DNA from: a virus
Taxonomy: Duplodnaviria > Heunggongvirae > Uroviricota > Caudoviricetes
Direction: 5' to 3' (one strand)
Virus record (IMG/VR): IMGVR_UViG_2734482780_000004
DNA length: 7,365 nucleotides
Shown here: piece by piece, positions 1 through 7,365 of the stretch
Position numbering within the stretch: position 1 is the first letter of the stretch
Layout: each line of letters opens with the position of its first letter
The notes under the pieces: model-generated
The model's database searches: none
What the model saw: the letters and a program-made list of their open reading frames with translations, nothing else
Told to the model about the DNA's origin: nothing
Made by a program: the position numbers and the translations under genes

Positions 1-431
1 ATGGTGCTGTCAATGCTGTCGGCCTTCTTGTCGCCTTTCGCACTGGCATCCACGCCGCGATAACGCTCATAAAGCGACGCGGTCGCCATCGCACACACGG
101 CGCGCTCGTAGTAAAAAACTTTGATGCTTTCACCGTCGATGTCGTCCGCCGGAACGTCCGCCAGACGCGTAAAACCGGCGGCAATTTTCTGTTCGCGGTA
201 CTCGTACAGCTCCGCATTCGTCTCCGCCATGCCTGACTTGATGGCCTCACGCAGACGGGCGGGGGCGACGGTCTGCTCAAGGCGCATACGTTCCCGGACG
301 CGCTTCGGGTCGATATCGGGAAAAAAGAACGTGTTTTTAATCACCGGCTCGTCGCCTGCCGGTTGCGGGATGACCACCGTACCCTCACCGGACACGGGAG
401 CCTCCTTTCGCGGAATAATCAGCGTCATCAT
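1..431 (-). CDS. L: Head completion/stabilisation protein gpL, 5' part only (about 143 codons); 3' end lies beyond the window start
   Basis: Hand translation of the minus strand from ATG at 431..429 gives MMTLIIPRKEAPVSGEGTVVIPQPAGDEPVIKNTFFFPDIDPKRVRERMRL, matching the P2 gpL N-terminus as I recall it. GAGG Shine-Dalgarno lies about 4 nt upstream. The frame was translated by hand down to about position 279; no complete minus-strand ORF is listed here in the track, consistent with the frame running off the edge. Position directly downstream of M matches P2 order O-N-M-L. Confidence 0.75.
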   Translation of the reverse strand, partial: MMTLIIPRKEAPVSGEGTVVIPQPAGDEPVIKNTFFFPDIDPKRVRERMRLEQTVAPARLREAIKSGMAETNAELYEYREQKIAAGFTRLADVPADDIDGESIKVFYYERAVCAMATASLYERYRGVDASAKGDKKADSIDST

Positions 432-449
432 GACTACCTCTGAAAAGTC

Positions 450-508
450 GGGCGGTGGACGCCGGTACAGTGTCAGGTGATTCACCCTCACTGACCGGCG
501 TGCCGCCC
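450..508 (-). promoter_or_regulatory. Long GC-rich imperfect inverted repeat (nested stem-loop) in the M-L intergenic spacer
   Basis: Left arm 450-472 (gggcggtggacgccggtacagtg) pairs with right arm 489-508 (cactgaccggcgtgccgccc), with two small bulges. The central loop carries an inner ggtga/tcacc pair. It sits between the M stop (531) and the L start (431) on the transcribed strand. Confidence 0.4.
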
Positions 509-530
509 TGGCGCGGGGCGCATTCGGTTG

Positions 531-1274
531 TTAACTGGCTTTCTTTTTCGGGCGTCCACGTTTTGCTGGGGTCACGCTCCGGGTCTTACGCGGGGCGCGG
601 GTGACCGCTTTTGGCTGCGGCTCCGGCTTCGGTTTCAGCTCCCGCTCCAGTCGTTCAATCTCTTTTTTGACGCCTGCCTGACAGTCGAGCTGTGTCGCAC
701 GTTGCAGGTGAGCCAGCGCACCGGCGGCATCACCAGCGTCACGCAGAAACAGACCGGTGATTTTGTGCAGCTTTGCGCGCACTTCATCAGGCATGTCAGC
801 CGTGGCGGTCAGTTCGAGGGTGTCCGTCAGCAGGCGGGTATCCACAGACTCACCGGCAGCGTGGGCGCGCATGGCCGCAAGTGCCACCTCCTCGGTGAAC
901 ATGTACGGCGGGGTGCGGCGGTGTTTACCCGGCATGGTCAGACCGTATTTCAGGGCATAACGGGCAATCTCCAGCGCACCGGCAATATCACCGGTATCCA
1001 GACGCCACAGCATGACCGTCATCAGAATGTCATCCTGTGCGCCTTTGCCCTGCTCCAGCACGCCGTTCACCCACGGCAACCAGAACGGCAGCAGTTCGCG
1101 TTTTTTTGCGGCCTTCAGCTCTTTTGAATAAATCGCTTTCAGTGTGCGCTGGTCTGCGGCGAGCTTGACCAGCATCTGCTCATAGACAGTTGCATGTCGC
1201 AGCGGGGCGGCTTCCCGCTGCGCGGTCATCGCTGCCGAGACCCGCATCATGTGGCGCTGTGCGGGACTCGTCAT
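531..1274 (-). CDS. M: Terminase small (endonuclease) subunit gpM, 247 aa
   Basis: Complete ORF in the track (MTSPAQRHMMRVSAAMTAQREAAPLRHATVYEQ ... KRGRPKKKAS), matching P2 gpM as I recall it, including the basic Lys/Arg/Pro-rich C-terminal tail. GGAG Shine-Dalgarno lies inside the 3' end of N. Start is 3 nt downstream of the N stop, typical of a translationally coupled late operon. Confidence 0.9.
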   Translation of the reverse strand: MTSPAQRHMMRVSAAMTAQREAAPLRHATVYEQMLVKLAADQRTLKAIYSKELKAAKKRELLPFWLPWVNGVLEQGKGAQDDILMTVMLWRLDTGDIAGALEIARYALKYGLTMPGKHRRTPPYMFTEEVALAAMRAHAAGESVDTRLLTDTLELTATADMPDEVRAKLHKITGLFLRDAGDAAGALAHLQRATQLDCQAGVKKEIERLERELKPKPEPQPKAVTRAPRKTRSVTPAKRGRPKKKAS

Positions 1275-1277
1275 CGG

Positions 1278-2351
1278 TTACGCTCCAGGCTCTGCGGTCG
1301 CTTTAGCCAGTGTGGAGAAATCACCGACCTTAATTTTTTCCACCAGACAACCGGCGGCGTAGTCTTCCACCACGTAATCAATGTTCATTGACTCGTAGTT
1401 CTCCACGCGGTCGAGTTTCGGGTTTTCCACAATCACGCGGCGATGGCTGTCATCCATGTAGTAGATGGACAGGTTTTCCAGCTTCGTGATGAGCATCGCA
1501 TCCGCCGGGAAGTACGGGACACGTACCGCCGGCAGGTTACCGATGCGTTTCTGGCTGATGATGACGTCAGCGGCCAGCATTTCGCTGTTGTCCTGCTCCT
1601 TGTTGACGATGGGGAAATACTTGTCCGCCAGTAGCTGACGCCCCACAATCACCACAAGGTCAGGGTCTTCCTGATACCACGGCTCAATCAGGTTGTTGGT
1701 CGCATCCATCACCAGTGCATCGAGGCTGGCATAATCACCGCCCTTACCCACGCGGATGACCTCAGAGGTCGTGTGACCTTCCTCGTCAGTAACCTTGCTC
1801 ATCACGCGCGCCGGGGCTTCATTGCGGTATTTCTGCAGCCAGCCGACCGCCACATCCTGCAGCATCGGGTTACTGCTGCGGTCAGAGGTTTCGGCACGCT
1901 TCACGCCGTTAAAACCGGCCATGATGAAATCAAGGGACTGGCGTTTGATAATGGCGTTACGGACACGGAGCTGGAAATCCTGATAACGCGCCCACAGGTC
2001 AAGCGTTTTGTAGCGGATATAAAAATCGAAGTTAATCTGGTCGCATTCGTACTTGTTTGACGCCAGCTTCGAGAAGTCCTTCGGCTGACGCTCGGTGCCA
2101 CCGGCAGTGTCGGTGGTGCTGGCGATGGAGCCGGTGACACCGATACCAATTTTTTCCCCTTTCATTTCGCTGACCGGCACAATGTTGATGCGGGTCAGAA
2201 AGTCAGAGGACTCCTGCATGGTGTTCATCAGGGTCTGGGTGACCGACGGTTCAACGGTGAATTTTTTCGACACATCACCGGCGTCAATGCCGTTCAGTTC
2301 GGCAACACGGGACAGGTAGGCATTAAATTTAAAGCGGGTTTCCTGGCGCAT
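1278..2351 (-). CDS. N: Major capsid protein precursor gpN, 357 aa
   Basis: Complete ORF in the track (MRQETRFKFNAYLSRVAELNGIDAGDV ... STLAKATAEPGA), matching P2 gpN in length and sequence as I recall it. AGGA Shine-Dalgarno lies upstream of ATG at 2351. The 58-nt spacer to the O stop is the same spacing I recall for P2 O-N. Confidence 0.92.
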   Translation of the reverse strand: MRQETRFKFNAYLSRVAELNGIDAGDVSKKFTVEPSVTQTLMNTMQESSDFLTRINIVPVSEMKGEKIGIGVTGSIASTTDTAGGTERQPKDFSKLASNKYECDQINFDFYIRYKTLDLWARYQDFQLRVRNAIIKRQSLDFIMAGFNGVKRAETSDRSSNPMLQDVAVGWLQKYRNEAPARVMSKVTDEEGHTTSEVIRVGKGGDYASLDALVMDATNNLIEPWYQEDPDLVVIVGRQLLADKYFPIVNKEQDNSEMLAADVIISQKRIGNLPAVRVPYFPADAMLITKLENLSIYYMDDSHRRVIVENPKLDRVENYESMNIDYVVEDYAAGCLVEKIKVGDFSTLAKATAEPGA

Positions 2352-2409
2352 AGTTTTTCCTGAAATTAAGGGTTAATCGTGAAGGTTTTCCCGGACTGAC
2401 TGACGCCGG

Positions 2410-2688
2410 TCAGCAGTTCGTCATCAGGGCGTCACCGCCACCACCGGTGGCCTTGCTGCGGCGCTGCTGGGTCAGACTTTCGGTGTGGTCGAGACTGTTT
2501 TTCAGGCGGGTGAATGCCTGGCTGGTTTCATCCGCCCTGTCAGTCACCTCCTGCTTAAGTGCGGAAAAGGCGGTTTCCATCTCAGCGAGGCGCTGCTCAG
2601 TGGCGCTCAGTTTTTCCTGCACATGTTCAGCAACAGCGGTCACCGCTTCATGCACATCATTCAGACGGGCGTCATCGCTGGCCTGTTT
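2410..2688 (-). pseudogene. O: Capsid scaffold gene O, 3' remnant only (last 92 codons plus stop)
   Basis: The C-terminal 92 aa of the 264-aa track ORF 2410..3204 ([92 protein letters not shown]) match the gpO C-terminus as I recall it. Upstream of about 2689 the same frame is unrelated to gpO and is antisense to a terminase-like coding sequence. No gpO N-terminal sequence is present anywhere in the window. Confidence 0.7.
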
Positions 2689-3180
2689 GCCCCCATCAGC
2701 CGTGTCGAAATGAGCCTGGAAGCGCGGCTGACCCAGCTCATCATCAAACCGCAGAAAACCGGCGGTGACTTCAAGGAAATTGACCTGCTGGGACGCCAGA
2801 TTGAACGACTGGCGCGGGTCAACCGCTACAGTCAGACCGGCAACGAGGCAGACCTTAATCCGAACGTCGCTAACCGCAACAAAGGCGGGCGTCGCAAACC
2901 GAAAAAGAATTTTTTCAGTGACGAAGCCATCGAAAAGCTGGAGCAGATTTTCTTTGAGCAGTCTTTCGACTATCAGTTGCACTGGTATCGCGCCGGGCTT
3001 GAGCACCGCATCCGCGATATACTGAAATCCCGCCAGATTGGCGCAACGTTTTATTTTTCCCGCGAGGCGCTGCTGCGCGCCCTGAAAACCGGCCATAACC
3101 AGATTTTTCTGTCGGCCAGTAAAACGCAGGCGTATGTGTTCCGCGAATACATCATCGCCTTTGCCCGTCTGGCTGAATGA
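2689..3180 (+). pseudogene. P: Terminase large (ATPase) subunit gene P, N-proximal fragment of about 160 codons, ended by an out-of-context stop
   Basis: Plus-strand frame reads [44 protein letters not shown] ... [58 protein letters not shown]. It contains a P-loop-like KSRQIGAT motif typical of phage terminase ATPase N-domains. The fragment is far too short for the roughly 590-aa protein I recall. The frame upstream of about 2689 is antisense to the O remnant. Confidence 0.6.
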
Positions 3181-3649
3181 GTCGGCCACGCTGTTCCGCC
3201 GCAAGTATTACGAAAACGGCGCTCATGCCGGATATATCATGTACGTCACCGATGCCGTGCAGGATCGCAACGATATCGAAATGCTTCGCGAAAACATGGT
3301 CAAGTCGAAAGGCCGCAACAACTTTAAAAATCTGTTTCTCTATGCCCCGCAGGGGAAAGCCGACGGCATTAAAATTATCCCGCTCAGTGAAGTGGCAACG
3401 AAGGACGATTTTTTTAATATCAAAAAAGCCAGCGCCGCTGACCTGCTGGACGCGCACCGCATCCCCTTTCAGTTGATGGGCGGCAAGCCGGAGAACGTCG
3501 GGTCGCTGGGTGATATTGAGAAAGTGGCAAAGGTCTTTGTCCGCAATGAGCTTATCCCGCTACAGGACAGAATTCGGGAAATAAACGGCTGGCTCGGTCA
3601 GGAGGTCATCCGCTTTAAAAACTACTCACTGGACACTGACAACGGCTGA
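3181..3649 (+). pseudogene. Q: Portal gene Q, 3' remnant (about 155 codons), out of frame with the P fragment
   Basis: Track ORF 3134..3649 ends ...HRIPFQLMGGKPENVGSLGDIEKVAKVFVRNELIPLQDRIREINGWLGQEVIRFKNYSLDTDNG, which I recognise as a P2-type portal C-terminus. It is followed by a terminator and then cos, as expected for the end of Q. The first roughly 16 codons of the track ORF ([16 protein letters not shown]) are the alternative frame of the P-fragment 3' end, so the real junction is near 3165-3185. It is far shorter than the roughly 344-aa portal I recall. Confidence 0.6.
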
Positions 3650-3654
3650 ACATC

Positions 3655-3676
3655 GCCGCCTGCGGGCGGCTTTTTT
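3655..3676 (+). terminator. Rho-independent terminator downstream of the Q remnant
   Basis: GCCGCC (3655-3660), loop TGCG, GGCGGC (3665-3670), then TTTTTT (3671-3676), starting 6 nt after the stop at 3647-3649. Confidence 0.7.
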
Positions 3677-3817
3677 ACACCCCGTCATCCCCCCTCACAC
3701 GCTCACCACCGCACAAAACACCCCGCAGACACACCAACGCCTCAACGGGCAGACTAAGCGCCTTCACGACGCGCTCAGACGCTGAAAAAATAAAATCAGC
3801 ACCACCGCCAGCGCGCA

Positions 3818-3836
3818 GTGCTTTCCCCGCCTCGCC
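3818..3836. other. cos: cos site: P2 19-nt cohesive-end sequence (cosN)
   Basis: GTGCTTTCCCCGCCTCGCC at 3818-3836 is the exact reverse complement of the P2 cohesive-end sequence GGCGAGGCGGGGAAAGCAC as I recall it. It lies about 170 bp beyond the portal gene stop in a C-rich non-coding stretch, the expected location. Confidence 0.75.
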
Positions 3837-3994
3837 CGCCCGCTTCATAGGTCGGTTTTAATGCAGGTGCATTACCACTTTTGAGGGGCGTCCGTCCTGA
3901 CGGTGCACAGCCAGAACATGCAACTTAGGCACATGCAAAACCACGCACATATTGCATGCACTGCTAAAAATAGGAGTATCGCAGAAAAAAACAC

Positions 3995-4024
3995 AAAAAA
4001 ACCGGCATTCATAGTGCCGGTTTT
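3995..4024. terminator. Bidirectional intrinsic terminator hairpin between cos and the cargo island
   Basis: A-tract 3995-4000, stem ACCGGCA (4001-4007), 7-nt loop TTCATAG, stem TGCCGGT (4015-4021), then T-run through 4024. The A-tract/T-tract symmetry allows termination on either strand. Confidence 0.55.
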
Positions 4025-4159
4025 GGCCAATTTTTAAAGTTGTCACTGGCCGCGCAATGCACCAATCTCACTGTTGACGCACATGTTGACAACAATTAGC
4101 AGAACAATCGTGTCCACACATTTTTACAAACGACACCTAACAGATTGATACAGATCATT

Positions 4160-4354
4160 TTATTTGTTCATTCGAATATAATTCAATAGCATCTTGATGA
4201 CCTGAGCGAGTTCTACGCTAGTTGCCTGCGCAACCAGCTTATCGGTATATATGTCAACTTCGCGTGAACTAAGATCATTGTTTTGTGCCAGAGTGGTAAT
4301 CTGCCTCGTCCAGCGTTTAACCCACTCATTATCAAAAGAAATGGAATTTTGCAT
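4160..4354 (-). CDS. Possible small protein (64 aa), head-to-head with the first cargo gene; coding status uncertain
   Basis: Track ORF MQNSISFDNEWVKRWTRQITTLAQNNDLSSREVDIYTDKLVAQATSVELAQVIKMLLNYIRMNK. Its ATG (4354..4352) shares the palindromic GCATGT with the plus-strand ATG at 4353. There is no convincing Shine-Dalgarno, and the region also carries plus-strand promoter-like hexamers. Confidence 0.25.
   Translation of the reverse strand: MQNSISFDNEWVKRWTRQITTLAQNNDLSSREVDIYTDKLVAQATSVELAQVIKMLLNYIRMNK
4177..4182 (+). promoter_or_regulatory. Candidate -10 element (TATAAT) for the cargo operon
   Basis: Perfect TATAAT at 4177-4182 in an AT-rich stretch about 170 nt upstream of the 4353 start. 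The -35 match is poor (ATCATT at 4154-4159). An alternative is TTTACA (4123-4128), 17-nt spacer, TGATAC. Confidence 0.25.
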
Positions 4355-4790
4355 GTCGAAAAATCTCGATTTATTTAACCAACAAACGGCGGAAATCTTT
4401 GCAGTACTATGGGAAAATTTTCCCGTACCACAGGTGATTAACTACGACAAATTTAACGCCGCGCTACCTGATGACTACTTTGACCAACTTAACTCACCAG
4501 AAATGAAAGCGTTAAATCAGTTGCGTAGTGTGGTTGAAGGTACATTCAATTTTCTCTGTGAAAACGGGTACATTCAGTACAACACAGACCATCAGTCGTA
4601 TTTTTACGATGTTCGACTTACTGAAAAAGCGCTCACAGTTCTTAACAAAAAACCCGAGGTGCTTGGTGGAAATGAAACGATGGGGGATAAAGTGATCAGT
4701 GCGGTGAAAGATGGGACTCCTGGGGTCATTGCCGGTGTGATTACAAATCTGCTGACTCACGGCGTTAATCTGGTTGCGTCAGTGTCATAG
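4353..4790 (+). CDS. Hypothetical protein, 145 aa, with a Gly-rich hydrophobic C-terminal tail
   Basis: ORF MSKNLDLFNQQTAEIFAVLWENFPVPQVINYDKFNAALPDDYFDQ ... AVKDGTPGVIAGVITNLLTHGVNLVASVS, ending at TAG 4788-4790. An alternative ATG at 4341 would add MEFC. The extended track start at 4251 is rejected because its N-terminal 30 codons are Cys/Arg-rich and antisense-like. Shine-Dalgarno is weak (GGAA 4343-4346). The gene is AT-rich, unlike the phage core. Confidence 0.6.
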   Translation: MSKNLDLFNQQTAEIFAVLWENFPVPQVINYDKFNAALPDDYFDQLNSPEMKALNQLRSVVEGTFNFLCENGYIQYNTDHQSYFYDVRLTEKALTVLNKKPEVLGGNETMGDKVISAVKDGTPGVIAGVITNLLTHGVNLVASVS

Positions 4791-4952
4791 CCAACGCCCC
4801 AAAGAGACTCATTGTCCCTCGTCACACTACTTGCTTTTAGTTCTGACGAGATTAAATCCGCTCACAGTGTTTACTGCGGAAAAGTTGCGTTATTATCCAT
4901 ATGATTTAACATCTTGGATTCATGTTAATTCACAGTTTAATAAGGATATGGA

Positions 4953-6044
4953 ATGGGTTACGAAATTGATTTTCTAGCTGTTGGCGAAAAAAAAAGCGGC
5001 GATGCGATCTGCATCAGATGGGGAAACCTACATGGTTCAAGAGATGAACAAAAAGTTGTCGTTATTGATGCAGGATATGCCAGCACCGGAGAACAAGTCA
5101 TTGAGCATATTGAAAAATACTACCGCACAAAAACTATTGACTTGCTTATCTCCACACACCCCGATGGTGACCACGTCGGTGGACTTACATCTGTTCTAGA
5201 AAATGCAGAAGTAAAAGAGTTTTGGATTCATAAGCCTTGGGAACATAATCAAGGTCTCGCAAGTGAGTTTGCAGATGGCAGGATAACTGATGCCAGTATT
5301 GCAAATCGAATGAAAGAAAACTTACAAAAAGCTTATGACGCTGTCAAATTAGCGGAAAAAAAAGGAATTGAAATAAAAGAGCCTTTTCAAGGAATGACCT
5401 GGGATAATGCTACTCTGGTTGTTATCGGGCCAACCCAATCTTACTATGAGACTCTAATACCTGATTTCGCAAGAATGCCCAAAAAAGCTGAGGATACAGC
5501 TGGATTTGAAGTACTAAAAGCAGTCTTTGAGTCTGTAGTTGAAAAAACGAAGAAATTTATTGATTACGTTGCTGAATGGTTTACTGATGAAGGTATTGAT
5601 AATGAAGATACCACCTCGGCACAAAATAACTCAAGTGTCATTTTGAAACTTGAGATTGATGGAAGAACGTTAGTGTTCACTGGCGATGCTGGTATAACAG
5701 CCTTAGATCAAGCCTCCCAATACATTAATAAAGAATCATTAAGATTCATTCAAGTACCTCATCATGGTAGCCGGAGAAATGTAGGCCCTGATGTTCTCGA
5801 TAAACTTGTTGGTAACATTGTAAATGAAGGCGAAAAAAGGGAGATAACCGCATTTGTATCATGTGCCCCAGGTTCAGATAAACATCCCCATCAAGCTGTA
5901 ATTAATGCCTTTACTCGACGAGGAGCGAAAGTTATCGCCACCGAGGGGCTTGGTAAGTACCATTTTTATAATGCTCCTGAAAGGGCAGGATGGAAAACAG
6001 CCACTCCACGATCATACATTAGTAACTATAGAACCGAAGAATAA
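4953..6044 (+). CDS. Metallo-beta-lactamase-fold metal-dependent hydrolase (ComEC-like subfamily by motifs), 363 aa; possible nuclease
   Basis: Strong Shine-Dalgarno AAGGA (4942-4946) 6 nt before ATG 4953. MBL-fold motif series in order: VVVIDAGY, STHPDGDHVGG (HxHxDH position, with Asp replacing the second His), VFTGDAG, VPHHGS. A roughly 140-aa acidic/Lys-rich insertion sits between the N- and C-terminal halves of the fold. Stop is TAA 6042-6044. Confidence 0.85.
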   Translation: MGYEIDFLAVGEKKSGDAICIRWGNLHGSRDEQKVVVIDAGYASTGEQVIEHIEKYYRTKTIDLLISTHPDGDHVGGLTSVLENAEVKEFWIHKPWEHNQGLASEFADGRITDASIANRMKENLQKAYDAVKLAEKKGIEIKEPFQGMTWDNATLVVIGPTQSYYETLIPDFARMPKKAEDTAGFEVLKAVFESVVEKTKKFIDYVAEWFTDEGIDNEDTTSAQNNSSVILKLEIDGRTLVFTGDAGITALDQASQYINKESLRFIQVPHHGSRRNVGPDVLDKLVGNIVNEGEKREITAFVSCAPGSDKHPHQAVINAFTRRGAKVIATEGLGKYHFYNAPERAGWKTATPRSYISNYRTEE

Positions 6045-6049
6045 TTCAA

Positions 6050-6069
6050 AAGCTGCCTTACGGCAGCTT
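6050..6069. terminator. Hairpin between the convergent hydrolase and membrane-protein genes
   Basis: AAGCTGCC (6050-6057), loop TTAC, GGCAGCTT (6062-6069), starting 6 nt after the hydrolase stop and overlapping the last codons of the minus-strand gene. There is no long T-run on either side, so terminator function is inferred. Confidence 0.45.
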
Positions 6070-6690
6070 ATTATTAACAGCATTTACTCTATATATTATG
6101 TATCTTATTTGTTTAATATATGAGACAACAAACAAAATAGCAAAAACCGCCAACGTTATTTTAGATAAGCCATATGTCTCGCCAGTAAACCGTCCTACAA
6201 CGCACAATGTCGCCAAAAGAATAATTGACATTGAAAATATCGTCCTATACATATTCGCAATCTCTTGCAAAGTTTCAATTTTTCCATCCACACCACATGC
6301 TGACACATAATCTTTATAAGGAGCAAACTTAATCAAACGCGATAGTTTTAAAAAAGGTTCCAATACGATAGAACCAATCCGGCCAATGACTAAGCCAACA
6401 AAATAATAGAGGACAACATTTTTTATTAAATCATCGCCAGATAAAACGATATTCGTCATTCTCTCAAGAAGATAAATAAAAAGAGCACCTGGAAAAAGAT
6501 TATTAAATATATTATATGACGATATTTTTTCCCATAAACCATCCATACCAATCACCTTACTACAGTTTAAATCAGAGATCATTTTCATTGAAAAATACAT
6601 ATATAGCAAGAAATCTATAGCGATTCTGACATCCAACCTGAGTCTATCAGTAGTTAATCTCTTCAGAAAAGAGTGCATAACGAAAACCAA
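6058..6690 (-). CDS. Multi-pass membrane protein (about 4 predicted TM helices), 162-210 aa depending on start
   Basis: Track ORF with four hydrophobic segments: LFPGALFIYLL, VVLYYFVGLVIGRIGSIVL, IFSMSIILLATLCVVGRF, ITLAVFAILFVVSYI. The track start at 6690 is TTG; the first ATG is at 6678 with no Shine-Dalgarno. The ATG at 6546 (MDGLWEK) has a good AGGTGAT Shine-Dalgarno (6557-6551). The frame is open across 48 AT-rich codons upstream of 6546, which mildly favours the longer form. Confidence 0.6.
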   Translation of the reverse strand: MVFVMHSFLKRLTTDRLRLDVRIAIDFLLYMYFSMKMISDLNCSKVIGMDGLWEKISSYNIFNNLFPGALFIYLLERMTNIVLSGDDLIKNVVLYYFVGLVIGRIGSIVLEPFLKLSRLIKFAPYKDYVSACGVDGKIETLQEIANMYRTIFSMSIILLATLCVVGRFTGETYGLSKITLAVFAILFVVSYIKQIRYIIYRVNAVNNKLP

Positions 6691-6794
6691 TCACAGGAAA
6701 TCGGCTATGTAAATTTTCGACCGTCGTATATCAATGGTACACCACGCCCCCCACGCTTACATTACTTCTGTGTGATGCCATACTGAGCGAGGTC

Positions 6795-6821
6795 TATATA
6801 AATACTAGTAATTTATCACAA
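6795..6821 (-). promoter_or_regulatory. Candidate sigma70 promoter for the membrane-protein gene
   Basis: On the minus strand, TTGTGA (6821..6816), a 15-nt spacer, then TATATA (6800..6795). The alternative is a 17-nt spacer with TATAGA. It lies about 100 nt upstream of the ORF start. Confidence 0.3.
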
Positions 6822-6840
6822 ACCTGATTTGATCAGCCTC

Positions 6841-6985
6841 GCGATGGCACAAATGCAAGCGGTTTTAACGGACTTCCGTTTCTTTGCTGACGATTTGGTA
6901 TTCTCAGACCGTGTTTTAATGCACCTCTGAGCGCCCTCACGACCGCCGGATCATTCCATTCGATTACCCGTCATCAAATTGATTC
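6841..6985. repeat. Direct repeat copy 1: degenerate, frameshifted duplicate of part of the flanking gene
   Basis: Positions 6859-6985 align with 7191-7320 at about 90% identity by hand alignment (gcggttttaacggacttccgtttctttgctgacgatttgg...). Weaker similarity extends to about 6841 and 7172. In a shifted minus-strand frame copy 1 encodes RVIEWNDPAVVRALRGALKHGLRIPNRQQRNGSPLKPLAFVPSRG, closed immediately upstream by stop codons. Confidence 0.8.
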
Positions 6986-7365
6986 CACTCTGTTATAGTT
7001 GAATATCCCGGCCACTCATCAGCGACCGGATACGTGAATTTTTTCCCGTCATAATTTACGGTTGCCCCACGCGCCAGCGACTCAAGCTCCCATCGCTGAG
7101 GTCTGATACCGTTCTGAGCAAGATCAACGCGAATACGGGTAATTTGCAATCGCTCCGACCTGGTCAGCCTGGCTGATGGCGCTATTTCATGCGGTTTTAA
7201 CGGACTTCCGTTTCTTTGCTGACGATTTGGTGTTCTCAGTCCGCATTTTAATGCACCTCTGAGCGCCCTCACAACCTCCGGGTCACTCCATTCGATAACA
7301 CCGTCATCAACCAGATTAAGCACTGCTGCGGCGTGTTCAGAAGGTGTGGGAGCCGGTAACGAAGT
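6964..7365 (-). CDS. Phage protein of unknown identity, 3' part only (at least 133 codons; N-terminus beyond window end)
   Basis: The minus-strand frame is open from the window end (TSLPAPTPSEHAAAV, then LNLVDDGVIEWSDPEVVRALRGALKCGLRTPNRQQRNGSPLKPHEIAPSA ... TITEWNQFDDG) to stop TAA at 6966..6964. The track start at 7323 is only an internal GTG. Orientation and position fit the distal end of the P2 early/replication operon, but I cannot assign it to gene A or a neighbour from memory. Confidence 0.5.
   Translation of the reverse strand, partial: TSLPAPTPSEHAAAVLNLVDDGVIEWSDPEVVRALRGALKCGLRTPNRQQRNGSPLKPHEIAPSARLTRSERLQITRIRVDLAQNGIRPQRWELESLARGATVNYDGKKFTYPVADEWPGYSTITEWNQFDDG
7172..7320. repeat. 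Direct repeat copy 2: in-frame coding copy inside the flanking gene
   Basis: Partner of the 6841-6985 repeat. It encodes residues NLVDDGVIEWSDPEVVRALRGALKCGLRTPNRQQRNGSPLKPHEIAPSA of the minus-strand gene. Confidence 0.8.

Follow-up and report, generated by a model that had tools for sequence, protein, structure and literature searches.

The question raised by this locus is how a P2-like phage genome comes to have its head-assembly genes O, P and Q squeezed into a fraction of their usual space. A first-pass annotation of the 7,365-nucleotide viral stretch analyzed here (IMG/VR record IMGVR_UViG_2734482780_000004, hereafter the window) had estimated that the three genes need about 3.8 kb and that only about 1.2 kb is present, and measurement bears this out: the O-P-Q interval spans 3835 bp in an intact relative, the prophage of Escherichia coli 5444 (locus L001, positions 5410 to 9244), versus 1240 bp in the window (positions 2410 to 3649). 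The affiliation of the window with the P2-like phages (Peduovirus) is evident from its collinear L-M-N-O genes divergent from P-Q, its high DNA identity and the concordance of its Pfam families. Positions 1 to 3880 are 97 to 98% identical to the left arm of the P2-family phages Wphi, pro483, STYP1 and Yersinia vB_YpM, and 94 to 95% of positions 1 to 4100 aligns at 97 to 98% with Wphi and with P2-family Yersinia and Escherichia phages. The whole window matches P2-like prophages in complete E. coli genomes at about 99%, always in three pieces and with a subject about 2.6 kb longer. In the strain 5444 prophage, L, M, N and O lie on one strand and P and Q on the other, followed by a cargo region and the replication gene A, and the gene order in Wphi is the same. 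The intact relatives in E. coli 5444 (NZ_CP103515) and GCA_035794995.1 and phage Wphi (NC_005056) share with the window the order L-M-N-O/P-Q-cos-cargo-A and are 97 to 99.8% identical to it across all of the DNA retained here. Unlike the window prophage, intact relatives possess full-length O (284 aa), P (590 aa) and Q (344 aa), the O-P spacer and the lysis and tail genes from K to D.

We propose, with a probability of roughly 0.88, that positions 2410 to 3649 are a deletion scar in a decaying cryptic P2-like prophage located at the yegR/yegQ(trhP) attachment site of an E. coli chromosome, and with the same probability that the scar was made by two short-homology deletions, one of 908 bp at TTGC and one of 1687 bp at CTGG. 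A BLAST comparison with the strain 5444 prophage resolves the window into three collinear blocks (1 to 2690, 2687 to 3176 and 3169 to 7365), and the 2595 bp absent from its O-P-Q interval is the sum of these two losses. The first-pass annotation had likewise called two deletions, with junctions near 2689 and near 3165 to 3185; alignment to complete P2-family genomes, which it had recommended together with a search for microhomology, places them at 2687 to 2690 and 3169 to 3172.

What remains of O, P and Q is 97 to 100% identical to the corresponding parts of the full-length genes in intact relatives. The O fragment (O', 2410 to 2690, minus strand) codes for gpO residues 193 to 284 and the stop, with 92 of 92 codons identical, and is thus the run of last 92 codons recognized earlier. 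The P fragment (P', 2691 to 3168, plus strand) codes for residues 54 to 214 of the 590 residues of gpP, all 161 of them identical; it lacks a start codon of its own, includes the Walker-A-like motif SRQIGAT (3028 to 3048, plus strand), which the first reading had taken for the P-loop, and its frame continues past residue 214 as LAE before a stop at 3178 to 3180. The Q fragment (Q', 3173 to 3649, plus strand) codes for portal residues 187 to 344 and the stop (157 of 158 identical) and, as had been noted, lies out of frame with P'. Each fragment matches the expected part of its Pfam family profile, namely, positions 187 to 268 of 268 in Phage_GPO for O', 2 to 56 of 215 in Terminase_6N for P' and 144 to 276 of 321 in Phage_portal for Q'.

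The DNA around the scar is preserved, as had been claimed for cos, the terminator, N and M. The gene for the small terminase subunit M (531 to 1274, minus strand; 247 aa; Pfam Phage_term_smal, E = 3e-48) is intact, its product matching that of an intact relative (L034) at 246 of 247 residues, and so is that for the major capsid protein N (1278 to 2351, minus strand; 357 aa; Phage_cap_P2, E = 6e-151), which is identical at 357 of 357 residues and is found in identical form in intact prophages. Downstream of Q' are an intact intrinsic terminator (3655 to 3676, plus strand), formed by the hairpin GCCGCC-TGCG-GGCGGC (3655 to 3670) and a T run, and an intact P2-type cos site, whose 19-nucleotide cohesive-end sequence GGCGAGGCGGGGAAAGCAC is read on the minus strand at 3818 to 3836. 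The linear phage records of Wphi, HQ103 and P24E6b terminate exactly at window position 3836. A strong minus-strand terminator is present at 4024 to 3998.

The junctions are defined to the base when the window is aligned three ways, against the two parental flanks as found in L003, L005 and L006, its closest intact relatives (99.7 to 99.8% identical). At junction 1 (2687 to 2690), a 4-bp microhomology, TTGC, spans a deletion of 908 bp that takes out O codons 1 to 192 (the protease half), the entire O-P intergenic region and P codons 1 to 53. At junction 2 (3169 to 3172), the 4-bp microhomology CTGG, part of a 7-of-8 match over CTGGYTGA, spans a deletion of 1687 bp that takes out P codons 215 to 590 and Q codons 1 to 185. 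The P' island between them has the same parentage as its flanks (1 mismatch in 490 positions), and the source remnant as a whole differs from intact relatives by only 0.2 to 0.3%.

Published work on gpO describes an N-terminal protease and a C-terminal scaffold, with an N-terminal domain at residues 1 to 141 and a C-terminal domain at residues 195 to 284 (PMC7552001). The surviving O', which ends in the C-terminal Cys, corresponds almost exactly to this scaffolding domain; it has neither a start codon nor a promoter of its own and sits in a 264-aa minus-strand open reading frame (ORF) (2410 to 3204), the first part of which is antisense to P'.

The allele was found in few places. A 430-kb contig of an E. 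coli draft genome (JAASPS010000046.1; GCA_016112795.1) is 100% identical over all 7365 bp of the window, and the Logan assembly of run ERR11812998, from an isolate that may be the same as that of GCA_016112795.1, has the same structure and junctions with 1 mismatch in 6888 bp. Locus L009 carries the same deletion allele by alignment although its gene calls differ. The junction 1 24-mer and the junction 2 25-mer had no exact match in the GTDB species representatives, IMG/VR and the JGI metagenomes, sets that do not include the source draft genome. When 5426 complete E. coli genomes and 50,697 phage records were searched by megablast with positions 2640 to 3230, neither junction was recovered, the best coverage being of the central P' block only (83% of the query), and the same genomes and records held no single-deletion intermediate or second lineage. 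Of the ORFs that span the junctions, those of 264 aa and 171 aa had no exact match on look-up; only a 259-aa version, as called in the Logan contig, is on record. Given the absence of the junctions from the genome, phage and metagenome sets searched, the two-deletion allele is rare and, as judged from these sequences, recent.

The source genome extends the lesion beyond the window. The source locus (L035) contains int, C, cox, B, A, the cargo, cos, the O', P' and Q' fragments, N, M, L and X, followed by a holin gene shortened to 86 aa, an ogr without its 5' end, the attR core AAAAAATAAGCCCGTGTAAGGGAGATT and the host genes yegQ/trhP, parDE, yegP and baeRS. The core adjoins ogr in the source contig and int in relatives. 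A third deletion, at L035 positions 12851 to 12857 and outside the window, joins codon ~73 of the holin gene Y to codon ~7 of ogr across the microhomology TAT and takes out all of the lysis and tail genes, K through D, together with the first ~6 ogr codons, including that for Cys4; the span between the two breakpoints is about 15 kb, as measured in the relative from strain 5444. This junction too is present in both the deposited contig and the Logan assembly. The remnant then measures about 13.7 kb, if its int-attL end, part of which falls beyond the retrieved locus, is taken to match that of the relative L024. To produce virions, a P2-like prophage needs O, P and Q in full together with the late-promoter region between O and P, and also lysis and tail genes from K to D and an intact ogr; here only O 193 to 284, P 54 to 214 and Q 187 to 344 are left, the spacer is wholly within the 908-bp deletion and K to D are gone. 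With essential morphogenetic genes inactivated and with flanking host genes and an att site present, the element is a cryptic, defective prophage, in line with the earlier proposal of a prophage that cannot build or fill heads, to which the loss of the lysis and tail genes can now be added.

The fused ogr frame lacks an ATG start and reads CWVC versus CPLC in intact Ogr, so that the CxxC motif is restored by chance. The ogr-side breakpoint, just before GCCAGCATGCC at ogr codon 6 to 7, recurs within 1 to 2 nucleotides in three different remnants at the yegQ/trhP site (L035, ~12855; L019 and L023, ~9997 to 10000; L037, ~5996 to 6000), with holin Y, portal Q and tail fibre H as the respective left partners. 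Because the L035 junction served as the BLAST query that retrieved L037, the latter is to that extent a biased sample; the coincidence between L035 and L019 is free of this bias. Immediately to the right of this breakpoint is a GCATG..CATGC inverted repeat, and comparison by eye with the P2 att core revealed no convincing similarity. On the strength of these coincidences, the recurrent breakpoint may be a deletion hot spot.

In P2, the portal is built of gpQ and the terminase of gpP and gpM, and the O-P spacer carries the late promoters that drive O-N-M-L and P-Q. Our placement of the promoters follows this published P2 biology because a scan for the late-promoter dyad TGT-N12-ACA is uninformative: the window has 2 matches versus 1.8 expected, both in the cargo, and the motif occurs in the intact O-P spacer only if one mismatch is tolerated. 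The whole of the spacer lies inside the 908-bp deletion, and the earlier suggestion that the divergent O/P promoter region had been lost is thereby upheld. The microhomologies suggest that the O-P-Q losses arose by RecA-independent short-homology events, either replication slippage or template switching, and the 482 to 490 bp of P between the deletions would have survived by position only. With no portal, large terminase or maturation protease left, heads would be neither built nor filled; since the O, P and Q functions and the O-P spacer are gone, no procapsids with a portal and no DNA packaging are to be expected. Without an upstream late promoter, N-M-L-X would probably be silent, and the minus-strand terminator at 4024 to 3998 would block read-through toward them from the cargo. 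After the third deletion, the source prophage still has int, C, cox, B, A, cos, attR and the candidate defense cargo.

Whether the two window deletions arose separately bears on this mechanism. In a single complex event, a nascent strand would have switched template twice on 4 bp, skipping 908 bp, copying about 480 bp of P and then skipping 1687 bp. We hold this as a tentative possibility, for which several observations speak: 4-bp microhomology is present at both junctions, two independent deletions would fall about 480 bp apart in a phage of ~31 kb with a chance of about 3% by our estimate, the single-deletion intermediate is absent from the 5426 complete E. coli genomes and a 111-nucleotide tail-fibre island lies between two deletions in the comparable remnant L037 (strain IAL7250). 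However, once a prophage is defective, further deletions nearby are neutral and accumulate, and intermediates could hide in draft genomes. Sequential neutral decay by two separate window deletions is fully possible.

L037 (NZ_CM130729.1, 3534 to 6208) occupies the chromosomal site of the window prophage and is multiply deleted: it has lost L through R, its W is truncated and the tail-fibre island is followed by a truncated ogr, a pattern of a small island between two deletions like that of O'-P'-Q'. Further multiply deleted P2 remnants, at this and other sites, were found in complete genomes, and such remnants are common. Three remnants (L019, L023 and L038) are minimal, with only (D')-ogr, Q', cos and defense cargo, the last including SIR2 plus an ATPase and an MC4/CTD8-type system; L023 is without any early region. 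L019 and L023 have an identical Q'-ogr junction and different cargo, which suggests cargo swapping inside an already defective element.

On the Q side, junction 2 falls in CCTGG, a Dcm site, and an unrelated deletion in L016, in which a resolvase-like gene is joined to Q', has its Q-side end (~9932) at this CCTGG as well. The TGG of this CCTGG is the codon for Trp186, which is TAG in L015 and TGA in L020, and a frameshift in L017 ends at the same place, Q codon 186. As read from the sequences, the change of TGG to TAG is that expected from deamination of 5-methylcytosine on the other strand. These four loci were drawn via a 136-aa Q ORF call and the sample is biased to the stretch around codon 186; we judged the tendency of Q-side breakpoints to cluster in other remnants to be nonsignificant.

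The DNA beyond cos bears on a different account, in which the losses were favored. The cos-adjacent cargo locus identified with PADLOC (4353 to 6690) comprises a metallo-beta-lactamase-fold protein (4953 to 6044, plus strand), a small protein of 162 to 210 aa with no Pfam match (6058 to 6546/6690, minus strand) and a 145-aa ORF (4353 to 4790, plus strand) that is extra to the pair. PADLOC matches PDC-M48B with an E value of 1.1e-100 and PDC-M48A with one of 1.5e-50, and both components are present and adjacent, as the system definition requires; we therefore regard the cargo as an intact candidate defense system, PDC-M48. Several intact relatives of the window prophage have this cargo, and 990 blocks of our collection have the 162-aa component in identical form, mostly within intact P2-like prophages. 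A defense hotspot of P2 has been described between gpA and gpQ, next to cos (PMC9122126), and the window cargo is located there. Farther along, a direct repeat of 88% identity is seen between positions 6830 to 6977 and 7161 to 7310; of the two copies, the second is part of the 3' end of A, and the first, a relic immediately past the A stop codon, still reads VIEWNDPAVVRALRGALKHGLR.... The pair resembles the trace that a swap of cargo through recombination within the end of A would leave, and the Logan contig breaks at this repeat.

According to this account, shedding the head, lysis and tail genes was favored or tolerated, with the host benefiting from immunity genes and defense cargo at no risk of lysis. 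We think adaptive domestication of this kind unlikely, though worth weighing. The cargo is intact and matches a candidate defense system, and the early genes and attR are intact as well. Gene calls in 261 blocks of the collection list the 136-aa C-terminal ORF of Q as a gene of its own, and in 7 of the 10 places listed for it a deletion runs from inside Q into the tube, sheath, fibre, W or ogr genes and Q'-cos-cargo stays, although this look-up can detect only lesions in roughly Q nucleotides 484 to 625 and, being made through Q', is biased toward cargo-proximal retention. A like pattern has been reported, with defective P2-like prophages keeping conserved defense genes and no consistent pattern in which core genes are lost (Nucleic Acids Res 2026, PMC13586616). 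Against this, a divergence of 0.2 to 0.3% from intact relatives makes the remnant too young to show purifying selection, the useless genes N, M, L and X are also intact, as recent neutral decay predicts, and a defense role for PDC-M48 here is that of a candidate. Recent neutral decay explains the remnant fully; the retained cargo and immunity region are compatible with domestication, as with the selectively retained remnant that the first-pass annotation had offered as its other reading.

A more far-reaching proposal is that the ~13.7-kb remnant is a satellite in the making, which excises, replicates and is packaged by a co-resident or superinfecting P2-like helper. It draws on the intactness of int, cox, A, B, other early genes, cos and attR, on a size near that of P4, on the retention of N, M and L and on the exact agreement of O' with the scaffolding domain at 195 to 284 (PMC7552001). 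The likeness to satellite phage P4 includes genome size (~11.6 kb versus ~13.7 kb), a common cos core and a cos-adjacent defense hotspot (PMC9122126). However, the P4-type genes sid, psu, delta and the alpha primase-helicase are absent from the gene calls and Pfam matches at the source locus, making the remnant a helper-type deletion derivative rather than a relative of P4. Moreover, O' is without a start codon or promoter, the O/P late-promoter region is deleted, ogr is truncated and the coincidence of O' with a domain boundary is a single observation. We consider this origin very unlikely; if it were true, a P2-like helper could package the remnant and spread its defense cargo. A weaker variant attributes the form of P2 remnants to deletion hot spots, with an ogr-side breakpoint that has three partners and a Q-side breakpoint that has two.

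The first-pass annotation, whose description of the scar is correct at every point open to checking, had itself named two ways in which its reading could fail, and neither holds. One was that the junctions are false joins made during assembly. The carriers are indeed draft or short-read assemblies only, but both window junctions and the third one are found in the deposited 430-kb contig and again in the separately made Logan assembly, there is no repeat at the junctions and a 4-bp overlap cannot make an assembler join sequences. Because the same junctions recur in the ERR11812998 assembly, misassembly is unlikely in the extreme, and we treat junctions 1 and 2 as real deletions. The other, a lineage with naturally short O, P and Q genes, is refuted by the full-length genes in relatives 99.7 to 99.8% identical and has next to no probability, the fragments being startless, out of frame and 99 to 100% identical to internal parts of those genes.

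Two short-homology deletions in a decaying prophage thus remain our reading, and O'-P'-Q' is ordinary prophage decay, to the exclusion of a new type of element. A cryptic P2 remnant of E. coli K-12, with ogrK and the gpD fragment yegZ next to yegQ, was reportedly described by Barreiro and Haggard-Ljungquist in 1992. It resembles the present case in its neighborhood (yegQ/trhP, yegP and baeSR) and in its decay to a fragment beside attR; it keeps only D'-ogr, whereas the window prophage still has its early region, cargo, cos and N-M-L-X. The scar is one instance of a phenomenon already known, that of defective P2-like prophages with conserved defense genes; in contrast to those reported previously (PMC13586616), one allele is resolved here down to its exact junctions and microhomologies. 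Taken alone it matters little, and it adds one case to work on how prophages are domesticated and how P2 remnants reuse breakpoints. For annotation, O', P' and Q' should be recorded as three pseudogene fragments rather than as short genes. For the biology of the P2-like prophages, the scar provides a clean, base-resolved case of decay via short-homology deletions in which the cos-adjacent defense cargo and the immunity region survive.

Follow-up and report, generated by a model that had tools for sequence, protein, structure and literature searches.

Two separate cargo modules, one of them a PDC-M48 candidate defence pair, in the cos-proximal island of a P2-like Escherichia coli prophage

The AT-rich island next to cos in this P2-like E. 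coli prophage carries four genes that form two separate cargo modules and no three-gene unit. Module 1 encodes two small proteins, and module 2 an MBL-fold hydrolase with a membrane protein partner; on profile matches, this second pair is a member of PDC-M48, a phage-defence candidate family already catalogued in PADLOC. Gene content, family membership, modularity, linkage across phyla, intact catalytic motifs and a ComEC-like fold were all computed directly. Our preferred explanation, held with moderate confidence, is that the two modules are independent and that module 2 is a PDC-M48 defence effector in which a putative ComEC-type DNase would be partnered by a membrane protein.

Over approximately positions 3900–6900 of the window, i.e. 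the whole stretch of 7,365 nucleotides analysed here, the G+C content is 0.30–0.45, compared with 0.50–0.64 in the flanking capsid genes. The island, which the first-pass annotation had placed at the P2 tin/old position and which is bounded by cos and by the 3′ end of gpA, is thus genuine. One of its borders is a P2-type cos, read directly as the 19-nt cohesive-end sequence at 3818–3836 (GTGCTTTCCCCGCCTCGCC), which we take to be the reverse complement of the P2 cohesive end. The other border is the 3′ end of the replication endonuclease gene A (gpA; minus strand, 6964–7365), which matches PHROG 91 and is named ‘replication endonuclease’ by RefSeq in a related record; its reading frame is free of stop codons up to the end of the window, and the gene runs past it. 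The order portal gene, cos, cargo, gpA agrees with that reported by Rousset et al. 2022 (PMC9122126), who described the stretch from the portal gene Q to gene A, the P2 tin/old hotspot, as a reservoir of anti-phage systems. The cargo of the window occupies the same genomic slot as P2 old and tin, and a PADLOC scan of the island proteins against the library of known and candidate defence systems returned MBL-type and PDC-M48 matches only.

The two hairpins said to bracket the island are both present. The first, found by a terminator scan between cos and the cargo (3998–4024), is terminator-like and bidirectional, with a stem of 10–12 bp, T-runs flanking both sides and folding energies of −13.6 kcal/mol on the minus strand (z = −2.8) and −16.1 kcal/mol on the plus strand (z = −3.8). 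The second (6050–6069) has a perfect 8-bp stem and lies in the 13 nt separating the stop codons of the convergent hydrolase and membrane protein genes. It folds at −13.6 and −14.0 kcal/mol (z = −6.3 and −4.3), and none of 200 shuffled sequences was as stable; for want of a strong T-run, it escaped the terminator scan.

The open reading frames 4353–4790, 4953–6044 and 6058–6690 had been described as the content of the island. All three exist, but the membrane protein has 162 residues (6058–6546), not 210, and a fourth gene on the minus strand (4160–4354) had been missed. The latter, gene a of module 1, encodes a 64-aa protein matching PHROG 2454 over residues 1–64 of 64 (4.1e-35) and is annotated beside a homologue of the 145-aa gene in six related sequences. 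Gene b of module 1 (plus strand, 4353–4790) encodes the 145-aa protein, which matches PHROG 2266 (5e-59); profile searches of Pfam, PADLOC and NCBIfam gave no match for it. The two genes are divergent and their start codons share 2 nt.

Genome counts from 5426 complete E. coli genomes bear on whether these genes belong together with module 2. The first-pass annotation had proposed that a single module of three genes acts in defence or abortive infection, the hydrolase and the membrane protein having the 145-aa product as their small partner. This is consistent with the location of all three genes in one AT-rich interval and with 23 of the genomes containing all three at an identity of 99% or more. 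However, copies of module 1 with approximately 82% DNA identity sit beside other, unrelated cargo (RT+HTH, AAA ATPase, GNAT or DinI) in 56 genomes, and the 145-aa gene is also found in P2-like phages of Klebsiella, Salmonella and Escherichia without the MBL gene at the same locus. Conversely, 22 genomes and the phages D8, 11W, 12W and P24E6b have no cargo at the hotspot other than a 72%-identical allele of module 2, and all of them lack the 145-aa gene. The constant neighbour of the 145-aa gene is the 64-aa gene, and outside Enterobacteria the pair of hydrolase and membrane protein occurs without the 145-aa gene. Module 1 (4160–4790) shuffles among P2-like phages by itself, independently of the MBL system, and a three-gene module is extremely unlikely.

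The limits of module 2 were drawn from the diverged allele. In a blastn comparison with the record carrying it, positions 4951–6615 of the window aligned with 5458–7117 at 72.7% identity, whereas the sequence outside this block is unrelated between the two alleles until gpA. Since the similarity stops at 6615, at the end of the 5′ leader of the membrane protein gene (minus strand, 6547–6615), the conserved cassette corresponds to 4951–6615. Two diverged P2 alleles of the pair exist, with 75% and 63–65% amino-acid identity, and the convergent membrane partner was present in 16 of 16 viral contigs encoding the MBL protein at 58% identity or more.

Gene A of module 2 (minus strand, 6058–6546) encodes a 162-aa inner-membrane protein with three to four TM helices (RefSeq WP_021561351). 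It starts at the ATG at 6546, which has a Shine–Dalgarno sequence, AAGGTGA, 6 nt upstream; inspection of the TTG at 6690 revealed none, and residue 49 of the 210-aa open reading frame is the first one aligned in RefSeq, PADLOC and PHROG alike. The protein matches the PADLOC PDC-M48A profiles PDLC04670 (1.5e-50) and PDLC04671 (2.6e-45) over their full length, as well as PHROG 11864 (1e-97). Its AF2 model (pLDDT 89) has four long helices, for which a structure search of the PDB found no specific fold match. Of 1.84 billion representatives searched, approximately 950 clusters at 50% identity reach E ≤ 1e-10 for this family. Its invariant polar residues (K7, S9, S10, Y11, R56, Y77, R101, T102, K145 and Q146) are situated at the N-terminus, in the loop 63–97 and where the C-terminal tail begins, regions that the distribution of K and R residues puts on the cytoplasmic side.

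Gene B (plus strand, 4953–6044) encodes the 363-aa MBL-fold metallohydrolase (RefSeq WP_021561350). It matches Pfam Lactamase_B (6e-12) and, with residues 3–357 aligned to positions 5–353 of 357, the PADLOC PDC-M48B profile PDLC04676 (1.1e-100). The metal-binding motifs (HxDxDH, the downstream His, the Asp and the His pair) are intact, H69, D71, D73, H74, H93, D245, H270 and H271 being invariant among 33 homologues with 49–80% identity. The nearest solved relative is the beta-lactamase-like domain of ComEC, 9ic4, both in sequence (E = 2.5e-8) and in a Foldseek comparison with the AF2 model (E = 1e-12, TM-score on the target 0.73). Next in the structural ranking comes the phosphorylcholine esterase Pce, and the phosphodiesterase tw9814 is also among the fold matches. 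The model has a pLDDT of 88.7, and residues 184–196 form its sole disordered segment, within a loop (176–200) that varies in sequence and length among homologues. These relationships suggest that the protein is likely a ComEC-type metal-dependent DNase, although the relatives from which a DNA substrate is predicted share 13–18% identity with it.

RefSeq gives this protein the product name ComEC/Rec2. It shares the HxDxDH motif with the ComEC domains, which are the closest solved ones (9ic4 and 30bt), but its 363 residues consist of the MBL domain only, with neither a competence channel nor an OB domain. Identity with ComEC/Rec2 was rejected, as the score against TIGR00361 is 49.2 bits for a cut-off of 190 and only the C-terminal MBL part aligns.

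The first-pass annotation had regarded the island as an undescribed and unnamed system. Both proteins of module 2 match the PDC-M48 models, and their genes are adjacent, with stop codons 13 nt apart; the cassette from which the family was defined is written in co-directional form (FAM_01875>>FAM_00178), as opposed to the convergent arrangement in P2-like phages. The PDC families are 145 predicted candidates that came to light within BREX, DISARM and type I RM loci (Payne et al. 2024, 10.1101/2024.01.29.577857). PDC-M48 is a prediction, and membership therefore gives no mechanism. Moreover, Table S5A of Rousset et al. 2022 lists the P2-hotspot arrangement ‘hypothetical + Lactamase_B + hypothetical + hypothetical’ with identical accessions (WP_021561351 + WP_021561350 + WP_001752367 + WP_023908566), together with the two-gene allele WP_021533448 + WP_021533447. 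The pair is thus already known, both as a PDC-M48 candidate and as a P2-hotspot arrangement. The table of tested systems in the same study has no ‘lactamase’ entry and its main text does not discuss the arrangement; in the literature searched, we found no experimental test of the pair. By the criteria that the first-pass annotation set itself, the original proposal is refuted in part, since a named candidate covers the pair and the three genes fail to co-occur.

The linkage of the two genes extends far beyond P2-like phages. In a sample of 80 loci anchored on the membrane protein, each from a different species and together covering at least 15 phyla, the MBL gene abuts the membrane protein gene in 68, and in 66 of those 68 the two are co-directional. 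In a further eight loci the order is MBL, E2-E1-JAB, membrane protein. Independent contigs with the pair came from Faecalibacillus and from a conjugative transposon of Porphyromonas. As the P2 alleles have the two genes convergent rather than in an operon, any argument from co-regulation is weakened.

An anti-phage role is the best reading of the hydrolase and its membrane partner, and their location in the P2 tin/old hotspot speaks for it. The pair could instead serve the prophage in a non-defence role, as a toxin–antitoxin-like addiction module, a lysogenic-conversion function or an envelope-related phosphodiesterase. P2 hotspots also hold partition systems and a cytolethal distending toxin (Rousset 2022), the hydrolase resembles the Pce esterase in structure, and the Faecalibacillus pair lies inside a polysaccharide-biosynthesis neighbourhood. 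However, the hydrolase has no signal peptide and its residues 1–7 form the first beta-strand of the modelled fold, which makes an extracytoplasmic substrate unlikely. In addition, the pair is found repeatedly within or beside defence genes, its neighbours elsewhere including a type IIG/ISP restriction enzyme, a Panacea-domain protein, ApeA and 6A-MBL genes, and components of 6A-MBL occur in 18 of the 80 loci. We consider a non-defence function unlikely.

The connexion with 6A-MBL (operon type 6a of Iyer et al. 2006; NCBIfam NF058523 and NF058524), which is cited as a validated anti-phage system, allows another alternative, namely that the two P2 genes are a sub-module or remnant of a larger ubiquitin-like system (6A-MBL, E2-E1-JAB) and inert on their own. 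6A-MBL also has a ComEC-like MBL, its E2-E1-JAB protein is encoded within 6 kb in 18 of the 80 loci, and in eight the PDC-M48A family (5e-62) directly follows the MBL and E2-E1-JAB genes. We found no description of this genetic link in the literature searched; operon type 6a is usually composed of two genes, with no membrane protein listed (Iyer et al. 2006). In contrast, the window has no E2-E1-JAB (‘cap2_3’) open reading frame between cos and gpA, and its MBL protein scores 33.9 bits against NF058524, for a cut-off of 220 and 286–359 bits for true 6A-type MBLs, and its alignment with a 6A-type MBL is limited to the catalytic motifs. Moreover, 62 of the 80 loci have no E2-E1-JAB gene within 6 kb, and the two-gene form has been kept with intact catalytic motifs in many phyla and in two diverged P2 alleles, and is the sole cargo of viable phages. 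This conservation, the intact motifs and the sole-cargo state point to purifying selection on an autonomous unit, and an inert remnant appears very unlikely.

If module 2 is a defence effector, the relatives of its hydrolase suggest how it may work. In related defence MBLs, which are DNases, two inserted loops gate the activity (PMC12799240, 10.1101/2025.09.03.673762, PMC12642450). The hydrolase belongs to the same ComEC-like clade as the protease-gated MBL pro-nucleases (HamM of HamMAB, the MBLs of Avs1, Lamassu and DRT, and CanC of canu). It matches the PADLOC models LmuA (residues 13–285 to profile 10–278, 1.6e-29), RTasMBL (3.9e-20) and the Avs1a MBL (2.5e-14) in single collinear stretches, and ComEC in two pieces only, split by an insertion of approximately 74 residues. 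It has large insertions relative to ComEC, along with the disordered segment, and it probably works as a latent DNase. However, profile searches found no trypsin-like or caspase-like protease domain in any island open reading frame, the variable loop has no conserved cleavage motif, unlike protease-gated MBLs with their conserved cleavage sites, and the partner is a membrane protein.

We infer the defence function, the DNA substrate, the gating and the role of the membrane protein from these comparisons. The hydrolase would be a cytoplasmic DNase effector, kept inactive in uninfected lysogens by lid-like insertions (approximately residues 95–220, including the flexible loop) and/or by docking on the conserved cytoplasmic face of its partner. 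Once a cue of infection near the membrane had released or activated it, the enzyme would cut either DNA entering at the membrane (exclusion) or all cellular DNA (abortive infection). On this model, licensing, which in HamMAB, Avs1, Lamassu, DRT and canu is the task of a fused protease and in 6A-MBL that of the E2-E1-JAB protein, would fall to the membrane protein; some 6A-MBL loci also contain the PDC-M48A family. The same MBL family also pairs with an unrelated 250-aa protein with four TM helices; with two unrelated partners, the feature these have in common is their membrane location.

The roles could also be reversed, the membrane protein being a killing effector (pore-forming or depolarising) and the hydrolase a sensor or regulator that, for instance, hydrolyses a nucleotide signal. 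In many defence systems, small proteins with several TM helices are presumed to be the effectors (Rousset 2022), MBL folds include phosphodiesterases, with Pce and tw9814 among the matches here, and the membrane protein has many invariant polar residues. The closest relatives of the hydrolase with known defence roles, however, are effector DNases, the association of its family with two unrelated membrane partners is easier to explain with the MBL protein as the constant effector, and the locus encodes no signal-generating enzyme. We judge this reversal improbable.

A bolder extension of the DNase-effector reading, which we regard as doubtful, is that PDC-M48A is a membrane licensing platform common to the two-gene systems and 6A-MBL, the P2 cassette being a protease-independent, membrane-gated DNase. 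If true, the cassette would sense an infection event close to the membrane, for example injection of the genome or a perturbation of the membrane, and cut DNA where it enters, as a cytoplasmic mirror image of the nuclease-at-a-channel arrangement of ComEC. Rst_Hydrolase-3Tm (Rousset 2022) follows a similar logic of a hydrolase with a TM protein, but its hydrolase is HAD-like and comes from P4 satellites, whereas that of the window has the MBL fold.

The gpA border of the hotspot carries a decayed direct copy of an internal gpA segment (6843–6984, 89% identical to 7175–7317), which covers the gpA stop codon and non-coding DNA past it. This extra copy is missing from the record with the 72%-identical module 2 allele and is probably a recombination scar.

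The AT-rich cargo of this cos-to-gpA hotspot almost certainly consists of two modules, the second of which belongs to the PDC-M48 family. The window derives from a P2-like E. coli prophage. Positions 3800–7000 match the chromosomes of strains 4/1-1 and O25b:H4 at 100% identity, and the whole island is present in 23 of the 5426 complete E. coli genomes searched. The annotated gene order is gpM, gpN, gpO, terminase, portal, island, replication endonuclease gpA and early genes. The low G+C content noted in the first-pass annotation was confirmed (0.30–0.45 over approximately 3900–6900 versus 0.50–0.64 in the structural genes), as were its two hairpins: a T-flanked stem of 10–12 bp at 3998–4024, and a perfect 8-bp stem at 6050–6069, inside the 13-nt gap separating two convergent stop codons, which none of 200 shuffles matched in folding. 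The 19 nt at 3818–3836 correspond, in reverse complement, to the cohesive end of P2. All three ORFs described previously are present; the gene count and the start of the membrane gene required correction. A fourth gene of 64 aa lies on the minus strand at 4160–4354, and the 210-aa membrane ORF (6058–6690) actually starts at the ATG at 6546, giving a protein of 162 aa. This ATG is preceded by the Shine-Dalgarno sequence AAGGTGA, whereas the TTG at 6690 has none, and the RefSeq, PADLOC and PHROG alignments of the protein all begin at residue 49 of the longer ORF.

Three of these genes had been interpreted as a single unit, which is contradicted by the distribution of each module. DNA of the first module, formed by the 64-aa gene and a 145-aa gene (4353–4790, plus strand), is found at approximately 82% identity in the same hotspot of 56 further complete E. 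coli genomes, next to unrelated neighbours: a reverse transcriptase and an HTH protein (O157:H7), an AAA ATPase, a GNAT or DinI-like genes. The pair also occurs in P2-like phages of Klebsiella, Salmonella and Escherichia without an MBL at that locus. Conversely, a 72%-identical allele of the second module, the MBL gene (4953–6044, plus strand) with the membrane gene (6058–6546, minus strand), is the sole portal-to-gpA cargo in 22 complete E. coli genomes. The two alleles are similar exactly within 4951–6615, a span comprising the two genes and 69 nt upstream of the membrane gene. In the isolated phages D8, 11W, 12W and P24E6b, too, the 72% allele is the only cargo of the hotspot; its size of 1.7 kb and these culturable carriers thus make the system easy to test.

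The second module is not undescribed, in contrast to what had been suggested for the island. The MBL matches the PADLOC model PDC-M48B (1.1e-100) and the membrane protein PDC-M48A (1.5e-50). PDC-M48, cassette CAS_00157, is one of 145 'phage defence candidate' families derived from genes that lie within BREX, DISARM and type I RM loci (Payne et al. 2024, 10.1101/2024.01.29.577857). The exact proteins of the island are listed as a P2-hotspot arrangement (WP_021561351, WP_021561350, WP_001752367 and WP_023908566) in Table S5A of Rousset et al. 2022 (PMC9122126), together with a two-gene allele (WP_021533448 and WP_021533447). The term 'lactamase' appears in that work in Table S5A only and is absent from the table of tested systems, and our literature search, which included DefensePredictor and a domain-centric screen, found no experiment on the pair. 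As an object the locus is a catalogued and named candidate, and the window reveals no new kind of system. An experimental test, a mechanism and the genetic link of the PDC-M48 membrane protein to 6A-MBL systems described below are absent from the literature examined.

Public names for the genes of 4953–6546 look unreliable. The RefSeq label 'ComEC/Rec2 family competence protein' was rejected as a function for the MBL, which has the MBL domain alone and scores below the cut-off. 'Phosphohistidine phosphatase', used for the membrane protein in some records, and the 'tail protein' label of PHROG 7043 for the MBL family were unsupported by any scan. Identity with Rst_Hydrolase-3Tm (Rousset et al. 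2022) was ruled out, as the hydrolase of that system is HAD-like and comes from P4.

The MBL–membrane pair is a conserved functional unit. The membrane-protein family is small: of 1.84 billion representatives, approximately 950 clusters (50% identity) score E <= 1e-10. The 150 best-scoring matches listed are all stand-alone proteins of 158–216 aa. We sampled the neighbourhoods of 80 membrane-protein genes from 80 different species of at least 15 phyla. In 68 of them the membrane gene has an MBL gene as its immediate neighbour (66 co-directional, two convergent). In eight of the other 12 the order is MBL gene, gene for a protein of approximately 770 aa, membrane gene; two more are truncated by contig ends, one has an MBL gene 1.4 kb away and one lacks it. 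Independent contigs of Faecalibacillus and, within a conjugative transposon, of Porphyromonas also carry the pair. Among MBL-anchored viral contigs, a convergent membrane partner accompanies all 16 relatives with at least 58% identity.

The two convergent pairs of the sample come from Huaxiibacter chinensis (L018), in which the pair sits between the gpA and portal genes, and from Occallatibacter, Acidobacteriota (L097). Apart from L097, this arrangement was confined to Enterobacterales among the loci examined (L018 and viral contigs L103–L113). Most viral MBL relatives at 32–42% identity still match PDC-M48B; downstream of these (L114–L127, L133) the partner is instead a protein of approximately 250 aa with four TM helices, which is not covered by any PADLOC model and shows no detectable resemblance to PDC-M48A. 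Its homology with the 162-aa membrane protein was rejected (hhalign probability 0.4%). PADLOC would overlook these pairs as systems.

Structural comparison points to a nuclease. The closest solved structure to the AlphaFold2 model of the MBL (mean pLDDT 88.7) is the ComEC beta-lactamase-like nuclease domain 9ic4 (Foldseek E = 1e-12, TM-score 0.73 on the target; sequence E = 2.5e-8), followed by the phosphorylcholine esterase Pce. All 33 homologues compared share residues H69, D71, D73, H74, H93, D245, H270 and H271. No signal peptide was found in the MBL; residues 2–7 form the first strand of the modelled fold. In contrast to ComEC, the protein has approximately 74 additional residues between positions 86 and 219, and the sole disordered part of the model (184–196) falls within a segment whose length and sequence differ among homologues. 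It aligns as a single collinear stretch with PADLOC MBL models of protease-associated systems (LmuA, 1.6e-29; RTasMBL, 3.9e-20). Three 2025 papers show HamM, Avs-associated MBLs and CanC to be latent DNases, in which two inserted loops cover the active site and are cut by a partner protease (PMC12799240; 10.1101/2025.09.03.673762; PMC12642450). The membrane protein, modelled with a pLDDT of 89, has four long helices; its sequence contains three strongly hydrophobic segments and a weaker one, and it has no specific fold relative. Its invariant polar residues are located at the N-terminus, in loop 63–97 and where the C-terminal tail begins, all of which are placed in the cytoplasm by the K/R distribution.

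A role of the pair in defence is probable. We lean slightly towards a fuller reading, according to which the MBL would be a latent DNase of the ComEC type that serves as the anti-phage effector, and the membrane protein would license or localize it; the details of gating are put forward tentatively. Such a protease-free version, with a conserved membrane protein as the only partner, would represent a different licensing of the same effector. Less probably, the membrane protein would be the effector and the MBL its regulator, or the pair would serve a non-defence role.

The membrane partner also accompanies some 6A-MBL systems. The protein of approximately 770 aa is an E2-E1-JAB fusion matching NCBIfam NF058523 ('anti-phage 6A-MBL system cap2_3 protein') with E-values down to 1e-160. 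The MBL on its upstream side matches NF058524 (down to 3e-107), and the membrane protein downstream matches PDC-M48A at 5e-62. With an HMM built for the fusion protein, its gene was detected within 6 kb in 18 of the 80 loci, several of which carry two MBLs, one of 6A type and one of PDC-M48B type. The membrane gene directly follows the E2-E1-JAB gene in L019, L020, L024, L027, L031, L034, L035, L044, L064 and L089; both gene sets lie nearby in L021, L026, L033, L037, L040, L078, L096 and L097. The PDC-M48B-type MBL appears to be broken into fragments in L027 and L034. Operon type 6a usually contains two genes, for the triple-module protein and a specialized MBL (Iyer et al. 2006). Two later papers refer to it as a validated Pseudomonas aeruginosa defence, and one of them places it among jumbo-phage defences; the primary 6A-MBL paper is van den Berg et al. 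2024. The 18 loci suggest a composite four-gene system with reduced derivatives.

The window locus itself is not a 6A-MBL system, since it lacks the E2-E1-JAB gene and its MBL, with 33.9 bits, stays below the cut-off of 220 and aligns with a 6A-type MBL at the motifs only. That the pair of the window is an inert fragment of a 6A-MBL system is improbable. Membership in Avs1a or Lamassu/DRT-MBL was likewise rejected, the required partners being missing and the scores far below the cut-offs.

The two genes of the first module are transcribed divergently, and their start codons share 2 nt (CATG at 4352–4355); they were always found together. The 64-aa protein matches PHROG 2454 over its full length and the 145-aa protein belongs to PHROG 2266. 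The latter has no match in Pfam, PADLOC or NCBIfam, and a sequence search for PDB relatives gave weak repeat-protein matches only. For its homologue in phage Midge, the depositor's annotation records an HHpred similarity (91% probability) to T7 gp5.5/5.7. An anti-defence or regulatory role of this pair is possible.

Upstream of the island, the window departs from the intact prophages L001 and L002 at two junctions. At 2687–2690 approximately 905 bp are missing, which encode N-terminal parts of the scaffold gpO and of the terminase gpP; at 3169–3176 the loss of approximately 1680 bp removes the remainder of gpP together with the N-terminal half of the portal protein gpQ. A terminase fragment of 231 aa and a portal fragment of 171 aa are left. 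Neither junction occurs in any of the 5426 complete E. coli genomes; the sequence comes either from a defective prophage not represented in this collection or from splicing.

At the other border, a 142-bp direct repeat with 89% identity links 6843–6984 to 7175–7317. An internal gpA segment thereby recurs in decayed form immediately past the stop codon of gpA, whose C-terminus NQFDDG* echoes the internal NLVDDG. The extra copy is not present in the 72% allele (L003). The repeat at 6843–6984 looks like a recombination scar of cargo exchange at the hotspot border.

Follow-up and report, generated by a model that had tools for sequence, protein, structure and literature searches.

The window, that is, the whole stretch of 7,365 nucleotides of the Caudoviricetes record IMGVR_UViG_2734482780_000004, carries in its left half P2-type genes for the small terminase, the major capsid protein, the scaffold, the large terminase and the portal protein. 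To the right, in the gpA-gpQ hotspot of a P2-like E. coli prophage, lies a module of two convergent genes. [quoted passage not shown] Across approximately 3750–6900 the G+C content falls from ~0.55 to 0.34–0.42. The following features were assigned.

3134..3649, plus strand: remnant of the portal gene gpQ, C-terminal part; one border of the cargo hotspot
4942..4946, plus strand: ribosome-binding site AAGGA, 6 nt 5' of the ATG of the MBL gene, read off the sequence
4953..6044, plus strand: MBL gene (PADLOC PDC-M48B) for a soluble ComEC-like MBL-fold protein of 363 amino acids, a predicted metallo-nuclease
5055..5078, plus strand: motif 1, VVVIDAGY (residues 35–42, with D39); D39 is kept in all 84 representatives
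5154..5174, plus strand: motif 2, THPDGDH (residues 68–74, with H69, D71, D73 and H74); predicted metal site, equivalent to H598/D600/D602/H603 of ComEC
5232..5606, plus strand: family-specific middle region (residues 94–218), ~74 residues longer than its ComEC counterpart
5466..5567, plus strand: variable loop (residues ~172–205), hypervariable and predicted to be disordered, with pLDDT <50 at 182–196; candidate gate by analogy
5679..5693, plus strand: motif 4, TGDAG (residues 243–247); D245 is equivalent to D700 of ComEC
5754..5771, plus strand: motif 5, VPHHGS (residues 268–273); H270 and S273 are equivalent to the substrate contacts H725 and S728 of ComEC, and H271 is invariant
6050..6069, no strand assigned: GC-rich 8-bp hairpin between the convergent genes, overlapping the stop codon of the partner gene; possible bidirectional terminator
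6058..6546, minus strand: membrane partner gene (PADLOC PDC-M48A), 162 amino acids, tail-to-tail with the MBL gene at a distance of 13 nt
6964..7365, minus strand: 3' end of the P2 replication endonuclease gene gpA; other border of the cargo hotspot

The gpA-gpQ interval is a documented defence hotspot of P2-like phages which harbors old and tin in P2 itself, and several cassettes from this slot protected against phages experimentally (PMC9122126). The slot also takes up cargo unrelated to defence, for example partition systems and toxins (PMC9122126). The 3.35-kb island of the window was detected in 23 of 5,426 complete E. coli genomes with 99.3–99.8% identity. A version with 73% identity occupies the same place in the isolated P2-like phages P24E6b, 12W, D8 and 11W. 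The prophage in the window is defective; packaging genes were lost and the cargo was kept at 99.6% identity. Two genes upstream of the MBL gene (4160–4354, minus strand, and 4353–4790, plus strand) were rejected as parts of the module since other P2-like phages carry them in the absence of the MBL pair. Neither of them gave a PADLOC match.

An earlier sequence-only reading of the gene at 4953–6044 had proposed an MBL-fold hydrolase with an ordered series of four motifs. All four motifs were found where they had been placed, and the Pfam profile Lactamase_B matched the protein with 46.3 bits (cutoff 22.7). In an alignment of 50 homologues with 49–80% identity, which also served as input for the AlphaFold2 model, every protein starts with M-G-Y-E, and D39, H69, D71, D73, H74, D245, H270, H271 and S273 are invariant. 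Since Lactamase_B scored above its cutoff and the motif residues are invariant in these 50 homologues, the motif matches are not due to chance. Conservation was also counted in 84 representatives with 33–49% identity taken from a library of 1.84 billion proteins. H69, H74 and H271 are kept in all of them, D245 in 83, D73 in 82, H270 in 81 and S273 in 80. Position 71 is occupied by Asp in 73 of the 84 representatives and by His in 11.

The AlphaFold2 model exhibited a mean pLDDT of 90.3 and a pTM of 0.89, with values below 50 at residues 182–196 only. A Foldseek search with this model retrieved ComEC (9ic4) at 3.8e-14. [quoted passage not shown] The fold was thus recognised by profile search (Lactamase_B) as well as by structure prediction, and the ordered metal-binding motifs are present, which upholds the assignment to the MBL superfamily. 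The proposed placement in the ComEC/Rec2-type nuclease branch was supported by the top rank of the ComEC domain.

The ComEC domain (9ic4) binds two Mn2+ ions and acts as a DNA endonuclease and 5'-to-3' exonuclease (PMC12455585). Its H-X-H-X-D-H motif consists of H598-X-D600-X-D602-H603 and constitutes the Mn2+-binding site (PMC12455585). The variants H598A, D602A, H603A and D700A are inactive and the activity of D600A is reduced ~5-fold; H725 and S728 are putative DNA-binding residues, and the S728A exchange lowers the rate ~3-fold (PMC12455585). In a HMMER alignment the ComEC residues H598, D600, D602, H603, D700, H725 and S728 fall on H69, D71, D73, H74, D245, H270 and S273 of the MBL protein, respectively. 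The aligned stretches of ComEC are STHPDADHIGG and VPHHGSR (9ic4; 30bt was also aligned). Judged from this alignment, every ComEC residue for two-metal binding and substrate contact is shown to be present and conserved in the MBL protein. The sequence-only reading had singled out the H-x-D-x-D-H form of the metal motif as a peculiarity. This does not hold, as ComEC carries the same form and Asp is the majority state at position 71. From the ratio of 73 Asp to 11 His it follows that Asp is the normal state of the branch and interchangeable with the canonical His.

In its architecture the MBL protein is unlike ComEC. ComEC is a membrane protein of ~750–800 amino acids with an OB fold, a DNA channel and an extracytoplasmic nuclease domain, whereas the MBL protein is free-standing and soluble and has 363 residues, no signal peptide, ~74 more residues in the middle of the protein and an additional C-terminal tail. 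The membrane partner is encoded by a separate gene, and no match of it to any family, including the ComEC channel domain, was detected.

Database names suggest other functions. PGAP/RefSeq lists the MBL protein as 'ComEC/Rec2 family competence protein', NC_049389 and phrog_7043 list it as 'tail protein', and there are weak matches to bla models; RefSeq names the partner 'phosphohistidine phosphatase'. Almost certainly, the MBL protein is neither a ComEC/Rec2 competence protein nor an antibiotic-hydrolysing metallo-beta-lactamase nor a phage tail protein. The ComEC_Rec2 model TIGR00361 reached 49.2 bits against a cutoff of 190.05 and matched with its MBL part only (model positions 558–660 of 663). 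The 363 residues contain no membrane channel, OB domain or hydrophobic segment, and the Pfam matches are of the Lactamase_B type only. The bla_class_B_core model gave 26.8 bits (cutoff 100) and the subclass models 18–19 bits (cutoffs 200–240). As to the tail protein name, the gene lies in the cargo hotspot outside the tail genes, and its homologues are mostly non-phage. The names competence protein, phosphohistidine phosphatase and tail protein are all without support from the evidence and should be corrected.

The second-best structural match was the phosphorylcholine esterase Pce, which leaves room for a substrate other than nucleic acid. The MBL protein might then be a phosphodiesterase that acts, in the manner of Pce, on a head group (membrane lipid or teichoic-acid-like) offered by the partner, or on a cyclic-nucleotide immune signal as an Apyc1-like anti-defence enzyme. 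The pneumococcal (Streptococcus pneumoniae) enzyme Pce/CbpE (1wra, 2bib) belongs to the cell wall; it is secreted, carries choline-binding repeats and acts on teichoic acid, and PDB sequence searches detected no sequence match between it and the MBL protein. We regard a non-DNA substrate as improbable.

The alignment with ComEC 9ic4 breaks at residue 86 and restarts at residue 219, corresponding to ComEC positions 84 and 143. From this gap a net number of ~74 additional residues results. The sequence-only reading had the two halves of the fold separated by a charged insertion of some 140 residues (95–235). An additional region is indeed real, but it amounts to ~74 residues net, and with 29% D+E+K+R in the interval 95–235 versus 27% in the whole protein it is hardly distinguished by charge. 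Furthermore, this interval includes core strands and a conserved T-S-A-x-N-N-S-S loop also found in ComEC, and in the model it is ordered except for residues 182–196. Its conserved residues include W96, the DGR at 108–110, P144, F145 and P160.

In the model the middle region consists of a helical hairpin (113–136), core strands (140–159) and a helix (162–171), with individual strands at 140–142, 155–159 and 202–206. The length of the segment 93–145 is nearly fixed across the family (median 52, sd 1.6), while the segment 160–225 varies from 51 to 76 residues. The block 181–200 shows the lowest conservation of the protein (0.08–0.24) and coincides with the low pLDDT. In homologues of greater length a low-complexity expansion is located at exactly this variable loop. 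The additional region comprises one disordered hypervariable loop (182–196) and one structured, helical element of fixed length. Membrane-anchored fusion forms of the protein were also considered; the N-terminal extensions of longer homologues look like mis-called starts and not like transmembrane segments. Neither the H-x-D-x-D-H motif nor the insertion is unusual for the ComEC branch of the MBL fold.

The partner gene starts with the ATG at 6546. AAGGTG stands in front of this codon, and the homologues as well as PGAP point to the same start; for these reasons an alternative TTG start at 6690 was rejected. The protein contains 3–4 hydrophobic helices, and its model shows four long helices predicted with confidence (pLDDT 89.4). 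A structure search gave nothing specific for this fold. Conserved polar motifs were found (EKISSYNIFNxLFPG, YYFVGLxISRIGS, NNMYRT and SYxKQ), and the polar residues K7, S9, S10, R56, S59, R101, K145 and Q146 within or beside the helices are invariant. According to the positive-inside rule these polar motifs probably face the cytoplasm. The hairpin at 6050–6069 has a calculated dG of -14 kcal/mol with z values of -5.6 on the plus and -4.2 on the minus strand.

The invariant polar residues in and beside the helices of the partner also bear on a reversed assignment of roles. The partner could be the killing effector, a pore or depolariser, with the MBL protein as sensor or regulator, or it could be an intramembrane protease which cleaves an MBL pro-enzyme. 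Small transmembrane proteins are often proposed as defence effectors, and the defence MBLs of the ComEC branch are normally activated by proteolysis. We give this reversal only a slim chance.

The sequence-only reading missed the context of the MBL protein. It is not a lone enzyme; the gene is one half of a conserved two-gene module with the membrane protein, namely PDC-M48. The PADLOC model of PDC-M48A (PDLC04670) matched the partner at 1.5e-50, and that of PDC-M48B (PDLC04676) matched the MBL protein at 1.1e-100, with residues 3–357 covering model positions 5–353 of 357. As judged by these profile matches to two adjacent genes, the locus is an instance of the PADLOC phage defence candidate PDC-M48. 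The PDC systems are 145 computational candidates which were chosen since some of their instances lie inside BREX, DISARM or type I RM loci (10.1101/2024.01.29.577857). PDC-M48 is such a computational candidate without a described mechanism (Payne et al. 2024 preprint, 10.1101/2024.01.29.577857).

The pairing extends far beyond the window. Of 121 independent loci, spread over many phyla and phages, 112 have a small membrane partner next to the MBL gene, and the partners belong to three families. Among 80 loci with one genome per species, drawn from at least 534 relatives of many phyla, the partner was adjacent in 73, of which 40 carry the family TM-X, 25 TM-Y and 8 the M48A type. On viral contigs of IMG/VR it was adjacent in 39 of 41 cases (25 M48A, 12 TM-X and 2 TM-Y). 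The gap between the two genes in the species loci is usually <30 nt, or the genes overlap. Thus, the MBL gene is shown to lie nearly always beside a small multi-helix membrane protein.

TM-X (~240 amino acids) and TM-Y (~212 amino acids) have no match in PADLOC, Pfam or NCBIfam and lie outside PDC-M48, which takes in only one of the three partner families. A comparison of TM-X with TM-Y by hhalign gave a probability of 49% (E 2.6e-5), and these two families may be distantly related. For M48A against TM-X or TM-Y the probability was <1% and no relationship was detectable by hhalign. Homology among all three families was rejected; the value for TM-X and TM-Y is suggestive only. All three share a common plan of N-terminal helices, a soluble middle part and C-terminal helices. 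In a neighbour-joining tree of the MBL proteins, calculated without support values, the three partner types are interspersed, which points to repeated partner exchange. The MBL protein of the window stands beside TM-Y-linked proteins at ~50% identity, whereas other M48A-linked MBL proteins are just 32–42% identical to it.

A second ComEC-like MBL paralogue was present in 20 of the species loci. A conserved third gene was rejected, as the comparison of 130 flanking ORFs with PADLOC and Pfam revealed no family in >4 loci. Scattered among these ORFs are MADS genes and genes for methyltransferases, HsdM, ResIII, SMC-like ATPases and recombinases. The immediate neighbours in the 80 genomes are heterogeneous, and recognisable defence genes are a minority among them.

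The distribution of the pair also allows a reading in which it serves the phage. A membrane-tethered nuclease could act against host or competitor DNA during lytic growth, or the pair could cause superinfection exclusion when DNA enters, or form a toxin/antidote-like addiction module which stabilises the prophage. Such a benefit would fit the presence of the module in functional P2-like phages and in the 41 viral contigs, the non-defence cargo of the P2 hotspot, and the cargo identity of 99.6% in a prophage that lost its packaging genes. However, most members of the family are found on chromosomes, across many phyla and in strongly varying surroundings, rather than in phages, and the PADLOC family was derived from instances inside BREX, DISARM or RM systems. 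Superinfection exclusion is, moreover, a defence in itself. A role for the benefit of the phage therefore appears unlikely to us, and we continue with the defence reading.

ComEC-like MBL proteins are DNase effectors in the Avs (AVAST), Hachiman and canu systems (PMC12799240, PMC12642450). Two studies from 2025 described the MBLs of Hachiman, AVAST and canu as 'gated' pro-nucleases, and the same was proposed for Lamassu (PMC12799240, PMC12642450). In these enzymes the active site is blocked by insertions that ComEC lacks; a protease encoded alongside cleaves them at two positions, around I134 and I234, after which they degrade DNA (PMC12799240, PMC12642450). For VcMBL a Zn2+-dependent cleavage of dsDNA with the catalytic residue D276 was reported (PMC12799240). 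If D276 is equated with D245, an equivalence assumed by position in unaligned sequences, the cut sites would come to lie close to residues 103 and 203 of the MBL protein. Mapped in this way they would flank the middle region, the second one inside the disordered loop.

HamM of Hachiman, Avs1a of AVAST, CanC of canu and the MBLs linked to Lamassu and DRT are stand-alone ComEC-like proteins of ~350–400 amino acids, as is the MBL protein of the window. Relative to ComEC these enzymes carry insertions between the halves of the fold, among them disordered loops near the active site. However, they always come together with a protease of the trypsin, caspase or subtilisin type, which cleaves two of their loops, whereas the MBL protein of the window occurs with a membrane protein instead. 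No protease domain was found in the ORFs of the window, none recurs among the 130 neighbours of homologues, and none is conserved across the 121 loci. For this reason the protein does not belong to the class of protease-gated pro-nucleases, and the gating analogy stands without its known activator.

Membership in the described systems was also rejected on scores or missing genes. The PADLOC model of the LmuA MBL matched at 1.6e-29 (residues 13–285, model positions 10–278), that of RTasMBL at 3.9e-20 and that of the Avs1a MBL at 2.5e-14. The window contains neither the SMC-like ATPase LmuB nor LmuC, so that only the LmuA-labelled MBL model speaks for Lamassu. NCBIfam Avs1a gave 62.1 bits against a cutoff of 420 with a likeness confined to the core motifs, the 6A-MBL anti-phage system (NF058524) gave 33.9 bits against a cutoff of 220, and DRT was rejected on cutoff or absent partner gene.

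Kiwa (KwaAB) and Zorya couple a small inner-membrane component to a cytoplasmic DNA-acting protein. The MBL pair would follow the same logic, yet there is no kinship in sequence or fold, and the comparison is an analogy only.

Taken together, we consider the ORF at 4953–6044 to be probably the enzymatic half of a two-gene cargo module, a binuclear DNase which forms a membrane-coupled anti-phage pair with its partner. The MBL protein is shown to be soluble, with the nuclease domain of ComEC as its nearest solved relative. No paper naming PDC-M48 and no experimental study of this family or of MBL-plus-transmembrane defence systems was found in the literature searched; we therefore infer the defence function, the DNA substrate and the interaction with the partner. 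The defence reading is supported by the gpA-gpQ hotspot, by the definition of the PDC candidates from BREX, DISARM and RM loci, and by the related MBL DNase effectors. The heterogeneous neighbours in the 80 genomes and the defective state of the prophage speak against it.

According to the proposed mechanism, the MBL protein would use Mn2+ or Zn2+ in a binuclear site and would constitute an anti-phage system with the membrane partner. The partner, whose conserved polar motifs probably face the cytoplasm, would anchor the nuclease to the inner membrane or control it there. Infection would then set the nuclease free to destroy DNA, either that of the incoming phage or all DNA, the latter leading to abortive infection. 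The middle region, above all the variable loop at ~172–205, would sit where the protease-activated nucleases HamM and Avs1a carry their gating insertions, and a possible autoinhibition by it may be relieved by the partner instead of a protease. The first part of the additional region is structured and conserved rather than disordered, which speaks against its function as a gate.

A more specific version of the defence reading is put forward only tentatively, and we are rather doubtful that it applies in full. It describes a protease-independent, membrane-gated ComEC-like defence nuclease, in which a small inner-membrane sensor holds a cytoplasmic pro-DNase at the membrane and activates or releases it upon envelope perturbation or DNA injection. 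At least three families of this sensor would exist and replace one another, and two of them are absent from the databases searched.

PDC-M48 was already listed; the diversity of the partners, with TM-X and TM-Y, is captured by no database searched. The main interest lies in a relative of the gated defence nucleases that is paired with a membrane protein, lacks a protease and is catalogued solely as a candidate. Three ways of controlling ComEC-like DNase effectors are known, through proteases of the trypsin, caspase and subtilisin types; should the pair prove to function in defence, control by a membrane partner would be the fourth. A candidate that PADLOC lists on computational grounds would then become a mechanistic model in E. 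coli, carried by a mobile P2 cassette that is easily cloned. Should the membrane-gated version be true, the module would be a split, inside-out ComEC that destroys incoming DNA rather than importing it, and that is widespread in bacterial phyla and temperate phages.

The prophage was compared with L001, a close relative that resides in E. coli ETEC6. This comparison revealed that two stretches of L001, 2447-3350 and 3841-5519, are absent from the window, which places the junctions as follows.

2687-2690: junction
3169-3176: junction

The absent stretches affect the 5' part of gpO (scaffold), the start and most of gpP (terminase) and the 5' part of gpQ (portal). Therefore, the prophage in the window is defective. 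The junctions were found in one piece in none of 5,426 complete E. coli genomes. Consequently, they reflect either decay that is specific to this strain or an artefact of the assembly.

The ComEC-like MBL-fold protein (4953-6044, plus strand) is named 'ComEC/Rec2 family competence protein' by NCBI and carries the label 'tail protein' in NC_049389 and phrog_7043. Its four-helix membrane partner (6058-6546, minus strand) is named 'phosphohistidine phosphatase' by NCBI. These public names look unfounded for both proteins. Upstream of the MBL gene lies a small divergent gene pair. These two genes and the hairpins of the region are listed below.

3653-3670, plus strand: terminator-like hairpin 3' of the portal remnant
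3998-4024, minus strand: terminator-like hairpin downstream of the 64-aa gene
4160-4354, minus strand: 64-aa gene (phrog_2454), divergent from the 145-aa gene
4353-4790, plus strand: 145-aa gene (phrog_2266), divergent from the 64-aa gene
6050-6069, both strands: perfect 8-bp GC-rich hairpin exactly between the convergent MBL and partner genes

The hairpin at 6050-6069, whose loop contains the stop codon of the partner gene, folds stably on either strand (about -14 kcal/mol) and may act as a bidirectional terminator. The stretch 3650-3850, which adjoins the portal gene, is C-rich; the P2 cos region would be expected at this position.

The start codons of the 64-aa and 145-aa genes overlap, and neither protein matched a family in PADLOC, Pfam or NCBIfam. 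The same pair was found again in phage Midge and in P2-like phages of Klebsiella, where other cargo lies beside it. Thus, it appears to be a module of its own, apart from the MBL pair. The annotators of phage Midge remarked that the larger protein is similar to T7 gp5.5/5.7 by HHpred.

Beside homologous MBL genes the PDC-M48A membrane partner is replaced by one of two other proteins, TM-X (~240 aa) or TM-Y (~212 aa), at the following loci.

TM-X or TM-Y: L014, L003 and 63 other genome loci; also L098-L124

Both are uncharacterised membrane-protein families with no match in PADLOC, Pfam or NCBIfam. Furthermore, 20 of the 80 species loci contain a second, diverged ComEC-like MBL paralogue that matches PDLC04673, a PADLOC PDC-M48B model.

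Second MBL: L015, L022, L023, L026, L028, L038, L062, L065, L067, L073, L074, L077 and others

It is located about 0.5-3.5 kb away (<1 kb in most of these loci), and the three-gene order MBL - TM-X - MBL2 prevails among them.

The replication endonuclease gene gpA has its 3' end in two copies, the second of which is diverged and lies directly downstream of the gpA stop codon, at the border of the cargo island. The two copies form a direct repeat of 125 nt with 89% identity (6843-6967 and 7175-7299). This repeat looks like the footprint of cassette exchange through recombination among P2-like phages.

What the first reader, a model, noticed from the sequence alone, without database searches (positions are those of the whole stretch)
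6058..6690. Convergent multi-TM membrane protein closing the island
Four hydrophobic helices in a 162-210 aa protein, very AT-rich, transcribed toward the hydrolase gene from a putative promoter at the island boundary (6795-6821). Small multi-pass membrane proteins in phage accessory loci often act as abortive-infection effectors, superinfection-exclusion factors or immunity proteins. Convergent arrangement with a shared 3' hairpin suggests independent regulation from the hydrolase operon. The start is ambiguous: TTG 6690, ATG 6678, or ATG 6546, the only one with a good Shine-Dalgarno.
Basis: partly seen in the sequence, partly recalled or inferred. Interest (0 to 1): 0.55.

Follow-up and report, generated by a model that had tools for sequence, protein, structure and literature searches.

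The report
Membrane partner of phage-borne nuclease
This is a real gene for a small four-helix inner-membrane protein that almost always travels with the neighbouring ComEC-like metallo-hydrolase as a two-gene cassette in the defence hotspot of a P2-like E. coli prophage; the pair is already listed as an untested anti-phage candidate (PADLOC PDC-M48), so its existence is not new but its mechanism is open.

Summary
The ORF is real, but the gene is shorter than the finding says. It runs 6058-6546 (-), starts at ATG 6546 and encodes 162 aa. The upstream TTG 6690 and ATG 6678 are not used.

The protein has four transmembrane helices, with both ends predicted in the cytoplasm. It matches PADLOC PDC-M48A (E 1.5e-50). 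The convergent neighbour at 4953-6044 (+) is PDC-M48B (E 1e-100), a ComEC-like MBL-fold hydrolase with intact metal-binding residues.

The window is a P2-like E. coli prophage. The AT-rich island lies in the portal/cos-gpA defence hotspot, and Rousset 2022 already lists these exact proteins there, untested.

- **Co-occurrence:** the membrane gene lies within 4 kb of an MBL gene, usually adjacent, in 76-77 of 82 loci across many phyla and in 45 of 45 E. coli genomes. Most pairs are co-directional operons, so the convergent layout is a local peculiarity.
- **Third gene:** 4353-4790 is a separate module.
- **6A-MBL link:** the family is also the third gene in some 6A-MBL (E2-E1-JAB) operons.
- **Other partners:** this MBL clade also pairs with at least two other, unrelated small membrane-protein families.

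Best model, inferred: the protein is a membrane-embedded anchor or controller of the nuclease, working like Zorya, Kiwa or SNIPE. The main rival is a pore-forming abortive-infection effector.

No fold relative was found. Interest is moderate.

The parts
6058..6546 (-). Coding sequence of the 162-aa four-helix inner-membrane protein (PADLOC PDC-M48A; phrog_11864; RefSeq WP_021561351). Stop codon TAA at 6058-6060.
   Evidence: PADLOC E 1.5e-50, matching from residue 49 of the long ORF. PHROG match is full length, 1-162. PGAP CDS. 189 homologues, and 1222 cluster representatives, almost all 158-216 aa. AF2 model pLDDT 87.8. dN/dS 0.12-0.17 between alleles.
6553..6558 (-). Shine-Dalgarno sequence AAGGTG, 6 nt upstream of ATG 6546.
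   Evidence: Conserved as AAGGTG or GAGGTG in the two diverged alleles L002 and L003.
6581..6609 (-). Promoter-like element: -35 TTGCTA (6609-6604), 17-nt spacer, -10 GAAAAT (6586-6581). Function is inferred.
   Evidence: Both hexamers and the spacing are identical in L002 despite about 28% nucleotide divergence. A similar element is present in L003. At 8 of 12 consensus matches it falls below the scan threshold.
6050..6069 (.). 8-bp GC-rich hairpin (AAGCTGCC-GTAA-GGCAGCTT) between the convergent genes, with U-rich tracts on both strands. Probably a bidirectional intrinsic terminator.
   Evidence: Fold about -13.6 kcal/mol, z = -4.0 (+) and -2.4 (-). An equivalent hairpin is kept in L002 and L003, with a different stem sequence in L003.
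4953..6044 (+). Partner gene: 363-aa ComEC-like MBL-fold metallo-hydrolase (PADLOC PDC-M48B; RefSeq WP_021561350). Presumed DNase.
   Evidence: PDC-M48B E 1.1e-100; LmuA-type MBL 1.6e-29; Avs1a 2.5e-14. Pfam Lactamase_B. ComEC_Rec2 TIGR00361 2e-13. The closest solved sequences are ComEC. Invariant residues are D39, H69, D73, H74, D245, H270, H271 and H311; D71 is nearly invariant.

Best explanation
**What is shown.** The gene at 6058-6546 (-) encodes a 162-aa inner-membrane protein with four transmembrane helices. It is one half of a mobile two-gene cassette. The other half is the adjacent ComEC-like MBL-fold hydrolase (4953-6044, +). The cassette sits in the portal/cos-gpA anti-phage hotspot of a P2-like prophage.

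**What is predicted.** Both ends of the protein, a 35-residue loop and almost all conserved polar residues (Y11, R56, S59, E63, Y77, N98, R101, K145, Q146) face the cytoplasm. This rests on the positive-inside rule.

**What is inferred.** The membrane protein most likely docks the nuclease on its conserved cytoplasmic face. That would hold a non-specific DNase at the inner membrane, away from the nucleoid, and release or activate it when a phage perturbs the membrane or injects DNA. Incoming DNA would then be cut at its point of entry. This is the logic shown for Zorya, Kiwa and SNIPE.

On this reading the nuclease is the effector and the membrane protein is its anchor, sensor or controller. 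It fills the position that a sensor-fused protease holds in Avs, Lamassu and Hachiman MBL modules, and that the E2-E1-JAB protein holds in 6A-MBL systems.
For: - **Gene and family:**
- **Hotspot context:** P2 capsid, terminase and portal genes lie on one side and the replication endonuclease gpA on the other. This locus is a validated reservoir of defence systems, and the exact proteins WP_021561351 + WP_021561350 are listed there.
- **Obligate pairing:** an MBL gene lies within 4 kb, usually adjacent, in 76-77 of 82 loci. There are 45 TM->MBL and 12 MBL->TM co-directional pairs with short or negative gaps. Pairing holds in 45 of 45 E. coli genomes, in isolated Peduoviruses and on plasmids. 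The distance matrices of the two proteins correlate (Mantel r = 0.35, 0 of 2000 permutations).
- **Which partner is swapped:** the membrane family is faithful to MBL. The MBL family pairs with PDC-M48A (38 of 105 assessable loci), an unrelated 4-TM family (51 of 105) and a third family (4 of 105). It also pairs with Cap2/3-like E2-E1-JAB proteins.
- **MBL as effector:** related MBLs in Avs, Lamassu and Hachiman systems are the effectors. They are Zn-dependent dsDNA nucleases that need an activator.
- **Intact active site:**
- **Topology:** across 265 family members, K+R average 6.7 and 5.1 in loop 2 and the C-tail, against 0.4 and 1.0 in the short outer loops. Residues conserved at 95% or more cluster at the predicted cytoplasmic face. 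This fits a specific docking or regulatory surface better than a passive anchor.
- **Precedents:** membrane sensor plus DNA-targeting effector in Kiwa, Zorya and SNIPE.
Against: - No experiment exists. PDC-M48 is one of 145 explicitly untested candidates, and Rousset 2022 did not test it.
- Nuclease activity, membrane localisation and physical interaction are all inferred.
- Interchangeable small TM proteins are also typical of pore-forming effectors in CBASS-like systems, so the swapping pattern also fits the rival reading.
- The periplasmic loops are very short and variable, so how the protein would sense anything outside the cell is unclear.
- No fold or sequence relative gives a functional hint.
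Confidence: 0.45

Rival explanations
1. The membrane protein is the killing effector. On infection the MBL enzyme, acting as sensor or trigger, causes it to oligomerise and depolarise or permeabilise the inner membrane. This would be abortive infection.
For: - Small TM proteins are believed to be suicide effectors in many systems (Rousset 2022).
- The same MBL clade pairs with at least three unrelated small TM families. That swapping is typical of effector modules.
- In some 6A-MBL operons the TM gene sits where a CBASS effector would sit, after the Cap2/3-like gene.
- An invariant Arg lies within the second helix.
Against: - Homologous MBLs are themselves lethal DNase effectors, and the active-site residues are invariant here. 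A second effector is therefore not needed.
- No known route lets a metallo-nuclease signal to a pore.
- The TM family is found almost only with MBL genes and not with other sensors.
- It has no similarity to any TM effector model in PADLOC.
Confidence: 0.27
2. The pair is a toxin-antitoxin or addiction module. The MBL nuclease is a constitutive toxin, and the membrane protein is its immunity or sequestering factor. The module stabilises mobile elements rather than defending against phages.
For: - The pair rides on prophages, on small plasmids (one also carrying CcdAB) and on conjugative plasmids.
- The genes are tightly linked and often overlap.
Against: - E. coli GZEC065 carries an intact MBL allele while ISEc12 cuts the membrane gene. 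The MBL is therefore tolerated without its partner.
- Some genomes have a frameshifted MBL with an intact TM gene (L012, L053).
- The locus is a hotspot enriched for defence genes.
Confidence: 0.1
3. The pair has a non-defence role. Examples are a split ComEC-like DNA uptake or processing device, or a lysogenic-conversion or superinfection-exclusion membrane factor that acts on its own.
For: - PGAP names the partner 'ComEC/Rec2 family competence protein'.
- The nearest solved sequences are ComEC.
- About a quarter of cargo in the P2 hotspot is not defensive.
Against: - The TM protein has no match to the ComEC Competence or any other Pfam domain.
- The MBL has no signal peptide in its sequence (read from the sequence).
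- The family was picked up embedded in BREX, DISARM or type I RM systems.
- It co-occurs with the 6A-MBL anti-phage system.
- It is almost never found without an MBL gene.
Confidence: 0.1
4. The ORF is an independent cargo gene or a chance ORF, unrelated to the hydrolase.
For: It is on the opposite strand and has its own promoter-like element and terminator.
Against: - Co-occurrence is 45 of 45 E. coli genomes and 76-77 of 82 loci.
- Purifying selection acts on it: dN/dS 0.12-0.17.
- The family has 1222 cluster representatives.
Confidence: 0.02

Closest known systems
PADLOC PDC-M48 (phage defence candidate M48; Payne et al. 2024 preprint, 10.1101/2024.01.29.577857)
   Same: Both window proteins match its models: A at E 1.5e-50 and B at E 1.1e-100. 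The genes are adjacent. This is the family the locus belongs to.
   Different: Nothing differs in kind. PDC-M48 is an untested candidate found by guilt-by-embedding, with no phenotype or mechanism. The window copy is convergent, whereas most copies are co-directional.
Arrangement 'hypothetical + Lactamase_B + hypothetical + hypothetical' in the P2 gpA-gpQ hotspot (Rousset et al. 2022, Table S5A)
   Same: Exactly the same proteins (WP_021561351, WP_021561350, WP_001752367, WP_023908566) at the same locus.
   Different: It is only listed there. The accessions and 'Lactamase_B' occur only in Table S5, not in the table of tested systems, and it is not among the validated systems described.
6A-MBL anti-phage system (Iyer 2006, operon type 6a; NCBIfam NF058523/NF058524)
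   Same: It uses a homologous ComEC-like MBL enzyme. In 17 of 82 loci the same membrane-protein family lies with bona fide 6A-MBL genes. In 9-10 of those it is the third gene, 11-52 nt after the E2-E1-JAB gene.
   Different: The window has no E2-E1-JAB gene. Its MBL scores 33.9 bits against a cut-off of 220. Iyer 2006 describes 6a as usually two genes and names no membrane protein among its components.
Protease-activated MBL nuclease modules (HamM, Avs, Lamassu, DRT; Tuck 2025; Evans 2025)
   Same: The MBL is homologous (LmuA-type model E 1.6e-29, Avs1a 2.5e-14). There it is a latent Zn-dependent dsDNA nuclease effector that needs a partner to act.
   Different: No protease is encoded here. 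The only partner is a 4-TM protein. Whether this MBL is autoinhibited is unknown.
Kiwa, Zorya and SNIPE (membrane-localised DNA-targeting defences)
   Same: They work the same way in principle: a membrane-embedded component coupled to a cytoplasmic DNA-binding or DNA-cutting effector that acts at the phage entry site.
   Different: No sequence similarity was found to any other model in PADLOC-DB, which to my knowledge includes KwaA and ZorA/B; no SNIPE sequence was compared. No fold match was found either. The resemblance is one of logic only.
Rst_Hydrolase-3Tm (Rousset 2022; DefenseFinder)
   Same: A two-gene 'hydrolase + small TM protein' system from a P2/P4-family hotspot. It is active against T7.
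   Different: That hydrolase is HAD-like, not MBL-fold, and the system sits in the P4 psu-int hotspot. It is not the same system.

Membership tests
PADLOC PDC-M48 | Protein A matches a PDC-M48A model | tested here: met
   PDLC04670 E 1.5e-50, covering profile positions 1-162 of 164.
PADLOC PDC-M48 | Protein B matches a PDC-M48B model and is encoded next to A | tested here: met
   PDLC04676 E 1.1e-100. The genes are 13 nt apart.
PADLOC PDC-M48 | Anti-phage activity | not testable with these tools
   Declared untested by its authors. No paper in the library mentions PDC-M48.
6A-MBL system (NCBIfam) | MBL enzyme reaches the NF058524 cut-off (220 bits) | tested here: not met
   33.9 bits, E 1.8e-8. 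True members in L009 and L019 score 359-401 bits.
6A-MBL system (NCBIfam) | Adjacent E2-E1-JAB (cap2_3) gene | tested here: not met
   No such ORF in the window.
Protease-MBL zymogen modules (HamM, Avs, Lamassu) | Trypsin-like, caspase-like or subtilisin-like protease encoded next to the MBL | tested here: not met
   Pfam and PADLOC scans of the four genes in the island found no protease domain.
Protease-MBL zymogen modules (HamM, Avs, Lamassu) | ComEC-like MBL nuclease with intact metal ligands | tested here: met
   LmuA-type model E 1.6e-29. D39, H69, D73, H74, D245, H270, H271 and H311 are invariant, and D71 is nearly invariant.
Rst_Hydrolase-3Tm | HAD-like hydrolase partner | tested here: not met
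   The partner is Lactamase_B/MBL. The Rousset system is HAD-like.
Kiwa / Zorya | Sequence or fold similarity to KwaA or ZorA/ZorB | tested here: not met
ComEC | Membrane 'Competence' channel domain | tested here: not met
   No Pfam family matches the TM protein at E <= 0.1. Only the partner resembles the ComEC MBL domain.
Phosphohistidine phosphatase (name given by NCBI to many members) | Match to a histidine-phosphatase domain | tested here: not met
   No Pfam match, and only a noise-level NCBIfam match (ArlJ/FlaJ, E 0.027, 13 bits against a cut-off of 400). The protein is a four-helix membrane protein.

The most novel reading that the evidence does not exclude
PDC-M48A may be one face of a broad, unrecognised class of membrane-coupled immunity built on a ComEC-like nuclease.

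- At least three sequence-unrelated families of small polytopic membrane proteins pair with the same nuclease clade. Two of them are in neither PADLOC nor Pfam.
- PDC-M48A is also built into a subset of ubiquitin-like 6A-MBL operons. There it could be the membrane tether of the nuclease. It could even be the target of Cap2/3-type conjugation, since invariant cytoplasmic lysines K7 and K145 are available.

If so, the P2 cassette is the minimal form of a system that gates DNA degradation at the site of phage genome entry.
Probability: 0.3. Interest if true: 0.65.

Novelty: already known. Interest (0 to 1): 0.4.

Why it matters
The pair is a compact, 1.6-kb candidate defence cassette. Viable P2-like phages, plasmids and chromosomes of many phyla carry it, yet nobody has reported testing it.

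If the membrane protein does control a non-specific ComEC-like DNase, it would add a third way of licensing this widespread nuclease effector, beside proteolysis and ubiquitin-like conjugation. It would also add a very small member to the class of defences that act at the membrane during genome injection.

Two things seen here did not turn up in the literature held:
- the link to 6A-MBL operons;
- the existence of alternative membrane partners.

Both give concrete handles for experiments. For genome annotation, the gene start should be ATG 6546. The names 'phosphohistidine phosphatase' and 'competence protein' are misleading.

Tried and rejected
- **Rst_Hydrolase-3Tm.** I first recalled this known system as a match. 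Reading Rousset 2022 showed it is a HAD-like hydrolase in the P4 hotspot, so I rejected it.
- **Modelling the TM-MBL complex** as a linker fusion with a paired alignment (A3).
- **Fusion proteins as a Rosetta stone.** None appear among the best 150 of 1222 family representatives.
- **Remote homology to the alternative membrane partners.** hhalign against PDC-M48A gave probability 4.7% and 0.4%, so they are treated as unrelated. The two alternative clusters are related to each other at 81% probability.
- **An acidic C-terminal tail of the MBL as a docking peptide.** It is present only in the long MBL subtype, so it is not general.
- **Literature.** No paper held mentions PDC-M48. The paper that validated 6A-MBL (van den Berg 2024) is not in the library, so I could not check whether it describes a membrane component.
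- **MBL profile search with all subtypes.** The alignment was too divergent for the locus finder. I repeated it with the long subtype only.

Full report
**Context.** The window is part of a P2-like prophage of Escherichia coli.
- On the minus strand lie the terminase small subunit gene (531-1274), the major capsid gene (1278-2351) and a scaffold remnant.
- On the plus strand lie terminase and portal fragments, ending at 3649.
- At the right edge is the 3' end of the replication endonuclease gene gpA (6964-7323, minus).
- Between portal/cos and gpA lies an AT-rich island, 30-45% GC against 55-64% in the structural genes.
- This is the hotspot that Rousset et al. 2022 showed to hold old/tin in P2 and many anti-phage systems in P2-like prophages.
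- Twenty-three complete E. coli genomes carry the same island at 99% identity or more.

**The observation.** An ORF does run 6058-6690 on the minus strand, but the gene is 6058-6546.
- The PADLOC and PHROG profiles start at Met49 of the long ORF.
- PGAP annotates a 489-nt CDS, WP_021561351.
- Of 189 homologues and 1222 cluster representatives, nearly all are 158-216 aa. They begin with the near-invariant motif EKISSYNIFNxLxPG straight after the start.
- The Shine-Dalgarno AAGGTG (6558-6553) and a promoter-like TTGCTA-17 nt-GAAAAT (6609-6581) are conserved in two alleles whose proteins are only 60-64% identical. That promoter lies inside the supposed N-terminal extension.
It lies in DNA that the other alleles lack.
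- The 8-bp hairpin at 6050-6069 is real, with z = -4.0. It holds the stop codon in its loop, and an equivalent hairpin is kept in both other alleles, with a different stem sequence in L003.

**The protein.**
- An AlphaFold2 model built on 37 homologues is confident (pLDDT 87.8, pTM 0.80). It shows helices 13-31, 40-68, 77-86, 89-121 and 126-157. That is four membrane helices plus a short cytoplasmic helix.
- Across 265 family members, K+R residues average 6.7 in the loop between helices 2 and 3 and 5.1 in the C-terminal tail. The two short outer loops average 0.4 and 1.0. This predicts both termini in the cytoplasm.
- Residues conserved at 95% or more are Y11, P19, G20, Y48, G51, R56, G58, S59, Y77, N98, R101, K145 and Q146. 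By that topology, almost all lie at the cytoplasmic face or leaflet.
- Such strict conservation of polar residues across phyla argues for a specific surface or site, not a passive anchor.
- The alleles are under purifying selection, with dN/dS 0.12-0.17.
- The NCBI name 'phosphohistidine phosphatase', carried by many members, has no support.

**The partner.** The convergent gene 4953-6044 encodes a 363-aa MBL-fold protein.
- It matches PADLOC PDC-M48B (E 1e-100).
- It matches more weakly the MBL proteins of Lamassu, DRT and Avs systems, the ComEC/Rec2 model and solved ComEC structures.
- Its metal-binding residues are conserved: D39, the H69-x-D71-x-D73-H74 motif, D245, H270-H271 and H311 (D71 is nearly invariant, the rest invariant).
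- Two 2025 studies showed that related MBLs are latent Zn-dependent dsDNA nucleases. A sensor-fused protease activates them.

**Co-occurrence, starting from the membrane gene.** A scan of one genome per species found 227 relatives, and I analysed 80 of these loci plus two E. coli loci, 82 in all.
- Profile searches found an MBL gene within 4 kb in 76-77 of the 82 loci. The exceptions are mostly at contig edges.
- Immediate neighbours are 45 TM->MBL and 12 MBL->TM co-directional pairs, with gaps of about -20 to +40 nt. Only four pairs are convergent: the enterobacterial clade plus L082.
- In E. coli the pair occurs in 45 of 5426 complete genomes, as two alleles, and always with both genes.
- It is also in isolated Peduoviruses, on a 5.5-kb Citrobacter plasmid and on Clostridium perfringens conjugative plasmids.
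- The distance matrices of the two proteins correlate (Mantel r = 0.35, 0 of 2000 permutations).

**The other island genes.** Gene 4353-4790 and the small divergent ORF 4160-4354 are a separate module.
- Gene 4353-4790 occurs without the TM-MBL pair in 56 E. coli genomes. In O157:H7 both genes sit beside a retron-type reverse transcriptase.
- Both are absent from the other allele and from every other taxon.

**Co-occurrence, starting from the MBL gene.** I fetched 119 loci with the window-type MBL from metagenomes and IMG/VR; 105 could be assessed.
- 38 have PDC-M48A next to the MBL.
- 51 have an unrelated four-helix family of about 240 aa.
- 4 have a third small membrane family.
- 12 have none.
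- The alternative partners have no PADLOC or Pfam match, although their MBLs are PDC-M48B at about E 1e-93.
- hhalign does not relate them to PDC-M48A.
- So the membrane protein is faithful to the MBL, while the MBL swaps membrane partners.

**Link to 6A-MBL.** In 17 of the 82 loci the membrane gene lies with genes that pass NCBIfam's equivalog cut-offs for the anti-phage 6A-MBL system. The MBL enzyme scores 359-401 bits and the cap2_3 E2-E1-JAB protein 513-599 bits in the two operons tested.
- In 9-10 of these loci the operon is MBL, then E2-E1-JAB, then the membrane protein.
- Those membrane proteins are strong PDC-M48A matches, E 1e-62 to 1e-67.
- Iyer et al. 2006 described this operon type as usually two genes. 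Later texts treat it as a CBASS-like conjugation pathway and as a jumbo-phage defence.
- I found no mention of a membrane component. The primary 2024 paper is not held.

**Mechanism.** Everything beyond gene structure, fold class, topology and co-occurrence is inference.
- The MBL is the module shared among many systems, and in its characterised relatives it is the lethal nuclease.
- Its alternative neighbours are sensor-fused proteases, E2-E1-JAB proteins and small membrane proteins. They occupy the controller position.
- I therefore favour the membrane protein as the anchor, sensor or controller of the DNase. It would dock the enzyme on its conserved cytoplasmic face and confine or license cutting at the membrane when a phage injects DNA. 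Zorya, Kiwa and SNIPE work this way. Confidence is about 0.45.
- The main rival, at about 0.27, is that the membrane protein is a pore-forming abortive-infection effector. The swapping of membrane partners fits that too.
- A toxin-immunity reading is weakened by strain GZEC065. There ISEc12 cuts the membrane gene while the MBL allele stays intact.

**Novelty.** The pair is PADLOC PDC-M48, one of 145 candidates that their authors state are untested. The exact proteins are in Table S5A of Rousset 2022.
- It is not Rst_Hydrolase-3Tm, which has a HAD-like hydrolase.
- It is not a 6A-MBL system, because there is no E2-E1-JAB gene and the MBL scores below the cut-off.
- It is not a protease-MBL module, because there is no protease.
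- So the finding is already catalogued, while its mechanism is unknown.
- The 6A-MBL link and the alternative membrane partners are the parts I could not find described.

Noticed in passing
window 2687-2690 and 3169-3176: Compared with the intact prophage in strain WP4-S17-ESBL-08 (L001), the window lacks two blocks: 904 nt (scaffold N-terminus plus terminase N-terminus) and 1679 nt (terminase C-terminus plus portal N-terminus). Scaffold, terminase and portal genes are therefore all truncated and the prophage is defective, yet it keeps the island intact. No complete E. coli genome in the collection has both junctions contiguous.
   Followed up: partly
window 6843-6984 and 7175-7317: A direct repeat (125 nt at 89% plus 17 nt). 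The DNA just downstream of the gpA stop codon is a decayed second copy of the gpA 3' coding end. It looks like a scar of cassette exchange by recombination at the hotspot boundary.
   Followed up: partly
window 4160-4354 (-) and 4353-4790 (+): A 64-aa ORF (phrog_2454) and a 145-aa ORF (phrog_2266) diverge from overlapping start codons (CATG). Neither has a Pfam or PADLOC match. The same pair sits next to a retron-type reverse transcriptase in the P2 hotspot of O157:H7 strains, so it is a portal-proximal module independent of the TM-MBL pair. Its function is unknown.
   Followed up: partly
L009 2551-6489; also L005, L016, L019, L020, L029, L049, L074: Three-gene operons: 6A-MBL enzyme, then E2-E1-JAB (cap2_3), then a PDC-M48A membrane protein. 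The 6A-type MBLs end in Gly/Ala/Ser-rich tails, as expected for a protein whose C-terminus is adenylated and conjugated.
   Followed up: partly
L092 4084-4803, L088 4004-4735, L090 1955-2449 and about 50 other loci: Two further families of small polytopic membrane proteins (about 240 aa and about 165 aa) are encoded directly downstream of PDC-M48B-type MBL genes. They are not in PADLOC or Pfam, so PADLOC's two-gene model would miss more than half of these nuclease-plus-membrane-protein cassettes.
   Followed up: partly
L084 (E. coli GZEC065), about 3600-4190: The membrane gene of the 72% allele is interrupted by an IS21-family element (ISEc12), while the MBL gene encodes the same protein (WP_021533447) as intact loci.
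   Followed up: no
window 6058-6546 and 4953-6044 (database names): Misleading public names. Many members of the membrane family are called 'phosphohistidine phosphatase' by NCBI without any domain support. The MBL is called 'ComEC/Rec2 family competence protein' and falls in phrog_7043 'tail protein', matching only positions 619-901 of a 1077-position profile.
   Followed up: partly
window 3655-3670 (+) and 3998-4024 (-): Strong terminator-like hairpins flank the cos-proximal non-coding stretch after the portal gene: GCCGCC-TGCG-GGCGGC followed by T6, and a 10-bp stem followed by a T-run.
   Followed up: no

Follow-up and report, generated by a model that had tools for sequence, protein, structure and literature searches.

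The window, by which we mean the whole 7,365-nt stretch of DNA analysed here, is a portion of a P2-like (Peduovirus) prophage. The genes for the small terminase subunit and the major capsid protein are followed by the remains of a scaffold gene, also on the minus strand, and of terminase and portal genes, then by a cargo island at about 4350–6550 and finally by the 3′ part of the gene that flanks the island (Table 1). This flanking gene is about 91% identical in nucleotide sequence to P2 gene A, and likewise to 74 other phage records (Peduovirus A genes), and its RefSeq label in Escherichia coli genomes is replication endonuclease. By homology and annotation it is gpA, the endonuclease that nicks the P2 origin. 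In the intact O25b:H4 prophage L003, which has a full gpA of 2301 nt, the gene order is portal, three cargo genes, relic and gpA. The relic, a second and disrupted copy of the gpA 3′ end lying between gpA and the cargo, is the subject of this report.

Compared with L003, the window prophage carries two internal deletions, of 904 bp and 1679 bp (L003 positions 5604–6507 and 6998–8676), with junctions at window positions 2687–2690 and 3169–3176 and junction overlaps of 4 nt and 8 nt, respectively. The deletions take out the N terminus of gpO, the O/P promoter region, most of gpP and the N terminus of gpQ. Both are absent from all complete E. coli genomes, IMG/VR contigs and metagenome contigs that have this cargo. 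This copy of the prophage should therefore be packaging-defective, with its candidate defence cargo still intact.

Rousset et al. 2022 (PMC9122126) define the region between gpA and gpQ in P2-like phages as a cos-proximal defence hotspot, and the window locus, with variable cargo flanked by gpA on one side and the portal gene gpQ on the other and lying beside cos, falls under that definition. P2 itself carries orf91, tin and old between gpA and cos/gpQ; its orf91 start overlaps the gpA stop as ATGA. On the basis of family matches, the cargo of the window is a candidate PDC-M48 defence system. The product of the metallo-beta-lactamase-fold gene is labelled ComEC/Rec2 family by PGAP. The membrane-protein open reading frame, when delimited mechanically, begins at TTG 6690 (210 aa), and PADLOC and PGAP start it at ATG 6546 (162 aa). 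The PDC-M48A match covers residues 49–207 of the long form; the extra 48 codons (6547–6690), which overlap the end of the relic, are probably not translated. A spacer of 417 bp, most of it relic, separates gpA from the first cargo gene.

Table 1 Coordinates of genes, repeat units and junction features in the window
Feature	Position	Strand	Remarks
Small terminase subunit gene	531–1274	minus	
Major capsid gene	1278–2351	minus	
Third cargo ORF, 145 aa	4353–4790	plus	No family match
PDC-M48B-like metallo-beta-lactamase-fold gene (cargo)	4953–6044	plus	PADLOC E=1.1e-100; Pfam Lactamase_B
PDC-M48A-like membrane protein gene (cargo)	6058–6546	minus	PADLOC E=1.5e-50; PGAP in L003
Relic B′, heavily decayed half of second copy	6655–6829	minus	About 62% identical to B-true
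Relic A′, well-kept half of second copy	6830–6984	minus	88–89% identical to A-true
Nearly undecayed core within A′	6859–6940	minus	1/80 private bases; 41-nt run identical to A-true
Junction and new gpA tail	6964–6984	minus	...TEW, then NQFDDG and stop, in place of canonical ...MEWT and stop
gpA 3′ part, P2-type replication endonuclease	6964–7365	minus	Runs off right window end; P2 gene A homology, RefSeq annotation
True functional copy	6985–7317	minus	333 nt = 111 codons, NLVDDG...STITEW
B-true	6985–7160	minus	Part of functional copy
A-true	7161–7317	minus	Part of functional copy

The first-pass annotation had described a frameshifted duplicate of the 3′ coding end of the flanking gene at the island boundary, and this description fits the evidence. 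The repeat is real and far above chance: 6843–6967 and 7175–7299 align without gaps over 125 nt at 89% identity and a spacing of 332, and with two 1-nt indels the alignment extends to 6830–6984 and 7161–7317. The copy within the minus-strand gene (copy 2) encodes NLVDDGVIEWSDPEVVRALRGALKCGLRTPNRQQRNGSPLKP, and the copy beyond the end of gpA (copy 1) goes on in another frame as VIEWNDPAVVRALRGALKHGLRIPNRQQRNGSPLKP, both translations having been quoted correctly. The original coordinates lay within about 15–30 nt of the limits of the well-conserved part, but they understated the extent of the duplicate, as the more diverged half (B′, 62% identity) had been missed. That half came to light past copy 1 on alignment of the window with L004, the locus of E. 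coli PC6. It pairs 6652–6829 with 6985–7160 at 62% identity, with z=11.8 (alignment score 17 versus 1.9 ± 1.3, maximum 8, in 500 shuffles); other segments of the window reached a maximum score of 7, versus 17 for 6652–6829. The lower limit of B′ is uncertain by about 15 nt. In tblastn searches, the match of A′ to gpA is 81% across 42 aa, in a frame that is shifted, and that of B′ is 33% across 92 aa in yet another frame, interrupted by four stop codons (E=3.6e-10). Homology of the window gene to canonical gpA (L010 and P2) reaches position 6984. The second copy repeats gpA head to tail over its entire final 111 sense codons, not over the module of roughly 45 aa proposed at first.

A candidate promoter for the membrane-protein gene had also been placed just beyond the repeat. 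The sequence there is B′, the more decayed half of the duplicate, and neither a consensus scan nor a lenient scan found a convincing promoter. Within the relic, neither scan found any promoter, and the lenient matches (8/12) at 6609–6581 and 6650–6623 are weak and lie outside the relic.

The junction that created the second copy can be placed to the base. Homology between the window and L010 breaks off at 6984, directly after the EW codons, and the second copy begins immediately past 6985, the end of the true unit (...GAG TGG A/AT CAA TTT GAT GAC GG..., with the slash at the junction), with microhomology of ≤1 nt. Canonical gpA (P2, L010 and L011) ends in ...ADEWPGFSTVMEWT followed by a stop; its Thr codon and stop are missing at the junction. 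With these removed, gpA reads six codons (NQFDDG) into the second copy and ends as ...EWNQFDDG, with its stop at 6964–6966. This TAA (6966–6964) is made by a 1-nt deletion that turns GGT GTT into GG- GTA A; the deleted base sits within a 3-nt run, with no long homopolymer. Stopping six codons into the copy would leave gpA with only a harmless tail that is 5 aa longer. A natural two-module gpA and a programmed frameshift that extends the protein were both considered and rejected: homologues have a single matched stretch, and no slippery heptamer of the X XXY YYZ type was seen at GAC GGG TAA.

Across the surveyed gpA alleles the tail is constant through ...ADEWPGF and then takes at least 12 alternative endings, among them STVMEWT, SLPI, WHQFE, STVMARI, TMDH, VD and LQTEIVFGINKLSLS, each followed by a stop. 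The usual cargo junctions therefore lie in the last 1–9 codons of gpA, the extreme C terminus of which evidently tolerates replacement, and the duplication junction falls within this zone. The alternative tails (L010–L084, window equivalent 6985–7010) are 1–17 residues long, and the hotspot boundary falls inside coding sequence.

Of 5426 complete E. coli genomes, 23 contain the relic, 21 of them at 100% identity and two at 99.4%; they come from humans, dogs, cats, pigs and cattle in different countries. The same arrangement occurs in two metagenome contigs. Because the same sequence recurs in 23 complete genomes and in IMG/VR and metagenome contigs, the frameshift is genuine and not a sequencing error. 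The two-copy state is nonetheless rare: about 1490 of the E. coli genomes bear gpA and only these 23 bear the relic, with a single copy in about 1470. Among the closest 80 gpA loci in IMG/VR, two copies were found in only five, all identical to the window; one copy was found in 75 of 75 matching phage records, and the P2-like loci surveyed outside this lineage that have one copy come to about 150 in all. A conserved 17-mer, sought twice at a spacing of 300–330 nt in IMG/VR and JGI metagenomes, recovered only this lineage. All gpA-like representatives showed a single matched stretch, and no two-module protein occurred among 63 representative hits; a search of 5.8 billion proteins returned only fragments of ≤195 aa and is uninformative on long forms. 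Its confinement to one cargo lineage makes the two-copy state a single derived event rather than an ancestral two-module architecture. Some database proteins (P0064, P0076 and P0078) combine the gpA C-terminal unit with a PF10743 domain in one short open reading frame; at other gpA–cargo junctions, read-through or fusion may have given rise to such gene calls.

Relatives of the cargo locate the relic with respect to its neighbours. In E. coli PC6 (L004), a cargo that is 71% identical follows gpA directly, with a gap of 116 bp and no duplication. The distance from the relic to the PDC-M48A-like gene is about the same as that from the intact gpA end to this gene in L004, which suggests that the relic is the gpA end that originally adjoined the PDC-M48 cargo. 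L004 and L090–L095 all carry their cargo in the same hotspot, have no relic and have gpA proteins that are 36–97% identical in amino acids. One PDC-M48-like cargo relative is found in Huaxiibacter chinensis, and in L090–L093 the membrane gene and gpA stand about 1 kb further apart.

The locus of E. coli LR-25 (L099) differs from the window in a pattern that bears on how the relic travels. Its cargo, relic and B-true are 98.3–100% identical to those of the window, the portal side differs by 3.1% and the rest of gpA by 2–3.5%, and A-true differs by 12.7%. This pattern indicates that B-true, the relic and the cargo move between backbones as a block by homologous recombination, with crossovers inside gpA. 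The divergent patch itself, about 157 nt at the equivalent of 7161–7317 and set in flanking gpA that differs by about 2%, is a short mosaic or gene-conversion tract, and its limits nearly match those of the well-kept part of the relic. It is a third allele, which rules out that the A-true of LR-25 is a copy of A′ (relic-to-gene conversion). The proposed link between the duplicate and the island boundary accordingly holds in two respects: the junction lies in the usual cargo-junction zone, and the relic is co-transferred with the cargo.

The reading frame of the relic is broken by the 1-nt deletion six codons in, by a further change of frame between A′ and B′ and by four in-frame stops, and RefSeq has no annotation for it ('none'). 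Judged by its reading frames, the relic is a pseudogene fragment with no intact frame, and it is presumably non-functional. Its decay is uneven. Relative to functional alleles, A′ is 85–91% identical in nucleotides and B′ 60–68%; in homology to P2-type gpA, A′ is placed at 84–91% and B′ at about 62%, and B′ with its stops repaired is 47–55% identical in amino acids to the canonical protein. In functional alleles, conservation does not differ between the A and B halves (about 90% for either half; 41–42% variable columns). Private bases, which are absent from all 63 distinct alleles, number 13/155 in A′ and 51/175 in B′. The central 80 nt (6860–6939) contain just one, versus 63 in 250 positions elsewhere (Fisher p=7e-8). 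Substitutions in B′ are biased from GC to AT (35 to 15). The codon changes between A′ and A-true, of which 8 are nonsynonymous and 4 synonymous, rule out coding-type divergence between the copies.

The 41-nt run at 6859–6899, in which the core is identical to A-true, recurs in just one allele out of 75 others, and so rare a shared run points to sequence exchange between the two copies or to their common descent. No single allele matches the core in full (best, 77/80). The swapped A-true patch of LR-25 shows that exchange in this region involves tracts about 150 nt long. We consider gene conversion the best explanation of the core, which would be a patch in a relic that is old and neutrally decaying everywhere else, as the pattern of private bases would suggest.

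On balance, we favour the view that the relic is a non-functional pseudogene copy of gpA that arose once, most probably through an imprecise swap of cargo. A single non-homologous head-to-tail junction would have made the duplicate. The recipient phage would have retained its own gpA to the penultimate codon, that is, to the usual hotspot boundary, and the incoming PDC-M48 DNA would have started 333 nt too early, within the gpA of the donor. The copy beyond the new stop would be left untranslated and has decayed through frameshifts, stops and GC-to-AT drift, with 80–100 nt of its core probably kept allele-like by gene conversion with functional gpA copies. B-true, the relic and the cargo now travel as a unit among P2-like backbones by homologous recombination inside gpA. 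Two observations favour a swap, a junction that lies where cargo boundaries usually lie and a relic that is linked to the cargo, and they agree with the second of two alternatives raised by the first-pass annotation, a recombination scar from cargo exchange. The donor itself is absent from the collections searched: no donor gpA allele was found in the 5426 E. coli genomes (best, 90.5–91%) or in the 80 IMG/VR loci (best, 91%), peptides specific to the relic recovered only the same relic contigs from IMG/VR, and the repaired B′ peptide in tblastn against 50,697 phages reached at best 47–55%, in every case against canonical P2-type sequences. The gpA genes of distant phages with the same cargo (L094, L095 and L004) were rejected as the source of B′, to which they are no closer than canonical gpA is. 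As no donor allele resembling the relic came to light, the swap is something we infer rather than demonstrate.

It is possible, at an appreciably lower probability, that the last 333 nt of gpA were duplicated in tandem within one phage, by slippage or unequal exchange, and that the gene was then truncated by a 1-nt deletion, after which the distal copy decayed. A short-lived gpA with a repeated C-terminal domain would have existed as a derived state, close to the first of the two earlier alternatives. Such an origin would account for a unit of exactly 111 codons in frame, for the 41-nt haplotype that A′ and A-true share with 1 of 75 other alleles and for the failure to find a foreign allele, and the position of the relic relative to the cargo is also as it predicts. 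The in-frame unit and the shared haplotype count against the swap in that they fit duplication in place equally well. That the unit ends at the normal cargo junction, one codon before the stop, would be a coincidence under duplication in place, whereas a swap predicts it. Several states of A′ depart from A-true and agree with other alleles, CACGGTCTG of L076 being one example, and the searches yielded no intermediate with an intact double module. Either way, B′ has diverged by 38% versus about 5% for the core, so that extra processes are needed in any case. Under both histories the relic is a non-functional scar, the only visible effects of which are the 5-aa extension of gpA and the 417-bp spacer.

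The contrast between the core, with 1/80 private bases, and the remaining relic, with about 25% (p=7e-8), could also mean that the core of copy 1 is a cis element under selection: a protein-binding site, a regulatory or transcript element of PDC-M48, or a homology arm. A perfect 14-bp palindrome, AACGGACTTCCGTT, lies in both copies, at 6867–6880 (inside the 41-nt run) and 7199–7212, and also speaks for such an element. Yet the palindrome is broken in the functional alleles of LR-25 and L004, which read AACGGGCTTCCGTT, and distant gpA genes next to the same cargo family do not conserve it. The cargo relatives L004 and L090–L095 do without the relic altogether, and LR-25 has a substitution within the core. 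No Rfam family matched the relic at E≤1, its RNA folding did not differ significantly from that of shuffled sequences (z −0.9 to −1.35) and no promoter was found in it. Moreover, gpA would be destroyed by misaligned recombination with A′. We therefore regard a functional core as improbable, and its more specific form, in which selection rather than gene conversion keeps 6859–6940 with AACGGACTTCCGTT as a gpA-derived cis element of the PDC-M48 system or the phage (a binding site or decoy for replication sensing) or as a portable homology arm for cargo mobility, as slightly less probable again. Together with a T-rich tract, the palindrome resembles a terminator on the plus strand in both copies, antisense to gpA. 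For the A-true mRNA (7165–7314, minus strand), none of 200 shuffles folds as well (z=−2.9), which may be chance; its counterpart in the relic has z=−1.2.

Duplicated rolling-circle origins, with two nick sites in direct repeat, have been used experimentally in phiX174- and M13-type replicons. The present locus resembles them in having a direct repeat in and beside the gene for a rolling-circle initiator that contains its own origin, and differs from them in that the relic repeat has no nick site. The P2 nick, at position 29892 of the P2 record, corresponds to window position 7406, about 41 bp past the end of the window and 89 bp upstream of the start of the unit (7317). As the nick site lies outside the duplicated unit, the origin nick was not duplicated, and a duplicated P2 origin, considered as an explanation of the repeat, was rejected because the repeat lacks the A-protein nick site.

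The in-frame, head-to-tail layout could in principle descend from an ancestral gpA with two tandem C-terminal modules that was truncated here, as first proposed. We consider this very improbable. One copy is all that P2 has, and the same holds for 75 phage records, for 75 of the 80 IMG/VR loci, for about 1470 E. coli genomes, for the distant gpA genes of L094 and L095 and for all gpA-like representatives; the two-copy state is confined to one cargo lineage. An artefact of sequencing or assembly, be it a homopolymer error or a collapsed or expanded repeat, has a negligible chance of explaining a sequence that 21 complete genomes share without a difference, that two others have at 99.4% identity, with hosts and countries that differ, and that recurs in independent IMG/VR and metagenome contigs; the copies differ at 11–12% of positions, so they cannot have been duplicated in assembly.

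P2/P4 defence loci commonly contain small intergenic pseudogene fragments, some of them resembling core genes, which have been read as remnants of intense recombination (NAR 2026, PMC13586616). The relic is like these fragments in being short, intergenic, homologous to gpA and disrupted in frame, and in lying beside intact candidate defence genes. The published account is an aggregate one; here, unlike there, the anatomy of a fragment is resolved, with an exact copy of 111 codons and a junction at the penultimate codon, together with a changed end of gpA, decay that is uneven and spares a core, and co-transfer with PDC-M48. The locus also conforms to the gpA–gpQ (old/tin) hotspot of P2 (PMC9122126) in its position, its candidate defence cargo and the probable part of homologous recombination in its flanks in exchange; that description mentions no duplicated gpA ends, and here one swap would have been imprecise by 333 nt on the side of gpA. 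As in partial tandem gene duplication with concerted evolution, the copies stand head to tail, the distal copy is inactive and a patch is kept similar. Unlike in an ordinary partial tandem duplication, the junction lies at the boundary of mobile cargo, and the functional partner can be replaced, as in LR-25.

We therefore present the locus as a base-resolved example of cargo exchange at the gpA–gpQ defence hotspot of P2, in which one junction would have been non-homologous and misplaced by 333 nt, and in which the later spread by homologous recombination dragged along the scar and the distal segment of gpA. Annotators should label the relic a gpA pseudogene fragment and take it for neither regulatory DNA nor a protein module. 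New biology would follow only if the preserved core proves functional. The relic is otherwise an ordinary, if well-resolved, example of the intergenic pseudogene fragments already reported, and it supports the view that the intergenic 'pseudogenes' of P2 hotspots are recombination debris.
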